DNA of 64,000 nucleotides, from positions 1,054 through 65,053 of the forward strand of contig CACFWO010000002.1 in assembly GCA_902570035.1 (NCBI GenBank), given 5' to 3'. The notes under the pieces are model-generated. The model made no database searches, had not been told where the DNA came from, and saw nothing but the letters and a program-made list of their open reading frames with translations. The translations under genes and the position numbers were made by a program. Of this stretch, positions 1 to 64,000 are shown piece after piece. This DNA is from an uncultured SAR86 cluster bacterium (GTDB lineage Bacteria > Pseudomonadota > Gammaproteobacteria > Magnimaribacterales > AG-339-G14). Each line of letters starts with the position of its first letter. Positions within the stretch are counted from its first letter, which is position 1.

Positions 1-2
1 AA

Positions 3-629
3 GCCGCAGCAATTCATAAAAGTTATTGGAACGATGAAACTTTACTAACTTATCCTTGGCTTACCTACGGCATAAGCGAGGAAAGAAAAAAATTCGCTGC
101 TGAGCTTTTACCTGCTGTCTACCCTGAGTGGAAGGACAGGTACGAGGGAAGAATATCAAAAGATATTTTTGAGATGGGAGATACTTTATTAGCCAACTAT
201 GATAAGTATGCTGATGTAAGAGAAGGACCCATGACTTTAGTTCAAGGTGATCTGAGACTGGATAATCTCCTCTTTACTGATAGAAACAACAGAGCAATCC
301 TCTTAGATTGGCAAACTGCAGCAGTCGGCTTGCCTCTAAATGATGTAGCTTATTGCATATCGACAAGTTTTCGAGATCCTAACGAAAGAGCTAATAATGA
401 GAAAAATTTAGTTAAGGGATATTACGATTTACTTGAGGTTAGTGATAGTTACAGTTTTGAACAGGCTTGGGATGATTACCGACGTGCTTCCTTTGTGGGC
501 TTTTTAATGGCTGTTTTATCTGCAATGATTGTAGAGAGAACAGACCGCGGCGATGAAATGTTTGCTGTGATGGGTGAAAGATCAGCTTGGCAAGCTTTGC
601 ACTTAGATGCATTGTCATTTTTAGAGTAA
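3..629 (+). CDS. Phosphotransferase-family protein (APH/choline-kinase/EcKL-like), C-terminal part; 5' end outside window
   Basis: Frame is open from the window edge. It has a catalytic-loop-like VQGDLRLDNLLF followed by LLDWQ, typical of the aminoglycoside/choline kinase fold. Confidence 0.65.
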   Translation, partial: AAAIHKSYWNDETLLTYPWLTYGISEERKKFAAELLPAVYPEWKDRYEGRISKDIFEMGDTLLANYDKYADVREGPMTLVQGDLRLDNLLFTDRNNRAILLDWQTAAVGLPLNDVAYCISTSFRDPNERANNEKNLVKGYYDLLEVSDSYSFEQAWDDYRRASFVGFLMAVLSAMIVERTDRGDEMFAVMGERSAWQALHLDALSFLE

Positions 630-635
630 AAAAAA

Positions 636-2063
636 ATGTTTGAAAACATAAAATTTGCAAATCCTTTTTCTAATTTGCCCAGTACTTTTTATACGAAGCA
701 GAGTTGGTCTTCGTTTGATCAACCTTTTTTACTTCACTTCAATCATGACTTGGCAAAAAGTTTGGGTATCGATGACGACCCAGAAGAACTGATGCAAATT
801 TTTAACGGCAACAAAAGTTTTGAAAAAGCTTCTCCTCTTGCAATGGTTTACGGAGGTCACCAATTTGGCAATTGGGTGAATCAGTTGGGCGACGGCAGAG
901 GCATCCTCTTTGGCCAAATTGATTCTTCTGATGGGTTGATTGATCTTCATATTAAAGGCGCTGGTAAGACTCCTTATTCTAGATTTGGTGACGGTAGAGC
1001 TGTAATTCGTTCATCGGTTAGAGAACATTTGTGCGGGGAAGCCATGTTTGGTTTAGGCATCCCAAGCTCTAGATCTTTAATGCTTTTCGGCAGTAACGAA
1101 CCGGTGATGCGTGAAGACACAGAACGTGGAGCCATGATTGTTAGAACCGCTAAAACCCACATTAGATTTGGACACTTTGAATATTTCCACCACAACAAAA
1201 TTACAGATGGCGTGAAAACTCTGCTTGATCACGTCATTGACTGTTATTACCCAGATACAAAACAAGACTCTGACAAATACTTGTTATTTTTTGATGCGAC
1301 AGTAAAAAAAACAGCTCATATGGTTTCATCTTGGCAAAGCGTTGGATTCAATCATGGAGTGATGAACACCGATAATATGTCCATCCTCGGTGAAACTTTT
1401 GATTACGGTCCTTATGCTTTCATGGAAACTTATGATCCTAACTACATTTGCAACCACACCGATTCCCATGGAAGGTACAGCTTTTCAAATCAGCCAAGCA
1501 TTGCAGAATGGAACTGCTATGCTCTTGCCTCGGCTTTAATTGACTTGTTTAGTGAAACTGAGTTAAGAGATACTTTGAGTAAATTCAATGATTATTTTTA
1601 CGATTCCTTGATTGAAAAATATAGAAAGAAACTTGGCTTTATAAGTGCTCAGGAAAGCGACTATGATCTTATTCTTGGTCTATTTGAAATTATGGAAACG
1701 GAAAAGCTTGACTATACCAATACCTTTAGAGAGCTATCAAAAATCATTTCATCTTCGGATAATTTCAAATTATCTGAAAAATTATCTATTTGGCTTACTT
1801 CCTATAAAGATAGATTGAGCAAAGACAAAAACAGTATTGAGGAATCAAAAATATTGATGGACGAGAATAATCCAAAATATATTCTTAGAAACTATCTAGC
1901 TCAATCAGCTATCGAGGATGCAGAGCAAGGCAGAGCAGAGAAAATTGATGAGTTGGCTAAAGTGTTAAGCAATCCGTACGTTGATTTAGGTGAGTCAATG
2001 GAGAAGTATTGTCAGCCTGCTCCGAAGGAACAGCAAAATCAACAGCTTAGCTGCTCGTCCTAG
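636..2063 (+). CDS. selO: Protein adenylyltransferase SelO (YdiU/UPF0061 family)
   Basis: 475 aa. Blocks GHQFGNW..QLGDGRG, KGAGKTPYSRFGDGRAV and IRFGHFE are characteristic of YdiU/SelO. Confidence 0.88.
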   Translation: MFENIKFANPFSNLPSTFYTKQSWSSFDQPFLLHFNHDLAKSLGIDDDPEELMQIFNGNKSFEKASPLAMVYGGHQFGNWVNQLGDGRGILFGQIDSSDGLIDLHIKGAGKTPYSRFGDGRAVIRSSVREHLCGEAMFGLGIPSSRSLMLFGSNEPVMREDTERGAMIVRTAKTHIRFGHFEYFHHNKITDGVKTLLDHVIDCYYPDTKQDSDKYLLFFDATVKKTAHMVSSWQSVGFNHGVMNTDNMSILGETFDYGPYAFMETYDPNYICNHTDSHGRYSFSNQPSIAEWNCYALASALIDLFSETELRDTLSKFNDYFYDSLIEKYRKKLGFISAQESDYDLILGLFEIMETEKLDYTNTFRELSKIISSSDNFKLSEKLSIWLTSYKDRLSKDKNSIEESKILMDENNPKYILRNYLAQSAIEDAEQGRAEKIDELAKVLSNPYVDLGESMEKYCQPAPKEQQNQQLSCSS

Positions 2064-2302
2064 CAGTCAGAGAAGAGAAACAAGTTCTGCAAACATTTTT
2101 TAATCCCATCACACCGTGACGGTCCTTATCGAAAAAATGCAACGGAAGTTTCTTTTTGCAGTTAGTGCAGCGATTAGTCACGCTATATGATAACTTGAGA
2201 AATAAAGTATCCGATAGAGAAACCTGTCGTGAAAAATAACATGATGAGAAGGTTTCTGAGTTTTTGAAAAGTATCGTAATCCATAGTGTTCTGTTCTAGA
2301 AT

Positions 2303-2340
2303 AGACCCTTCAGATATAATTGGGAGAATCTGAAGGGTCT
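2303..2340. other. Perfect 12-bp stem / 14-nt loop hairpin in a long non-coding gap
   Basis: AGACCCTTCAGA (2303-2314) pairs perfectly with TCTGAAGGGTCT (2329-2340). No clean U-tract on either strand, so function is unclear (terminator or RNA-stability element). Confidence 0.6.
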
Positions 2341-2364
2341 GGGGGGAATGTTCTAATAAGTTGA

Positions 2365-2469
2365 TTAAAATAGGCTAAAACTTGCCAATCCTAGGCTGCC
2401 TAGATATATCAAGAATCCCAAGCAAAAAGCTAGTCCTACGCTTCCGGTAAAAACTTGGAAATTAGTCAT
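2365..2469 (-). CDS. Candidate 34-aa hydrophobic mini-protein (MTNFQVFTGSVGLAFCLGFLIYLGSLGLASFSLF)
   Basis: ATG is preceded by AAGGAGCA with about 7 nt spacing. It has a single predicted TM helix, and the hairpin 2303-2340 lies 24 nt downstream. Not in the ORF track because it is under 60 aa. Confidence 0.35.
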   Translation of the reverse strand: MTNFQVFTGSVGLAFCLGFLIYLGSLGLASFSLF

Positions 2470-2658
2470 TTGTATTGCTCCTTTATAAAATTGATTGTGT
2501 GTTCAAAACTTGATTGCATTATAGGGAAAAAGAAAAAATCAAGTGATCTAAATGAGTGCATTTTTGTGAAATGCATGCAAAATAAGATTGATTTTATATA
2601 TATGTAACTCAAAGTTATTAATAAAGCGTTTTATTATGCTTTTTTAGGAAAATGAAAT

Positions 2659-3660
2659 ATGAAAAGAATTGAAATAGAAAAACCAGGTGGGCTAGATAAC
2701 CTTAAGTTTGTAGATGCAGAACAGCCAAAACCACAGAGCGATGAGGTTCTTCTCAAAGTTTCGCATAGTAGCCTTAATTATCATGACCTTCTTGTCGCTC
2801 TGGGCTTTATTCCGACTGAGAACAAAAGAGTACCTCTTGGAGATGCTGGATGTACTGTCGAAGCCATCGGTGAGTCAGTTAGTGAATGGAAAACCGGAGA
2901 TCAAGTGATGAGTGTGAGTTTTCCCAGATGGATTGAAGGTCCACCAAAATACGAATACTTCAGCTTCATTGGAGATAACGAAGATGGTTACGCAAGTCAG
3001 TACATGACCATCAAGGCTAATGCATTGACACCGATTCCTAAGGATTGGTCTTTGCAAGAAGCAGCTACATTACCCTGCGCGGGACTTACTGCTTGGCGAG
3101 CAATGATGGAGGAAGGAAACCTTCAACCAAACGAAACGATTTTAGTCCAAGGATCTGGCGGTGTATCCATCTTTGCTCTTCAGCTAGCTAAGGCTCACGG
3201 AGCAAATGTGATTGCCACAACCTCTTCCGATGAAAAAGCAGAAAAATTAAAATCCTTAGGTGCTGATGAAGTTGTTAATTACAAAGAGCATCTGCAATGG
3301 GGAAAAGAAGTTTTACGATTAACTGCGAATGAAGGAGTAGATCATGTCGTTGAAGTTGCAGGAGGAGAATCTTTCAATGAATCAATACGATGCGCCAAAC
3401 TAGGTGGACATATTTCCATCATTGGAATCTTAGATGGGAACACCAGTGAAATTTTACTGCCAAGACTTTTCGCTAAACAGCTTCGAACTTCAGGAATATC
3501 CATGGGCAGTCAAAAATCTCAAAGAGACATGGTTGACTTCCTCAATAAGACTGACATCAGACCGATAATTAGCGATACTTTTAAATTAGAGAAGTTAGGC
3601 GAGGCTTTTCAATTTCAGATGGACAACAAACATTTTGGAAAGATTTCAATCGAAGTCTAG
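2659..3660 (+). CDS. Zinc-type/MDR-superfamily NAD(P)-dependent oxidoreductase (quinone oxidoreductase-like)
   Basis: 333 aa. GroES-like N-terminal domain and a Rossmann GSGGVS motif (LVQGSGGVSIFALQLAK). Typical MDR length. Confidence 0.8.
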   Translation: MKRIEIEKPGGLDNLKFVDAEQPKPQSDEVLLKVSHSSLNYHDLLVALGFIPTENKRVPLGDAGCTVEAIGESVSEWKTGDQVMSVSFPRWIEGPPKYEYFSFIGDNEDGYASQYMTIKANALTPIPKDWSLQEAATLPCAGLTAWRAMMEEGNLQPNETILVQGSGGVSIFALQLAKAHGANVIATTSSDEKAEKLKSLGADEVVNYKEHLQWGKEVLRLTANEGVDHVVEVAGGESFNESIRCAKLGGHISIIGILDGNTSEILLPRLFAKQLRTSGISMGSQKSQRDMVDFLNKTDIRPIISDTFKLEKLGEAFQFQMDNKHFGKISIEV

Positions 3661-3782
3661 ATGAGTTGAATTGATTAAATTATTCACTTTTGACATTAAA
3701 TATGTCATATTTTCTTAGCTATTCTATTGAGAGAATACTTATTAATAAAGTAAGTCTTTAGGACTGAACAGAGGGGAAAAAA

Positions 3783-5840
3783 ATGCTGAAAGTTTTACTT
3801 ATATCAATAACAATAATATTCATTGGTTGTTCCGATTCTCTCAAAAAAACAAAAGACTTCTCAGATGGAGCAGACTTAAACAAAAGAGAAAATGCTAGGC
3901 CTGCATACAGTGAGGATAGAAACGTTTTTTTTGGTGATCTCCACGTCCATACTAAACATTCATTCGATGCCTATATTTTTGGAACGACTGCTACTCCTGA
4001 TGATGCTTATCGATTCGCTCGCGGAGAAGCAATCAAACATCCGTTAGGATTTGATCAACAGTTAAGAGAGCCATTGGATTTTTATGCTGTTACCGATCAT
4101 GGTTTTTTCATGGGCATGGTTCCTGGGTGGGCTGATGTTGGATCTAAAGCTTCAAGGCTTCCTGGGGCGGATCACTTTCATAATCTTAACGCAGAAGGCA
4201 ATGTGAATTTAGACTCAATCCCTCAGAGAGTTGGTGCTTTTAGAAATATGGTCCGAACGCTTACCGACTACGATATCATCGGAGTAATAAATGCTTGGAG
4301 AACCAACAACTTATCGCAATCCAGTGATATGTACGACCATGGAACTCACCTCGCTGCTTGGGCAGATGTAGCTCGATCAGCAGAAGAAAATTATGAGCCT
4401 GGGAAATTAACAACTTTTATTGCTTATGAATACACATCTTCAATGGCGAATTCCGAAAATCTTCATAGGAATGTTATTTTTGAGGGCTCTAAAGCGCCAA
4501 CCAGACCGTTTTCAAGAATTGATTCAATAAACCCAGAGGATCTTTGGACTTGGATGGATATGCTGAGAGATGAAAAAGGTATCGATAGCATAGCAATACC
4601 ACATAACAGTAATGGCTCTAATGGGCAGATGTTTGAAGATGAAAAATGGAACGGAGAAGTGGTTGATAAAGAATACGCTGCTTTTAGGATGCGTAATGAG
4701 CCTCTTGTAGAGGTAACTCAAGTTAAAGGAACATCGGAAACTCACCCTCTTCTATCACCAAATGACGAGTGGGCTAATTTTGAAATCTTTCCTTCTAGGA
4801 TCGGACAAAACATTTATTCAATTCCATATGGGGGTTACGTCAGAGATGCTTACCTTCGAGGAATGCTAGCTGAATGGGAGGGTAAGGGAAATCCTTACAA
4901 ATTTGGTTTAGTTGGAGCCAGCGACACGCATACAGCAGCCTCTTCATTTGATGAGTCTAATTATTGGTCAAAAGTAGGCTTACTAGATGGTGAAACGTGG
5001 CTTAGAGGATCAACCCCTCTTGCCAAAGAGGATATTGATCAAATAACTTCATCGGTTAACACTCAAGGTCTTTATCGATTTGTTGAACAAGATGAAGAAT
5101 ATTTTCTGGACACCTACTACTCTCGTTGGGGAGCGTCAGGAATTGCTGCAGTTTGGGCTGAAGAAAATACCAGGGAGTCTATTTTTGCTGGCTTTCGAAG
5201 AAAAGAAACTTACGCAACTTCAGGCACAAGAATTAAATTGAGGTTCTTTGGAGGCTTTGGCTTAGAAGAACTGGATCTAAACGACGAGGAAGTTATTGCG
5301 AAGGCATATGAGAAAGGGGTAAGCATGGGTGGAGATCTTGCTTACAACAAAGATGAAAAGCCCTCCTTTATAGTTTGGGCTCAAAGAGATAAGAACGGTG
5401 CCCCGCTGCAGAGAATTCAAATCATCAAAGGTACCGTAGATGAATTTGATGCTATGCCAAACGAAGAAGTGATTGATGTCGTATGCTCTAACGGTCTGCA
5501 AGTTAACCCTAAAACCAATCGTTGTCCTGACAACGGAGCAAAAGTTGATATAGAAACATGTGCTTTCTCTATGGATAGAGGCGCTGCTGAACTAAAAACT
5601 ATTTGGACCGATGAGAATTACGATCCAACACAGAAAAACTTTTACTACATCAGAGTATTAGAAAATCCAACTTGCCGATGGTCTACTTGGGATGCGATAA
5701 AAACAGAATCTACAATCAGAAAAGATTTAGAAACTTTAATCCAAGAACGAGCTTGGTCCACACCCATTTGGATAAGCTCGGTAAGACCTGAGCAAGCTGC
5801 TTTGTTCTCAACCGACGATACTGTTCTAGATAACGACTAG
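3783..5840 (+). CDS. DUF3604-family (PHP-like metal-dependent) lipoprotein
   Basis: 685 aa. Lipobox IFIGC near the N-terminus. FFGDLHVHTKHSFDAY and AVTDHG motifs fit DUF3604/PHP-type metal sites. Confidence 0.65.
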   Translation: MLKVLLISITIIFIGCSDSLKKTKDFSDGADLNKRENARPAYSEDRNVFFGDLHVHTKHSFDAYIFGTTATPDDAYRFARGEAIKHPLGFDQQLREPLDFYAVTDHGFFMGMVPGWADVGSKASRLPGADHFHNLNAEGNVNLDSIPQRVGAFRNMVRTLTDYDIIGVINAWRTNNLSQSSDMYDHGTHLAAWADVARSAEENYEPGKLTTFIAYEYTSSMANSENLHRNVIFEGSKAPTRPFSRIDSINPEDLWTWMDMLRDEKGIDSIAIPHNSNGSNGQMFEDEKWNGEVVDKEYAAFRMRNEPLVEVTQVKGTSETHPLLSPNDEWANFEIFPSRIGQNIYSIPYGGYVRDAYLRGMLAEWEGKGNPYKFGLVGASDTHTAASSFDESNYWSKVGLLDGETWLRGSTPLAKEDIDQITSSVNTQGLYRFVEQDEEYFLDTYYSRWGASGIAAVWAEENTRESIFAGFRRKETYATSGTRIKLRFFGGFGLEELDLNDEEVIAKAYEKGVSMGGDLAYNKDEKPSFIVWAQRDKNGAPLQRIQIIKGTVDEFDAMPNEEVIDVVCSNGLQVNPKTNRCPDNGAKVDIETCAFSMDRGAAELKTIWTDENYDPTQKNFYYIRVLENPTCRWSTWDAIKTESTIRKDLETLIQERAWSTPIWISSVRPEQAALFSTDDTVLDND

Positions 5841-5852
5841 GATTCAAGAAAT

Positions 5853-6716
5853 ATGATTGTGATGGATGGAAGCATGGGGAGTGAGCTTCTAGCCAGAAGA
5901 TCCGATCTTGTTACAGGCCTTTGGTCTGCTCAATATCTCATCGATGCCCCTGAGTTAGTCAAAGAAATTCATCTTGATTATATTAATGCCGGTGCTGACT
6001 TGATAATCACCAATACTTATTCAACCATTCCCAGTTATTTATCTAAACAAAAAGCTGAAGATAAAATGCCCGAACTTATTCATTTAGCTGGAAAGCTTGC
6101 GAAAGAAGCCGTAGAAGGTTCCAAAAAAAAAGTTAAGGTTGCTGGATCTTTGCCACCGCTTGAAGAAAGCTACCGACCTGATCTTGTTATAGATAAGGAA
6201 GAAGCTGTTCCTATTTATGAAACTCTTATAAAAGAACTTACTCCGTATGTTGATATTTTTATTTGCGAGACGATGTCATCGATAAAGGAGATGCAACACG
6301 TGATACAAGCCTTACATAATCTTGATAATGAAAAGCCTGTTTGGATTTCATGGTCGCTTAAAGAAGATAAAAGAAATCAACTGCGTAGCGGAGAGTCAAT
6401 TAAAGATGCATTTAACGCTTCTGCCACGATAAAGCCTGAGGCTTATTTATTTAACTGTACAGATCCCTTCGCGATTACTGAGGGGCTTAAAGAATTGAAA
6501 GAATTAACTCAAAACCCAATAGGTGGCTATCCAAATGTTTTTAATGTTCCTGATGGATGGACCCTTGATAACGATGTTCAAGTATCAGTAAGAGATTTAT
6601 CAGTTGAAAAGTTTTTAGAATTTGCGAAAGAATGGCAAAACCTAGGTGCATCCATTATTGGCGGTTGTTGCGGAATGGGTCCTGAGTTCATCAAAGCAAT
6701 ATCGGCTCTCAAATAA
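5853..6716 (+). CDS. Homocysteine S-methyltransferase family protein
   Basis: 287 aa. MDGSMGSEL start, ITNTY block and a C-terminal zinc-ligand GGCCG motif. Confidence 0.8.
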   Translation: MIVMDGSMGSELLARRSDLVTGLWSAQYLIDAPELVKEIHLDYINAGADLIITNTYSTIPSYLSKQKAEDKMPELIHLAGKLAKEAVEGSKKKVKVAGSLPPLEESYRPDLVIDKEEAVPIYETLIKELTPYVDIFICETMSSIKEMQHVIQALHNLDNEKPVWISWSLKEDKRNQLRSGESIKDAFNASATIKPEAYLFNCTDPFAITEGLKELKELTQNPIGGYPNVFNVPDGWTLDNDVQVSVRDLSVEKFLEFAKEWQNLGASIIGGCCGMGPEFIKAISALK

Positions 6717-6764
6717 TACGACAAATAATCACCTTTTTGTCACATATTTAGGTAACATAAATTT

Positions 6765-7421
6765 GTGCAAACAAGGAAAGCAACCAACCGGACTAAGTTA
6801 ATCAAAGCTGCAGCAAGACTCATTGAAAGGGATGGTTATAAAAATATAGACGTTACTAAGGTCACCAAAGAGGCAAAATTAGGCTACGGAACTTTTTATA
6901 ATCATTTTTCAGATATCACACAACTTTTAGAAGAAATAACCAAAGAAGTGATTATCAGTATTCAAGATTTTGTTATCGAGCTCACTGCTCATGAAACTAG
7001 CCCTTTAAAACAAATTTTTATAAGGAATTATTTTCAGTTTCATGCTTTTTATGGCTCCCCTATTCTTGAATGGGTAGCAGAAAATCCTACCTTTTTAATG
7101 AAGCTTTGGGATGACAATACAAAAAGTGTGACTAACAAGATGATCAAACAAGCCATTAAAGAAGGGGAACTGGAAGGAGATCCTATGGAACTTTTAGATA
7201 GATTTGAGAATATCAGAGAAACCTATCGATGGAATTTTCTTGGTTCGCTACACTCATTGCTTGCTGGGAAAGATCCAGACATAGCCTTTGTTGATAATTC
7301 TGAAGGTGTGGATATTTTTTCAATGCCGTATAAGGAAAAAAGTGAATTTCTTTATTCTATCGTTTCAGACTATAAGAAACATTCCCCAAAGATACAGAGA
7401 ATATTTTTAAATAATTCGTAA
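6765..7421 (+). CDS. TetR/AcrR-family transcriptional regulator
   Basis: 218 aa with a GTG start. N-terminal HTH (VTKVTKEAKLGYGTFYNHF) and an all-helical C-terminal domain. Confidence 0.75.
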   Translation: MQTRKATNRTKLIKAAARLIERDGYKNIDVTKVTKEAKLGYGTFYNHFSDITQLLEEITKEVIISIQDFVIELTAHETSPLKQIFIRNYFQFHAFYGSPILEWVAENPTFLMKLWDDNTKSVTNKMIKQAIKEGELEGDPMELLDRFENIRETYRWNFLGSLHSLLAGKDPDIAFVDNSEGVDIFSMPYKEKSEFLYSIVSDYKKHSPKIQRIFLNNS

Positions 7422-8458
7422 TGTGGAGTAAAAAGAATATTAATGAATGGTACTCAAATCATAAGTGGTTAGTTGGATGTAATTACCTTCCAAGCACAGC
7501 CATCAATCAGTTGGAAATGTTTCAAGAGGATAGTTTTGATCCAGAGACAAATAATAAAGAAATCGGCTGGGCTAATGACATCGGTTTCAATAGTTTACGA
7601 ATTTATCTTCATGATTTGCTCTGGCAAGATAAAGAAAATTTTAAAAACCGGCTAAATAAAATCCTTATTCTTTGTTCAGATCATAGTATAAAGCCTATCT
7701 TAGTTCTCTTTGATGATTGTCACAGACCTTTTCCCAAACTTGGCAAACAACCTCTGCCGGTTAGAGGAGTCCATAATTCCGGTTGGAAACAAAGTCCTGG
7801 ACACGAAATTGTCAGAGAAATTGTAAAGGGTAATAAGGAGGAAGAAGCTAGACTTAAATTATTTACTCAAGAAATTCTAGAAGATTTTCGTGAGGATGAA
7901 AGAATCTTAATGTGGGATCTCTACAACGAACCGGGTCAGTTTGGTATTGGCGATGAATCTAACACTCTTTTAACCAAAGTTTGGGATTGGGCCTTTGAAG
8001 TTCGTCCATCCCAACCTCTGACTGCCTGCCTTGACGGTACAATTGGCGATAAAAACATTCAGACTAATAAAGAAAATTCGGATGTCATTTCTTTCCACGT
8101 TTATGAACACCAAAAGGTGATCCCTATTATTGAAGAACTAAAAGAAATTGGTAGGCCTCTCATATGCACTGAATACATGGCAAGAGAATTTGGTACGACG
8201 TTTGAATTTACCTTGCCTATCTTTAAAGAGCAAAATATTGGAGCCTATAACTGGGGTCTTGTGGCAGGTAAAAGTCAGACTCATTTTGGCTGGGAAACTA
8301 TCTTAAAAATCAAAGACCTTAAAGATAAAGGAGATTTTATTGAAGAAGGTGAATCCATACCGGAACCCGATGTTTGGTTTCATGATATTTGTCACCAAGA
8401 CGGTTCGCCCTACGATCAAAACGAAGTGGATTTTATAAAACAGATTCTTTCCACATAA
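7421..8458 (+). CDS. Clan GH-A glycoside hydrolase (GH5-like), no signal peptide
   Basis: 345 aa. LMWDLYNEPG (acid/base Glu in the NEP motif) and a later CTEY (candidate nucleophile Glu). The start overlaps the TetR stop (TAATG). Confidence 0.6.
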   Translation: MWSKKNINEWYSNHKWLVGCNYLPSTAINQLEMFQEDSFDPETNNKEIGWANDIGFNSLRIYLHDLLWQDKENFKNRLNKILILCSDHSIKPILVLFDDCHRPFPKLGKQPLPVRGVHNSGWKQSPGHEIVREIVKGNKEEEARLKLFTQEILEDFREDERILMWDLYNEPGQFGIGDESNTLLTKVWDWAFEVRPSQPLTACLDGTIGDKNIQTNKENSDVISFHVYEHQKVIPIIEELKEIGRPLICTEYMAREFGTTFEFTLPIFKEQNIGAYNWGLVAGKSQTHFGWETILKIKDLKDKGDFIEEGESIPEPDVWFHDICHQDGSPYDQNEVDFIKQILST

Positions 8459-8462
8459 ATGA

Positions 8463-8661
8463 ATGCGATTTATAATCCTGGCACAGATCTTAGTTTTTAT
8501 GGGTTGTGCGAATATTGAACAAGAAGCCTAATCTGTATGAACCTATGAGAGTATGCCTTTACTCAGTTGCAGGTCGAACGGTTAGCAAGGAGTTTCCATC
8601 GAAAGATATGTGCCCACCAACTATAAGATATAGAAACAGTACGGGATTTTTAATTAATTAA
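8463..8661 (+). pseudogene. Possible frameshifted remnant of a small lipoprotein gene
   Basis: ORF 8463-8531 encodes MRFIILAQILVFMGCANIEQEA, a signal peptide plus lipobox followed by an early stop. The +1 frame stays open from 8533 to 8661 (..MRVCLYSVAGRTVSKEFPSKDMCPPTIRYRNSTGFLIN). Confidence 0.2.
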
Positions 8662-9594
8662 TTAAATTATTAACTCAGGGCCAGCGGGAACAATTCGATA
8701 AGGATTGATTTCTTTATGGCTGAAATAGTAATGTCGTTTTATATGATCAAACTTGGTTGAATCTTTGATTGCTGGAATGGTCATTAGATCGTTAACGTAT
8801 CGAGAAAGATACTTGTAATCGATGATTCTTTTGATGTTGCATTTAAAATGCGTAACATAAGCTACATCAAATCTAAGCAATGTTGGAATAAGCCTTAGAT
8901 CTGCTTCCGTTAAAGTATCTTCAATTAAGTACTTTGACTTTGCGAGTCTTTGATCCAATTCATCCAATGCTTTAAAGAGATCAGTCACTGCTTCATCATA
9001 ACTTTCTTGGGTTTTTGCAAATCCGCACTTGTAGACACCGTTATTCACTGAGTTGTAAATCCAATCATTGAGCTTATCTATTTCCTCTTGCAAATGATCG
9101 GGATAATAATTTTCATTATTTCCGGTTAATTCATTGAATGCATAATTAAAAATTCGGATAACCTGGGAGGATTCGTTGTTGACTATGGTTTCTGTTTGTT
9201 TGTCCCACAAAACAGGCACGGTCACGCTCGTCGTCACATTAGGATCGGATTTTTGATAAAGCTGTCTTAAAAATTTGTACCCATACAATGATTCTTTAGT
9301 TGCTCCGGGATAACTATCATCAAAAGCCCAGCCCTCTTCTAGAAGATCTGGATGCACCACATCCAAAGATATGTGATCTTCTAAAGATTTAAGTTTACGG
9401 TAAATAAGTGCTCTCGTAGCCCAAGGACAGGCATAGCTTACATACAAATGATATCGCTTTGAATCAGGGGTATAGACTGCATCATCGGATGAAATTTTAT
9501 TTTCAAATGTTCTTGGTAAACGCGCGTATGAGCCTTTTTCATCGCTGGTAATAATAGAACGTTTATCCCACTTGCCATCGATTAATTTACCCAT
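8662..9594 (-). CDS. yqjG: Xi-class glutathione transferase / glutathionyl-hydroquinone reductase (YqjG/ECM4 type)
   Basis: 310 aa. CPWATRALI active-site motif and a length typical of GS-hydroquinone reductases. Confidence 0.85.
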   Translation of the reverse strand: MGKLIDGKWDKRSIITSDEKGSYARLPRTFENKISSDDAVYTPDSKRYHLYVSYACPWATRALIYRKLKSLEDHISLDVVHPDLLEEGWAFDDSYPGATKESLYGYKFLRQLYQKSDPNVTTSVTVPVLWDKQTETIVNNESSQVIRIFNYAFNELTGNNENYYPDHLQEEIDKLNDWIYNSVNNGVYKCGFAKTQESYDEAVTDLFKALDELDQRLAKSKYLIEDTLTEADLRLIPTLLRFDVAYVTHFKCNIKRIIDYKYLSRYVNDLMTIPAIKDSTKFDHIKRHYYFSHKEINPYRIVPAGPELII

Positions 9595-9624
9595 AATAAA
9601 TATATTGAGGCTAAGTAGGAATTA

Positions 9625-9744
9625 TCAAGAAGAGCTATTTTTCTCTTTTTCGTATTCTTTTAGCTTTTGTTGGTACTCTTCTTCAGATAGCTTATGCCAA
9701 CCTATACATTTACCGGTTGGACTTCTTCCGCATCCACAATCCAT
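9625..9744 (-). CDS. Candidate 39-aa Cys-rich mini-protein (MDCGCGRSPTGKCIGWHKLSEEEYQQKLKEYEKEKNSSS)
   Basis: Strong SD (GGAAGGAG) lies 7 nt before the ATG. It is co-directional with its neighbours, lying between the SDR gene and yqjG. It has a C-x-C...C..H cluster followed by a charged helix. Not in the ORF track because it is under 60 aa. Confidence 0.4.
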   Translation of the reverse strand: MDCGCGRSPTGKCIGWHKLSEEEYQQKLKEYEKEKNSSS

Positions 9745-9826
9745 TTATGACTCCTTCCATCATATTAATGAAATTTTATTATCTAGAGATAATTACAAAC
9801 AAGCAATTTTTATGGCGGTCATGTTA

Positions 9827-10831
9827 TTAAGCGATTGTAAAATTCTCTCCAATAGCTTCGCAGCTTTTTTTCCAAATCATCTCTCTAGTTTCAGGGTTAT
9901 CGTACTTTGCTTCCAATTTAAATGTCGTAGCAGGCCCTTTCATGCCTTTAGGACCGATAAATGTTCCTGATTCAATTGAAGGATCTGCTATGCCTCTTAA
10001 AATTCCCATTGTTCCATCTTCTTGAGACTGACCAAATTTCATAAATTGTGCGGTGAACCATCTGCCTAACCCACCCTCTTTAACCGTGGTATCTTGAAGA
10101 TCAGTTTCGGCAAGACCAGGGTGTGCAACGATGGCTTTAATCTTTGAACCAATATTTTGTAACTTTTCGTGCATAGCCGCAGTATAAGCTGCATTTGCCA
10201 ATTTAGTTTGCCCGTATCTTATCCATCTACCGCCACCAAAAAACATACTTTTACCGTTTCCACCAAGAGAGCCGCCTTTTTGCTCTAAAAATTCGGGTTC
10301 AAGTTTTTTCACAGAATGTCTTGCTCCGCTAGAGTGGTTGACTACTCTTGCTTCGCCTTTTTCATCTGCAGCTTTTTCAAGCAACGGCCATAAAAGTTTT
10401 GTTAACAGAAAGTGTGAAAGGTGGTTGGTTTGCATTTGAATATCGTAACCATCGCCAGTAGGCATGTCCTCAAGCGCCATCACGCCAGCATTGTTGCAGA
10501 GCACGTCAATGCCCTCTGAACAAAGCTCATTAATTTTGGGGATACATTGCCGCACTGCAGCAAAACTTTGCAGATCGCAATCTATCGAATGAAAAGATCC
10601 GTTGGAAGTTGTCTCTTTTAATTTTTCAAATGAGTTTTTAGCCCTTTCTGAAGGTCTATTTAAAAGAACAACTTTTGCGCCTAGTTTGCCGCATGCTTCA
10701 GCTGCGGTGTATCCGGTACCAGAGGTAGTTCCTGTAATAACTATGGTTTTACCTTCGAGGGGAGGAAGGCTTTCAAAAAGCTCATGATAATATTTAGATT
10801 CGAGATTAGGTTTTTTATATCCTTTTTTCAT
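9827..10831 (-). CDS. Short-chain dehydrogenase/reductase (SDR) family oxidoreductase
   Basis: 334 aa. TGTTSGTGY cofactor motif and YGQTKLAN (YxxxK) catalytic motif. Confidence 0.8.
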   Translation of the reverse strand: MKKGYKKPNLESKYYHELFESLPPLEGKTIVITGTTSGTGYTAAEACGKLGAKVVLLNRPSERAKNSFEKLKETTSNGSFHSIDCDLQSFAAVRQCIPKINELCSEGIDVLCNNAGVMALEDMPTGDGYDIQMQTNHLSHFLLTKLLWPLLEKAADEKGEARVVNHSSGARHSVKKLEPEFLEQKGGSLGGNGKSMFFGGGRWIRYGQTKLANAAYTAAMHEKLQNIGSKIKAIVAHPGLAETDLQDTTVKEGGLGRWFTAQFMKFGQSQEDGTMGILRGIADPSIESGTFIGPKGMKGPATTFKLEAKYDNPETREMIWKKSCEAIGENFTIA

Positions 10832-10832
10832 T

Positions 10833-11816
10833 TTAATTAAATAAATTTTCTAGAGTTAAAATTTGCTCTATATCAAGTCTACCTTTTTTTTCTGCCTCTA
10901 GGCACTCAATCAATTCCTGTCTATTTTTAATGCCTAAAATGACAGAACCTACCTTATCAATGCTTAAAGCATATCTGTGAGCAAGAGAAGCAGGTGATTC
11001 TCCCCAATCTTCGGCAAGCTCACGAAACGGTTGAGCTTTTTCATAATCAGCAAAATCAGGATGATCGAACCCGCTTGGATGCGGCTCTCGATCCATTTTT
11101 GAGGTCAGTGCACCAGCTTGAACAGCTCGAATAGCCAAAATGGGAATATCTTTTTTCTTGCTTTCCTCTAGAACCAGTTTTGGATTTGGTTTTATGCTGG
11201 CGTACCCGATTGCTCCCAATGAATTTAAAACATTTACTCCGCACTGAATGGCTTCCGGAGGGGTTGTAGAATTGATCACATCGCACACAGCCTCTTCTTG
11301 GCCAGGACCAATACCCCAATTCAAGATCTTACCTTCTTTTTTTAAGGTCTCCATCGCTGGCACAACGGCATCGTAAAAGCTTTTTAAGGTTGTTAAGTTT
11401 CCAGTGGCAACAAAAGATGAATCGGGTTTTTGAGATTCATGATCATTCTCTATTAGCTGGGAATGAAGAAGAAAGAGGTCAACGTAATCAGTGCCCATGG
11501 TATCTAGACTTCTTATCAATGATGTATTGAAGCGATCATAGACTTCCTCATCAGGCAAACTGCCGAGCGCGCATTTTGTCGTTAGTCTAAAACTATCTCT
11601 GCTTCTCTCTTTTATAGCTTCACCTACGACTCTTTCAGCTTCCCCTTTTCCATACATTGGAGCAACATCTAAGTGATCGATTCCCGATTCTAGAGCCAGA
11701 TGAACAGATGCGATGCTCTCTTCTTTGGAAGTCTCTCCCCAGACATTACCTATGCCACCGCCACCAAGGGTTAAGGCACTTACTGATCCAAACGGTTTAA
11801 ATTCTCTTGACTCCAT
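10833..11816 (-). CDS. Aldo/keto reductase family oxidoreductase
   Basis: 327 aa. LDVAPMYGKGEAE and DLFLLHS blocks typical of AKRs. There is a 1-nt gap to the downstream SDR. Confidence 0.8.
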   Translation of the reverse strand: MESREFKPFGSVSALTLGGGGIGNVWGETSKEESIASVHLALESGIDHLDVAPMYGKGEAERVVGEAIKERSRDSFRLTTKCALGSLPDEEVYDRFNTSLIRSLDTMGTDYVDLFLLHSQLIENDHESQKPDSSFVATGNLTTLKSFYDAVVPAMETLKKEGKILNWGIGPGQEEAVCDVINSTTPPEAIQCGVNVLNSLGAIGYASIKPNPKLVLEESKKKDIPILAIRAVQAGALTSKMDREPHPSGFDHPDFADYEKAQPFRELAEDWGESPASLAHRYALSIDKVGSVILGIKNRQELIECLEAEKKGRLDIEQILTLENLFN

Positions 11817-11818
11817 AT

Positions 11819-12985
11819 TTAGGAAATACTTTTTGAAGTTATCAAAGGGATAATAGATTCTGAACCATCTATCTCCTTTGAAAGATAGCTAAAAAAAAGT
11901 TCTGGATCAATAATACCTGACTCTGGAGCATGGACTCCCGTATCTTGGATCAATCCGTCTAAAATCATTTTCACTCCACAAGACAAAGGATATGCTGTTG
12001 CTTCTCCCATGGATAAGTCGTCAACGCTAGCTTCGGTATGAAAAGTTGCTGCTACAGAGATTTTCTTCTCATTCTTGATCCCCTCTGCATAACCATAGAC
12101 AGACGGTAACGATTCGACACCTGCTTTCTCATAATCTGGAGATTGCGTTCCCTCTAACCAAGTTAAAATTCTCGCAGCCATGTTTTTTGATAAAAGTTTT
12201 TTTTCTATAAAAAAACGAATAAATTTCAAAATACTGACTAATGAATCATCGTTGCTATGCATTAAATTTAAGGATTCTTTTATTTCCGGATAATGATGCG
12301 GAAAGCTTATTGCCTCAGGATGTCCAAAGATATTTGCTTTGTAAGTGCCAAGCTGAGGATATTCAACTGTCACCTTTTCAAGCGGACGAACCATTTTGTA
12401 TTCTCCAGAGCTAAAGACTTTCACCTTGCCAATTATTTGTTCAATTCCGTGAACCATGGCTGCATTAACTCCTGTTTGAGAAGATTCCTCTGCGGGTTGT
12501 GCTGAGGACATATCCCATCCGGTATAAACCTTGGAAACTTGATCAAGTTCTTTCATAGCGATTAATCCCAGCATGTTGGTAATCCCTGGACTTGCCCCTA
12601 AACCAACGATGGCACTTATTCCGGCAGCTTTCGCTTTATCGTTTAAGAGAAACATTTTTTCAGTAGGTTCCCAGTCATCGCATATATCGAGATAATGCGT
12701 TTTGGTTTCAATAGCTGCTTCCAATATAGGCACAGCGAGCTTAAAAAAAGGTCCAGTTGTATTTATGACAACGTCAACGCCGTCCATTGCTCTCTCCAAA
12801 GCCTCTACATCAGTAACATCGATACCGATGCCAGAAGTTTTTTCAGAAAGAGTGGATGCAAATTTCTTTGCTTCAGATTCATTTAAATCTGCAACTAAAA
12901 TGCTTTCTGCTTGAGGATGCTTAATCAGAGAATGAACAGCAAACCGTCCTATACCACCACTTCCGCCAAGAGCAAGAATTTTCAT
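11819..12985 (-). CDS. Saccharopine dehydrogenase-like NAD(P)-binding protein
   Basis: 388 aa. N-terminal MKILALGGSGGIGR Rossmann motif with a domain size and layout like Sacchrp_dh. Confidence 0.65.
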   Translation of the reverse strand: MKILALGGSGGIGRFAVHSLIKHPQAESILVADLNESEAKKFASTLSEKTSGIGIDVTDVEALERAMDGVDVVINTTGPFFKLAVPILEAAIETKTHYLDICDDWEPTEKMFLLNDKAKAAGISAIVGLGASPGITNMLGLIAMKELDQVSKVYTGWDMSSAQPAEESSQTGVNAAMVHGIEQIIGKVKVFSSGEYKMVRPLEKVTVEYPQLGTYKANIFGHPEAISFPHHYPEIKESLNLMHSNDDSLVSILKFIRFFIEKKLLSKNMAARILTWLEGTQSPDYEKAGVESLPSVYGYAEGIKNEKKISVAATFHTEASVDDLSMGEATAYPLSCGVKMILDGLIQDTGVHAPESGIIDPELFFSYLSKEIDGSESIIPLITSKSIS

Positions 12986-12992
12986 TAAAAAC

Positions 12993-13964
12993 TTATTTAT
13001 TTATAAAAAAATCATTTTCTGAAGATAACTTTTCTGCTGCCAAAATCCAGACCTCATTAGCATTTTCTCCAGAGATAATACTTTTTTGGATAATGTAATC
13101 AACAAGAAACATACTTTTGTCGTATGCATTTGCTTTATCTTTGTCAAATTCATTTCCGTCAAGATGATCAGTGCTCTTTAAGTTGTAATTTTTAGGCAGT
13201 CCAAACTTTTTCAAAACATCAACATCAGATTCACTAAAATATTCTATTGTTGTTAATGGTGAAATTATTGATAAATCTTCTCTGTTTATTTCAGAAACTA
13301 AAATAAAGTCATCAGGAAATTTAATGCCTCTTGTTACATCGTAACCCCCTTTTGAGACGATTAAATTGCTCTTCAAATTCTCTAGGAAATAATATCCAGT
13401 AACGTCACTATAAGTATATGGTTCATTATCATCATGAATAAAGTTTTCATTAATATCATTAAAGACAAGAGCCCCTAAAACATAGCCATCAATAATATAT
13501 CCAGAAGATGATGTACACGGATCTGCGTTTATTCTTACAGAGTGAGTTGCTGAATCACTGATAATGCCCATACCTGGAGGCTCGCGTCTCTGATAATTGA
13601 AATAAAAATCGCAATCGTAACCTGTATCTGAGCAGTAGGCAGGAGAAGTGAGAGTAAGACCATCGGTTGAAATAACGAAGTCTTTGCATGCAGCGGGATC
13701 ACGAAACCAATTGTCCCAAGAAGTATTGAGAAAGAGAAGCAAGTTGTCTGGATCTTCTGAAGTGAATACATCTAAGACTATGCATTCATTCCAGCTTGGT
13801 CCATTACATCCGCTTGTAGAAAATCCGCCTGCTTGTATTGCTTTAGGCCCGCTAATTCCTACTAAAGGAATAACATAAGATTTTTCTCCTCCACCGCCGC
13901 CACAAGATGTAATAAAAAATAATAATAAAAAAGGTAATATTTTTTTGTAAAAATTATTAGTCAC
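12993..13964 (-). CDS. Cys-rich lipoprotein of unknown function
   Basis: 323 aa. The signal peptide ends in lipobox ITSC followed by a GGGGG linker. The mature part has multiple Cys residues. Confidence 0.6.
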   Translation of the reverse strand: MTNNFYKKILPFLLLFFITSCGGGGGEKSYVIPLVGISGPKAIQAGGFSTSGCNGPSWNECIVLDVFTSEDPDNLLLFLNTSWDNWFRDPAACKDFVISTDGLTLTSPAYCSDTGYDCDFYFNYQRREPPGMGIISDSATHSVRINADPCTSSSGYIIDGYVLGALVFNDINENFIHDDNEPYTYSDVTGYYFLENLKSNLIVSKGGYDVTRGIKFPDDFILVSEINREDLSIISPLTTIEYFSESDVDVLKKFGLPKNYNLKSTDHLDGNEFDKDKANAYDKSMFLVDYIIQKSIISGENANEVWILAAEKLSSENDFFINK

Positions 13965-13974
13965 TCATTCGATT

Positions 13975-15276
13975 CTAAATAGTCTTCATAGTGGACTCAA
14001 ATGCTTTTTTATCAATTTTCGCAATTTCTCGAAAAGCAGCAAAAGGTTTCTTTGTCAGATCAGGATCCTCGCCGTTACCCATTTTATTTATTTGGAGGTA
14101 AAACCAAGCTTGCGAACTAAGAGCATTGATTGCTTGAATTAAACGGAATGGACTTCTTGAGGATAGCCAACCAGGGCCAACAGAGAGAGTTTTTTCGTAA
14201 TCAGGCAGTTGATCAATTTCACCATCGATCATTTTTTGAAGCGAATATGGATCTGCGCATAAAGGCCTCCCAATTCCAATGACTTCACATGCATTATTTG
14301 CAAGAGCAGCATTGATCCCTGTTCTTGATCTGAATCCACCTGTGACCATCAAAGGAATGGAAATAGCTTTTTTGATGTCATCAGCGTATTCCAAAAAGTA
14401 AGCCTCTCTAGCAATGGTGCTCTGTTTTCTTTTTTCCATCCTTTTTGGATTCATACCAACGTTGTCATAACCGAGAAGACTTGGTTTCTCGTACGTACCG
14501 CCAGAAATTTCCAATAAATCTAATCCTGCATCGCTGACCATTTTTGCAACTTGAATGGACTCTTCGTGAGAAAAACCTCCCTTTTGGAAATCTGCTGAAT
14601 TCATTTTCATAGATATTGGATAGTCTTCGCCAACTGTCTCTCTGCAGGCTTTGATAATTTCCAAATGAATTCTTGCTCTATTCTCTAGCGAATCACCCCA
14701 AGCATCTCTCCTTTGATTGATATCAGGGGATAAAAACTCTGACAATAAATAGCCATGCGCTGAATGCAGCTGAATGCCGGAAAAGTTTGCTTCGCGGGCA
14801 ATTTTTGCAACAAAAGCAAATCTTTTTATGACATCCAAAATTTCCTCTTCAGTCATTGCTTTCGGCGTACCAAAATTTCTTCCAGGTATTTTTAAAGCCG
14901 TTGAAGATGGCGCTAAAGGTTCTTTATTTAATTCTCCTGGAGTTTGTCTGCCGGCATGACTTATTTGCATCCAAAGCTTTGAACCATCTGTCTCAGAGAC
15001 CTCTGCCCATTTTTTTAACGCAGGCATCTGATTCTGGTAGGAGTGCTCTTCTATACAGACATTGGCAGGACCTTCCATGCAGGATCTATCAATTTGCACG
15101 TTTCCAGTAAGTAAAATTCCCGAACCGCTTTTTGCCCATTTTTCATAAATCTTGTGATGTCGCTCACAAGCAAAATTATCGGGACCGGCCACCCTTTCGG
15201 TCATAGCTGCTTTGCAAAACCTATTTTTAATCTCCTGCCCGGAAGGCAGGATCAAAGGATCATTAAACTCAGTCAA
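13975..15276 (-). CDS. NADH:flavin oxidoreductase (Old Yellow Enzyme family)
   Basis: 433 aa with a TTG start. HSAHGYLLSEFLSP and GGFRS blocks are typical of OYE / 2,4-dienoyl-CoA reductase N-terminal domains. Confidence 0.85.
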   Translation of the reverse strand: MTEFNDPLILPSGQEIKNRFCKAAMTERVAGPDNFACERHHKIYEKWAKSGSGILLTGNVQIDRSCMEGPANVCIEEHSYQNQMPALKKWAEVSETDGSKLWMQISHAGRQTPGELNKEPLAPSSTALKIPGRNFGTPKAMTEEEILDVIKRFAFVAKIAREANFSGIQLHSAHGYLLSEFLSPDINQRRDAWGDSLENRARIHLEIIKACRETVGEDYPISMKMNSADFQKGGFSHEESIQVAKMVSDAGLDLLEISGGTYEKPSLLGYDNVGMNPKRMEKRKQSTIAREAYFLEYADDIKKAISIPLMVTGGFRSRTGINAALANNACEVIGIGRPLCADPYSLQKMIDGEIDQLPDYEKTLSVGPGWLSSRSPFRLIQAINALSSQAWFYLQINKMGNGEDPDLTKKPFAAFREIAKIDKKAFESTMKTI

Positions 15277-15278
15277 AA

Positions 15279-16103
15279 TTAATCGTAAAAGCAGATAGCT
15301 CTTACTTCTATACTTTCCCTAGGGGATGCGTCTTCTCTGCCATTAACCTCATCATCAAAGGCACTGTGCAACGTCGGCATGAATGGCTTTTCATTTGAAT
15401 CATATGTTTTGAACATAACGACTTCATCACGATGCATTTTTGGATAGAAATACCATTGATGTTCATCGCTATTCATGGATTGATAAATTTCAACAGTAAA
15501 ACCGTTTTCGTCAGCATGGGTATCGCTTTTTTCTTCCTCTTTTCCATAATTAAAGAGATCAGTAGGTATGAGTTCTTTTTCAGAGACCGTTCTGGAATCG
15601 CACAACGCAAAAGGAGCATCGACTCCGTCTTCATCAAACCGCCTCCATAAATTAAATACGGTAATCCTGCTTGGATTTGAATTGCTCTCATCCAAGAGTG
15701 GCTGAATGGTTTGTTTGAAATTAGGCGTGAAATCATTATGAACCAATCGGTGTGCTCCTAATCTTTTCCCCTCAGCAGCTTCTGCTTCATTTCTCGTGAT
15801 ATGAGACACGATAAATACTTGGCTAGCTCCGGTTTGTTTTTTAACCAGATTAGCCATCTCGTCGTAATAAACTTCTGTGACTTCTTTGTCGCTATAAAAA
15901 TTTTCAACTGAAGATTTATGATCTAAAAGAATAAAGCCAGATCCGCTCAGAGAATGCTCTTCTTCGCGGGCATTTTTAACTTCTTTTAAAAATCCTTTGT
16001 GATCAGGTCTATCCGGATCTGGTTCACTTAAACCAAAAGCAGGCTTGGCCTCTCCGTCTTTTAAAGGTTTTCGGTAGAAAAATTCAGCTTTTACAGATTC
16101 CAT
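15279..16103 (-). CDS. Hypothetical protein, possibly CmcJ/NvfI-like oxygenase family
   Basis: 274 aa. The layout (GF..LDHKS, FIVSHITR, AHRLVHNDFT) resembles CmcJ-type proteins. The assignment is from memory only. Confidence 0.4.
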   Translation of the reverse strand: MESVKAEFFYRKPLKDGEAKPAFGLSEPDPDRPDHKGFLKEVKNAREEEHSLSGSGFILLDHKSSVENFYSDKEVTEVYYDEMANLVKKQTGASQVFIVSHITRNEAEAAEGKRLGAHRLVHNDFTPNFKQTIQPLLDESNSNPSRITVFNLWRRFDEDGVDAPFALCDSRTVSEKELIPTDLFNYGKEEEKSDTHADENGFTVEIYQSMNSDEHQWYFYPKMHRDEVVMFKTYDSNEKPFMPTLHSAFDDEVNGREDASPRESIEVRAICFYD

Positions 16104-16174
16104 AATGTTAATTCTAGATATTTTTTCCTTATAGTAAACTACTTATAAGTAAGTAATTAACAGGTAACCAAAAT

Positions 16175-16609
16175 ATGGAAATTTTATATCCCATGTTTGG
16201 CATGATATTCGTTACAGCTATAGTAATGATGCTCTTATATATCTCTCGAATTCAAGCTCTTTCGAATCGATCAAAAAATCCAAATAGATTGCCTAACTCG
16301 GTAGCAAGACACTCTGATGAAATCAGAAAGTATATGACCCCTAGAAATAGGTTCATTACTGAAAACTATAATCATTTATTTGAGCAACCTACTTTATTTT
16401 ATGCAGTCGTGATCTACATATTTTTAATGGGAAACTCTGACTTAACGCATTTAGTTCTTGCATGGGGGTACGTTTTATTTCGAGCCATCCACTCGGTTTA
16501 TCAGCTGACTCATAATCAAGTCAAATGGCGAGCTACCATTTTTGGAATTGGAGGAGCTTTTCTTCTGATCATGATTGCAAGAGAGGCCATTTCTTTATTA
16601 ACTTCTTAA
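16175..16609 (+). CDS. MAPEG-family membrane protein (glutathione-transferase-like)
   Basis: 144 aa with four hydrophobic segments. The NYNHLFEQPTLFY block resembles the MAPEG N-x2-E-x2-P signature. Confidence 0.5.
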   Translation: MEILYPMFGMIFVTAIVMMLLYISRIQALSNRSKNPNRLPNSVARHSDEIRKYMTPRNRFITENYNHLFEQPTLFYAVVIYIFLMGNSDLTHLVLAWGYVLFRAIHSVYQLTHNQVKWRATIFGIGGAFLLIMIAREAISLLTS

Positions 16610-16649
16610 ATCATTTAAGTTACATTAAAAATACAGATTAGGGGGATTT

Positions 16650-17876
16650 ATGTCTGGACCGTTAGATGGATACAGAGTAGTCGAATTAACTTCGACAGTT
16701 TCAGGGCCTTTTGCAGGCATGATGATGGCAGACCAAGGTGCTGATGTCATAAAAGTTGAACCGCCACTAATTGGTGATTTAGCCAGAGTGATGGGTAGCT
16801 CACGAGACGGCATGGCTGCAATGTTCTCGGTTATCAATAGAAATAAACGTTGCATCGTTTTAGATTTCAAAGAACCGAAGGATTTTGATGTTTTAAAAAA
16901 ACTTTTAGATACAGCCGATGTGTTGATAGAAAACTATCGTCCAGGAGTTGTGAAAAAATTGGGTATCGATTACGAAACTCTAAAAAAGACCAATCCGAAT
17001 ATTATTTACACCTCTATTTCCGGTTACGGACAATCCGGTCCTTACATAAATAGAAGAGTCTATGATCCGTTAATTCAAGCTACAGCCGGTTCGGCTGCTG
17101 CACAAAATTCAGAGAAGCCAGAATTCTTTAAAACCATAGTTTTTGACAAAGTAACTGGCCTGACAGCCGCTCAAACTATCAGCACCGCATTGGTACAAAG
17201 AGAAAGAACCGGTAAAGGACAGTATTTACCTATATCAATGCTGGATTCAGCGCTTTATTACATTTGGCCTGATGTCATGTGGTCCAAAACTCTCTTGGAA
17301 GACGGCGTGAAATATTTGCCTGACCTCTTTGATGCTTTTCCAATTTTCAAAACTAAAACACGATATTTAAGCGTCATTCTTTTACAAGACGCAGACTTTC
17401 AAAAATTCTGTGAACTTTGTAATTCTGATTTGCACACCAATGAAAAATATATGACTACTGATGCAAGAGTAGAGAACTTAGAGTCTTTACTTCAGGACGT
17501 GCAAGATCTGCTCATCGATATCGATGCAGAATTTCTTTGCGATGAACTGGATAAGGCTGGAGTGCCTGTGGCGATTGTAAACTCCCTTGATGAAATTCAC
17601 GAAGATCCTCAAGTCATTCAACAAGAATCCTTGGTCGAGGTTGAGCATCCGGTTGCTGGCAAAATGCGTATGCCGAGACCTCCTTTTAATTTTACCGATC
17701 AAAATGAATTCCCTAAATCACATGCTCCTAGTCTAGGTATGCACAACCGAGAAGTACTCGAGGATTTGGGTGTTGATGAAGAGGATATCTTGAGAATGGA
17801 AGAAAGAGAAAAAACTAATAAAGAATTAATCGATGCTATGACTCTAGCTGACGCAGGCAATCAGTCTAGAAAATAA
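16650..17876 (+). CDS. Family III CoA-transferase (CaiB/BaiF type)
   Basis: 408 aa. The N-terminal PLDGYRVVELTSTVSGPFAGMMMADQGADVIKVEPP is canonical for CaiB/BaiF. Confidence 0.85.
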   Translation: MSGPLDGYRVVELTSTVSGPFAGMMMADQGADVIKVEPPLIGDLARVMGSSRDGMAAMFSVINRNKRCIVLDFKEPKDFDVLKKLLDTADVLIENYRPGVVKKLGIDYETLKKTNPNIIYTSISGYGQSGPYINRRVYDPLIQATAGSAAAQNSEKPEFFKTIVFDKVTGLTAAQTISTALVQRERTGKGQYLPISMLDSALYYIWPDVMWSKTLLEDGVKYLPDLFDAFPIFKTKTRYLSVILLQDADFQKFCELCNSDLHTNEKYMTTDARVENLESLLQDVQDLLIDIDAEFLCDELDKAGVPVAIVNSLDEIHEDPQVIQQESLVEVEHPVAGKMRMPRPPFNFTDQNEFPKSHAPSLGMHNREVLEDLGVDEEDILRMEEREKTNKELIDAMTLADAGNQSRK

Positions 17877-17878
17877 AA

Positions 17879-18661
17879 TTAATTAAGATCAATTGTTCCC
17901 TCCAAATAACGTTTTGATAATCCTCCAAGGATAATTCTCTCATTGGAAATTTCACACTGCAGATAGCCGCCTCGTGCTGAAGCTTGATAGGCGTTTAACT
18001 TATTTTTATTTAACTTCTTACTCCAGTATGCAGCGAGCATACAGTGAGCAGATCCGGTCACCGGATCTTCATCAACGCCTGTTTGGGGATAAAAACAGCG
18101 CGAGATGAAATCAGCTTCAGAGCTTTCAGCAGAGACTACGAGACCTCTCGAATTAAGTTTCGCCATCGTGGAGAAATCGGGTTGTAAATTTTTTATTTCT
18201 TTTTCGGAAGCCATAATAGCTAAGTAATCGCTTCTTCCTTTTAAGATTCCGATGGGCTCGCACTTCAAACTTTCGCTGATGAGAGGTTCTGACTCGATAA
18301 CCGTTGGGTGATCGATAGGAAAATCAAGGTTGATCATGTCATCTTTTTGTAAAGCAACTAACTCGCCGCTTTTAGACTGAAAACTAATCTTACTTTCGTT
18401 TTGAAAATATTCATCAAATAAGATTCTGGCGGTTGCCAAAGTTGCATGTCCGCATAACTCTACTTCAAGCGTAGGAGTGAACCATCGAATTTGCAATGGA
18501 TTCTCTCTTAGATTTACAAACGCTGTCTCGGATAAATTATTTTCAAAAGCTATCGCTTGCAGAATGTCATCGCCTGGCCATTCTTCAAGAATACAAACTG
18601 CAGCTGGGTTGCCTTTAAAAAGTTCCTTAGTAAATGCGTCGACGTAGAAAATGCGAATCAC
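17879..18661 (-). CDS. PhzF-family isomerase
   Basis: 260 aa. VDAFT..F.GNPAAV N-terminus, plus ETAF and CGHATLA blocks. Confidence 0.85.
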   Translation of the reverse strand: MIRIFYVDAFTKELFKGNPAAVCILEEWPGDDILQAIAFENNLSETAFVNLRENPLQIRWFTPTLEVELCGHATLATARILFDEYFQNESKISFQSKSGELVALQKDDMINLDFPIDHPTVIESEPLISESLKCEPIGILKGRSDYLAIMASEKEIKNLQPDFSTMAKLNSRGLVVSAESSEADFISRCFYPQTGVDEDPVTGSAHCMLAAYWSKKLNKNKLNAYQASARGGYLQCEISNERIILGGLSKRYLEGTIDLN

Positions 18662-19407
18662 ATTTCAGCAATTTTTTGTTTGACGATCTCAATCCCTTTC
18701 ATATTCGCACCCATAATCCTTTCCATTTCGGGAGCACCTTGACTGATGTCACCCAGTTCTTTCAGAACCAAGTGAGAATCGTCATGACCGTCCATTTGAG
18801 TCATGTCATCCAACCATCTAGATACGTTTGAGAAATCTTTGTAATCAAAAGTATTGGTAAACTCTTTTTTCAATTGACCTAATTCAACGTAAGCAGCCAT
18901 GTCAGCAATGGTTGGAGCATCGCCAGTTAGGTATTTATTGTCTGCAAGCCATTGGGTTTCCATGGCTTTCAACCCTTTGGTGAAAACTTTACGAGACATT
19001 TCTATTACTGACTCAGCTAGTCCTAGGTCAGGCCTAACTTTTGGTGCAAAAAAAGCTAACGTAGCCTCTTTAAAACTTCTGTGATGATAATGCAAAATCG
19101 AATCGACTTTAGATCTTTGCTCGGGACTATCAGGATAAAGATCGGTCCAACCGTGTTTTGTGCACAAGTAAGACATTATTGCGAGGGACTCTCCAAGAAC
19201 AAAACCTGTATCAGGTTCTTCAAGTCCTGGAATAGTGGCATTCGGAAATTTCTTCATATAATCAGGATCTCGAGTTCCGTTACCTTTGGGTGAACCTGGA
19301 ACGGTTACCACGAGTTCAAAGGGCAGCTTTTTATTTAATAACAACCAGATTACTGTTCTAACTGCTTGTGACATTGGTACACCATATATTTTTATCGGTT
19401 CACTCAT
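18658..19407 (-). CDS. Glutathione S-transferase
   Basis: 249 aa. Thioredoxin-like N-terminal domain (IPGLEE..GFVLGESLAIMSYL) and a helical C-terminal domain. It overlaps phzF by 4 nt. Confidence 0.8.
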   Translation of the reverse strand: MSEPIKIYGVPMSQAVRTVIWLLLNKKLPFELVVTVPGSPKGNGTRDPDYMKKFPNATIPGLEEPDTGFVLGESLAIMSYLCTKHGWTDLYPDSPEQRSKVDSILHYHHRSFKEATLAFFAPKVRPDLGLAESVIEMSRKVFTKGLKAMETQWLADNKYLTGDAPTIADMAAYVELGQLKKEFTNTFDYKDFSNVSRWLDDMTQMDGHDDSHLVLKELGDISQGAPEMERIMGANMKGIEIVKQKIAEM

Positions 19408-19420
19408 TTTTTCTCCTATT

Positions 19421-20110
19421 TTAGGTGTTTAGCGCGCTGTAATTTTTCTTTGACTCAAATGCGAACGTAATCATTATCATACAAACTATATTTATAAGGG
19501 TGATTATCTTTTGCAAGGTTGCATGTTGAATCATTTCAGATTCAGCTTCCATTGGATTACCGCTAAATATCTCATACATTACATAAGCGACAATCGATGC
19601 CATTAAAAATAAAATCATGTAGCCGTAATAGTTATTAATTTCTTTATTTTTAAACATCAATACGAGATACAAAAGAGTTGCTGGTATGAGTAACCTAAAG
19701 GAATTTAGAGCAAAAAAAACATGCTCATCAAAATAAAGATCATGCGGAGTAAGTCCGACTAGAGCAAAAAAAGCCATTCCCAAAAAGATGAACAGTGACC
19801 CAAAGAAGGCTATCCAATAATCAATGCCTTCGTTTTTAAACAGCGCAGGAACTGAGTTAAAAAAAGCCAGACCGGCAAAGAAGCAAATTCCTAATGAGAA
19901 AGCAAAAAAGACTGATGAGAGAAAATTTTGCTCGCCGTTATGAGCGTTGTACGCACCTAGGTCGCTTAAAAAATTGTGGGTTAAGGAATATCCAATCTGA
20001 GAATCATCGTGAATGTTCCCTCCTGGATAAAAATACATTGAGATCGAAATGAAGACCAAAAATCCAATGGCCATTAGTCTTACGAAACTAAGATTGAAAA
20101 TATCTCTCAT
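19421..20110 (-). CDS. Polytopic membrane protein, unknown function
   Basis: About 229 aa with about 6 hydrophobic helices. The ATG at 20110 lies 2 nt after the upstream SDR stop (the ORF-track start at 20113 is GTG). Confidence 0.5.
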   Translation of the reverse strand: MRDIFNLSFVRLMAIGFLVFISISMYFYPGGNIHDDSQIGYSLTHNFLSDLGAYNAHNGEQNFLSSVFFAFSLGICFFAGLAFFNSVPALFKNEGIDYWIAFFGSLFIFLGMAFFALVGLTPHDLYFDEHVFFALNSFRLLIPATLLYLVLMFKNKEINNYYGYMILFLMASIVAYVMYEIFSGNPMEAESEMIQHATLQKIITLINIVCMIMITFAFESKKNYSALNT

Positions 20111-20112
20111 CA

Positions 20113-20907
20113 CTAATTGCTGTCTGCTACCGCGCCTCCATCTGAAGCAATGGTCTGACCAACTATATATTCTCCCGCTCTAGAGCAGAGAAAAATTGCA
20201 AGCCCTGCAATATCTTCAAGGCCTCCTACGCGACCGCTTGGATTTGCCTCACCTACTTGACTCCAATCAACGTCGGTATCACCTCCAAACCCAACCCCAG
20301 TACTTAACATCCAAGTTGGATAAGGTCCTGGAGCGATGGCATTCACAATAATTTTTTCTTTGATTAAAAATGCTGCTAGAACTCTAGACAGGTGATGCAC
20401 AGCTGCTTTTGACGGTCCGTAAGCAAAATTTTCAAAAGCACCTTTTTTAAGACCATCAATTGAACCTATGTTGATGACCCTAGCCGGGTCGTCTTTACCT
20501 GCTTGCCTTAAAAGTGGTAATAGTTTTTGAGTTAAAAAGAAGATACCTTTGACGTTAGTATCCATGACTTTATCCCAACCGATTTCTGGATAGGTATCGA
20601 TAGGCTCACCCCAAGCAACACCGGCATTGTTTATTAAAATATCAAGTTTGTCCTCTTTTGTTTTTATGGCATCAGCTAATGCCTCTATCCCTTCAACATT
20701 AGATACGTCGGCAGGTATTGAAATACATTCACCTCCGTATTCCTCACTTAATTTTTTAGCGGTTTCATCACATACCTCTGCTTTTCTTGAGCTTATGTAA
20801 ACCTTCGCTCCTGAAGCTAAGAAGCCAGCAGCGATCATGCTACCAATTCCTCTCGAACCTCCAGTGACCAAAGCCACCTTGCCTTCTATTGAAAATAAAT
20901 CTTTCAT
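20113..20907 (-). CDS. SDR family oxidoreductase (3-oxoacyl-ACP reductase-like)
   Basis: 264 aa. TGGSRGIG, NNAG and YGPSKAA motifs. Confidence 0.85.
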   Translation of the reverse strand: MKDLFSIEGKVALVTGGSRGIGSMIAAGFLASGAKVYISSRKAEVCDETAKKLSEEYGGECISIPADVSNVEGIEALADAIKTKEDKLDILINNAGVAWGEPIDTYPEIGWDKVMDTNVKGIFFLTQKLLPLLRQAGKDDPARVINIGSIDGLKKGAFENFAYGPSKAAVHHLSRVLAAFLIKEKIIVNAIAPGPYPTWMLSTGVGFGGDTDVDWSQVGEANPSGRVGGLEDIAGLAIFLCSRAGEYIVGQTIASDGGAVADSN

Positions 20908-20941
20908 GGTTATCTCTTTTTAATTAAGTTGTTAAATATAA

Positions 20942-21643
20942 CTAATAAATTGCCAATTTTGAAAAAGCTTTTTCAGTTATTTTGTTATTTTTTTTTGAAA
21001 CCAAAAATGCATTTTTCTTTTTATTGAAAACTACTGCTTTATGAGGTTTTTCATCAATTAGGTGCAGTGCGCAGCCTCCATCGACAGCAAAACATTCATC
21101 GAAAGTATTTTTCTTGAGCATTTTATGTACGCTTGGTCTTCTTTCAGGTTCCTCATCGTAATGAGGGCAGCAAACTCCAGAAACAAAATTTAAACAATCC
21201 ATTACCTTCAAGTTTTCAGCCCAAGAGTCTGTGATTCCTCTTTCAAACCAGCAAATGGCGCCAGCACTAACCCCACTCATCACTGATCCTTTTTCGTAAG
21301 CTTGTTTCAAAATTTCATCTAGTCCCCAATCACGCCATACCGCCAACATGCTCTTGGTATTGCCGCCTCCCACAAAAATAGCATCCTGATCATGAATTAA
21401 TTTTTCCAAGTTTGGTGTACGTTTAAAAAAATCTAAATGAGTTGGCTGACAATTAAGATTGGAAAATGTTGCGTAATAGTTGAGTTTATAAAGTTCTAAA
21501 TCACCTGTTGCAGTAGGAATAAAACAAATTTTAGGTTTTCTTTTTTTGGTCTGATCAAGGATGTACTGCTCAATAATGCCTACGCCGGGGTTTCTGCCGA
21601 AACCGCCTCCGCCAATGGATATAATTTGTCTTGATGCCCCCAT
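20942..21643 (-). CDS. Peptidase S51 (dipeptidase E-like) family protein
   Basis: 233 aa. FVGGGNT and GVSAGA (nucleophile Ser) blocks. Confidence 0.65.
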   Translation of the reverse strand: MGASRQIISIGGGGFGRNPGVGIIEQYILDQTKKRKPKICFIPTATGDLELYKLNYYATFSNLNCQPTHLDFFKRTPNLEKLIHDQDAIFVGGGNTKSMLAVWRDWGLDEILKQAYEKGSVMSGVSAGAICWFERGITDSWAENLKVMDCLNFVSGVCCPHYDEEPERRPSVHKMLKKNTFDECFAVDGGCALHLIDEKPHKAVVFNKKKNAFLVSKKNNKITEKAFSKLAIY

Positions 21644-21709
21644 GTATAAGTTTTTGAAATTGTTAATTTCAGTAAAACCGAGTTTTCATCTCCCTTTTAA
21701 TATAGCACT

Positions 21710-22591
21710 TTATGAATTAACTTCATCTATTTTGATGTCAGATTTAGACTCAAATTCTGATTGAAAGAATTCTCTTGGACAACCAAACAAACTTTCGCAG
21801 GAAAATTCTTTGCCCATTTCTACAGGAAAAATCTCACTTAATATATCCCTAACTTTGCCAGTCCAAATTGCGTAACCTCTAGAATTCATATGCAACATGT
21901 CAGGAATGTAAAGTTCTCTTCTTGGTTTACCTTCATCTGTGAACATCGTTTCAGATACATTTATTACAAAGAGATCAGGATCTTCCTTAGCAAGATCTTC
22001 AATATGTTCGTTCCATTTAAGTTGGAGGTTTCTTTGAAAAAAACGACTCGGCGAGGGCTGGATTTCAATGACAAATAATTTAGTATCTGGCAAATCACGT
22101 TTGACTCGATTATAAAAAATTTCAAAATCAAGCTTTACCTTATCGACTGGGTTGTATGCAGCAATGTCGTTAGTCCCGCAAAAAAATATGATGGCCTTTG
22201 GTTCATAAGGTAGGACAATCGATTCAAAGTGCCTGTTGATATGCTTAATGTGGGCTCCCCCAAAGCCTCTATTGATAACTTCCAAGGGTGCCATATCGTC
22301 TTGTAAGGATTTCCAAAGTCTTATTGATGAGCTACCGATAAAAAGAAACTTATTTTTGTCTGGAGGAGAGATTTGATCTTGAGCAACAAATGAATTGATA
22401 TCTTCATCAAATTTTTCTATGTCGTTGGAGTTATAGGATTTTAATCTTTCAATCCACATTTCTAGCTCCTCTTCGGTCAATTGGTAGCCCATCGACTTTG
22501 CAGTCTCTCTTATGGTTTTGGCATACTGGCTATCCTCATTGCTGAACAATGACAATGGCATCAGGATCAAGAAGATTAAAAAAACTTTCAT
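21710..22591 (-). CDS. SGNH/GDSL-type hydrolase with signal peptide
   Basis: 293 aa. Blocks FIGSSSI, GFGGA, GTND and DMLHMN correspond to SGNH blocks I, II, III and V. Confidence 0.7.
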   Translation of the reverse strand: MKVFLIFLILMPLSLFSNEDSQYAKTIRETAKSMGYQLTEEELEMWIERLKSYNSNDIEKFDEDINSFVAQDQISPPDKNKFLFIGSSSIRLWKSLQDDMAPLEVINRGFGGAHIKHINRHFESIVLPYEPKAIIFFCGTNDIAAYNPVDKVKLDFEIFYNRVKRDLPDTKLFVIEIQPSPSRFFQRNLQLKWNEHIEDLAKEDPDLFVINVSETMFTDEGKPRRELYIPDMLHMNSRGYAIWTGKVRDILSEIFPVEMGKEFSCESLFGCPREFFQSEFESKSDIKIDEVNS

Positions 22592-22634
22592 ATCTTTTAT
22601 ATATTTTGCATCAAAAATGATATCTTAGACTGCT

Positions 22635-23015
22635 ATGACAGACAAAATAATTCTGACAGTTATTGGCCTGGAATGGCTTATTTTTGGATTAATTGGATTA
22701 ATCAGCCCTGTTTACATAGCTACTTTATTGGATATGCAGTTAGGCTCTTCCATTGGTTACAGCGAACTCAGGGCAATGTATGCTTTTTTTACGTGCATGG
22801 GTTTAACTGCTCTATTGAGTTTATGGAATGTAAAACTTAAAAAAACCGTCTACCTATTATTTTGTATTGTTCTTGGATGCTTCTTAATTGGTAGAATCAT
22901 AAGTTTCATTTTTGATGGTTCGCCCACACAAGGAGGCATTATCATTTTTGTGAATGAACTTATTGTTTATGCTCTTGTAATGTGGAGATACAGGAAAAGA
23001 GAAGTTCTTTTTTAA
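22635..23015 (+). CDS. Small 4-helix membrane protein (possibly DUF4345-like)
   Basis: 126 aa with four hydrophobic segments. No catalytic motifs recognised. Confidence 0.45.
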   Translation: MTDKIILTVIGLEWLIFGLIGLISPVYIATLLDMQLGSSIGYSELRAMYAFFTCMGLTALLSLWNVKLKKTVYLLFCIVLGCFLIGRIISFIFDGSPTQGGIIIFVNELIVYALVMWRYRKREVLF

Positions 23016-23028
23016 ATTTAGTTGGGGT

Positions 23029-24705
23029 ATGGTTTTGCGGTTTCTTATTGTTATTTTTTCTATTTTTCTTATTGGGTGTAATTTTTCAGACGGAAAGGAC
23101 ACTGAAATCATAAGCCTTTCTCAAGGAGATTTAGTTGGTTTTGCAAAAGGCGAAACTGATTATTTTTTAGGCATACCTTATGCTGAGCCTCCAATAGGAG
23201 CTAATAGATTTGAACCGCCAAAATCTCATAAGGGTTGGAGCGATGTTTTAAAAGCAAAGGAAGCGGAAAAGCAGTGTATGCAACCTCAAGGTGAAGAAGG
23301 CGAATTAAGTGAGTTTTTTGAGGTTTTTCTTACAAAATCTGGAATGAAGTGGTGGGAACAAATCATTCTAGAAAATGCTGCGTGGCTTTTCGCAAGTTTA
23401 GATTTTGAGAAACAGCAATCCGAAGACTGCTTATTCATTAATATCATCAAACCGTCAAAAATAGATAACGGTTCTTTACCTGTTATGGTTTGGTTCCACG
23501 GAGGCGGTTATAACTTCGGTAACGGCGATGGACTATACATAACAGATAGATTTGCAAAACGTGACGTTATCTTGGTAACAATGAACTACCGATTAGGTCC
23601 ATTTGGATTTTTTGCACATCCGTTATTATCTGAAGCATCAAAAATGGGTGTCTCAGGAAATTATGGAACTTTAGATCAAATCCAAGCCTTAAAATGGGTG
23701 CAGACCAATATACATCTTTTTGGGGGCGATCCAGATAACGTAACTATTTTCGGTGAATCCGCCGGGGGAGCAAGCGTTGAAACCTTAGTGTCAACAAAAC
23801 TTGCAAAAGATCTTTTTCATAAAGCCATAGCTCAAAGCGGATACACAGTCGGAAGAGCAAGAAATATTAGAGAGCAAAGAGGAGATCTAATTTCTGCAGA
23901 ATCGCTCGGGGAAAAGTTTTTTCATTCAATATCTGGAATAGATAATCCTTCCGTGGAAGATATTAAGAATCTATCAGCGGATCTTTTTTTTGAAACTGAA
24001 AAATTCGAGAAAGAAAATGATAGTGAACAAGCTGGATGGTTTCCAATCGAAGACAAATGGGTTTTTGATTCGCCGACGCAAATAAGTTTTACCGAAGGCA
24101 AAACCAATGATGTCATTTACGTTGCAGGATTTAATGCAAATGAGGGTACTAATTTATCTCCTTTTGTTTTTGGTGAAAAACTTAATGAGAATGATTGGAT
24201 CAAACAAACTTGGGAGATGAGTGACTTTTTTTACCTTCCTTTACCTGATAGTGTAAAAGCATATGGCGAAAGTCTTGAATATTCGAAGGAACGATCTGCT
24301 AATGAATTGTGGGGTGATTTAGCATTTGGAGGAGATGGTTTTTTCATGGTTAATCAGTTTGCATCCAATGGCGGAGAAGCTTATTTATATTATTTTGAAA
24401 AAGGCCCGTCATCGGATACTCAAACTCTTGATGCCGCGCACGGCTTAGAGTTGTTTTATCTTTTCGATAACATAGTCCCATTTTGGCCTTGGAAAAAAAT
24501 AGATGATGGAATTAGAGATACCATGCTTAAGGATTGGACGGATATTGCAAAATATGGGAAACCACGAAGTGATTGGCAAAAATTTGATCCGAATAATCCC
24601 AAGGCAATGCATTATGGGCAGAGAATTGAATTCAAAACTCCCGAAAAACTTTCTCTTTATAAGAGTCTAGAAAAGGTTTATTTAGAAGAAGGAAAAAATT
24701 TCTAG
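23029..24705 (+). CDS. Type-B carboxylesterase/lipase, lipoprotein
   Basis: 558 aa. Lipobox LIGC, an oxyanion HGGG motif (WFHGGGY) and the nucleophile elbow GESAGG. Confidence 0.85.
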   Translation: MVLRFLIVIFSIFLIGCNFSDGKDTEIISLSQGDLVGFAKGETDYFLGIPYAEPPIGANRFEPPKSHKGWSDVLKAKEAEKQCMQPQGEEGELSEFFEVFLTKSGMKWWEQIILENAAWLFASLDFEKQQSEDCLFINIIKPSKIDNGSLPVMVWFHGGGYNFGNGDGLYITDRFAKRDVILVTMNYRLGPFGFFAHPLLSEASKMGVSGNYGTLDQIQALKWVQTNIHLFGGDPDNVTIFGESAGGASVETLVSTKLAKDLFHKAIAQSGYTVGRARNIREQRGDLISAESLGEKFFHSISGIDNPSVEDIKNLSADLFFETEKFEKENDSEQAGWFPIEDKWVFDSPTQISFTEGKTNDVIYVAGFNANEGTNLSPFVFGEKLNENDWIKQTWEMSDFFYLPLPDSVKAYGESLEYSKERSANELWGDLAFGGDGFFMVNQFASNGGEAYLYYFEKGPSSDTQTLDAAHGLELFYLFDNIVPFWPWKKIDDGIRDTMLKDWTDIAKYGKPRSDWQKFDPNNPKAMHYGQRIEFKTPEKLSLYKSLEKVYLEEGKNF

Positions 24706-25643
24706 AGCAGGTGCTTTTTCATGAAAGAAAGTGCTTGATCCATAGCGTCTCTTCTTATCGACCAATCTCCACCCGAATGAGCGCCAAACTTTATCTCGCC
24801 AGTTTCAAAAATTTTAACTCTATCTTCAAATGAGTTAGCACTCATTGCTTTTCCTTCATCGGTAATAAAAGTGATACTTCCATCGTTTTTCAATTGTGCA
24901 AACTTTTCATTTATTGCCAGCGCTTCAGGCCAAAAAGTTAGAGGATGAATAGAGTCAAAAGAGTGATGTCCTTTTTTAAATTCATATACCTCAACATCCG
25001 CACCAGCTTTCTTCATTTCTTTGCAAATATCTTTAACAAGAATGCCAGGCGTATAGTCATCATCTGAACCAATTAAATTTAAAATTGGAGCTTTTGACCA
25101 TCGATGTTCATCCGGATTCAAAAACGTTGGAGGATAAAAAGGTAGGTGAGCACAAAATCTCTCACCGTTTGGTGCAAGCTTCTCCATAATAGGTTCCCAC
25201 GCAGCATAAAAAGCTACCATGCCGCCTAAGCTCCAACCGGTAATTGCGATTTTATTTGCATCTAGATCGGGATGCCTTGATAAAAATTTTAAAGGTTCTA
25301 CCACATCAACCATCATCATGGCTGTTGTCACTGAGAGTTGATCTTCAACAGTGGAAGCAACCCCCCTCGAATCAAAACTGTGTGCTTTAAAGACTGCAAT
25401 TCCATTATTGAGAAAATTGAGCATATGTTCATGATGGTGCCCGGCCCAATTATCGCTTCCATGCGCGCAAATTACTAATGGATAGGGTTTTTTCCCCTGT
25501 TCTGGAAAAATTAACCAACCGAAACTATCTTGAGTTTCGGCTTCATCTAATTCATTAAATATTTGATAAAACTCATAAGGATTTTTGGATTTATATTCGA
25601 TGTATCCAAATTCGTTTTCTTTAAAGTTGATTTTTTCGTTCAC
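24702..25643 (-). CDS. Alpha/beta hydrolase (dienelactone hydrolase-like)
   Basis: 313 aa with a GTG start. GWSLGG nucleophile elbow and a late HH/HSF region. Confidence 0.7.
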   Translation of the reverse strand: MNEKINFKENEFGYIEYKSKNPYEFYQIFNELDEAETQDSFGWLIFPEQGKKPYPLVICAHGSDNWAGHHHEHMLNFLNNGIAVFKAHSFDSRGVASTVEDQLSVTTAMMMVDVVEPLKFLSRHPDLDANKIAITGWSLGGMVAFYAAWEPIMEKLAPNGERFCAHLPFYPPTFLNPDEHRWSKAPILNLIGSDDDYTPGILVKDICKEMKKAGADVEVYEFKKGHHSFDSIHPLTFWPEALAINEKFAQLKNDGSITFITDEGKAMSANSFEDRVKIFETGEIKFGAHSGGDWSIRRDAMDQALSFMKKHLL

Positions 25644-25732
25644 GTCTTATAATTATTGAGAATAATTCTTATTTGATGATTAAATTTGCCCCATAAAGTG
25701 TCATAATATCCAACCGAACTTTGAAGAATTGA

Positions 25733-27256
25733 ATGAATCATAATATTCCGATTGATAATCTTATAGAAATTGCCCTCAATAACAAGGAAGGCATTACTGC
25801 ATCGAATGGAGCCTTAATTGTTACAACTGGAAAAAGAACCGGAAGAAGCCCTAAAGACAGATTCATTGTCGAGGATTCGATCACTAGAGAAGTTGTCGAT
25901 TGGAGTGAGAACAATCAGCCTATCGAGTCGGAAAAATTCGAACGACTTTGGAACGAGTCTGAAGATTATCTAAAAGGAAAAGAGACTTACACAGCAGATC
26001 TTCACGTTGGAGCTAGCGCTGAGCATTATCAGCCTGTTGTTGTTGAAAATGAGCTTGCCTGGCACAACGTATTTTGTCAAAGCTTACTCATAAGGCCTGA
26101 TACATTTAACCCAAAGGGCAAAGATTTATGGAATCTTAGATGTGTTCCAAGTTTTGTTTGTGATCCCAAGGTCCATGGGACCAATTCAGACGGAACAGTA
26201 ATGATCAATTTCACTGAGAAAAAAGTTCTTATTCTGGGTATTGCCTATGCAGGTGAAATGAAGAAGTCTATGTTTGGAGTTTTGAACTTCATTTTACCTG
26301 AGCATGATGTTTTACCAATGCATTGTGCTGCAAATGCAGGAGAGAACGGCGATGTATCACTTTTCTTTGGTCTTTCTGGAACAGGTAAAACAACATTATC
26401 AGCAGATCCAAATAGATGGTTGATTGGCGATGATGAGCATGGCTGGGGAGAAGGAATCGTCTTTAATTTTGAAGGCGGATGTTATGCAAAAACTGTCAAC
26501 CTCTCGCAAAAGAACGAACCTATTATCTGGGATGCTATCAAAAGGGGTTCGGTAGTTGAGAATGTAGTCCTCAAACCAAATACCATCGATATAGATTATG
26601 CTAATCAGTCTATTACGGAGAATACCAGAGCTGTCTATCCTCTCTCACATGTAGACAGTCATTTAAAAGATAATTTTGCAGGCGAGCCAAATGCAATTAT
26701 TTTCCTTACCTGTGATTTAACTGGAGTGCTGCCACCTGTATCCATTCTGAGCAAAGAAGCAGCTGCATATCATTTTCTCAGCGGTTACACCGCAAAAGTT
26801 GGTTCCACAGAAATTGGTTCGACTAAAGATCTGGATTCAACTTTCTCTCATTGTTTCGGCTCTCCGTTTTTTCCAAGACCGCCAAGAGTTTATGCTGAAC
26901 TTTTAATGAAAAGAATTGAGAGTTTTGGCAGTAAAGTATTCATTGTTAATTCTGGATGGACCGGAGGTCCATACGGAGTTGGTAATAGATTTGATATTCC
27001 TGTTACCAGGAGTGTCATAAAAGCTATTCAAGATGGTTCTATCCATGAGTCATCTACAGAAATGCTTGATATCATGAATGTTGAAATACCCGTCAATCTT
27101 GATGGCGTAGATCCAAAACTTTTAAATCCGTCTGCTACATGGGGAAGTAAATCAGATTACGATAATGAAGCAAAACAACTTGCTGAAAAATTTAGAACTA
27201 ACATAGAAAAATTTAATCTCTCATCCGAAGTAGTAGCAGCTGGTCCAAAGGTTTAA
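25733..27256 (+). CDS. pckA: Phosphoenolpyruvate carboxykinase (ATP)
   Basis: 507 aa. Kinase-1a loop [19 protein letters not shown] and CYAK blocks. Confidence 0.95.
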
Positions 27257-27268
27257 TCTTTACCAGTA

Positions 27269-28819
27269 ATGTCCAACAAATTTCTTAATTCTCTAGAAGA
27301 TCTAGACTCGTTAAATCTATCTGATTTCATAAAAATTTCTCAAAGGGGTATTGAAAAAGAAAATTTAAGATCAAATAACAGCTCTATTTCATTAGAACCT
27401 CATCCTAAAGTCTACGGATCATCTTTAACAAACTCTCGTATTACCACTGACTTCTCTGAAGCCTTGATCGAGCTTGTCACTGGTCCAAATAAAGACCTAA
27501 ATAACTGTCTCAAAGAATTAGAAGACATCGTTTATTTTTGTTTAAAAAATACTGATGAAGACTTTTGGCCAGCGAGCATCCCCATGTCTATAGAGGATGA
27601 AGCTACTATTCCTATTGCAGATTATGGAAACTCTAATTCAGGTAGACTAAAAAAACTTTACCGTGTCGGTTTATCACACAGATATGGAAGCATGATGCAG
27701 ACGGTTTCTGGCATACACTACAATTTTTCTTTTGATGACAGATTGTTTGAACAATGGGCAAAAAAAGAAGGAGAAAAACTTAGAGAGTTCAAAGATAAAA
27801 AATATTTAAGCCTGGTAAGAAACTTCCGAAGAAATGCATGGCTAATTACCTATCTTTTTGGGTGCAGCCCTATAGTTCCTAAAGCTTTTGCAAAAGGCAG
27901 GGAACATAACCTAAAAGAATTAAATTCAAAAGATCTATATCTTGAAAACGCCACTTGCTTGAGAATGGGAGAATTAGGTTACATATCCAAATCACAAGAT
28001 AACCTTAATATTGCTTACAACAATCTTGAGGAATATTTAGCTGATCTAAAAAAAGCCTTAACAACTGATCATCCAAGATATAAAACTCTAGGCACAAAAG
28101 TTAATGATGAGTACATCCAACTAAATACCGCGATAATTCAAATAGAAAACGAGTATTACAGTTCTATCAGGCCTAAAAGATTAGTGGCAAGTGGGGAAAG
28201 GCCAATTAACGCACTTAGAGATAAAGGCATAGAATATGTTGAAATCAGAGCCTTGGATAATAATATTTATGACCCATTTGGCATCTCAGATGAAACGGCT
28301 ATCTTTTTGGAAAGTTTCCTTTTTTATTGTTTACTCTCAGAAGATCAGCCATGCGAACAAGATGAAATAAGGAAAATACAAAGTAATTGGGGCAATGTTG
28401 TTCTTTCTGGCAGAGATGAAGACCTAAAATTAGAATTCAAAGATGGTTCGTTTTTCTTGAGAGATAAAGCAGCGAAAATTATCAGTGAGATGTCTAACCT
28501 AGAAGCTCGAATCGACAATCTAGAATATAAAACTATATTTAAGAAATCCCTAGAAACACAACAAAATAAAGTAAACGATTCAGATAAAACACCATCCGGT
28601 AAGCTTTTAAAAGAAATAATTTCATCCGATACAACTTGGGATAAATATACAAATGATATTGCGAAGAGTCATAAAGAAGAAATACTGAAATTAAATAGAG
28701 AAGTCCATTATTTAGAAAAACAGGCAAGTGAATCATTGAAAGAATTCTCTCGAAAGGAAGCTGAAGAAGAAAAAGATTTTGATTCTTTTCTTGCAGAGTA
28801 CCTATCTGCAATTGAATAA
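27269..28819 (+). CDS. gshA: Glutamate-cysteine ligase (proteobacterial type)
   Basis: 516 aa. GIHYNFS and IEYVEIRALD blocks match E. coli-type GshA, as does the length. Confidence 0.9.
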   Translation: MSNKFLNSLEDLDSLNLSDFIKISQRGIEKENLRSNNSSISLEPHPKVYGSSLTNSRITTDFSEALIELVTGPNKDLNNCLKELEDIVYFCLKNTDEDFWPASIPMSIEDEATIPIADYGNSNSGRLKKLYRVGLSHRYGSMMQTVSGIHYNFSFDDRLFEQWAKKEGEKLREFKDKKYLSLVRNFRRNAWLITYLFGCSPIVPKAFAKGREHNLKELNSKDLYLENATCLRMGELGYISKSQDNLNIAYNNLEEYLADLKKALTTDHPRYKTLGTKVNDEYIQLNTAIIQIENEYYSSIRPKRLVASGERPINALRDKGIEYVEIRALDNNIYDPFGISDETAIFLESFLFYCLLSEDQPCEQDEIRKIQSNWGNVVLSGRDEDLKLEFKDGSFFLRDKAAKIISEMSNLEARIDNLEYKTIFKKSLETQQNKVNDSDKTPSGKLLKEIISSDTTWDKYTNDIAKSHKEEILKLNREVHYLEKQASESLKEFSRKEAEEEKDFDSFLAEYLSAIE

Positions 28820-28853
28820 GGCAAAATATAAAAAATTTAGATTGGAGAAAATT

Positions 28854-29843
28854 ATGAAAGCTTTTGTTTGTAATGAATTCGGACCTATTGATATTCATAA
28901 AGTAGAAGAAGTAGCAGAGCCAGAATTATTGGATGGCCAGGTATTAATTGATGTAAAAGCTGCTGGTGTCAGTTTTCCTGAAGTACTTATAGTCCAAGGC
29001 TTATATCAGTTTAAGCCTCCCTTTCCTTTTATTCCTGGAGGTGAAGTAGCTGGAGTAATTAGCAAAGTTGGCGCTGGCGTTGAGAACTTTAAGGAGGGTG
29101 ACAGAGTTATTGCCATGACTGGAACCAGTGGAATGGCTGAAAAGGTAGCTGTTTTTGCAGCTTCAATTTTTAAATTACCCGATTCTATGAACTTTGCTGA
29201 AGGAGCAGCATTCCCTTTAAATTATGGAACTACTATTCACGGACTAAAACAAAGAGCAAAGCTTCAGGAAGGTGAAACTCTTATGGTCTCTGGTGCAGCA
29301 GGCGGCCTAGGTATTACTGCCATTCACTTAGGTAAAGCAATGGGGGCTAAAGTAATTGCCACAGCATCCTCAGAAGAAAAATTAGAAATTTGCAAACAAG
29401 AAGGTGCTGATGAAGTTGTTCTATACCCCAGAGATATGGATAAAGATAAACAAAAAGAGCTTTCAAATAACTTAAAGGCTGTAGCTCCAAATGGGATAGA
29501 TGTTATTTACGATATTGTTGGCGGGGATTATGCCGAACCGTCTCTTAGAGCGATAGCAAGAAACGGCAGATATCTAGTGATAGGATTTACCGCTGGAATA
29601 CCAAAAATGCCTCTGAATTTGACCTTGCTAAAAGAATGTCAAATTGTTGGAGTATTTTGGGGACAATTCATAGGGTTAGAGCCTGAAGTAAATAAGCAGA
29701 ATTTTGATGACTGTTTTGAGATGGTTAATAGCAGAAAATTTAAACCTCTTGTCTCACATACCTATAAAATTGAAGATTCAATTAGTGCGCTGAAGTTTAT
29801 ACAAGATAGAAAGGCAACTGGGAAAGTTATTGTTGAAATGTAA
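28854..29843 (+). CDS. NADPH:quinone oxidoreductase-like MDR protein
   Basis: The start is placed at ATG 28854 (MKAFVCNEFGP) behind a GGAG SD. The ORF-track start at 28779 would overlap gshA. It carries a GAAGGLG Rossmann motif. Confidence 0.8.
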   Translation: MKAFVCNEFGPIDIHKVEEVAEPELLDGQVLIDVKAAGVSFPEVLIVQGLYQFKPPFPFIPGGEVAGVISKVGAGVENFKEGDRVIAMTGTSGMAEKVAVFAASIFKLPDSMNFAEGAAFPLNYGTTIHGLKQRAKLQEGETLMVSGAAGGLGITAIHLGKAMGAKVIATASSEEKLEICKQEGADEVVLYPRDMDKDKQKELSNNLKAVAPNGIDVIYDIVGGDYAEPSLRAIARNGRYLVIGFTAGIPKMPLNLTLLKECQIVGVFWGQFIGLEPEVNKQNFDDCFEMVNSRKFKPLVSHTYKIEDSISALKFIQDRKATGKVIVEM

Positions 29844-29869
29844 AAAAAGGGGGCTTTTGCCCCCTTTTT
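29844..29869. terminator. Bidirectional intrinsic terminator between convergent genes
   Basis: AAAAAGGGGGC-TTTT-GCCCCCTTTTT: a GC-clamped stem flanked by an A-run and a T-run. Confidence 0.8.
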
Positions 29870-29878
29870 CACAACACA

Positions 29879-30289
29879 TTAGTCAGAGCTATTGTTTATC
29901 CATAGTGGCAGGATAATGTAGAGCCCTAGAATCACCCAAAATAAAGTAATTAAAGGATCTCCAATCAATGAGTAAGTTGGTTCCCCTTCGCCAGCGAAGA
30001 AAGCTATAAAGCTATCAAACCTTCCGGAAGGTTCTTCAACCTGGCTTAATGCATAAGCTGTTCCCGCGGTTGTCCAATCGGTAAAGGCTTGTTGAACAAT
30101 GCCAAAATAAACGATTAGAAGTCCGAAAACGGTTGTGACCAGTTTTGTAAACAAGTTCGCGTTTCCAGAATTTACTAGATTTAAAGTAACTCTCGCTGCA
30201 AACCAAGCAGCAAAGAAGGTAAATAATGTAAATATCCCTCTGCTTACCAAAGCAAGCTGATAAGACGACCATATTTCATATTCATTCAT
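29879..30289 (-). CDS. Paralog 1 of uncharacterised ~135-aa 3-TM membrane protein family
   Basis: The start is placed at ATG 30289 (MNEYEIW) behind GGGAGAA, whereas the ORF-track start is an upstream TTG. It shares the W-x3-R, NLFTKLVTTVFGLLIV and FIAFFAGEGE blocks with the three neighbours. Confidence 0.75.
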   Translation of the reverse strand: MNEYEIWSSYQLALVSRGIFTLFTFFAAWFAARVTLNLVNSGNANLFTKLVTTVFGLLIVYFGIVQQAFTDWTTAGTAYALSQVEEPSGRFDSFIAFFAGEGEPTYSLIGDPLITLFWVILGLYIILPLWINNSSD

Positions 30290-30351
30290 ATTTTCTCCCA
30301 TGTTTAATGAATTCAATCTTTATATTATTTGAAATTATTGGTTCTTGAAAC

Positions 30352-30380
30352 AAAAAAAGGAGGCTTGCGCCTCCTTTTTT
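30352..30380. terminator. Intrinsic terminator downstream of paralog 2
   Basis: AAAAAAAGGAGGC-TTGC-GCCTCCTTTTTT lies 12 nt after the stop of 30392..30796. Confidence 0.8.
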
Positions 30381-30391
30381 CTAAATATTAC

Positions 30392-30796
30392 TCAACTTTG
30401 TTTTTTGACCCAAATTGGTGCTAATAACATTATTGTCACAACTAACCAAAACACAGCAAAAACTGGATTGTTTGGAATCAAATTAAAAGTTGTTTCGCCG
30501 GTTCCAAGGAACTCAACAAAGGCTTGTCCTGATGAAGACAAATTATCAAGCTCAGCTAGCTCGTTAACTACACTCTGCCAAGTTATATCTAAGAAGCCAA
30601 TCGTTTGTAAGTTAATAAAAACTATTCCTAATGCAAATAAAGTCACTAAGATTTTATTCAACATTGGTGCGCCTTCATCATAAATTCTAAGAGTAGCTCT
30701 AAAACCTACCCAAAGTAAAAATAGTCCCCCAACTTGAAAAATTGCATTACTGATCAAGAAGCTATAAAAGCCCATCATTATTTCATTTTCAGTCAT
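30392..30796 (-). CDS. Paralog 2 of uncharacterised ~135-aa 3-TM membrane protein family
   Basis: 134 aa. SD TAGGAGAA. Blocks W-VGF-R, PMLNKILVTLFALGIV, FVEFLGTGE and a C-terminal PIW. Confidence 0.75.
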   Translation of the reverse strand: MTENEIMMGFYSFLISNAIFQVGGLFLLWVGFRATLRIYDEGAPMLNKILVTLFALGIVFINLQTIGFLDITWQSVVNELAELDNLSSSGQAFVEFLGTGETTFNLIPNNPVFAVFWLVVTIMLLAPIWVKKQS

Positions 30797-30858
30797 ATTT
30801 TTTCTCCTATAAAATTTGAACTGAATTAATATTAGATAAATAGAATGTGAAAAGCCAT

Positions 30859-30891
30859 AAAAAAAGGAGGTTAAGAACCTCCCTTTTTTTT
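30859..30891. terminator. Intrinsic terminator downstream of paralog 3
   Basis: GGAGGTT-AAG-AACCTCC stem (30866-30882) flanked by an A-run and an 8-T run. Confidence 0.8.
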
Positions 30892-30907
30892 GGCTTTAGA
30901 TTGACTT

Positions 30908-31324
30908 TTAACTTTTTGGAGCTGGGGAAGTCCACATACCACCTATAAGCCCTACGAGAATTGCTAATATAAATACAATTCCTATTGGGTCAGACGGGAT
31001 TAATGACGAATTGACGTATTCTGTTGCTCCAGTGCTTTCAACAAAAAGTTGAAGCGCACCATTAAGTTCTTCTCCTGATTCAGAAAGAGCATAAGCCCAG
31101 TTGTTCACAGTGGAAGTTATGTTGCTATAAGTTCCAGCAAAGAAACTTACAATGCATAAAGACATTATTGTGTGCACCACTTTTCCAAAAGTATTTGCAC
31201 CATATATATAAGCATTGCTTACCCCTCTAAACATCATCCAAAGAAGCAATACATTCCCAACAAAAAAAGTTGCGAATAGCTGCATAAAGCCAAGATAGCT
31301 TTCTGAAATTTGTGTTATTTCCAT
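30908..31324 (-). CDS. Paralog 3 of uncharacterised ~135-aa 3-TM membrane protein family
   Basis: 138 aa. SD TAGGAGA. Blocks W-MMF-R, NTFGKVVHTIMSLCIV, FVESTGATE and a C-terminal GMW. Confidence 0.75.
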   Translation of the reverse strand: MEITQISESYLGFMQLFATFFVGNVLLLWMMFRGVSNAYIYGANTFGKVVHTIMSLCIVSFFAGTYSNITSTVNNWAYALSESGEELNGALQLFVESTGATEYVNSSLIPSDPIGIVFILAILVGLIGGMWTSPAPKS

Positions 31325-31347
31325 TTTTATCTCCTATTTTAAAAAAT

Positions 31348-31755
31348 TTATTTTCTTGGTATCCATATCAAACCAATAATCATTATGGCGACAGTAACCA
31401 AAAATATAAGTCCAATTGTATCGGGCATTCCAACAGGCTCCGTTGTGCCAACAAAATCTAGAAAACCTTGAGCACCTATTGGATCAGGAGCATTTTCAAC
31501 TCCCATCTCGGTTATCCTCCTTGCAGTCATAACCCAGTTGTTTGCTGCGATGGCAAACGCTTGAAAAGAGCCTGCAACAATTGAAAGCCCAAAGACTGTA
31601 CTTAAAATTTTGGTAAACAAATTTGAAGATGGATTCTCTCCAGTCATATTAGCTGTTCTTAAGGCCAGCCAAATTGCAATAATGCAACCTATAAAAGTTA
31701 ATGCATCTGCCAATCTATTCATTTGAAAAGAATTCAAAATAAATTCTGCATCCAT
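31348..31755 (-). CDS. Paralog 4 of uncharacterised ~135-aa 3-TM membrane protein family
   Basis: 135 aa. SD AGGAGGAG. Blocks W-LAL-R, NLFTKILSTVFGLSIV, FLDFVGTTE and a C-terminal LIW. There is a 23-nt gap to paralog 3. Confidence 0.75.
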   Translation of the reverse strand: MDAEFILNSFQMNRLADALTFIGCIIAIWLALRTANMTGENPSSNLFTKILSTVFGLSIVAGSFQAFAIAANNWVMTARRITEMGVENAPDPIGAQGFLDFVGTTEPVGMPDTIGLIFLVTVAIMIIGLIWIPRK

Positions 31756-31813
31756 AATCTCCTCCTATTAGAAAATGTAATAATTAATTTTAACAAATCT
31801 AATAGATTTATTT

Positions 31814-31857
31814 AGACTTTGTGTAAAAAAGTTGCAGACTTTGTGCAAAAAAGTTGC
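31814..31857. repeat. 2 x 22-bp tandem direct repeat in divergent promoter region
   Basis: AGACTTTGTGTAAAAAAGTTGC followed by AGACTTTGTGCAAAAAAGTTGC, with one mismatch. A degenerate third partial copy (AATGTCAAAA) follows. Confidence 0.85.
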
Positions 31858-31900
31858 AAAGAATGTCAAAATTTTCTGAATAAATGAGTATAGTTTACAA

Positions 31901-32215
31901 ATGTTCGAAATTTATTTAGATAAAGCAAAAAAATACCGTTTCCGCTTAAAAGCGAGAAATGGAGAGAATATCTGCGCTAGTCAGGCCTACACATCAAAAT
32001 CTTCTTGTATGAAAGGGATAAAATCTGTTGCTAAAAACGCAAAATCTAAAGACAACTTTATTTCTCAGGAATCTAAATCTGGAAAATGGACTTTTAGATT
32101 AAAGTCTGGAAATAATAAAGTTATAGCAACCAGCCAATCATACAAAGATAAATCGTCCATGAATAAAGGGATTAAAAGTGTGATGACTAATGCTCCAAAG
32201 CTTGTAATAGATTAA
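31901..32215 (+). CDS. yegP: YegP-family protein (two DUF1508 repeats)
   Basis: 104 aa. Internal duplication: KYRFRLKARNGENICASQAYTSKSSCMKGIKSV and KWTFRLKSGNNKVIATSQSYKDKSSMNKGIKSV. Confidence 0.75.
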   Translation: MFEIYLDKAKKYRFRLKARNGENICASQAYTSKSSCMKGIKSVAKNAKSKDNFISQESKSGKWTFRLKSGNNKVIATSQSYKDKSSMNKGIKSVMTNAPKLVID

Positions 32216-32248
32216 TACTTTCCTTTTATCTTTTTGGAAAGCCATTAA

Positions 32249-33568
32249 TTATTGCCAAGTAACTTTTGCAAAAGTACCAGTGGTGCAATAAAAAATATCT
32301 CTGTTGAAACCAGGTGTTAAAAACATACCGTTGGCTAATCTTGCATTTACATCGACTTTGCTAAGTAATTCTCCAGTCTGAATATCCACAACAATTAAAT
32401 AGTCTTTATCGTTTTCAAAACTATTGATCACCAGTTCTTTTGTCTCAGGAAAAACAACCGGCTGCATGGTTGGTCTAACTTCTAAAGTCCAAGATAAATC
32501 TAGATTTCCATTTTTTGTTGAAATACCTGCTAATCCTCCGTTAAGACTGTCCCATGCAATGCAGGTTTCTAATTCTGGAACATTAACCGGTGGAGCAATG
32601 ATACCCCCGCCATTTTTTTCAAAAGGTTCAATGGAGGATAGATTTGATGTTGTGAGATCAAGCCTTATAAGTCTTTGTTTGCCAGTCCATGGTGCAGGGC
32701 TTCTCCAACTCAAATGAGTATTTTCTTCAACTCTGCCGTTGGGATGAACACCGTAAATTTGTCTTACTGAATCTATATCTCCGTTATCCATCAACCAAAG
32801 AGCCCCATCAGAGATGCACCCATCCCATGCTAAACCTTGAACACCTTCCTCATTTCTATAAGGTGGCTGCCACTCTTGATCAATTTCTAAATTTTTTTCA
32901 TTAATCTTCAATCGCCAGATTCTCGAGATTCCTGGGACGTAAATGTATTCGCCTTCTGAAGTTAAATCACTTGCAATCCTCCCCATTGAACCTTCAGGAA
33001 GTTGGATAGTCTCGATAACCTCAAGATTATCAGGATTTAACCTAGTTATTGAAGAATTACTTTGATTTTCAAGTCTGCAGTCTTTAGTGACTATAGTTCC
33101 GTCAGATAAAATTAATAATCCATTGTGAGCCTGATCAATAGGAAGCTGTTTTTCAATTAAAACTTGGCACTTACTATTTAAAACATGCATAAAATTTCCG
33201 TTAACCTTGATAATGTTTCCATTGTTGTGGACAGCTATGGCTCCGCACCACACATGGTCCCCGCAGGGTAAATTAGGACTTTCACTGATAGTCTCAAGGG
33301 TTACAGGATCTATTCTTTGCAACCATCCGAAAGGTTTTGGTCCGTTGAAGAATGGCATCGTTCCGCCAAGATAAAACTCATTCTTGTCTCTTCTTACAAC
33401 CATTACATTCCATTTTCCGGAAAGAACCGATTCTACTTTTGCATTAGCTCCCTTAGCAAACAGACCACCTTTGGCTGCTTTCTGTCTTCTGTTCCCCCCA
33501 CACTCAACAGGCCATGGAGATTTAAAATAACCAGGATGTTGGTTTTCTCTATCTAATGAGTTACTCAA
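32249..33568 (-). CDS. Hypothetical cytoplasmic protein, beta-rich (possible beta-propeller)
   Basis: 439 aa with no signal peptide. Repeated short beta-strand/turn patterns rich in G/N/D/W. No family recognised. Confidence 0.5.
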   Translation of the reverse strand: MSNSLDRENQHPGYFKSPWPVECGGNRRQKAAKGGLFAKGANAKVESVLSGKWNVMVVRRDKNEFYLGGTMPFFNGPKPFGWLQRIDPVTLETISESPNLPCGDHVWCGAIAVHNNGNIIKVNGNFMHVLNSKCQVLIEKQLPIDQAHNGLLILSDGTIVTKDCRLENQSNSSITRLNPDNLEVIETIQLPEGSMGRIASDLTSEGEYIYVPGISRIWRLKINEKNLEIDQEWQPPYRNEEGVQGLAWDGCISDGALWLMDNGDIDSVRQIYGVHPNGRVEENTHLSWRSPAPWTGKQRLIRLDLTTSNLSSIEPFEKNGGGIIAPPVNVPELETCIAWDSLNGGLAGISTKNGNLDLSWTLEVRPTMQPVVFPETKELVINSFENDKDYLIVVDIQTGELLSKVDVNARLANGMFLTPGFNRDIFYCTTGTFAKVTWQ

Positions 33569-33631
33569 TTTTTATTCTTGGTTTTTTAGTTAATTTAAAA
33601 ACTTTAATCTATAAGATAATTCTTTATCTTA

Positions 33632-34282
33632 TTAACGATTGTAAGTTAAAACGCTCTCCAAAACAGTGACCATGTTATTTGGATCGACAGGAGATTTAAA
33701 GAAGCCGTAATATCTACCCGATGGGCTTAATAGTGCAAGATTCATACTGTGATCCATATCGTAGTCAGTACGTTTTGAATCTACTACCGGCACAAATGGA
33801 AGTGTTAGCTGAGTTGCTAAAGTATAAATAGTTCCAATGTCACCGCTTACGCCTATAAAAGATGAATCAAAAGATTTAGCGTATCTATTGATCAGTTCTG
33901 GAGTATCTCTGTCTGGATCAACAGAGACAATCATAAAATTGATTTTATCTCTTAATTGAATGTTTCTTTCAGCAAGAAGATTTGAAGTCTTTTTCATTTT
34001 TGCCATAGTCATTGGGCACATATCAGGACACGAGGCAAATCCCATGAATACCAAATGCCATTTCTCAAGCAAATTTGTTTGCTTGAAAACTTCTGTCCCT
34101 GACTGAAGCCTAAAATCTGTTAACTGTCTAGGTGCTGAGAGCTCATAAAATTTGAGCTCTTTGTATTCATCTTTGGTGAGCTCTTTAGGTGAAACGATGC
34201 TGTAGACAAAAACACCGATCACTAATGATACCAATACAAGGCAAGATAAAACCGTTAATCGAATATTTGAAGTTTTAGACAT
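33632..34282 (-). CDS. SCO1/SenC copper chaperone
   Basis: 216 aa. N-terminal TM anchor, CPDMCP (CxxxC) copper site and a downstream conserved His. Confidence 0.8.
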   Translation of the reverse strand: MSKTSNIRLTVLSCLVLVSLVIGVFVYSIVSPKELTKDEYKELKFYELSAPRQLTDFRLQSGTEVFKQTNLLEKWHLVFMGFASCPDMCPMTMAKMKKTSNLLAERNIQLRDKINFMIVSVDPDRDTPELINRYAKSFDSSFIGVSGDIGTIYTLATQLTLPFVPVVDSKRTDYDMDHSMNLALLSPSGRYYGFFKSPVDPNNMVTVLESVLTYNR

Positions 34283-35147
34283 AAGTTACCACCGCCCTAT
34301 CAACGATCATCAATAAAAATATTAACGTTAAATAAACAATAGAATATAAAAATAAACTCATGGAATTATCTGCGCCTGTACTTTTTTTTAATTTCCAAGA
34401 TTTTTGTATGAATATTCCGCCAAGAATTACTGCTCCTATCAGATAAAGATATCCAAAATATCCAGTTGCAAATAAAAGTAGCGACACCACCATTAGTAAA
34501 ATTGAATAAAGAACTATTTGTATCTTTGTGTACTCGATACCTTTGACCACTGGCATCATCGGAATTCCAGCTTTTGCATATTCGTCTTTTTTATTGATAG
34601 CAAGAGCCCAAAAATGTGGCGGGGTCCAGATAAAAATTAACAGCACAAGTAAAAGTGGTAAAGGATCTATGGAACCCACTACAGCAGTCCAACCTAGCAA
34701 AGGAGGCATTGCTCCTGCTAAACCACCGATGACAATATTTTGTGAACCGGAAAATTTAAGCACTTTTGTATAAAAAAATGCATAAAAAATCCAAGTTCCA
34801 AATGTTAAAACCCACGTTAAAAAGTTATTAAAGTACAAAATCAAAGCAGATCCAGCTATAAAAAGAAAACTTGCAAACACGGTTGCAGAAGTCACACTGA
34901 TTTTTCCAGTGACAATAGGTCTTTTGACTGTTCTTTCCATTACAGAGTCGTATTTAAAATCTAAAATTTGATTAATTGCAGCTGAAGATCCTGCAATAAA
35001 AGCTATGCCTAAAAAACCTGTCAGAGCTTTGATGATATCGAGGTTGAAGTTTGTGGCTAAAATCATGGAAGCGCCAGCAGTGATCATCAATAGATATAAA
35101 ACTCCAGGTTTTGTGAGTTTAAAAAATTCAGAAATAGTTAGGCTCAT
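34275..35147 (-). CDS. cyoE: Protoheme IX farnesyltransferase (heme O synthase)
   Basis: 290 aa polytopic UbiA-family protein. It has a DSVMERTVKRP-type motif and sits in the cox cluster. Confidence 0.9.
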   Translation of the reverse strand: MSLTISEFFKLTKPGVLYLLMITAGASMILATNFNLDIIKALTGFLGIAFIAGSSAAINQILDFKYDSVMERTVKRPIVTGKISVTSATVFASFLFIAGSALILYFNNFLTWVLTFGTWIFYAFFYTKVLKFSGSQNIVIGGLAGAMPPLLGWTAVVGSIDPLPLLLVLLIFIWTPPHFWALAINKKDEYAKAGIPMMPVVKGIEYTKIQIVLYSILLMVVSLLLFATGYFGYLYLIGAVILGGIFIQKSWKLKKSTGADNSMSLFLYSIVYLTLIFLLMIVDRAVVTYV

Positions 35148-36148
35148 GCGGGGCTTATTGTAGATGATTTTAGTCTAACAAAGGATAAATACATCAGAAG
35201 GAATAAGGCTCCTAAGTTGTGAGCGATGGCAACGTATAAAGGAACTTGAAAATATATATTGGATATACCTAAAACTATTTGGAAAGAAATTAGTGACGCA
35301 AAACCCAAAGAAGTTAAAGGATAATTTTCCTTGAAAAAACGCCACGATAAAAGAAGGAAGACAATGGATACAGCAATTGCACCCAATCTATGAATAAAGT
35401 GAATCGCTATTCTGGATTCCACATCCATCTGTCCTCCAAGGTAATCGGGTCCGATTTGCTGAAAGAAATTAAAACCTTTTGCATAGTCTGCTGGAGGCAA
35501 CCACTTTCCATGACAAGTTGGAAAGTCTGGACATGCTAATGCTGCATAATTTGAACTTAGCCAAACTCCTAAAATTATTTGAGCAAGCAGAAATGGAAAG
35601 GCCCAATTAAGGAGAGTGCTCGTTTTTGGTAACAATGAAAAGTTAATATTAAAAGATGATCTTAAATGGGATGACCTTAAAAAAATTAGGAAAACCAAAG
35701 TAGTGGTAAAAAAACCTCCTAACAGGTGCAAGGTAACAACTTGCGGCCACAGTTTCAGGCTTACGGTTAGATAACCAAAAAGCGACTGGACACAAACCAG
35801 CAAAGTGGCAGCATAAATAAGGTTTTTGAGCCATTTATCCTTGGTCTTAGCAATAATAGCGATAAAAAATAGGCCAAAAATAAGTAAGCCAAGAGTTCCA
35901 GCAAAATATCTATGGACAACTTCTGGAATTGCCTTTTCAACTTCAAATTGCCTTTCCGGATAAGCAATGTTGGCTTGCTCAATTTCAGATTCTGTTTCTG
36001 GCATCCAAACGTAGCCGTAACAGCCAGGCCAATCGGGGCAACCTAATCCGGCATCGACTAATCTCGTCCATGCTCCTAAACCCACTACAACAAAGGCTAG
36101 GAAGATTCCTATCAGGCTAATTACTTGAATTCTCTTATAGCTATCCAA
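35144..36148 (-). CDS. ctaA: Heme A synthase (COX15/CtaA)
   Basis: 334 aa with about 8 TM helices. CPDWPGC and CPDFPTC pairs and conserved His residues (HR..A). Confidence 0.8.
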   Translation of the reverse strand: MDSYKRIQVISLIGIFLAFVVVGLGAWTRLVDAGLGCPDWPGCYGYVWMPETESEIEQANIAYPERQFEVEKAIPEVVHRYFAGTLGLLIFGLFFIAIIAKTKDKWLKNLIYAATLLVCVQSLFGYLTVSLKLWPQVVTLHLLGGFFTTTLVFLIFLRSSHLRSSFNINFSLLPKTSTLLNWAFPFLLAQIILGVWLSSNYAALACPDFPTCHGKWLPPADYAKGFNFFQQIGPDYLGGQMDVESRIAIHFIHRLGAIAVSIVFLLLSWRFFKENYPLTSLGFASLISFQIVLGISNIYFQVPLYVAIAHNLGALFLLMYLSFVRLKSSTISPA

Positions 36149-36728
36149 TTTTTGAAACCCTCAATAATTTTTTTAAGTCTTCAAGGATTTGCTTAAAGTT
36201 TTCATTTTTATCCTCTTTAGGACCATAAAACATGATGATGTTTCCTAAAGGATCAACTATAAACAAGGATCCCTCCTCAAAAGGATCAATATTCTGGCTT
36301 TCAAATTCTTTAGCTATCAAAGAGCCCTCTAGATAAGTAGCATGGTTAAGTGGCTTATATTTTTCCAAGATATCGTAGTCTTTATCTGACTCGCTGAGGA
36401 GAAATCTTGACACTCGGATACTCTCTCGATTTAAGGCTATGTTGGCTTGTCTTGCAACATAAGCTGCATCATCGCAAGTTGATGAGCAATCACCTTTAAT
36501 AAACTGGAAGATCATCCAGTCTCTTTCGATGGTTTCAATGTTAAAGGGTTGATACTCATAAGTGACCCCAAGCTCACCAACATCAATTGGCGGCGACAGA
36601 AGTTGGCCGTTATTTACCCTACCTTCTGGAAGTGATGCACCCGAGTAGTACCATACTGTGCTTGAGAGGATCACCAAGATTGGAGTTAAGAAAATTAGCA
36701 TCGCTATGACAAAATTTTTCTTAATCAT
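36141..36728 (-). CDS. Membrane-anchored protein of unknown function in cox assembly cluster (CxxxC, thioredoxin/SCO-like?)
   Basis: The start is placed at ATG 36728 (MIKKNF), which forms an ATGATTAA overlap with the SURF1 stop. It has one N-terminal TM helix and a GDCSSTCDD motif. Confidence 0.5.
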   Translation of the reverse strand: MIKKNFVIAMLIFLTPILVILSSTVWYYSGASLPEGRVNNGQLLSPPIDVGELGVTYEYQPFNIETIERDWMIFQFIKGDCSSTCDDAAYVARQANIALNRESIRVSRFLLSESDKDYDILEKYKPLNHATYLEGSLIAKEFESQNIDPFEEGSLFIVDPLGNIIMFYGPKEDKNENFKQILEDLKKLLRVSKIG

Positions 36729-37446
36729 TTTTTCTAAACCCTGCAAAAATAAAACCTGCCAAAGCAACCAAGCTCAAGCCTAACCATTGTATTGCATAGC
36801 CAAAATGACGATTAGCTGATAAGTAAACGGGTTGCCAAATCCTGGAGAATCCATCTAATGAGAATTCATCAAGTTCAAAGACTACAGCTGGAAAGTTTGT
36901 ATTCCACTTCAGATTAATACTGTCGATATCAAAGGACTGCATTTCTAAATCACTTTCTTCCCTTTCATAGATTGAATTATCAATCGTGAAAGCTTTTTCA
37001 ATGGGTCTGAAAACTCCCTGCAATAAATAATTTTGATCTAAAGTCTTTTTTGAACTATCGAATGAATTTGACCATCCTTTTGATACCAAAAGTGATAAGC
37101 CATTATTAGATAAAAACTCTTGATAAACAGAAAAACCACGAACTCCTTCATAGATTGCGTTGTCTACTAAAACTGTCTTTTTGCTGAATTTGCCTTGCAT
37201 AAAAAAGGGTCTATACCATTGGCTGGGAGATGCATATTCTAGAGAAATAAATTCGGTTGGGGGCTTTGTTTGCTGATTATTAATAAAACTTTCAAGCTTA
37301 GATTTTTCTAGACCTCTTTGGTATTGCCAAAAACTTAAACTTAATAAAATTGGTAACATTACTGTTATTAAAGTAATAAACTTCCAACCTGGATTAAATT
37401 TTCTAATGTTAGTAAAAATACTCATCGTCGTTTTAATGATTGCCAT
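36721..37446 (-). CDS. SURF1-family cytochrome oxidase assembly protein
   Basis: RKFNPGWKFITL..SFWQYQRG N-terminal signature and a C-terminal TM with YAIQW. The start is ambiguous: ATG 37446 has an AAGAGG SD, and 37425 and 37485 are alternatives. Confidence 0.75.
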   Translation of the reverse strand: MAIIKTTMSIFTNIRKFNPGWKFITLITVMLPILLSLSFWQYQRGLEKSKLESFINNQQTKPPTEFISLEYASPSQWYRPFFMQGKFSKKTVLVDNAIYEGVRGFSVYQEFLSNNGLSLLVSKGWSNSFDSSKKTLDQNYLLQGVFRPIEKAFTIDNSIYEREESDLEMQSFDIDSINLKWNTNFPAVVFELDEFSLDGFSRIWQPVYLSANRHFGYAIQWLGLSLVALAGFIFAGFRKND

Positions 37447-37618
37447 GCTGATAAGCCTCTTTTCGAGCGCCGTATTTATGATCAAAGATAAAAAAGGTGC
37501 TATGACAAGAAGCTTTATGGCTCTTAGAGTAAGAGTAATTATTGCAGGGCTTCTTCTGCTGACTCTTGCTTACGGTCTTTATAGTGGTCAAATAGTAGTT
37601 AATAGTCCTTGGGGTTAG
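37406..37618 (+). CDS. Twin-TM small protein (DUF2909-like), antisense within cox cluster
   Basis: 70 aa with two hydrophobic helices separated by a basic loop (KDKKGAMTRSFMALRVR). I recall a comparable small opposite-strand gene between coxC and SURF1 in Pseudomonas. Confidence 0.55.
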   Translation: MLVKILIVVLMIAMLISLFSSAVFMIKDKKGAMTRSFMALRVRVIIAGLLLLTLAYGLYSGQIVVNSPWG

Positions 37619-38517
37619 AAAACATAAACCACCAATACCAATAATATCCATACAACATCCACGAAGTGCCAATACCAAGATCCTGCTGCTAGGCCAAAGT
37701 GATCATCCTTAGTAAATGCTCCTCTGAAGCCTCTTATAGTCATAATTGTTAGGATAATCGCCCCCATACAAACGTGGAAACCGTGGAACCCAGTTAAAAG
37801 AAAAAACGTTGTTCCGTATATTCCTGCACCAAGAGTAAGGCCCATATGATCGTAGGCTTCGTAATACTCGAGTCCTTGTAAATAAACAAAGGTAAATCCA
37901 AGGATTAAAGTCATAACCATCCAAAACTTAAATGAAGATCTGTTGCCTTTTTTAAGAGCATGTTCTGCAATAGTAATGGTTCCGCTTGAGGTTATTAAAC
38001 AAAGCGTATTCCAAAAAGGAAGCCAATGTCCTACGTTAGTAAAACCAGGGAAATTCATATTTTCTTTTGGGCCTTGGAATAAAGACGGATCCGGAGTCTG
38101 CATAACTGGCCAAGTTGCTTCAAATCCAGGCCACAACATATTCGAGATAGCCTTTTCGCCCTCGCCGCCCAACCAAGGAACTGCAAATATCCTTACGTAA
38201 CCAAGAGCCAAAAAGAAAGCGAAGAAAAACATAACTTCACTGAATATGAACCACTGCATGCCCATAACGAAAGATCTGTTCAACTGATCGCTGTACATTC
38301 CTTTATCGTTTTCTTTTATTACTTCGCCAAACCAAAAGAAAAACACAGAAAAGATGACCGCAAAAGCAGCAATTAAAATCCAATACGAATTTGAGTCAGG
38401 TTTGTCTAAATCATTAATAGTGTAACCCGCACCTAAGACAAAAAGCATTAAACCAAAGGCCATCCAGATTGGTAATCTACTGCTTGCTGGAACGAAATAT
38501 GAAGATTGGTCGGACAT
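37615..38517 (-). CDS. coxC: Cytochrome c oxidase subunit III
   Basis: 300 aa with 7 TM helices. FFLLTGFHGFHV and WYWHFVDVVW signatures. Confidence 0.92.
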   Translation of the reverse strand: MSDQSSYFVPASSRLPIWMAFGLMLFVLGAGYTINDLDKPDSNSYWILIAAFAVIFSVFFFWFGEVIKENDKGMYSDQLNRSFVMGMQWFIFSEVMFFFAFFLALGYVRIFAVPWLGGEGEKAISNMLWPGFEATWPVMQTPDPSLFQGPKENMNFPGFTNVGHWLPFWNTLCLITSSGTITIAEHALKKGNRSSFKFWMVMTLILGFTFVYLQGLEYYEAYDHMGLTLGAGIYGTTFFLLTGFHGFHVCMGAIILTIMTIRGFRGAFTKDDHFGLAAGSWYWHFVDVVWILLVLVVYVF

Positions 38518-38519
38518 AA

Positions 38520-39059
38520 TTAATTGCTTGCTTGTAATTTTATATGAGATTCGGAGATATCAAAAAGAGTATAGCCAAGCGTTAACACTGGAACATCGTC
38601 AGGAAGATCAGGATCAATAATGAATCTGACCGGCATGGTTAACTTTTCTCCAGGCTGTAAAAGCTGTTCCTCAAAACAAAAGCATTCGGTCTTATGAAAA
38701 TACTGTGCACCTTTGCCTGGAGATACACTTGGAATAGCTTGAGCCACCATAGGATAATCTGTGGGATTCTCAAAAGTATAATCTACTGTGTAGGCAGTTC
38801 CCGTTTCTGCGTCTAAAGTTCTTTTCTCTGAGGTAAAATTCCATGCCATGTTTTCATTGTTCTTGGTAACAAAGAGAATTTTGATTTCCCTGGAATTAAA
38901 ATTGTCATCGTATTCGGTAATGGTAGGACCAGATACTTTTCCGTTTAGCCCAGTGATTTCACAAAAAACATCATAGATAGGAACTAAGGCAAAACCAAAA
39001 CAAAACATACCTAAAACAAGACTTACTAATTTTAAGTTTGTTTTAGTGGCTGCTTTCAC
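38520..39059 (-). CDS. ctaG: Cytochrome c oxidase assembly protein CtaG/Cox11
   Basis: 179 aa. N-terminal TM and a CFCF copper-binding motif (HKTECFCFEEQ). Confidence 0.9.
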   Translation of the reverse strand: MKAATKTNLKLVSLVLGMFCFGFALVPIYDVFCEITGLNGKVSGPTITEYDDNFNSREIKILFVTKNNENMAWNFTSEKRTLDAETGTAYTVDYTFENPTDYPMVAQAIPSVSPGKGAQYFHKTECFCFEEQLLQPGEKLTMPVRFIIDPDLPDDVPVLTLGYTLFDISESHIKLQASN

Positions 39060-40639
39060 TTAACTTCTGGCGGGGTTTCGAAAGTGTGATACGGAGCTGG
39101 CGATGCAACGGTCCACTCTAGTCCTTTGGCGCCTTCCCATACTTCTGAAGTAGCCTGTTTACCGGCAAAAATACTCTTAAGAATAATAAACAAGAAGAGG
39201 AGTTGCGTTAAACCAAAAATGAATGCACCAATAGAAATCACCATATTAAAATCTGCGAATTGAAGAGCGTAATCTGGAATTCTTCTAGGCATCCCTGCTA
39301 ATCCAACAAAATGCATGGGAAAGAAAGTAATGTTAACCGAAATGAAAGACATCCAAAAATGAGTCTTCCCTAGAACTTCGTCGTACATGTTGCCGGTCCA
39401 TTTTGGTAACCAATAATAAACACCGGCAATTATTCCAAAGATGGCTCCTGGAACTAAAACGTAATGAAAATGTGCTACGACAAAATAAGTATCGTGGTAT
39501 TGAAAGTCAGCTGGAGCTATTGCAAGCATCAAGCCTGATAATCCACCGATGGTGAACAAAGCAACGAAAGCTATTGAAAAAAGCATCGGAGTTTCAAAAG
39601 AGATTGAACCTTTAAACATTGTCGATAACCAATTGAACACTTTCACTCCTGTTGGAATGGCAATCAACATGGTTGTGTACATGAAGAAAAGTTCACCCGC
39701 AATTGGCATACCGACTGTGAACATGTGATGAGCCCAAACAATGAAAGAAAGGATAGCGATTGATGCTATTGCATAAACCATTGATGTGTATCCAAAAATT
39801 GGTTTTCTTGAGAAAGTTTCAATGATGTGCGAGACAATCCCGAAAGCAGGCAGAATCATGATGTAAACTTCAGGGTGCCCAAAGAACCAAAAAATATGTT
39901 GAAATAAGACTGGATCTCCACCACCAGCAGCGTTAAAGAAGCTGGTTCCAAAATGAATATCCATGAGCATCATGGTTACAGCCCCCGCAAGAACTGGCAT
40001 TACAGCAATAAGAAGATAAGCAGTAATCAGCCAAGTCCAGGTAAACAAAGGCATCTTCATAAAAGTCATCCCAGGCGCTCTCATGTTTAGAATTGTGGTG
40101 ATGATGTTTATAGATCCCATGATGGAAGATGCTCCCATGATGTGAACTGCAAAAATAAAGAAGGTTACGGTTGGAGGTGCATACGCAGTAGATAAAGGCG
40201 CATAGAAAGTCCAACCAAAGTTAGGGCCTCCGCCCTCCATGAAAAAAGTGGAAATTAAAATTCCAAAAGCCACTGGTAGAATCCAAAAACTTAAGTTATT
40301 CATTCTTGGTAAAGCCATATCTGGAGCACCGATTTGCATAGGAATAATCCAGTTAGCCAAACCAACGAAAGCTGGCATGACCGCTCCAAAAACCATAATC
40401 AGACCGTGATTGGTCAGCATTTGATTATAAAATTCTGGAGAGACTATTTGGCTTCCAGGCTCAAATAGCTCGGCTCTGATAACCATTGCCATGGCACCAC
40501 CTAAAAATAACATCAGAAAGCTAAACCAAAGGTAAAGCGTACCAATGTCTTTGTGATTGGTAGTGTATAACCATCTGGTTATACCTTTTGCTGGGCCGTG
40601 ATGATGATCATCTGAATGCGAATCTATTACTGCGCTCAT
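39056..40639 (-). CDS. ctaD: Cytochrome c oxidase subunit I
   Basis: 527 aa. WFFGHPEVYI and HHMF signatures, with 12 TM helices. Confidence 0.97.
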   Translation of the reverse strand: MSAVIDSHSDDHHHGPAKGITRWLYTTNHKDIGTLYLWFSFLMLFLGGAMAMVIRAELFEPGSQIVSPEFYNQMLTNHGLIMVFGAVMPAFVGLANWIIPMQIGAPDMALPRMNNLSFWILPVAFGILISTFFMEGGGPNFGWTFYAPLSTAYAPPTVTFFIFAVHIMGASSIMGSINIITTILNMRAPGMTFMKMPLFTWTWLITAYLLIAVMPVLAGAVTMMLMDIHFGTSFFNAAGGGDPVLFQHIFWFFGHPEVYIMILPAFGIVSHIIETFSRKPIFGYTSMVYAIASIAILSFIVWAHHMFTVGMPIAGELFFMYTTMLIAIPTGVKVFNWLSTMFKGSISFETPMLFSIAFVALFTIGGLSGLMLAIAPADFQYHDTYFVVAHFHYVLVPGAIFGIIAGVYYWLPKWTGNMYDEVLGKTHFWMSFISVNITFFPMHFVGLAGMPRRIPDYALQFADFNMVISIGAFIFGLTQLLFLFIILKSIFAGKQATSEVWEGAKGLEWTVASPAPYHTFETPPEVK

Positions 40640-40653
40640 AGTCCTTCCGTGTA

Positions 40654-41790
40654 TTAAAGTTTGTTATTTTTATAATCCAAAATTTCTTTTGGAATTACGA
40701 TTTCTCCGTCACCACTAGCATCGTTACCCCACGCCTTCCTGGTATAGGTAATAACGGCTGCAATGTCGACTTCAGAAAGCTGTTCAGCGTAAGACTGCAT
40801 AGCAGCACCTTGAACTCCTTCCATTAAAATTTCTATTTGTTTGGCTTTGTCATTTAGCACAAGATCGCTTCCTGCTAATGCAGGGAAAACTGGAGGTAAT
40901 CCTTCCCCATTGACTTGATGGCATGCTACACAATTGGTTTGGTAAACACCTTCTCCAATTTCATAAAGTTCTTCTGTTGACCAAAGCTTTTCAGTGAGAA
41001 GTGCTTGTTGAATTTTTGCTTCTTTCTTCTCGTTTACCCAAAGTTCGTAATCTTGAGGTGATACTGCCTTAACAACAACTGGCATGTATCCGTGATATTG
41101 CCCGCATAGCTCAGTACATTGACCTCTGAAAATTCCTTCTTCGTCTACCTGCGTCCAAGCTGTATTTATAAAACCAGGGATAGCATCTTGCTTAACCGCA
41201 AAATCAGGAACCCACCATGAGTGGATTACATCGTTAGCTGTGATTAAAAATCTGATTCTTTTATTGGTTGGTATGACTAAAGGCTCATCAACTTCCAAAA
41301 GATAGTTATCTGATTTCGGGGCAATATTATTTCTTTGATCTAAATCTGTGGACAGGTTGCTGAAAAAACTTACTTCGTCTTCTAGGTACTCATACTGCCA
41401 CTTCCACTGATGTCCGGTAATTAAAATATTGATATCTCCTTCTGCATCATCGTATGCACGAATCATTGTGAAGGTTGCCGGAATTGCCATGACTGCCAAA
41501 ATAACAGCAAATAAAACGGTCCAGGTCATTTCTAAAACTGGATGGTCATCAAACTGTGCTGGTTTGTCACCTTCTTTTTTTCTAAAAGCAACTATGAGGT
41601 AAACCATAAAGCCGAGCACTAATGCTCCAATGACCACGCATATCCAGAAGATAGTCATGTGCAGATCAAAAATTTCTCTGCTGAGGGCATTAACTCCAGG
41701 AGTCATATTCACGTCTCCCCAACCAGCAAAAAGCGAAAGGGATGCGCAACAGGTAATTAATGCCGCAAAAATTCTTTTAATTAGTACCAT
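40654..41790 (-). CDS. coxB: Cytochrome c oxidase subunit II with C-terminal cytochrome c domain
   Basis: 378 aa. CuA site (HSWWVP..CTELCGQYHGYM) plus C-terminal heme-binding CVACH. Confidence 0.92.
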   Translation of the reverse strand: MVLIKRIFAALITCCASLSLFAGWGDVNMTPGVNALSREIFDLHMTIFWICVVIGALVLGFMVYLIVAFRKKEGDKPAQFDDHPVLEMTWTVLFAVILAVMAIPATFTMIRAYDDAEGDINILITGHQWKWQYEYLEDEVSFFSNLSTDLDQRNNIAPKSDNYLLEVDEPLVIPTNKRIRFLITANDVIHSWWVPDFAVKQDAIPGFINTAWTQVDEEGIFRGQCTELCGQYHGYMPVVVKAVSPQDYELWVNEKKEAKIQQALLTEKLWSTEELYEIGEGVYQTNCVACHQVNGEGLPPVFPALAGSDLVLNDKAKQIEILMEGVQGAAMQSYAEQLSEVDIAAVITYTRKAWGNDASGDGEIVIPKEILDYKNNKL

Positions 41791-41847
41791 TTAGTAATCT
41801 TTCTTTAAGGTAGGCAGCGTAATTTTACTTCAAAAGTATGTGGAAAA

Positions 41848-42684
41848 CTAACGCAAAGCCAATAAATTATTGGTCTTTGGAAGTTTTCCTGTCCAAGTTT
41901 CAAATGAAGCAGCTCCTTGCTCAACGAGCATCCCCCATCCGTCTGAAACTGATTGTGCGCCGTTGTTTTTAGCATCAATCATAAATTGGGTATCGGCCTG
42001 AGAGTAAGCTAAATCATAGGCTAGAGCGCAGTTACCATATAGAGATGGGTCTATCGGTAAGCTCTCATTTTCAAGGGTGGACATTGAAGTAGCATTGATA
42101 ATCAGGTCAAAAGAATGAAATTCATCCTGAATTGAATTAAAACTCGATGCTATAAGATTAGAATTTTTCCCTGAAGACTGTCTGTATAAGGATAAATCCC
42201 TAACTAATTCTTGAGCTTTTTCAAGAGTTCTATTCGCTATGCAAATGGTTTTCGGATTGAGATCTTGCAATCCAAAGGCAGCTCCTTTGGCTGCGCCTCC
42301 TGCTCCAAGGATTAAAATCTCCTTGCCGTAAAGATCAAATCCTAAATTTTGATTAATATCCTTCGCTAAGCCAATGCAATCTGTGTTATCTCCGACAATA
42401 ATATCGCCCTTCTTATATAAATTATTGGAAGCACCTATCATTTGAGCTTTTGTTGAAGAATCATTTGAAAATTTTAAAGCTAATTTTTTAAAAGGCAGCG
42501 TGACGCTTAATCCAACACCAGATTTAAAAAAATCTTTAACAAAATTTTCGAAGTCTTCTTCATCAACTAAATATTTTCCAAATGAGATTTTAATTTTTTG
42601 CTGATCAGCAAAGTTGTGATGGATCTCCGGCGATCTACTATGTCTGATGGGATTACCAACTACTCCAAATTTTAAACTCTTCAT
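41848..42684 (-). CDS. aroE: Shikimate dehydrogenase
   Basis: GNPIRHSRSP and GAGGAAKG motifs. The start is placed at ATG 42684, which forms an ATGA overlap with the tsaC stop. The ORF-track start at 42696 is the alternative. Confidence 0.85.
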   Translation of the reverse strand: MKSLKFGVVGNPIRHSRSPEIHHNFADQQKIKISFGKYLVDEEDFENFVKDFFKSGVGLSVTLPFKKLALKFSNDSSTKAQMIGASNNLYKKGDIIVGDNTDCIGLAKDINQNLGFDLYGKEILILGAGGAAKGAAFGLQDLNPKTICIANRTLEKAQELVRDLSLYRQSSGKNSNLIASSFNSIQDEFHSFDLIINATSMSTLENESLPIDPSLYGNCALAYDLAYSQADTQFMIDAKNNGAQSVSDGWGMLVEQGAASFETWTGKLPKTNNLLALR

Positions 42685-43184
42685 TTTCTTATCCACTCCC
42701 CAGTTTCTAGATTTTGTATTGGAGTAGCACCTCCGAAATTGCCGATCTCTCCCCTAATCAGCGTTACCTCATTTCCAAAAACCTTTGTTACTTCTTCTGC
42801 TGACATAGCAGGAGGGTCGTTAGAGATATTTGCTGATGTGCTAGTCAACACCTTGCCAATTTTTTCTGTCAGTTTTATTACTTCAGGATGAGAACTATGA
42901 CGGAGGGCAACCAAATCAGAATTTCCTTTAATCCATCCTGGGACATTTTCATTTGCTCTTACAAGCCAAGTGTGAGGACCAGGCCACGGCCTTTTAAGTT
43001 TATCTATATCTTGTTTATCAAGATGATTTATATATTTTTCAAAATGCTCAAAAACTCCACTTATTAGTATTAAGCCTTTGTCTATTGACCTTTTTTTTAA
43101 CTCGCAAAGTTTAAAGACATCCTTTTTTGAGTCAGGATCACACCCTAGCCCATAAACTCCTTCGCATGGATAGGCATAGATCAT
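42681..43184 (-). CDS. tsaC: Threonylcarbamoyl-AMP synthase TsaC (YrdC domain), N-terminally short
   Basis: 167 aa. YPCEGVYGLGCD, LKKRSIDKGL and TSTSANIS blocks. An in-frame stop 27 nt upstream of the ATG excludes a longer N-terminus. Confidence 0.8.
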   Translation of the reverse strand: MIYAYPCEGVYGLGCDPDSKKDVFKLCELKKRSIDKGLILISGVFEHFEKYINHLDKQDIDKLKRPWPGPHTWLVRANENVPGWIKGNSDLVALRHSSHPEVIKLTEKIGKVLTSTSANISNDPPAMSAEEVTKVFGNEVTLIRGEIGNFGGATPIQNLETGEWIRK

Positions 43185-43197
43185 TTTAAGTTTGGCT

Positions 43198-43674
43198 TTA
43201 TTGATCCTCTAATAAGATTCTTTTTTGTTCTTCTCTTTGATCAGCTATTTTTTTAGCCAAATCTTGATCTCCAGTAGCAAGCATTTGAGCGGCTAAGTGG
43301 CCAGCGTTTACTGCACCTGCCTTTCCTATGGCTACGGTTGCGACCGGAACTCCTCTAGGCATTTGAACGGTTGAGAAGAGAGCATCCAAACCATTTAAAG
43401 GTCCGCCATCTCCTGGAATTCCAATGACAGGCAAAGTCGTATGCGCAGCAATATTTCCCGATAAATGTGCTGCTAAGCCAGCAATTCCCACGAAAACTTT
43501 GGTTCCGTCTATGATGGTAGTTTCAATAAATTCTTTGAGGGCCTCTGGCGTTCTATGGGCACTCAGTACTTTAATCACTGAACTAATTTCATAACCATCC
43601 AATACTTCTTTAGTTGCTTCTGCCAAGGCCATATCAGACTTTGAACCCATCACAATTGCCACGCTGTTAGTCAT
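43198..43674 (-). CDS. purE: N5-carboxyaminoimidazole ribonucleotide mutase
   Basis: 158 aa. IVMGSKSD and SAHRTP signatures. Confidence 0.92.
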   Translation of the reverse strand: MTNSVAIVMGSKSDMALAEATKEVLDGYEISSVIKVLSAHRTPEALKEFIETTIIDGTKVFVGIAGLAAHLSGNIAAHTTLPVIGIPGDGGPLNGLDALFSTVQMPRGVPVATVAIGKAGAVNAGHLAAQMLATGDQDLAKKIADQREEQKRILLEDQ

Positions 43675-43740
43675 AATTTCTTAGATATTTAGTTTTTGTT
43701 AATTACCCACATATAATATATGTAAAGTAAATTTATAAAA

Positions 43741-44256
43741 ATGAAATTATTAAAGATTTTAGAATTTCCTGACCCAAGGCTTAGAACAAAAGCAAAGCCG
43801 GTTCAGGAAGTTACTAACGTCCATAAAGAATTGATCGACAACATGATCCATACCATGTACGAAAGCAAGGGCATTGGTCTTGCTGCTACGCAAGTAGATT
43901 TTCATGAAAGGATCTTGGTTATCGATATAAGCGAAGAAAGAGATAATCCTCAAGTATTTATCAATCCTGAGGTAGAAATTCTGAATAAAGAAGAAAAGTC
44001 AGGCTATGAGGAAGGTTGCTTATCTGTGCCAGGTTTTTATGAAGAAATAATTAGACCTGAAAAAATTAAGGTCACCTATTTGGATAGAGATGGCAAGAAA
44101 CAAACGCTTATGCCAGAGGGTTTGTTAGCTGTTGTCATCCAGCATGAAATAGATCATTTAGAGGGTATCCTCATGGTCGACTACATATCAAACATTAAAA
44201 GACAAAGAATAAAACAAAAACTCCAGAAATCTGCTAAAGAAAAATTAGCATCCTGA
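43741..44256 (+). CDS. def: Peptide deformylase
   Basis: 171 aa. GIGLAATQ, EGCLS and QHEIDHL motifs. Confidence 0.96.
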   Translation: MKLLKILEFPDPRLRTKAKPVQEVTNVHKELIDNMIHTMYESKGIGLAATQVDFHERILVIDISEERDNPQVFINPEVEILNKEEKSGYEEGCLSVPGFYEEIIRPEKIKVTYLDRDGKKQTLMPEGLLAVVIQHEIDHLEGILMVDYISNIKRQRIKQKLQKSAKEKLAS

Positions 44257-44259
44257 TAA

Positions 44260-45195
44260 ATGAAAATAGCTTTTGCTGGAACTCCAGAAATTGCCGCTAC
44301 AATTCTTCAATCAATTATTGATAAAAAAGATCATCAAGTTGTATGCGTTATAACATCAGTTGATAAACCCTCGGGGAGAGGCAGAAAATTAAAGCCTTCG
44401 CCAGTAAAAGAAATTGCCTTAGAGAATAACTTAACCTTGATGCAGCCAGATTCACCTAAATCTGAAGAATTCATCAATGAATTTAAAAATTATCAATGCG
44501 ATGTTCTTTTAGTAGTGGCTTATGGTCATATTTTGACAGAAGAATTACTTGAGACACCTAAATACGGGAGTGTAAATATTCATGCGTCTCTTTTGCCAAA
44601 ATACAGAGGAGCCGCACCAATACAAAGAGCCATCCTGAACGGCGATAAAAAAAGTGGACTGACTTTCATGAAGATGACGAAAGGACTTGATTCGGGACCT
44701 ATGTCAAAACGGTTTGAAATTAAGATAGAAAAAGACGACACCACTGCTGATTTAACATCAAAGATGGCTTCTATAGCCGCAAAAGAAGTAAACCAATTTT
44801 GTTCTGATTGGCCAAATTTAATTGATAGTTTGGAGGAGCAAAATGAAACAGATGCGTCTTATTGTCCGAAAATTACGAGAAATGATGCAGTGATTGAATG
44901 GTCTGATGAGGCCAAAAAAATCAGTAAGACTATTAACGCAATGTACCCTAACCCAATAATATCTATCGACGTTAACGGAGTTGGGATCAACCTTTGCAAA
45001 TCAAAGGTAAATAAAAAGTTAATTGGCGATCCAGGCGAAATTATTGAATTCAATAAAGATATTCTAGCGATAGGTTGTGGAGATTTTGCAGTGGAAGTTA
45101 CTGAACTTTGCAGGACAGGAAAAAATAAACTTTCCATTAAAGATTTTTATAATGGTGCTCAAAAACTTTTAAAGGAAGGCGATATTATTTCTTGA
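44260..45195 (+). CDS. fmt: Methionyl-tRNA formyltransferase
   Basis: 311 aa. MKIAFAGTPE start and SVNIHASLLPKYRGAAPIQ block. Confidence 0.92.
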   Translation: MKIAFAGTPEIAATILQSIIDKKDHQVVCVITSVDKPSGRGRKLKPSPVKEIALENNLTLMQPDSPKSEEFINEFKNYQCDVLLVVAYGHILTEELLETPKYGSVNIHASLLPKYRGAAPIQRAILNGDKKSGLTFMKMTKGLDSGPMSKRFEIKIEKDDTTADLTSKMASIAAKEVNQFCSDWPNLIDSLEEQNETDASYCPKITRNDAVIEWSDEAKKISKTINAMYPNPIISIDVNGVGINLCKSKVNKKLIGDPGEIIEFNKDILAIGCGDFAVEVTELCRTGKNKLSIKDFYNGAQKLLKEGDIIS

Positions 45196-45243
45196 ATATT
45201 AGGTGTATAAATATCAATAAAGTTTTAATTAAAAAGAAATAAA

Positions 45244-46602
45244 TTGGAAATTTTAATTCTCGGAGCTGGCCAGGTTGGCACTGAATTATCTGAGCTCCTT
45301 ACAAATGATGGTCATAACATTACCATTGTTGATACAGAAGCTGATCGACTTCAAAAAGCCTCCTCTCACATAGACTTAAAAACTGTAGAGGGCAATGCTT
45401 CCTATCCAAAGGTTTTAGAGCAAGCCGACATTAACAACATAGATGTTGCTGTTGCGATGATGGAATCTGATGAGGTGAATATTATTGCCTGCCAGATGAT
45501 AAAACTCCTCAATAACAATACAAAAACAATGGCAAGAATTCGTACCTTCGAGTATTTAAAAGGCAAGGGGAAACAAATTGTCGAAGGAGAACAAGGTATA
45601 GACGTCATTATTAGCCCAGAGGAATTAATAACTACACAAATTTGTAGGCTTATTGAAAATCCTGGAGCTACACAGATTATGGATTTTGCCAACGGTAAAG
45701 TATCCATGGTTTCAGTGAAAGCCAAGGAAGGCGCCCCAATAACAGGTCACAAAGTAGCAGAGCTAAGACAGCATATTCCTAAGGTTGATACGAGAATTGC
45801 AGCAATTTATAGAGAGGACAAAGTTATAGCTCCAAAAGGAGATGACATAGTTGAAACAGGAGACGAAGTATTCTTCATAACAGAATCAAGAGATATAAAG
45901 AAAGTTATATCTGAGCTTCGAGTGAAAGAAATTGCTTCAAAAACAATCATGATTGCTGGAGGAGGAAGAATAGGAAGAAGACTTGCTGAATCTTTGGAAG
46001 GAAAATTCAATCTTAAGATAATTGAAATCAACAAAGATAGGTGTATTTATTTATCAGAAAAATTGGATTCCTCTTTAGTTCTGAATGGGGATTCATCAGA
46101 TAGTGCTCTACTTGAGGAAGAAAATATTGAAAAAACTGATTTCTTTTGCTCTGTTACTGATGATGATGAAGCGAATGTTATGTCTTCCATGTTGGCTAAA
46201 AAGATGGGTGCTAAAAAAACACTATCTTTGGTTAATAAGAATGCATACTTAGATCTTATCTCGAAGGAACAAATAGATATCACCATTAATCCCTCAGAAA
46301 TAACGATCGGATCAATTTTAGAAAATTTGTCTGATGAAACACAATTGAAAACATACTCTTTTAAGAGAAAAGGCGAAGCAGTTGAACTAATTGCAACATC
46401 AAGAAATGGTTACCCGGGAGTTGTGGGGAAACAAATTGATGAGGTAGAACTGCCTAGAGGATGTGTAATTGGGGCTATCTTCTCTGAAAATGCTATTAAA
46501 ATCGCTCATCATGATACCAAAATCAATGAAAACGATCATCTAATTACTTTTATAGCTGATAAAAAGAATCTTGAAGAAGTAACAGATATAATTTGTTCAT
46601 AA
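45244..46602 (+). CDS. trkA: Trk potassium uptake system NAD-binding protein TrkA
   Basis: 452 aa with a TTG start. Two tandem RCK/KTN units (ILGAGQVG and IAGGGRIG). Confidence 0.9.
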   Translation: MEILILGAGQVGTELSELLTNDGHNITIVDTEADRLQKASSHIDLKTVEGNASYPKVLEQADINNIDVAVAMMESDEVNIIACQMIKLLNNNTKTMARIRTFEYLKGKGKQIVEGEQGIDVIISPEELITTQICRLIENPGATQIMDFANGKVSMVSVKAKEGAPITGHKVAELRQHIPKVDTRIAAIYREDKVIAPKGDDIVETGDEVFFITESRDIKKVISELRVKEIASKTIMIAGGGRIGRRLAESLEGKFNLKIIEINKDRCIYLSEKLDSSLVLNGDSSDSALLEEENIEKTDFFCSVTDDDEANVMSSMLAKKMGAKKTLSLVNKNAYLDLISKEQIDITINPSEITIGSILENLSDETQLKTYSFKRKGEAVELIATSRNGYPGVVGKQIDEVELPRGCVIGAIFSENAIKIAHHDTKINENDHLITFIADKKNLEEVTDIICS

Positions 46603-46612
46603 ATAGAATTTA

Positions 46613-48064
46613 ATGAAAGTTAGACCCATTTTAAACCTTTTAGGAATAGGTTTAGTATTTTTTTCTTTTTTTCAGCTGCTGCCGATAGCAATTTCCTTAA
46701 TTTATGAAGAAAATAATTTTACTGATTATTCTGGAGCCTTTTTTATAACTCTTATTACGGGAATAGCCTTTTGGGTAGGGACTTATAAAGAGAAACAAGA
46801 AACAATTCGAATAAAAGAAGGATTCATCCTAACTGTTGCTTTTTGGGTCTTATTTACCGTTTTTGCATCTTTACCTTTTCTTTTGAGCTCAACACACGAT
46901 TTCTCTATTGTGGATGCTTATTTTGAGACAACATCTGCTCTTACAACCACAGGATCTACAATATTGGTTGGCCTGGAATCGTATAGTAAGTCCTTACTAT
47001 TCTATAGAGCCCTATTACAATGGCTTGGGGGAATGGGAATAATTGTATTAGCAGTAGCAATCTTTCCATTACTGGGAGTTGGAGGTATGCAATTATATAA
47101 AAACGAGGGTTCTGGAGTGATGGGAGACAATAAATTGAGGCCAAAAATTGCAGAAACAGCTAAATCCTTATGGTTTATTTACCTAATTTTGACTCTAAGC
47201 TGCTGTTTTTGTTACTTTTTTTCAGGAATGAGTCTCTTTGATGCTGTGACTCACTCCTTTACAACGGTTGCCATTGGTGGATTTTCTAATTACGACGAAA
47301 GTTTTGCCTACTTTGATAGCAATGCAATCTATATGGTTTCTATAATATTTATGTTTCTTTCAGGTGCTAATTTTTCCCTTCATTTCCTTGCCTATACAAA
47401 GTTAAGCCCTAAGTACTACTTTCAAGATTCAGAATTTAAGTTTTATGGCACCGTCATTCTTATTGCTTTTCTTTTAATAACTCTTGCGATGATTTATTAC
47501 GGATCAACTAATAACTTTGACTTAATTGTTGCTACCGCTTTTCAAACAGTTTCTTTTGCAACCACTACAGGTTATGTAAGTTCAGATTACTATCTATGGC
47601 CTTCTTTTATTCCTTTCATGCTTTTGATGTTAGGAGTAATTGGTGCTTGTGCTGGCTCTACGGGCGGCGGAATAAAAATGATCAGGGTTTTAGTTCTATA
47701 CAAACAAGGTGGTAGAGAGCTTAAAAAATTGACCCATCCACAATCGGTTGTTCCAGTAAAAATTGGTGGGAAAATTCTTCAGCCAGAAATAGCAGAATCG
47801 GTTTGGGGTTTCTTTTCTGTGTACATATTGGCATATGTTTTTCTTACAACGTTTATGCTTTTATACGGCTCAGATTTCATTACTGCATTTTCTGCAGTAG
47901 GTGCATCAATTAATAATTTAGGTCCTGGGCTGGGAGATGTTTCTCAGAACTATAGCTCTTTGAATGATATCTCTAAAATAACTTTATCCTTTTCTATGAT
48001 ACTAGGAAGATTAGAAATTTATACGCTCCTTGTCTTGCTAACTCCCTTCTTTTGGAAAAGTTAA
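46613..48064 (+). CDS. trkH: Trk potassium uptake permease TrkH
   Basis: 483 aa polytopic protein with repeated selectivity-filter-like TTTG/GGFS/TTGY/NNLGPG segments. Confidence 0.9.
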   Translation: MKVRPILNLLGIGLVFFSFFQLLPIAISLIYEENNFTDYSGAFFITLITGIAFWVGTYKEKQETIRIKEGFILTVAFWVLFTVFASLPFLLSSTHDFSIVDAYFETTSALTTTGSTILVGLESYSKSLLFYRALLQWLGGMGIIVLAVAIFPLLGVGGMQLYKNEGSGVMGDNKLRPKIAETAKSLWFIYLILTLSCCFCYFFSGMSLFDAVTHSFTTVAIGGFSNYDESFAYFDSNAIYMVSIIFMFLSGANFSLHFLAYTKLSPKYYFQDSEFKFYGTVILIAFLLITLAMIYYGSTNNFDLIVATAFQTVSFATTTGYVSSDYYLWPSFIPFMLLMLGVIGACAGSTGGGIKMIRVLVLYKQGGRELKKLTHPQSVVPVKIGGKILQPEIAESVWGFFSVYILAYVFLTTFMLLYGSDFITAFSAVGASINNLGPGLGDVSQNYSSLNDISKITLSFSMILGRLEIYTLLVLLTPFFWKS

Positions 48065-48082
48065 GTAAGCACTTACTATCTT

Positions 48083-48946
48083 TTAAACGTAATTAATATA
48101 ACCTTTAAATCTTTTGTATTCCCATGCATACTGTTCAGGGGAAGCAAGGATATCTTCTTCCAAAACTTTATTCATTGACTCTAGAGACTTACTTACATCA
48201 TCAGAAAAAAAGTTCTCTCCCACCTCTCTTATATTGATTTGATATCCATCTTTGCCAAGCGTGCAACTGCAATAAATAACATTACAGTCAGTCCTTTTGG
48301 CGATATTTGAGATTAAAGAGTTGGTGTAGCAAGCATTGCCAAAAAAATTAGCTGTGTGTCGATTTTTGTTTTTCGGGACCTGATCAACTGCCATTGCTAT
48401 CGTTCCTTTATTATTGATGTGTTCGAGCAAAATTTTAGTACTTTTAAAGCCTATACCAACCATCTTTGCTCCATAATTTTGTCTTCCACTTTTTACAAGA
48501 TTATTAACATTTCTATTTTTTACTTTTGTAAACGGAATAATTAAATTTTCTGCTTTATGTGCCATCCATGAAATTAATAATTCCATATTACCAATATGAC
48601 TTGAAATGATTATCAAGCCTTTGTCTTCACCTAATAATGAATCAAATTTACTTTCATTGTTAACTGTAGAAATCAAAGGGTAAATTTTTCTAGAGAAATC
48701 CCTTGAATTTGACCAAACATAAATAGCTTCCATTAAAGATAAAGCTGTTTGTCTTACGCTGCTTCTTGATAAATCACCAATCTCTTCTTTAGTTTTGCTT
48801 TTAAAGACATGTTTAAGATTAGTTGAACTCGTTTTAAGGGTTTTAGAGTTAGACAAAACCATCAAAAAACCTAAAAACGACCCAAAAGCTTGAAAAACTC
48901 TAAAAGGGGCAATTTTAGCCAAAAAAAACAGTATTTTTATGAACAT
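48083..48946 (-). CDS. lpxL: Lipid A biosynthesis (Kdo2-lipid IVA) acyltransferase, LpxL/HtrB family
   Basis: 287 aa. N-terminal anchor, an SSHIGNME (H-x4-E/D-like) motif and a C-terminal PEQYAWEYKRFK block. Confidence 0.75.
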   Translation of the reverse strand: MFIKILFFLAKIAPFRVFQAFGSFLGFLMVLSNSKTLKTSSTNLKHVFKSKTKEEIGDLSRSSVRQTALSLMEAIYVWSNSRDFSRKIYPLISTVNNESKFDSLLGEDKGLIIISSHIGNMELLISWMAHKAENLIIPFTKVKNRNVNNLVKSGRQNYGAKMVGIGFKSTKILLEHINNKGTIAMAVDQVPKNKNRHTANFFGNACYTNSLISNIAKRTDCNVIYCSCTLGKDGYQINIREVGENFFSDDVSKSLESMNKVLEEDILASPEQYAWEYKRFKGYINYV

Positions 48947-49029
48947 TTCAGTCCATTATATTCAACATTCAAGTAGAATTAGTAAGAAATCAGTCTATTT
49001 TATTGAATCTAACCCGAATCATCGTATAA

Positions 49030-50385
49030 ATGTCAGCTAAATCAATGGATGAATTGGTCTCTTTATGCAAGAGAAGAGGATTTATTTTTCAATCTAGTGA
49101 AATCTATGGTGGCTTACAAGGTATGTATGACTTTGGTCCGCTTGGAGTTGAATTAAAAAATAATTTAAAAAATGCATGGTGGAAATCCATGGTTTATGAA
49201 AGAGATGATGTTGAAGGATTGGATGCGTCGATCTTAACAAATCAACTTGTATTAAATTATTCTGGCCATGAAGATACTTTTACAGATCCTTTGGTTGACT
49301 GTAAAAGTTGTAAGTCGAGATGGAGAGCAGATCAAATTGAAGATACCTGCCCGAATTGCGGCAGTAAAGATTTGACTGATCCCAGACCTTTTAACTTGAT
49401 GTTCAAAACAAACGTGGGCCCTCTTGAAGATGAAGGATCCATTGCGTATCTCAGACCAGAGACTGCGCAACAGATTTTTACAAACTTTAAGAATATAGTT
49501 GATTCAACATCAAGAGCTTTACCTTTTGGTATTGCGCAAATTGGAAAAGCTTTTCGAAATGAAATAACTCCGAGAAATTTTATTTTTAGGGTTCGTGAAT
49601 TTGAACAAATGGAATTGGAATTTTTTGTACAGCCAGGAGAGGATAATCTCTGGCACGAGAAATGGATTGAGGAAAGATCAAAGTGGTGGGAAAGTCAGGG
49701 AGTCTCTAAAAAGAAAATTAGATTTTTAGAAGTGCCTAAAAATGAACTATCTCATTACTCAAAACGTACTGTTGATTTAATGTATGAATTCCCTCACGGT
49801 GAGGAAGAATTGGAGGGCATAGCAAATAGAACTGATTTTGATTTAGGCTCGCATTCCAAAAATCAAGATCACCTAAATATACAAAGTAAGATAAGAAAAA
49901 ATTCGGACTCAAACTCAAGATTGGCGATACAGGATAAAGATTCAAATGAATGGATTGTTCCATTTGTTATAGAGCCATCTGCCGGCGTCGAAAGAGGAGT
50001 GTTGGCTATTTTGAATGAAGCTTATAAGGTTGAGAAACTAGAAGACGGAAAAGAAAGAATAGTTCTAGCTCTTAAACCTCATCTCAGTCCAATAAAGGCC
50101 GCCGTAATTCCTCTGAAAAAAAATAATGAAGATCTCGTGTCCTTAGCTAAAAATGTAAAAAACGAACTTCAATCTTTAGGTAAGGGCAGAGTTCTCTTGG
50201 AAAATACAGGAAATATCGGAAAGAGTTATAGGAAGCATGATGAAGTAGGTACTCCAATGTGCATAACAATTGATTTTGATTCTCTTGATAATAACACAGT
50301 TACAATAAGAGATAGAGATACAATGGAACAGAAAACTCATCAAATACAAGAGCTTACAACTTATTTCTCTAATTTTTTTAAGTAA
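49030..50385 (+). CDS. glyQS: Glycine--tRNA ligase, single-chain dimeric (glyQS) type
   Basis: 451 aa. [28 protein letters not shown]-terminus and class II motifs ([13 protein letters not shown]). It carries a CKSC...CPNC zinc-ribbon insert. Confidence 0.9.
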
Positions 50386-50393
50386 AATTATTC

Positions 50394-50936
50394 TTGGATA
50401 ACTCAAGTAAATATATTGTTTTAGATCGTGATGGTGTCATCAATGTTGATCTATTTGATTATGTAAGAGATCCAAAGGAATTTGAATTTGAACATAAGAG
50501 CGTTCAAGCAATAAAAAAATTATCAGACAAAAATGTAAAAATTGTTGTTCTTACAAATCAAGCCTGCGTTTCACAAAAAACGGCAACTGAACAAATGATA
50601 AATAACGTTCATGATCATATGAAAAATGAACTAAAAAAAGTTGGGGCTGAGATTGAGCTAATTCTATTTTGTCCGCATGCAAATGAAGACAATTGTGAAT
50701 GTAGAAAACCCAAAACAGGCTTGTTGGAAAAAGCTGAAGCTAAGCTTGGAATTTCACTTAAAGATTGTTTTTTTATTGGTGACAAAGAATCTGATTTACT
50801 TGCTGCAAAAAAGCATGGATGTCGTCCTGTCTTGGTTCTTACCGGTTATGGAATGTATACCATTAGAACAGCTGAAAGTTTGCAAGGTGTAAAAATTTAC
50901 GAGAATTTATTCGAAGCAATAGAGAACAACTTTTGA
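50394..50936 (+). CDS. gmhB: D-glycero-D-manno-heptose 1,7-bisphosphate phosphatase (HAD-IIIA)
   Basis: 180 aa with a TTG start. LDRDGVIN, a CPH..DNCECRKP zinc motif and a GDKESD block. Confidence 0.8.
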   Translation: MDNSSKYIVLDRDGVINVDLFDYVRDPKEFEFEHKSVQAIKKLSDKNVKIVVLTNQACVSQKTATEQMINNVHDHMKNELKKVGAEIELILFCPHANEDNCECRKPKTGLLEKAEAKLGISLKDCFFIGDKESDLLAAKKHGCRPVLVLTGYGMYTIRTAESLQGVKIYENLFEAIENNF

Positions 50937-51643
50937 TGGTTTATCTTAGATCGGGTATTTTTTATTTTTTCCTTATTATTGGATTGGGATTAATTTTCAT
51001 TGGCATACCTTTCCTATATGTCACTCCCTTAATAACGCGACAAAAAATTATTTTAAGCTGGGTATGGTTAGTAAGATTTACAATGAAATATATTTGTAAT
51101 GTTGAAATTGAATTTAAAGGATTCAAAGATTACTTTAATGGCAAATTTCTTTTTGTCTCTAATCACCAAAGCACTTTGGAAACGTTGGTTTTACATCATG
51201 AGTTTCAACCAATATCAGCGATTACAAAGAAAGAAAATTTGAGTGTTCCAGTTTTTGGCTTAGGTTTTAGATTACTTGAACCTATTTACATAGAAAGAGA
51301 TATGAAGTTGAGCTCTACCAAAAAAATAATAAGAGAAGGGATAAAAAAAATTGATGCCGGATTATCTGTTTTATATTTTCCAGAAGGCACGAGGATGCCA
51401 GTAGGAGAAATAGGAAGATTTTCTAGAACTGGTATTGAAGTTGCAGCCAAAACAGGAACCAGCATCATCCCAATAGTTCATAACTCAGCAGAGTGTTGGC
51501 CGCCTAGTTACTTAATACAACCTGGAAAAGTTATTTTTTACTTAGGTGATCCTGTTGAAACATCCGGTAAAAATATAAGACAACTTACAACTGACCTTCA
51601 ATCATGGATGATTGAAAATTATCATCTAACCTCTGAGTCTTGA
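50933..51643 (+). CDS. plsC: 1-acyl-sn-glycerol-3-phosphate acyltransferase
   Basis: 236 aa. NHQSTLE (HX4D/E-type) and FPEGTR motifs. It overlaps gmhB by 4 nt. Confidence 0.8.
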   Translation: MMVYLRSGIFYFFLIIGLGLIFIGIPFLYVTPLITRQKIILSWVWLVRFTMKYICNVEIEFKGFKDYFNGKFLFVSNHQSTLETLVLHHEFQPISAITKKENLSVPVFGLGFRLLEPIYIERDMKLSSTKKIIREGIKKIDAGLSVLYFPEGTRMPVGEIGRFSRTGIEVAAKTGTSIIPIVHNSAECWPPSYLIQPGKVIFYLGDPVETSGKNIRQLTTDLQSWMIENYHLTSES

Positions 51644-51755
51644 AAATATCTTAAAAAAAGGTTTTCAAACCTTAATTTTATAAAAAACTCCCTTTTTCGC
51701 TCTTTTTTGCTAAATTTATCACTTAGATTGTGAAAAGTGTCATTTTGGAGGAAAT

Positions 51756-52190
51756 ATGCTTAAAAAACTTTTTAGTCAGGCTACAAATGACAGAATCCAC
51801 TGGACAACGCTCATTAGTGAAAAAATCCTTTTAGCGCTTATTGGAATTGCTACATGCATCGCTGCAGCTCTTTATTTATGGGAAATGTTCATAGAAAGAC
51901 GTATTGAATTGTCCGATTTATTCTTATTATTCATTTATGCTGAAATTTTGGGCATGGTGGGGGCTTTTTACAGCACGAATAGAATTCCAGTAACTTTGCC
52001 AATAATTATCGCTATAACGGCTATTTGCAGATTAATTGTTATGCAAAATAAAGAAATGGAAGCTACATTGATTGTTGGAGAAGCTGCAGCGGTTCTTATC
52101 CTGGCTGGCGCTGCGTATATGATGAGCCTGAAAGATAAAATAAGTTTAGAAAAATTAAAAAAGCAAAACAATGATGATATCCAAAGCTAA
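51756..52190 (+). CDS. PsiE-like (phosphate-starvation-inducible) membrane protein
   Basis: 144 aa with 4 TM helices. The block IIIAITAICRLIV resembles E. coli PsiE YIGITAIVRLII. Confidence 0.45.
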   Translation: MLKKLFSQATNDRIHWTTLISEKILLALIGIATCIAAALYLWEMFIERRIELSDLFLLFIYAEILGMVGAFYSTNRIPVTLPIIIAITAICRLIVMQNKEMEATLIVGEAAAVLILAGAAYMMSLKDKISLEKLKKQNNDDIQS

Positions 52191-52501
52191 TGCTTTTTAA
52201 GCGGCTTTTCAGATTCTTCAAACCATCCGTCGATGATTTCATTGTTCTCATCTATCCATCTTTCGATTTGAAGGATGACAAAATCTTGCCCAGAAATTAA
52301 ATCAAAATTCTCTTGTGGCATAGATTCCTTTTCTCTCTCAAGCAGCTCTTTCAATGTAATGAGATTTTCTGTTTGTTGATGATATTCCAAAAGGGTAGGA
52401 TTTTTTTTATCAGAAAAAGTGTCTTGGATTTCATCCAATAATTGGTCTTTGAATTTTTGAATCTCTTTGATATTCAAAACTCTTTTATCTCTCTGCTCCA
52501 A
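52187..52501 (-). CDS. Acidic hypothetical protein
   Basis: 104 aa if the TTG at 52501 is used. An alternative TTG at 52477 forms a TTGA overlap with the upstream stop. No motif recognised. Confidence 0.35.
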   Translation of the reverse strand: MEQRDKRVLNIKEIQKFKDQLLDEIQDTFSDKKNPTLLEYHQQTENLITLKELLEREKESMPQENFDLISGQDFVILQIERWIDENNEIIDGWFEESEKPLKKH

Positions 52502-53013
52502 GAAACTTTTTTTATTTTTCTTTCTGAATGTGAAAGGATTTTGATGTGAAATTCTTCTCTTATTTCTTTTATACTTTTATCAAGTAACTCTTCTGAAAAA
52601 TAATAATTCCAACGCTTCTTCATTTGAAAACATCTAAATAAAATCGTTGGCCACTTTTTAAACATGACTTTTAAGTAGAGAAAAAAGTACTTTGTATAAC
52701 CAACGTCTTTTAAGAGAATTTCTACCTTTTCTGTAGTCTCTTTGAAATTTATTTTTCCAGAAAAATAATCTTTTAATGTTTCAAAATAGTTTCCACCAAA
52801 AAATACCCAGCAATCCAACATCGCTTCCTCTTCTAAGGTTGTATCTAATCCAAAAATTACATGAGTTGCATCATGGCATAGAATACCCCACTTTTCTGAA
52901 TCGCTAACTTGTTCTCCAAGAACATATCTATTATTTTTTCTTAAATAACTTCTATATTCTTCTATTCCTTCTTGCAAAGAAGTATTGCAATCTTGGTTCT
53001 GAAAGTTGAGCAT
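52474..53013 (-). CDS. Hypothetical protein, possible Coq4-like metal-binding fold
   Basis: 179 aa. CHDATHVIFGLDTTLEEE fits the Coq4-type HDxxH-x(10-13)-E motif. Weak assignment. Confidence 0.4.
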   Translation of the reverse strand: MLNFQNQDCNTSLQEGIEEYRSYLRKNNRYVLGEQVSDSEKWGILCHDATHVIFGLDTTLEEEAMLDCWVFFGGNYFETLKDYFSGKINFKETTEKVEILLKDVGYTKYFFLYLKVMFKKWPTILFRCFQMKKRWNYYFSEELLDKSIKEIREEFHIKILSHSERKIKKVSWSREIKEF

Positions 53014-53086
53014 TTTTTTATTATAATTTAATTCTTTTCACTCATTACAAACTTTAGTTTAATTTTTTTTGTTTTAAACTAATTTA

Positions 53087-53296
53087 ATGAATTTAAGTAT
53101 GTTCATTATTGGAAGCGCGGTTTTCATTGTTGCTTTTTCTTTTTTTAAAGTTAATGCTTTGCAGAAAACTAAAAATCATGATGAGTCTTGGTTAAAGCTT
53201 ATTTCAGTTTTTCTCGTGGACCTTATTGTGCTCATGGTGGGCACTCTTGGAGTAGGGATATTTTTTGTCTCTTTGTTCAACGCGTTTCATGGATAA
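53087..53296 (+). CDS. Small two-TM membrane protein, unknown function
   Basis: 69 aa with two hydrophobic helices. The stop overlaps the next ORF's start (ATGGATAA). Confidence 0.35.
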   Translation: MNLSMFIIGSAVFIVAFSFFKVNALQKTKNHDESWLKLISVFLVDLIVLMVGTLGVGIFFVSLFNAFHG

Positions 53297-53525
53297 ACTT
53301 TTAAGGAGTAGTTTTCTAAGTAACCTCTTTGCTTATCTAAAATATAGATATTTCTTACAAGATATTGAATTTAATGAAGATATTTCTATGTATGAAGATT
53401 TATTTTCTAATGGGCAAAGAGTTTTTCATGGAGTGTTACTAGATGATGAAGGAAATCTCATAGAAGACAATCAAGAACCTGAAAATAACTGCCTAGAAGA
53501 CTTTTTACTCAAACAAAGAAATTAA
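53289..53525 (+). CDS. Acidic hypothetical protein
   Basis: The start is placed at ATG 53289 (MDKLL), which overlaps the upstream stop. 78 aa with no recognised motif. Confidence 0.3.
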   Translation: MDKLLRSSFLSNLFAYLKYRYFLQDIEFNEDISMYEDLFSNGQRVFHGVLLDDEGNLIEDNQEPENNCLEDFLLKQRN

Positions 53526-53527
53526 AG

Positions 53528-54547
53528 TTAGGATCTAGAAGATCCTATGGCGACCGGTCTGATTGGTGAGGCCGCGCTACCCTTCGTTTTTAGTGGGAGA
53601 ATCATCACACATGAAAGATCAACAGAATCCTTCGCAAGTAAATCAAGCTTTAAGTTTTCTATAGTATGAATACCAACCTGGGTTAAGAAATAATAGTGTG
53701 CCGGTAAAACAACGCCATCAGGATTTTGAGATACTTCTTTACCCATTTCGCTTGGATCACCAAAGGCATCTACCCCCCAATTATCTACACCTACTCCTAC
53801 AACTTTTTTAGCAGCTAAAAACTTTGCGGCATTAAAGGATATTCCCGGCGCCTTAGAATAATAAATTTTATTTTCGTCTGGATCTTCATATTGATCACTC
53901 CATCCTGTGTAAATTAGGACAACATCTCCAGGCAAAATTCCTCTTTTATTCAGCGATGATTTCTTTAAAGTTTCCTTGATATGTTTTACGGTTACGTATT
54001 CACCAGCCTTCATAGATCTTCCTTCAAAGGAATGTTTTCTAACGTCCAGCAAAACAGCCGTCGTGATGATGGGTGGAACTGTTTCAATTCCTAATTTTTG
54101 CAATGGAGATTCTGGAAATGGTTTTACTTCTTTAGCTGTTAAACCTTTGAAGTATCTAACACCAGAAAGATCCACCTCGCCTTTTCCATCCCAAAATTTA
54201 TCTGAATGTCCGAAGTGTCCGAGAGCATCAATTTGGGTTCCTTGATTTCCGTCATTCACGTTTTCATTGAGTACGTCCATCGTATAAATGTGATTAGAGT
54301 TTTCGAAACCTAATTCAGGCAAAAATTTTGGTTTGTACTCACCTGCAAATGGAGACAAGGGCATTGTTGAGGTTCTTTCGTATGAAAGCTCATAAACCTT
54401 TGAATTATCTTTCGACATTTCAGTGGCGCATCTTGCCCATGTATCTGTGCCTAGTAGATTAGTCATTCCTCTTTCTAAGGAAAAATCTGAGGAAAATAGA
54501 TTTGCTGATAATGCGAGAAAAAAAATAAGTAGGTTGAATCTAATCAT
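53528..54547 (-). CDS. Secreted cyclase-family protein (kynurenine formamidase-like fold)
   Basis: 339 aa with a signal peptide. GTQIDALGHFGH resembles the cyclase GTHxDAPxH metal motif. Confidence 0.6.
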   Translation of the reverse strand: MIRFNLLIFFLALSANLFSSDFSLERGMTNLLGTDTWARCATEMSKDNSKVYELSYERTSTMPLSPFAGEYKPKFLPELGFENSNHIYTMDVLNENVNDGNQGTQIDALGHFGHSDKFWDGKGEVDLSGVRYFKGLTAKEVKPFPESPLQKLGIETVPPIITTAVLLDVRKHSFEGRSMKAGEYVTVKHIKETLKKSSLNKRGILPGDVVLIYTGWSDQYEDPDENKIYYSKAPGISFNAAKFLAAKKVVGVGVDNWGVDAFGDPSEMGKEVSQNPDGVVLPAHYYFLTQVGIHTIENLKLDLLAKDSVDLSCVMILPLKTKGSAASPIRPVAIGSSRS

Positions 54548-54555
54548 CCAAGATA

Positions 54556-56994
<2,439 letters not shown>

Positions 56995-56997
56995 TCA

Positions 56998-58020
56998 TTA
57001 TAAAGCAATTACGCTATTAAATCGCCCTTTTATACCTAAAAAATCAGGGTCAATTGAGGACACAAACTTCTGTCCTGGAGCATCCAAAATTAGCTCCAAA
57101 CATTTTAGAAAATTCTCCTGATCTAGCTCAGAAGGCAAGTCATCCACTAAAAAGATGGAGTACTTATTTCCGAGATTATGCATGTGTTGATTAAATCCTA
57201 ATATTGTTAATAAAATCAATAGCTTCTGTTCTCCTCTGGATAAAATATCACCTGATTTAACAGCGTTGACATCATAGAGAAGATCAAGCCTATGAGGCCC
57301 AACTGTTGAAAATTTTACTTCCGAATCTTTTTGATAAGCTTCGCGCAATTCATTCTTAAAATCTTCTTCTTCCAACCATAGATTTTCAACCCTGAAATTT
57401 ACCTTTTTTTCTGCAGGAAAATCCTTATCAAAATTTACTTTTAGCAAAGGAATTATCTTATCTAAATGCTTATTTCTCAAGCATGAAATTTCTATTGATT
57501 TTTCGACAAATAGATTGTTCCAAATCTTGAAAGTTTTTTTGTTTGCTTCTTTGAGCGCATTGTTTCTTAGTCTCAGTGATTTTTGAAACTCTATGTACTT
57601 TTTTTTGTAATTTTGTTCCACGTGAAACAAGTAAAAATCTAAGAAATTTCTTCTGGTTTCAGATGAAGACTCTAAATAATTTAATGCAAAGTTGTTAATT
57701 AAAAATGGACAAACATCATTTAGTATTGATTCTTTTGGAGTGATTTGCCTGAACAGCGCCTTAGTTTTTTTTCTTGAAAGCTCTAGCTTCGAATTGTCAT
57801 CAAATAAGGCTTTCAAAGCAAAAAAATCTTCTTCAAATGGATAGAAAGAATTCATATTGTTAGTTTTGAATGACTTATTTTCTATCGAAAAATAAATACT
57901 TTCCAATAAAGTAGTTTTTCCAGAACCGTTCTTCCCCGAAATAAGATTTGAGTCAGTAAACGAGAAAAATTTTTGTGAGAGGGCTCTAAAAGAGGATAGC
58001 TCTAATTTTTTTAAAGCCAT
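56998..58020 (-). CDS. recF: DNA replication and repair protein RecF
   Basis: 340 aa. Walker A GKNGSGKTTLLE, an SRGEQK signature and an LVDD Walker B. Its position is between dnaN and gyrB. Confidence 0.88.
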   Translation of the reverse strand: MALKKLELSSFRALSQKFFSFTDSNLISGKNGSGKTTLLESIYFSIENKSFKTNNMNSFYPFEEDFFALKALFDDNSKLELSRKKTKALFRQITPKESILNDVCPFLINNFALNYLESSSETRRNFLDFYLFHVEQNYKKKYIEFQKSLRLRNNALKEANKKTFKIWNNLFVEKSIEISCLRNKHLDKIIPLLKVNFDKDFPAEKKVNFRVENLWLEEEDFKNELREAYQKDSEVKFSTVGPHRLDLLYDVNAVKSGDILSRGEQKLLILLTILGFNQHMHNLGNKYSIFLVDDLPSELDQENFLKCLELILDAPGQKFVSSIDPDFLGIKGRFNSVIAL

Positions 58021-58024
58021 GAGA

Positions 58025-59125
58025 CTAGAGTCTCATAGGCATAATAACGTGTATAAGATCTTCGTTTTCCTTATTTTTAACAATACAACTTGATTCTTGA
58101 CCGAAAAAAACTATTTCTGCAGATAAATCTTTGATAGTGGTCAGGGACTCTTGTAAATAGCTTATATTAAAACCAATTTCTAGCTCTGGGCCTGAATAAT
58201 CAACTTTTATTTCTTCTTCGGCGCTTTCTTTCTCTGGATTATTAGCCTCAATTTTCAGCAAATCTTTGTTAAGACTCAATCGAATTCCTCTGTATTTTTC
58301 ATTTGAAAGAACGGAAGCTCTGCTCAGAGCTGTATTAAATTCATTTTTATCGACAATAAGTTTAGATTCATCGCCAACTGGAAAAACTTTTTCGTAATCA
58401 GGATAATTGCCCTCAATCAATTTAGAGGTGAAGGAAAATTCAGTGCCTACAACATTGATTTGATTCTGGGATACATTCAACGTGATTTCTTCGTCGTTAG
58501 TAGAAATAATTTTTTGCAATTCCATAACTGCTTTTCTTGGAACAATAACCCTAAAATCCTCTTTTAAACCATCAATTGATGTTTTTGTAAAAGCCAACCT
58601 ATGGCCATCTGTTGATACCACGCATAATGCGTTTCCTTTTGTCTCTAAAAGACAGCCATTTAGGTAATATCTTACATCTTGTGCAGCCATTGCCACAGAT
58701 GATGAGCCGATCATATCAGCTAAGGCTGAAGATGAAATCTTAATAGAACTGCTGAAATCAGCAGAATCAATAGAAGGAAAGTCGCTAGCTGGTAATGTAG
58801 CCAAATCTGCCTGGAACTTTAAGGCTTTAATTTCTATCTGATTATCAATTAGGCAAAAGTTCAGCTTTGTGTCTTCTGGTATCGATCTGACTAAATCTGC
58901 TAGTTTTCTAGCAGATACTGTAACTTCACCCTCTTTTTTAACTTCTGCGCCCTCAATCGTCGTTTTATATTCAATTTCTAAGTCAGTTGCCGTTATTTTT
59001 ATTGAATTTTTGGCCGCTGAAATTAATACGTTTGACAAAATAGGTATAGATTGTCTTTTTTCAGATACATTTGAGGCCAGCAATACTGGTTCAACAAGAT
59101 CATTTTTATTTATATTAAATTCCAT
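58025..59125 (-). CDS. dnaN: DNA polymerase III beta sliding clamp
   Basis: About 366 aa starting from ATG 59125 (the ORF-track TTG at 59131 is the alternative). It has a three-domain clamp, ends in PMRL and lies directly after dnaA. Confidence 0.93.
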   Translation of the reverse strand: MEFNINKNDLVEPVLLASNVSEKRQSIPILSNVLISAAKNSIKITATDLEIEYKTTIEGAEVKKEGEVTVSARKLADLVRSIPEDTKLNFCLIDNQIEIKALKFQADLATLPASDFPSIDSADFSSSIKISSSALADMIGSSSVAMAAQDVRYYLNGCLLETKGNALCVVSTDGHRLAFTKTSIDGLKEDFRVIVPRKAVMELQKIISTNDEEITLNVSQNQINVVGTEFSFTSKLIEGNYPDYEKVFPVGDESKLIVDKNEFNTALSRASVLSNEKYRGIRLSLNKDLLKIEANNPEKESAEEEIKVDYSGPELEIGFNISYLQESLTTIKDLSAEIVFFGQESSCIVKNKENEDLIHVIMPMRL

Positions 59126-59127
59126 AA

Positions 59128-60462
59128 TCAAGCGGTAAGAACTCTCACTAAATTCTTATAATCTTCGTCCAACTCAGTATTTCCTTGTCTCAATTCTCCT
59201 ATTTTTTTGCATGCATGAAGAACCGTTGTATGATCTCGACCTCCAAATGCGTCTCCTATCTCGGGAAGGCTATGATTTGTTAGTTCTTTGGCTAAGCTCA
59301 TCGATAATTGTCTTGGTCTCGCAAGAGACCTATTTCGTTTAGATGATAACAGATCAGAAAGCCTTATATTGAAATAATCTGAAACTGTCTTCTGGATATT
59401 ATCAATACTGACTTGTCTCGCTTGAATGGCAAGCAAATCTCTCAGAGACTCTTTAATTAAATTCAAATCAACTTCTTTGTTTGCAAATTTTGCATTCGCA
59501 CCAACTCTTTTTAGTGCCCCTTCAAGCTCTCTTACATTAGATCTGATCCTTTCAGATATAAAGAAAGCGCAGTCTTGCGGCATATTTAGGTTAAGCTCTT
59601 CGGCTTTTTTTAATAAGATTGCTACTCGAGTTTCAAGTTCTGGAGGCTCTACAATCACCGGCAAGCCCCAGCCTAGCCTGGACTTAAGTCTTTCTTCTAA
59701 TCCTTCTATTTCTTTAGGATACCTGTCGCAAGTGAGTATCATTTGCTGACCTCCTTCCAACAACGCATTAAAAGTATGAAAGAGTTCTTCTTGAGACTGT
59801 TCTTTTCCTGCAAAAAACTGAATATCGTCAATCAACAAAGCATCTACGCCTCTATAAAACTGCTTAAACTCATTTATTGCCCCTAATTGAAGTGATTTAA
59901 CCATATCACTTACAAACCTCTCGGAATGAATATAAACAATTCTTTTGGATGGATCTTTTTCTTTAAGTTTATTTCCCACTGCATGCATTAAATGGGTTTT
60001 ACCTAAACCAACGCCACCGTATATAAATAAAGGGTTGTAAGCACCTTTGGGCGATTCAGCAACCTGTTTTGCTGCTGCTAGAGCTATATTATTTGATTTT
60101 CCTTCTACAAAAGTTTTGAATGTAAAATTTTCAAAAAGGGAATTTTCTTTATCATCTAGAAAGGGAATTTTTTTAGTTTTATCCTTTGTAATCAATGGTT
60201 TACTAGAATTGAATAAATCATAATTTAAACTTAGATTTTCAGAATCAAGAGATCTAGATAAATATTGTTTTATGATGGAATCATAATTTTGTTTAACATG
60301 TTCTTTGATGAAATCATTTGGAGCTAAAAGCGTTACAGCTTGCATGCCAAATTCGTCTTGTTCTTCTGAGTAAGCTAAAGGACTTATCCAAGTAGAGAAT
60401 TCATCCTGGTTTAGCTCTAGTTCAAGCGATTTTCTACATTCTTCCCAGGCTTGATAATTCAT
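59128..60462 (-). CDS. dnaA: Chromosomal replication initiator DnaA
   Basis: 444 aa. AAA+ Walker [19 protein letters not shown] and the domain IV block DHTTVLHA. Confidence 0.97.
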
Positions 60463-60490
60463 TAAAAGATAATAATATCTTTATTATAAC

Positions 60491-60527
60491 TTATCCACAG
60501 GATAATCATGTGAAAAATTGTGAATAA
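60491..60527. promoter_or_regulatory. DnaA boxes in dnaA-rpmH spacer (candidate oriC / dnaA autoregulation)
   Basis: A perfect TTATCCACA lies at 60491-60499. TGTGAATAA at 60519-60527 is the reverse complement of TTATTCACA (8/9 match). Weaker boxes lie at 60509-60517 and 60560-60568. Confidence 0.7.
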
Positions 60528-60605
60528 CTTGTTAATAATATAATTAATTAGAGTTTTATTTATTCACTCAATTAATATATCATTCTCCATCTAAATTTAC
60601 TTGCA

Positions 60606-60740
60606 ATGAAAAGAACTTATCAACCAAGCAAACTGAAAAGGAAAAGGACTCACGGATTTAGAGCCAGAATGTCTTCTGCCGGCGGCAGGGCTGTTATAAA
60701 CAGCAGAAGAAAGAAAGGCAGAAAAGTTTTATCTGCTTAA
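60606..60740 (+). CDS. rpmH: 50S ribosomal protein L34
   Basis: 44 aa [44 protein letters not shown], the canonical L34 sequence. Not in the ORF track because it is under 60 aa. Confidence 0.96.
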
Positions 60741-60741
60741 A

Positions 60742-61068
60742 ATGAAAATACCTGCTCTGGTGGGAAAAAAGGACTTTGATAACGTCTTCAAAAATTCAGA
60801 CACCTCTTTCTCATCTGGACCCTTCGTAGTAATTCTAAAAAAAAACGAAATATCCTCAGCTAGGACTGGAATTATTATTCAAAAAAAGTTTGTTAAATTG
60901 GCTGTTAATCGAAATTATATTAAAAGAAAATTTAGAGAGATTATAATGAGATCTAAGCTAAACTCTTATGACGCCATCCTCATGGTTAAAAATAAAATAA
61001 AGGAATTTGATAAGTTAAAAGTAAAAAAAAATTTCATTGATTTAGAGTCCAAAATTGAAAAGATTTAA
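60742..61068 (+). CDS. rnpA: Ribonuclease P protein component
   Basis: 108 aa basic protein directly after rpmH. It has a [15 protein letters not shown] (RNR-like) block. Confidence 0.8.
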
Positions 61069-61297
61069 TTTAAAAAAAATATTAGTTTTTTTGATTGTTG
61101 TTTATCAAAGATCAATCAGTCCGTATTTTGGACCCACTTGCAGATTTCAACCAACATGTTCTGAGTACGCTAAAAATTGTATTGAGATTCATGGCGTGAT
61201 GAAGGGCACATATTACAGCTTAAAAAGAATCTCAAAATGTCATCCTCTTGGATCATATGGTTATGATCCAGTTCCGGAGAAAGCAAAGAATGATTGA
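61055..61297 (+). CDS. yidD: Membrane protein insertion efficiency factor YidD
   Basis: 80 aa with a TTG start. [23 protein letters not shown] and KCHPL blocks. Confidence 0.88.
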
Positions 61298-62930
61298 TAA
61301 TTTTCAAAGATATTTTTTAGTATTTTCAATATTTATTTTTAGTTATTTATTGCTTATCAATTGGAATCCCCCCGCTCAGGAAGAAACAATATCTGAAAAA
61401 GCTCTAAATGATAGTGAGTACTTACCAACCAATCCAATTTCTGAGTCTGATTCTTTTGTGGATGAGTCAAGTTCTTTTGCTGAGTCAAGCAATATCACCT
61501 CTTTGATATGTGGCGCCGAAGAAACAGTCGAAGTCTTTAATGAAAATCAGAAGCTTGAAATAAGCCTGTCCAGCGGACAGATTATTAAATCAGAGTTATT
61601 GAATTATCCCTTGGAAATTAATGGCCAAGCTAATACTATGCTTTTCAACAAGTGCGGCAAAGAGAACTACTTTTTAGATGGTGGTTTTGTTGTTTCAGGA
61701 ATATCTAACGCACCGGAAGGAAATTATTTTTCTATATTGTCTAAATCAAAAGATTCAGTTGAACTTATAAGAAGGCTTCCAAATGGCTCCACTCATTCTA
61801 AGAAAATTAGCTTGGGGGAAAACTTCAGAGTAAATTTTGAAGAAGAATTTTTCAATGGAGAAGAGGTTGAAGTTTCAGTCGCGCCATATGCAAAAATTAA
61901 CCGCTCATCCGAGAAAACCATTTCTGGTTCTGGGGGCATATTTACTCAGCCCTCTTCTTGGGCATATTTGGGTCCTGCGTTTTCTTATGATGGTGAAAGC
62001 TACGACAAAAGATCTTTCTCAGAAATAGAAGAGGCAGAGTTTAGAACATCTACCAACGGAGGTTGGATTTCAATGATTCAACATTATTTCTTAACCTCCC
62101 TGCTACCCAACCAGTCGTCTAGCAGCCTGCTTCAAGGTAAGAAAAATAAAAATGATGGCTCTTTTTCTGTTGGGTTTGTTGAAGAGACCAAAAAGGTAGC
62201 TCCAGGCAACTCAATAAAAAACGAGTATTCAGCTTATTCGGGTCCAAAAATTAAGGGAAATTTAGACTTAATGCATCCAAAGCTCGGTTTAGCCATAGAT
62301 TACGGCTTCCTTTATTGGATTGGTCAGCCTATTTTTTGGGTAATGAACCTTATTAATCAAGCAATTAGTAGCTGGGGATGGTCTATTGTGCTGGTAACAG
62401 TCCTCATAAAGATTTTCTTGTGGCCTCTGTCCTATGTTGCATACAAGAATATGGGGAAAATGAGGCAACTTCAGCCCAAACTCAAGGAGCTTCAAGAGAG
62501 GTATGGGGACGACAGGCAAGCTATGTCAAAGGAGATGATGGCTCTTTATTCAAAAGAAAAGGTAAATCCTGCGCTGGGATGTCTTCCAATGCTGCTACAA
62601 ATGCCTTTTTTCCTTGCTTTTTATTGGGTTTTAATCGAGACAGTTGAGCTCAGACATGCTCCATTCATGTTTTGGATTGTTGATTTATCTGTAAGGGACC
62701 CTTTATTTATATTGCCTTTGTTAAACATGGGGGCAATGTATTTGATGCAGCTTTTGCAGCCTCAACCTGCGGGCGTAGATCCAATGCAGGCAAGAATTTT
62801 TAAATTTATGCCTATCATATTTGGAGTGCTCTTTGCATTTTTCCCGGCTGGTCTTGTCTTGTATTGGTTGGTGAATTCTCTTGTCTCAGCCTTACAAATG
62901 CTTATGCATGGGCCTAAAAAGGCAGCATAG
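61290..62930 (+). CDS. yidC: Membrane protein insertase YidC
   Basis: The start is placed at ATG 61290, which forms an ATGATTGA overlap with the yidD stop. It has an N-terminal TM, a large periplasmic domain and a C-terminal 60-kDa IMP core (PLS..KM..LQPK...GCLP). Confidence 0.92.
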
Positions 62931-62942
62931 AGGAGATTTTCT

Positions 62943-64000
62943 TTGGATCAGGCTATAGTTGCTTGTTCAACCCCTCCCGGCAGAGGAGCTATTTCAGTTG
63001 TAAGAATTAGCGGAAAGGAGGCAAAAAGCATTATTAATAACCTCTTTTCCCTACAATTTGATCATGGAACATCAAAAGTAGCAGAGACAAACCTTTCAGA
63101 GGGGTTTAATGAAAAGTGTCTAATTTCTTGCTTTGAGGGCCCCTCATCATACACAGGCGAGGATGTGGCCGAGATATCGTGTCATGGGAACCCCTTAATA
63201 GTTAGGGCTTTGGTTCGGAAATGCATAGAATTAGGCGCCAGAAACGCAAACCCTGGCGAATTTACTCAAAGAGCCTTTCTTAACAACAAGATTGACCTTG
63301 CGCAATCTGAAGCGGTTATCGATCTCATAAATGCTAGCTCTAGCGCAGCAATGGTGGCGGCATCAAAGTCAGTTTCTGGTAATTTCGGTGAAAATGTAGA
63401 TAAAATCTTGGAAAGTCTAAGAAAAATAAGAATACTTGTGGAGTCTTCTATCGATTTTTCTGATCAAGATACAAACATAGATTTTATGAAAATTAATGCT
63501 CTTTTTAAAGATTTTATAAGCCTTTTAGAGGATTTTGATGAGAAAATAGAGGAAGGAATAAGGATAATGTCTGAACACAGAGTTGTGGTCGCCGGGCCTC
63601 CAAACGTGGGCAAATCCAGCATTATGAACATTCTTTCTGGAGAAGAGGCCTCGATTGTGGCTGAAATTAAAGGAACTACAAGGGACCCAATATATAAAAA
63701 AATACAAATTAAAGACCTGCAAGTAGATATTTATGACACGGCGGGAATAAACGACGAAACAATGGACGAAATAGAAAAGCTTGGAATAGATAAATCTAGG
63801 TCGTTAATAGAGGGAGCAGATCTGATCTTGGAGGTGGTTGATGCTGAAAACAGGGATTTTAGCCTCAAAAAGAACGGAAACATCTTAAAAGTCTTCAATA
63901 AGTCTGACATATCTAGCCCGCCCAAAGGGTTTGAGGGAATTGTTGTTTCTGCTCTTGAGAAAAAAAATGTCAGCGCTCTTGAAGAAAAAATTTACGAGCT
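62943..64000 (+). CDS. mnmE: tRNA modification GTPase MnmE (TrmE), 3' end outside window
   Basis: TTG start 7 nt after AGGAG. STPPGRGAISVVRISG, CHGNP, the G-domain GPPNVGKSS and DTAG. It is not in the ORF track because no stop occurs within the window. Confidence 0.9.
   Translation, partial: MDQAIVACSTPPGRGAISVVRISGKEAKSIINNLFSLQFDHGTSKVAETNLSEGFNEKCLISCFEGPSSYTGEDVAEISCHGNPLIVRALVRKCIELGARNANPGEFTQRAFLNNKIDLAQSEAVIDLINASSSAAMVAASKSVSGNFGENVDKILESLRKIRILVESSIDFSDQDTNIDFMKINALFKDFISLLEDFDEKIEEGIRIMSEHRVVVAGPPNVGKSSIMNILSGEEASIVAEIKGTTRDPIYKKIQIKDLQVDIYDTAGINDETMDEIEKLGIDKSRSLIEGADLILEVVDAENRDFSLKKNGNILKVFNKSDISSPPKGFEGIVVSALEKKNVSALEEKIYE

What the first reader, a model, noticed from the sequence alone, without database searches (positions are those of the whole stretch)
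29879..31755. Tandem array of four deeply diverged paralogs of an unrecognisable ~135-aa three-helix membrane protein
Four consecutive minus-strand ORFs are clearly paralogous at protein level, although I see no DNA-level repeat. They are 29879-30289, 30392-30796, 30908-31324 and 31348-31755, encoding 136, 134, 138 and 135 aa.

All four share one architecture:
- A short acidic N-terminus.
- TM1 ending in W-x3-R (WFAAR, WVGFR, WMMFR, WLALR).
- TM2 carrying N-x-F-x-K-[ILV]-[LV]-x-T-x-[FM]-x-L-x-I-V (NLFTKLVTTVFGLLIV, PMLNKILVTLFALGIV, NTFGKVVHTIMSLCIV, NLFTKILSTVFGLSIV).
- A polar loop of about 40 aa with an F-[VIL]-x-F-x-G-x-x-E-like block (FIAFFAGEGE, FVEFLGTGE, FVESTGATE, FLDFVGTTE).
- TM3 ending in x-W just before a short polar tail.

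Each gene has a strong SD (AGGAGGAG, TAGGAGA, TAGGAGAA, GGGAGAA). The three cleanest intrinsic terminators I found in the window all sit in this array. Their GGAGG/CCTCC or GGGGGC stems carry A/T runs. This suggests high, individually tuned expression.

I cannot place the family in any characterised protein family. In a streamlined, gene-dense genome, four old duplicates that keep the same topology argue for one of two things. They could be four distinct subunits of a hetero-oligomeric membrane assembly, or four specialised variants. Recent amplification looks unlikely. No mobile-element genes flank the locus.
Basis: partly seen in the sequence, partly recalled or inferred. Interest (0 to 1): 0.8.

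Follow-up and report, generated by a model that had tools for sequence, protein, structure and literature searches.

The report
Unclassified three-helix membrane protein gene array
Four neighbouring genes in this SAR86 marine bacterium encode old, diverged copies of a small three-helix inner-membrane protein that matches no known family or fold, carries strong expression signals, and also occurs as a single stand-alone gene in SAR11, Polaribacter and other plankton bacteria, so it is a real family of unknown function and not a fixed four-subunit complex.

Summary
Four minus-strand genes (136, 134, 138 and 135 aa) are true paralogs: alignment z-scores are 8-25 against shuffles, and dN/dS is 0.04-0.27. 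The predicted topology is N-out/C-in with three helices.

No library places the family: Pfam, NCBIfam, PHROGs, PADLOC, PDB sequences, and Foldseek against PDB and BFVD using a pLDDT 95.8 model. A full HMMER scan of 1.84 billion representatives finds only 198 clusters, all about 127-151 aa.

The window is SAR86. Across 22 SAR86 species the array sits at one fixed site, downstream of the cytochrome oxidase/SCO1 cluster. It holds 1-4 copies drawn from at least 6 subfamilies, and only the type at 30908-31324 is always present. Outside SAR86 the gene stands alone, with no shared neighbours and no oxidase genes. An obligate four-subunit complex is therefore not supported. "Interchangeable specialised variants" fits better.

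All four genes have Shine-Dalgarno sites in the top 10 of 65 window genes, and three compact terminators follow three of them. Alleles are swapped between lineages by recombination.

In 15 of 22 SAR86 species, but not in this window, a Fur-family operator precedes the array. This hints at control by metal limitation. Function remains inferred.

The parts
31348..31755 (-). Paralog W4 (135 aa). It is the first gene of a bicistronic W4-W3 unit. Its subfamily is sister to the SAR11 (Pelagibacteraceae) members.
   Evidence: ORF. Alignment. HMM E = 4.9e-40. Tree. dN/dS 0.08-0.27. In 13 of the 22 other SAR86 loci a W4-type gene directly precedes the W3-type gene, and one search finds no convincing terminator between them.
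30908..31324 (-). Paralog W3 (138 aa). This is the conserved core type, present in all 22 SAR86 loci.
   Evidence: 110 of 120 best database hits are W3 orthologues.. Identity to distant SAR86 orthologues is 60-71%. dN/dS 0.06-0.16. AlphaFold model pLDDT 95.8.
30392..30796 (-). Paralog W2 (134 aa), a monocistronic cassette with its own Shine-Dalgarno site and terminator.
   Evidence: It is 100% identical in L001 but only 53% identical in L002, L006 and L021, whose flanks are nearly identical to the window.
29879..30289 (-). Paralog W1 (136 aa), a monocistronic cassette. The start is the ATG at 30289, not the TTG at 30316.
   Evidence: dN/dS 0.04-0.07.
30859..30889 (-). Intrinsic terminator after W3. 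The stem GGAGGTT/AACCTCC lies at 30866-30882. An A-run and a T-run on either side make it usable in both directions.
   Evidence: An equivalent GC hairpin plus T-run follows the W3-type gene in 20 of 22 SAR86 loci, with different stem sequences.
30352..30379 (-). Intrinsic terminator after W2: GGAGGC-GCAA-GCCTCC at 30359-30374, followed by T7.
   Evidence: (-11.2 kcal/mol).
29842..29869 (.). Bidirectional terminator: GGGGGC-AAAA-GCCCCC at 29849-29864. It is shared by W1 and the convergent quinone-oxidoreductase-like gene (28845-29843 +).
   Evidence: (-12.5 and -13.1 kcal/mol on the two strands).
31759..31766 (-). Shine-Dalgarno site AGGAGGAG of W4. The SD sites of W3, W2 and W1 are at 31330-31336, 30803-30809 and 30294-30299.
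31756..31900 (.). Divergent promoter region between W4 and the DUF1508/YegP gene. It holds TTGACA at 31864-31869, a perfect 7-1-7 palindrome AAATCTA-T-TAGATTT at 31795-31809, and a 22-bp tandem direct repeat at 31814-31857.
   Evidence: The 22-bp repeat is not found in L002 or any other locus. No Fur-type box occurs here.
25654..25674 (.). The only strong Fur-family-type operator in the window: TATTGAGAATAATTCTTATTT. It lies between the alpha/beta-hydrolase gene (24702-25643 -) and pckA (25733 +). The same motif precedes the array in 15 other SAR86 species. It is not part of the array here, but it is the comparison site for its regulation.
   Evidence: (PWM score 25.2).

Best explanation
**What it is.** Each of the four genes encodes a complete, self-sufficient small inner-membrane protein. 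The N-terminus faces the periplasm and the C-terminus the cytoplasm, with three membrane helices. The two periplasmic segments are acidic: the conserved N-terminus M-x-E-x-(E/Q)-(I/L)-W, and a loop of about 40 residues containing a short helix. I infer that they form one acidic periplasmic face.

**How the array arose and behaves (shown).** It arose by old tandem duplication of a 'Shine-Dalgarno site, gene, terminator' cassette. It now behaves as a set of interchangeable variants. W3 is the core gene, W4-W3 form a co-transcribed pair, and W2 and W1 are separate single-gene units. Related SAR86 lineages gain, lose and swap these cassettes by recombination.

**How it most likely works (inferred).** The protein is made in large amounts. 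It acts as a homo-oligomer, or as mixed oligomers of whichever paralogs are present. I think it is a non-catalytic structural or accessory membrane component, and not an enzyme or an ion-coupled transporter. The helices carry no conserved charged residues, and the family has almost no His or Cys.

**Regulation (inferred by orthology).** In most SAR86 species the first unit of the array lies behind a Fur-family (Fur or Zur type) operator. There it is probably switched on when a metal, iron or zinc, is scarce. The lineage of this window has lost that operator.
For: **Shown**
- Paralogy and purifying selection.
- Topology from charge bias over 67 members and from two models, pLDDT 87.5 and 95.8.
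- Stand-alone nature. The array has 1-4 copies in SAR86. Nine further contexts outside the 21 syntenic SAR86 loci (SAR11, Polaribacter, other lineages) hold one or two copies with no shared neighbour. No real domain fusions occur.
- Cassette duplication. Terminators and 5' ends are in register at 507-510 nt.
- Expression signals. SD ranks are 1 and 7 of 65. SD of -7.3 kcal/mol or stronger precedes every SAR86 copy, and GC-hairpin terminators follow most units.
- Allele exchange. Against L006 and L021, flanking genes have dS 0.18-0.6 while the array has dS 1.3-3.0. Against L001, flanks have dS 0.8-2.6 while W2 and W1 have dS 0.04-0.09.
- No conserved charged residue inside the helices. His is 0.3% and Cys 0.5% of residues. 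Glu3 is conserved in 58 of 67 members.
- Operator. The palindrome TGAGAAT-n-ATTCTCA lies about 35 nt upstream of the first family gene in 15 of 22 SAR86 loci. In 469 kb of SAR86 DNA the matrix finds only one other conserved site.
- Meaning of the operator. In metagenomes 62 of 85 exact matches are intergenic. I identified the adjacent genes by reading their sequences, not by a profile search: FbpA-type and ZnuA-type binding proteins, a TonB-dependent receptor, FTR1, ZIP, SufC and Fur-family regulators. The E. coli Fur box GATAATGATAATCATTATC and its 7-1-7 reading are taken from PMC11353095.

**Inferred**
- High abundance, oligomerisation, the accessory role and the metal response.
Against: - There are no expression or proteomic data, so abundance is inferred from signals alone.
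- The Fur-type operator is absent from this window's array (best matrix score 5.9). It is also absent from L001, L002, L003, L006, L021 and L022, and from all ten non-SAR86 family loci scanned. The metal link may therefore be a lineage-specific add-on.
- I could not tell Fur from Zur.
- No oligomer prediction could be run.
- A three-helix protein with no polar helix residues could also be a passive anchor or a partner of something encoded elsewhere.
- The absence of a fold match is weak evidence for so simple a helical fold.
Confidence: 0.45

Rival explanations
1. The four products are four distinct, obligatory subunits of one hetero-oligomeric membrane assembly.
For: - Four old paralogs are kept side by side under purifying selection.
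- W4 and W3 are separated by 23 nt with no terminator, and this pairing recurs in 13 of the 22 other SAR86 loci. A W4:W3 heteromer is therefore plausible.
Against: - Copy number is 1-4 in SAR86, and different subfamilies fill the array in different species.
- L010 and L022 carry only one copy.
- SAR11 and Polaribacter carry one copy with no partner.
- Three of the four genes have their own terminators, which does not suit fixed stoichiometry.
Confidence: 0.07
2. The proteins are accessory (subunit-IV-like) or assembly components of the aa3/caa3 cytochrome c oxidase encoded just upstream.
For: - In 21 of 22 SAR86 loci the array lies directly downstream of coxB-coxA-ctaG-coxC-SURF1-x-ctaA-cyoE-SCO1 on the same strand.
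- From my own knowledge, the size and three-helix build resemble the small oxidase subunits CyoD and CtaF.
Against: - No match to COX4_pro or any oxidase family.
- Gene order on both sides is conserved throughout SAR86, so the adjacency may be inherited order.
- In the window, L001 and L002, two unrelated genes lie between SCO1 and the array.
- The array has its own operator, Shine-Dalgarno sites and terminators.
- None of the nine contexts outside the 21 syntenic SAR86 loci has cox genes nearby.
Confidence: 0.12
3. The cassettes are immunity, phage-exclusion or other conflict genes. In this reading the diversity reflects an arms race.
For: - Copy number varies.
- At least 6 subfamilies are mixed between species.
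- Alleles are far more diverged than their flanks (dS 1.3-3.0 against 0.2-0.6), and there is recent exchange with L001.
- One SAR11-type copy lies next to a DruA gene, in a context different from that of its identical copy.
Against: - No PADLOC or PHROGs hit.
- No relatives in IMG/VR, GenBank phages or plasmids.
- No toxin, nuclease or secretion genes nearby.
- dN/dS is 0.04-0.27, and W3 is as conserved as neighbouring housekeeping genes.
- The periplasmic loop is not more variable than the helices (entropy 2.67 against 2.35-2.61).
- Other segments of the window, such as the esterase at 23029, show the same mosaic pattern, so recombination is not special to the array.
Confidence: 0.1
4. The three-helix protomers assemble, like SemiSWEETs, into a small homo- or hetero-oligomeric channel or transporter for a cation or small solute.
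For: - The gene stands alone with no partner.
- The periplasmic face is acidic, with conserved Glu3.
- A Fur/Zur-type operator occurs in relatives.
- One family gene lies 2 kb from a Fur-family regulator, a znuCB-like transporter and cobW.
Against: - No conserved charged residues and few polar ones inside the helices. The only conserved polar helix position is Thr/Ser at W3 position 52 (W1 residue T53).
- Almost no His or Cys.
- No similarity to MtN3/PQ-loop or any transporter family.
- No fold match.
Confidence: 0.15

Closest known systems
Small three-helix subunits of haem-copper oxidases (CyoD / CtaF, Pfam COX4_pro)
   Same: About 110-140 aa with three membrane helices and no cofactor ligands. 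They are encoded beside the oxidase genes, as this array is in SAR86.
   Different: There is no sequence match. The family has a long acidic periplasmic loop. Outside SAR86 the gene stands alone without oxidase genes. It has its own promoter region and terminators. The comparison of size and build rests on my own knowledge of CyoD and CtaF.
VirB2/TrbC-type type IV secretion pilins (Pfam T4SS_pilin, PF18895)
   Same: Both have a hairpin of two hydrophobic helices joined by a short basic cytoplasmic loop. They are strongly expressed small proteins, and paralogs can occur in tandem. This was the only Pfam family hit by more than three members (4 of 67, best E = 5e-4).
   Different: The hits are few and weak. 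The family has no signal peptide, and it has a third helix plus a 40-residue loop. No secretion or pilus assembly genes occur in any of the loci.
SemiSWEET and other three-helix protomers that act as oligomers
   Same: A stand-alone three-helix unit of about 100-140 aa that needs no other gene product. Tandem paralogs could give heteromers.
   Different: There is no PQ-loop/MtN3 match, no fold match and no polar translocation-path residues.
Members of Fur/Zur regulons (metal-limitation genes)
   Same: In 15 of 22 SAR86 species the first family gene is preceded by TGAGAAT-n-ATTCTCA. In metagenomes the same motif sits next to iron and zinc uptake genes and Fur-family regulators.
   Different: No known Fur or Zur regulon protein resembles this family. 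The operator is missing in this window's array and outside SAR86.

Membership tests
Any curated protein family (Pfam-A, NCBIfam) | Profile score at or above the curated cut-off | tested here: not met
   The four paralogs have best Pfam E = 0.059, with 13 bits against a cut-off of 32, and no NCBIfam hit. Of 67 diverse members, no family is hit by more than 4.
Any solved or predicted-viral fold | Significant Foldseek match of a confident model | tested here: not met
   Models have pLDDT 87.5 and 95.8. The best PDB E-values are 1.6 and 1.7, and the best BFVD E-value is 0.65. The PDB sequence profile gives a best E of 0.11. AlphaFold DB was not available.
Cytochrome oxidase subunit IV (COX4_pro, CyoD/CtaF) | Sequence match to the family profile | tested here: not met
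   No hit.
Cytochrome oxidase subunit IV (COX4_pro, CyoD/CtaF) | Encoded with the oxidase genes wherever the family occurs | tested here: not met
   Adjacent in 21 of 22 SAR86 loci. Absent from L022 and from the SAR11, Polaribacter and other contexts.
Cytochrome oxidase subunit IV (COX4_pro, CyoD/CtaF) | Physical association with subunits I-III | not testable with these tools
   Needs purification of the oxidase.
Type IV secretion pilin (VirB2/TrbC, PF18895) | Profile match, a cleaved signal peptide followed by two helices, and neighbouring secretion genes | tested here: not met
   Only 4 of 67 members hit, with best E = 5e-4. The N-terminus is short and acidic with no signal peptide, and there are three helices. 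No secretion genes occur in any locus.
TRAP transporter small permease DctQ (the name JGI gives to P0009) | DctQ profile match, four helices, and adjacent DctM/DctP genes | tested here: not met
   No DctQ hit. Three helices. No DctM/DctP neighbours. Other source names for family members ('Flp pilus assembly protein TadB', 'cytochrome c biogenesis factor', 'predicted permease') contradict each other.
Anti-phage defence or phage-borne genes | Match to PADLOC or PHROGs models, or presence on phage or plasmid records | tested here: not met
Fur-family (Fur/Zur) regulon | Operator of the 7-1-7 type overlapping the promoter | tested here: not met
   For this window's array, the best matrix score is 5.9. 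The feature is met in 15 of 22 related SAR86 loci, with scores of 18.8-28.6.
Fur-family (Fur/Zur) regulon | Metal-dependent expression and regulator binding | not testable with these tools
   Needs expression data or a binding assay.
Obligate hetero-tetramer of the four paralogs | All four types co-occur wherever the system is present | tested here: not met
   Copy number is 1-4 and the subfamily sets vary.

The most novel reading that the evidence does not exclude
This is a previously undescribed class of abundant small membrane protein shared by several of the ocean's abundant heterotroph groups (SAR86, SAR11, Polaribacter). It would assemble from interchangeable three-helix protomers into a new kind of inner-membrane structure with an acidic periplasmic cap. 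In most SAR86 it would be deployed under iron or zinc scarcity. Cells would tune or diversify the assembly by swapping paralog cassettes.
Probability: 0.2. Interest if true: 0.75.

Novelty: categorically new. Interest (0 to 1): 0.55.

Why it matters
SAR86 and SAR11 are among the most abundant heterotrophs in the surface ocean, and their genomes are small. Such a genome keeping up to four copies of one unknown gene, each with unusually strong translation and termination signals, suggests a protein that is made in quantity and is needed.

No sequence or fold library says what the family does. It is compact (198 clusters) and confidently modelled. It offers three ready experimental handles:
- a Fur-family operator in most SAR86 species;
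- a conserved W4-W3 gene pair;
- natural one-copy and four-copy genomes.

If the link to metal limitation is real, the family adds an unrecognised component to how ocean bacteria cope with iron or zinc scarcity.

The claim of novelty applies to the protein family only. No new mechanism has been shown.

Tried and rejected
**Library searches, all negative**
- Pfam and NCBIfam on the four paralogs.
- Pfam on 67 members one by one. This gave only scattered weak hits: T4SS_pilin in 4 of 67, Colicin_V in 3 of 67 and DUF202 in 3 of 67. I treat these as hydrophobic-helix noise.
- PHROGs and PADLOC.
- PDB sequence profile.
- Foldseek of two models against PDB and of one against BFVD.
- IMG/VR, GenBank phages and plasmids.
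- Rfam on the window and ten loci, looking for a riboswitch or leader in the long upstream regions. The only hit was one tRNA.

**Other dead ends**
- Domain fusions that could hint at a partner. The longer hits (P0163, P0187, P0327) are frameshifted or mis-started versions.
- Conserved neighbours outside SAR86: none. GYD and NIPSNAP-like genes lie directly upstream in two lineages, which is too few to build on.
- Literature searches by taxon, by keyword and by the accession numbers of family members found nothing on this family.
- The first attempt to scan genomes with the four-sequence alignment failed because no stretch was conserved enough.
- A sigma-54 or CRP reading of the 22-bp repeat upstream of W4, made by eye, does not fit either consensus. 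The repeat is unique to this window.

**Hypotheses considered and set aside**
- Hetero-tetramer.
- Oxidase subunit.
- Conflict or immunity cassette.
- Channel or transporter.
Each is treated under the rival explanations.
Full report
**1. The observation**

Four minus-strand ORFs lie at 29879-30289, 30392-30796, 30908-31324 and 31348-31755. I call them W1 to W4 in that order.

- They align over their full length with 27-30% identity and 14 invariant columns.
- All six pairwise Smith-Waterman scores exceed every one of 300 shuffles, with z = 8-25.
- W1 should start at the ATG at 30289, not the upstream TTG. This gives the family N-terminus and a GGGAGA Shine-Dalgarno site.
- Orthologue comparisons give dN/dS of 0.04-0.27 for all four, so they are real genes under purifying selection.

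**2. Anatomy of the protein**

Two AlphaFold models were made: W1 with 17 sequences (pLDDT 87.5) and W3 with 67 sequences (pLDDT 95.8, pTM 0.82). Both give the same build:
- a long helix, residues 3-41;
- a tight turn;
- a second long helix, 45-81;
- a short helix, 89-98;
- an extended stretch;
- a third helix, 113-131.

Over 67 diverse members the charge distribution is as follows:

| Segment | K+R per protein | D+E per protein |
|---|---|---|
| N-tail | 0.03 | about 2 |
| Helix 1-2 loop | 2.85 | 1.34 |
| 40-residue loop | 1.39 | 3.99 |
| C-tail | 1.52 | 0.46 |

By the positive-inside rule, the N-terminus and the long loop face the periplasm, and the short loop and the C-terminus face the cytoplasm.

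The near-invariant residues are Met1, Arg33, Lys48 and Trp131. Trp29, Phe54 and Glu3 follow (Glu3 in 58 of 67). No charged residue is conserved inside a helix. His and Cys make up 0.3% and 0.5% of all residues. This argues against an enzyme, a metal-site protein or an ion-coupled carrier. It fits a structural or accessory membrane protein whose working surface is the small acidic periplasmic face.

**3. What the family is not**

- None of the four paralogs or 67 relatives reaches a curated threshold in Pfam or NCBIfam.
- PHROGs and PADLOC give nothing.
- A profile search of PDB sequences gives nothing below E = 0.11.
- Foldseek gives nothing below E = 1.6 in PDB or 0.65 in BFVD.
- There are no relatives in IMG/VR, GenBank phages or plasmids.
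- The few names that public sources attach to members contradict each other and match nothing in the neighbourhoods. They are TRAP small permease, TadB, cytochrome c biogenesis factor and predicted permease.
- For so simple a helical fold, the absence of a structural match is only weak evidence of a new fold. AlphaFold DB could not be searched.

**4. How big the family is and who has it**

A full HMMER scan of 1.84 billion representative proteins finds 198 clusters at E <= 0.001. All are 127-151 aa when complete. Longer hits are frameshifted or mis-started.

The window belongs to the SAR86 clade. The closest loci are SAR86 single-cell genomes, with 93-100% identical neighbours.

The family is not confined to SAR86. 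Members are named by NCBI as Pelagibacteraceae, Polaribacter sp. and Pseudomonadota. Their contigs have G+C from 28% to 50%.

**5. Genomic context**

In 21 of 22 SAR86 species the array lies at one fixed place. It is directly downstream of, and on the same strand as, coxB-coxA-ctaG-coxC-SURF1-(208 aa)-ctaA-cyoE-SCO1. It is followed by a convergent zinc-type dehydrogenase gene, gshA and pckA.

In the window, L001 and L002, a 439-aa ORF with no family match and a DUF1508/YegP gene are inserted between SCO1 and the array.

Copy number varies:

| Copies | Loci |
|---|---|
| 1 | 2 |
| 2 | 9 |
| 3 | 8 |
| 4 | 3, plus the window |

A neighbour-joining tree separates at least six subfamilies:
- The W3 type is in every SAR86 locus and has short branches.
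- The W4 type is sister to the SAR11 members.
- Some species carry a subfamily that the window lacks.

Outside these 21 syntenic SAR86 loci I read nine contexts: L022 (a more distant gammaproteobacterial MAG recovered with the SAR86 set), an unassigned 1.1-kb contig, Polaribacter, SAR11, a Pseudomonadota lineage with two copies, and four unnamed lineages. Each has one or two copies. No neighbour is shared and there are no oxidase genes.

The protein therefore does its job without the other paralogs and without any co-located partner. This rules out an obligate four-subunit complex. It also makes the oxidase adjacency look like inherited gene order, although I cannot exclude a link specific to SAR86.

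**6. Expression signals**

Most genes in this window have little or no Shine-Dalgarno pairing (median -1.0 kcal/mol). W4 is the strongest of 65 genes at -10.2. W1, W2 and W3 tie at rank 7 at -7.3.

Every SAR86 copy in 22 species has -7.3 or stronger.

Three compact GC hairpins with T7 tails follow W3, W2 and W1, and they top my terminator scan of the whole window. Equivalent hairpins with different stem sequences follow the W3-type gene in 20 of 22 species. The W4-type gene is followed by W3 after 10-25 nt with no convincing terminator.

The transcription units are therefore W4-W3, W2 and W1. High expression is inferred from these signals. It has not been measured.

**7. How the array evolved**

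The terminators are in register at 510 and 507 nt, and the 5' ends of W1 and W2 still share 78% identity over 37 nt at a spacing of 507 nt. The duplicated unit was therefore a complete cassette.

The locus is mosaic between close relatives:

| Compared with | Flanking genes | Array genes |
|---|---|---|
| L006, L021 | 94-100% aa identity, dS mostly 0.18-0.6 | 53-86% aa identity, dS 1.3-3.0 |
| L001 | dS 0.8-2.6 | W2 and W1 nearly identical, dS 0.04-0.09 |

Alleles are exchanged by recombination. The same pattern is seen at the carboxylesterase/DUF4345/lipase segment (21710-24705), so this is not unique to the array.

Selection within each allele class is purifying. The periplasmic loop is not more variable than the helices. 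I therefore rate an arms-race explanation as unlikely.

**8. A regulatory lead**

Aligning the upstream regions showed a 7-1-7 palindrome with consensus TAATGAGAATnATTCTCATTA. It is centred about 35 nt before the first family gene in 15 of 22 SAR86 loci, just after a -10-like TATATT.

A matrix built from these sites finds only one other conserved location in 469 kb of SAR86 DNA. That site is the divergent region between an alpha/beta hydrolase gene and pckA, at 25654-25674 in the window.

An exact-pattern scan of metagenome contigs returned 85 sites, of which 62 are intergenic. I identified the adjacent genes by reading their sequences, not by a profile search. They include:
- two FbpA-type iron-binding proteins;
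- a TonB-dependent receptor;
- an FTR1 permease with its REGFE motif;
- a siderophore-binding protein;
- SufC;
- four ZnuA-type proteins with His-rich loops;
- a ZIP transporter;
- four Fur-family regulators.

The motif differs from the Fur 7-1-7 half-site at one position per arm. The E. coli Fur box GATAATGATAATCATTATC is quoted from PMC11353095. I conclude that it is a Fur-family operator, of Fur or Zur type.

Only the first unit of each array has it. The window's own array does not (best score 5.9). Neither do its five closest relatives, L022 or any non-SAR86 locus. One unnamed lineage has the family gene 2 kb from a Fur-family regulator, a znuCB-like transporter and cobW. That is suggestive but weak.

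Control by metal limitation is therefore an inference from orthologues and may not apply to this genome.

**9. Verdict**

- It is unclassified, compact and spread across several abundant aquatic bacterial lineages.
- The 'four subunits' reading is not supported. 'Interchangeable, separately expressed variants around a core W3 gene' is supported.
- The mechanism I commit to is an abundant, non-catalytic, oligomeric inner-membrane component with an acidic periplasmic face, placed under a Fur-family repressor in most SAR86. My confidence is moderate to low (0.45), and lower still for the functional part taken alone.
- Novelty is at the level of the protein family.
- Interest is moderate. Conserved hypothetical membrane proteins are common, but few combine this host range, these expression signals, the cassette behaviour and a testable regulatory lead.

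Noticed in passing
window 25654-25674; also L001 15652, L002 15140, L006 15629, L021 15637, and weaker sites in L009-L019: A Fur-family-type palindrome (TATTGAGAATAATTCTTATTT) lies between an alpha/beta-hydrolase gene (24702-25643 -) and pckA (25733 +). It is conserved at this place in most SAR86 loci. pckA and a DLH-like hydrolase are unusual targets for a metal regulator.
   Followed up: partly
window 31901-33568: A 439-aa ORF (32249-33568 -) with no Pfam or PADLOC match and a DUF1508/YegP gene (31901-32215 +) lie between SCO1 and the array. They are present only in the window, L001 and L002, so they form an indel relative to the other 19 SAR86 species.
   Followed up: partly
window 31814-31857 and 31795-31809: A perfect-register 22-bp tandem direct repeat (GCAACTTTTTT[A/G]CACAAAGTCT on the minus strand) and a perfect 7-1-7 palindrome (AAATCTA-T-TAGATTT) lie upstream of W4. 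The repeat is absent from L002, although the W4 gene there is 98% identical.
   Followed up: partly
window 21710-24705: The carboxylesterase (23029-24705), DUF4345 (22635-23015) and GDSL-lipase (21710-22591) genes are only 57-83% identical in L002, L003 and L021. Their neighbours are 97-99% identical. This is a second allele-swapped segment, made up of ester and lipid hydrolases.
   Followed up: no
window 36141-36767: A 208-aa ORF inside the oxidase assembly cluster, between SURF1 and ctaA, has no Pfam match. It is conserved in position in all SAR86 loci, at 39-93% identity.
   Followed up: no
window 40654-41790: The coxB product carries a C-terminal cytochrome c domain (COX2 plus Cytochrome_CBB3/Cytochrom_C), so the oxidase is of the caa3 type.
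   Followed up: no
L027 8001-8429 compared with L028 1422-1850: The identical 142-aa SAR11-type protein, with about 90 nt of identical upstream DNA, occurs in two different upstream contexts. In one of them it lies next to a DruA (Druantia) gene. This suggests the gene borders a variable region in SAR11.
   Followed up: no
L033 5656-6441; L035 5273-6420: In two unrelated lineages the family gene is directly preceded on the same strand by a small GYD or (faintly matching) NIPSNAP-like gene. The gaps are 15 and 93 nt.
   Followed up: no
L030 8001-8429 and 9547-9954: A Pseudomonadota lineage (47% G+C) has two diverged family copies in convergent orientation on either side of an alpha/beta-hydrolase gene, next to a DUF4149 membrane protein gene.
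   Followed up: no
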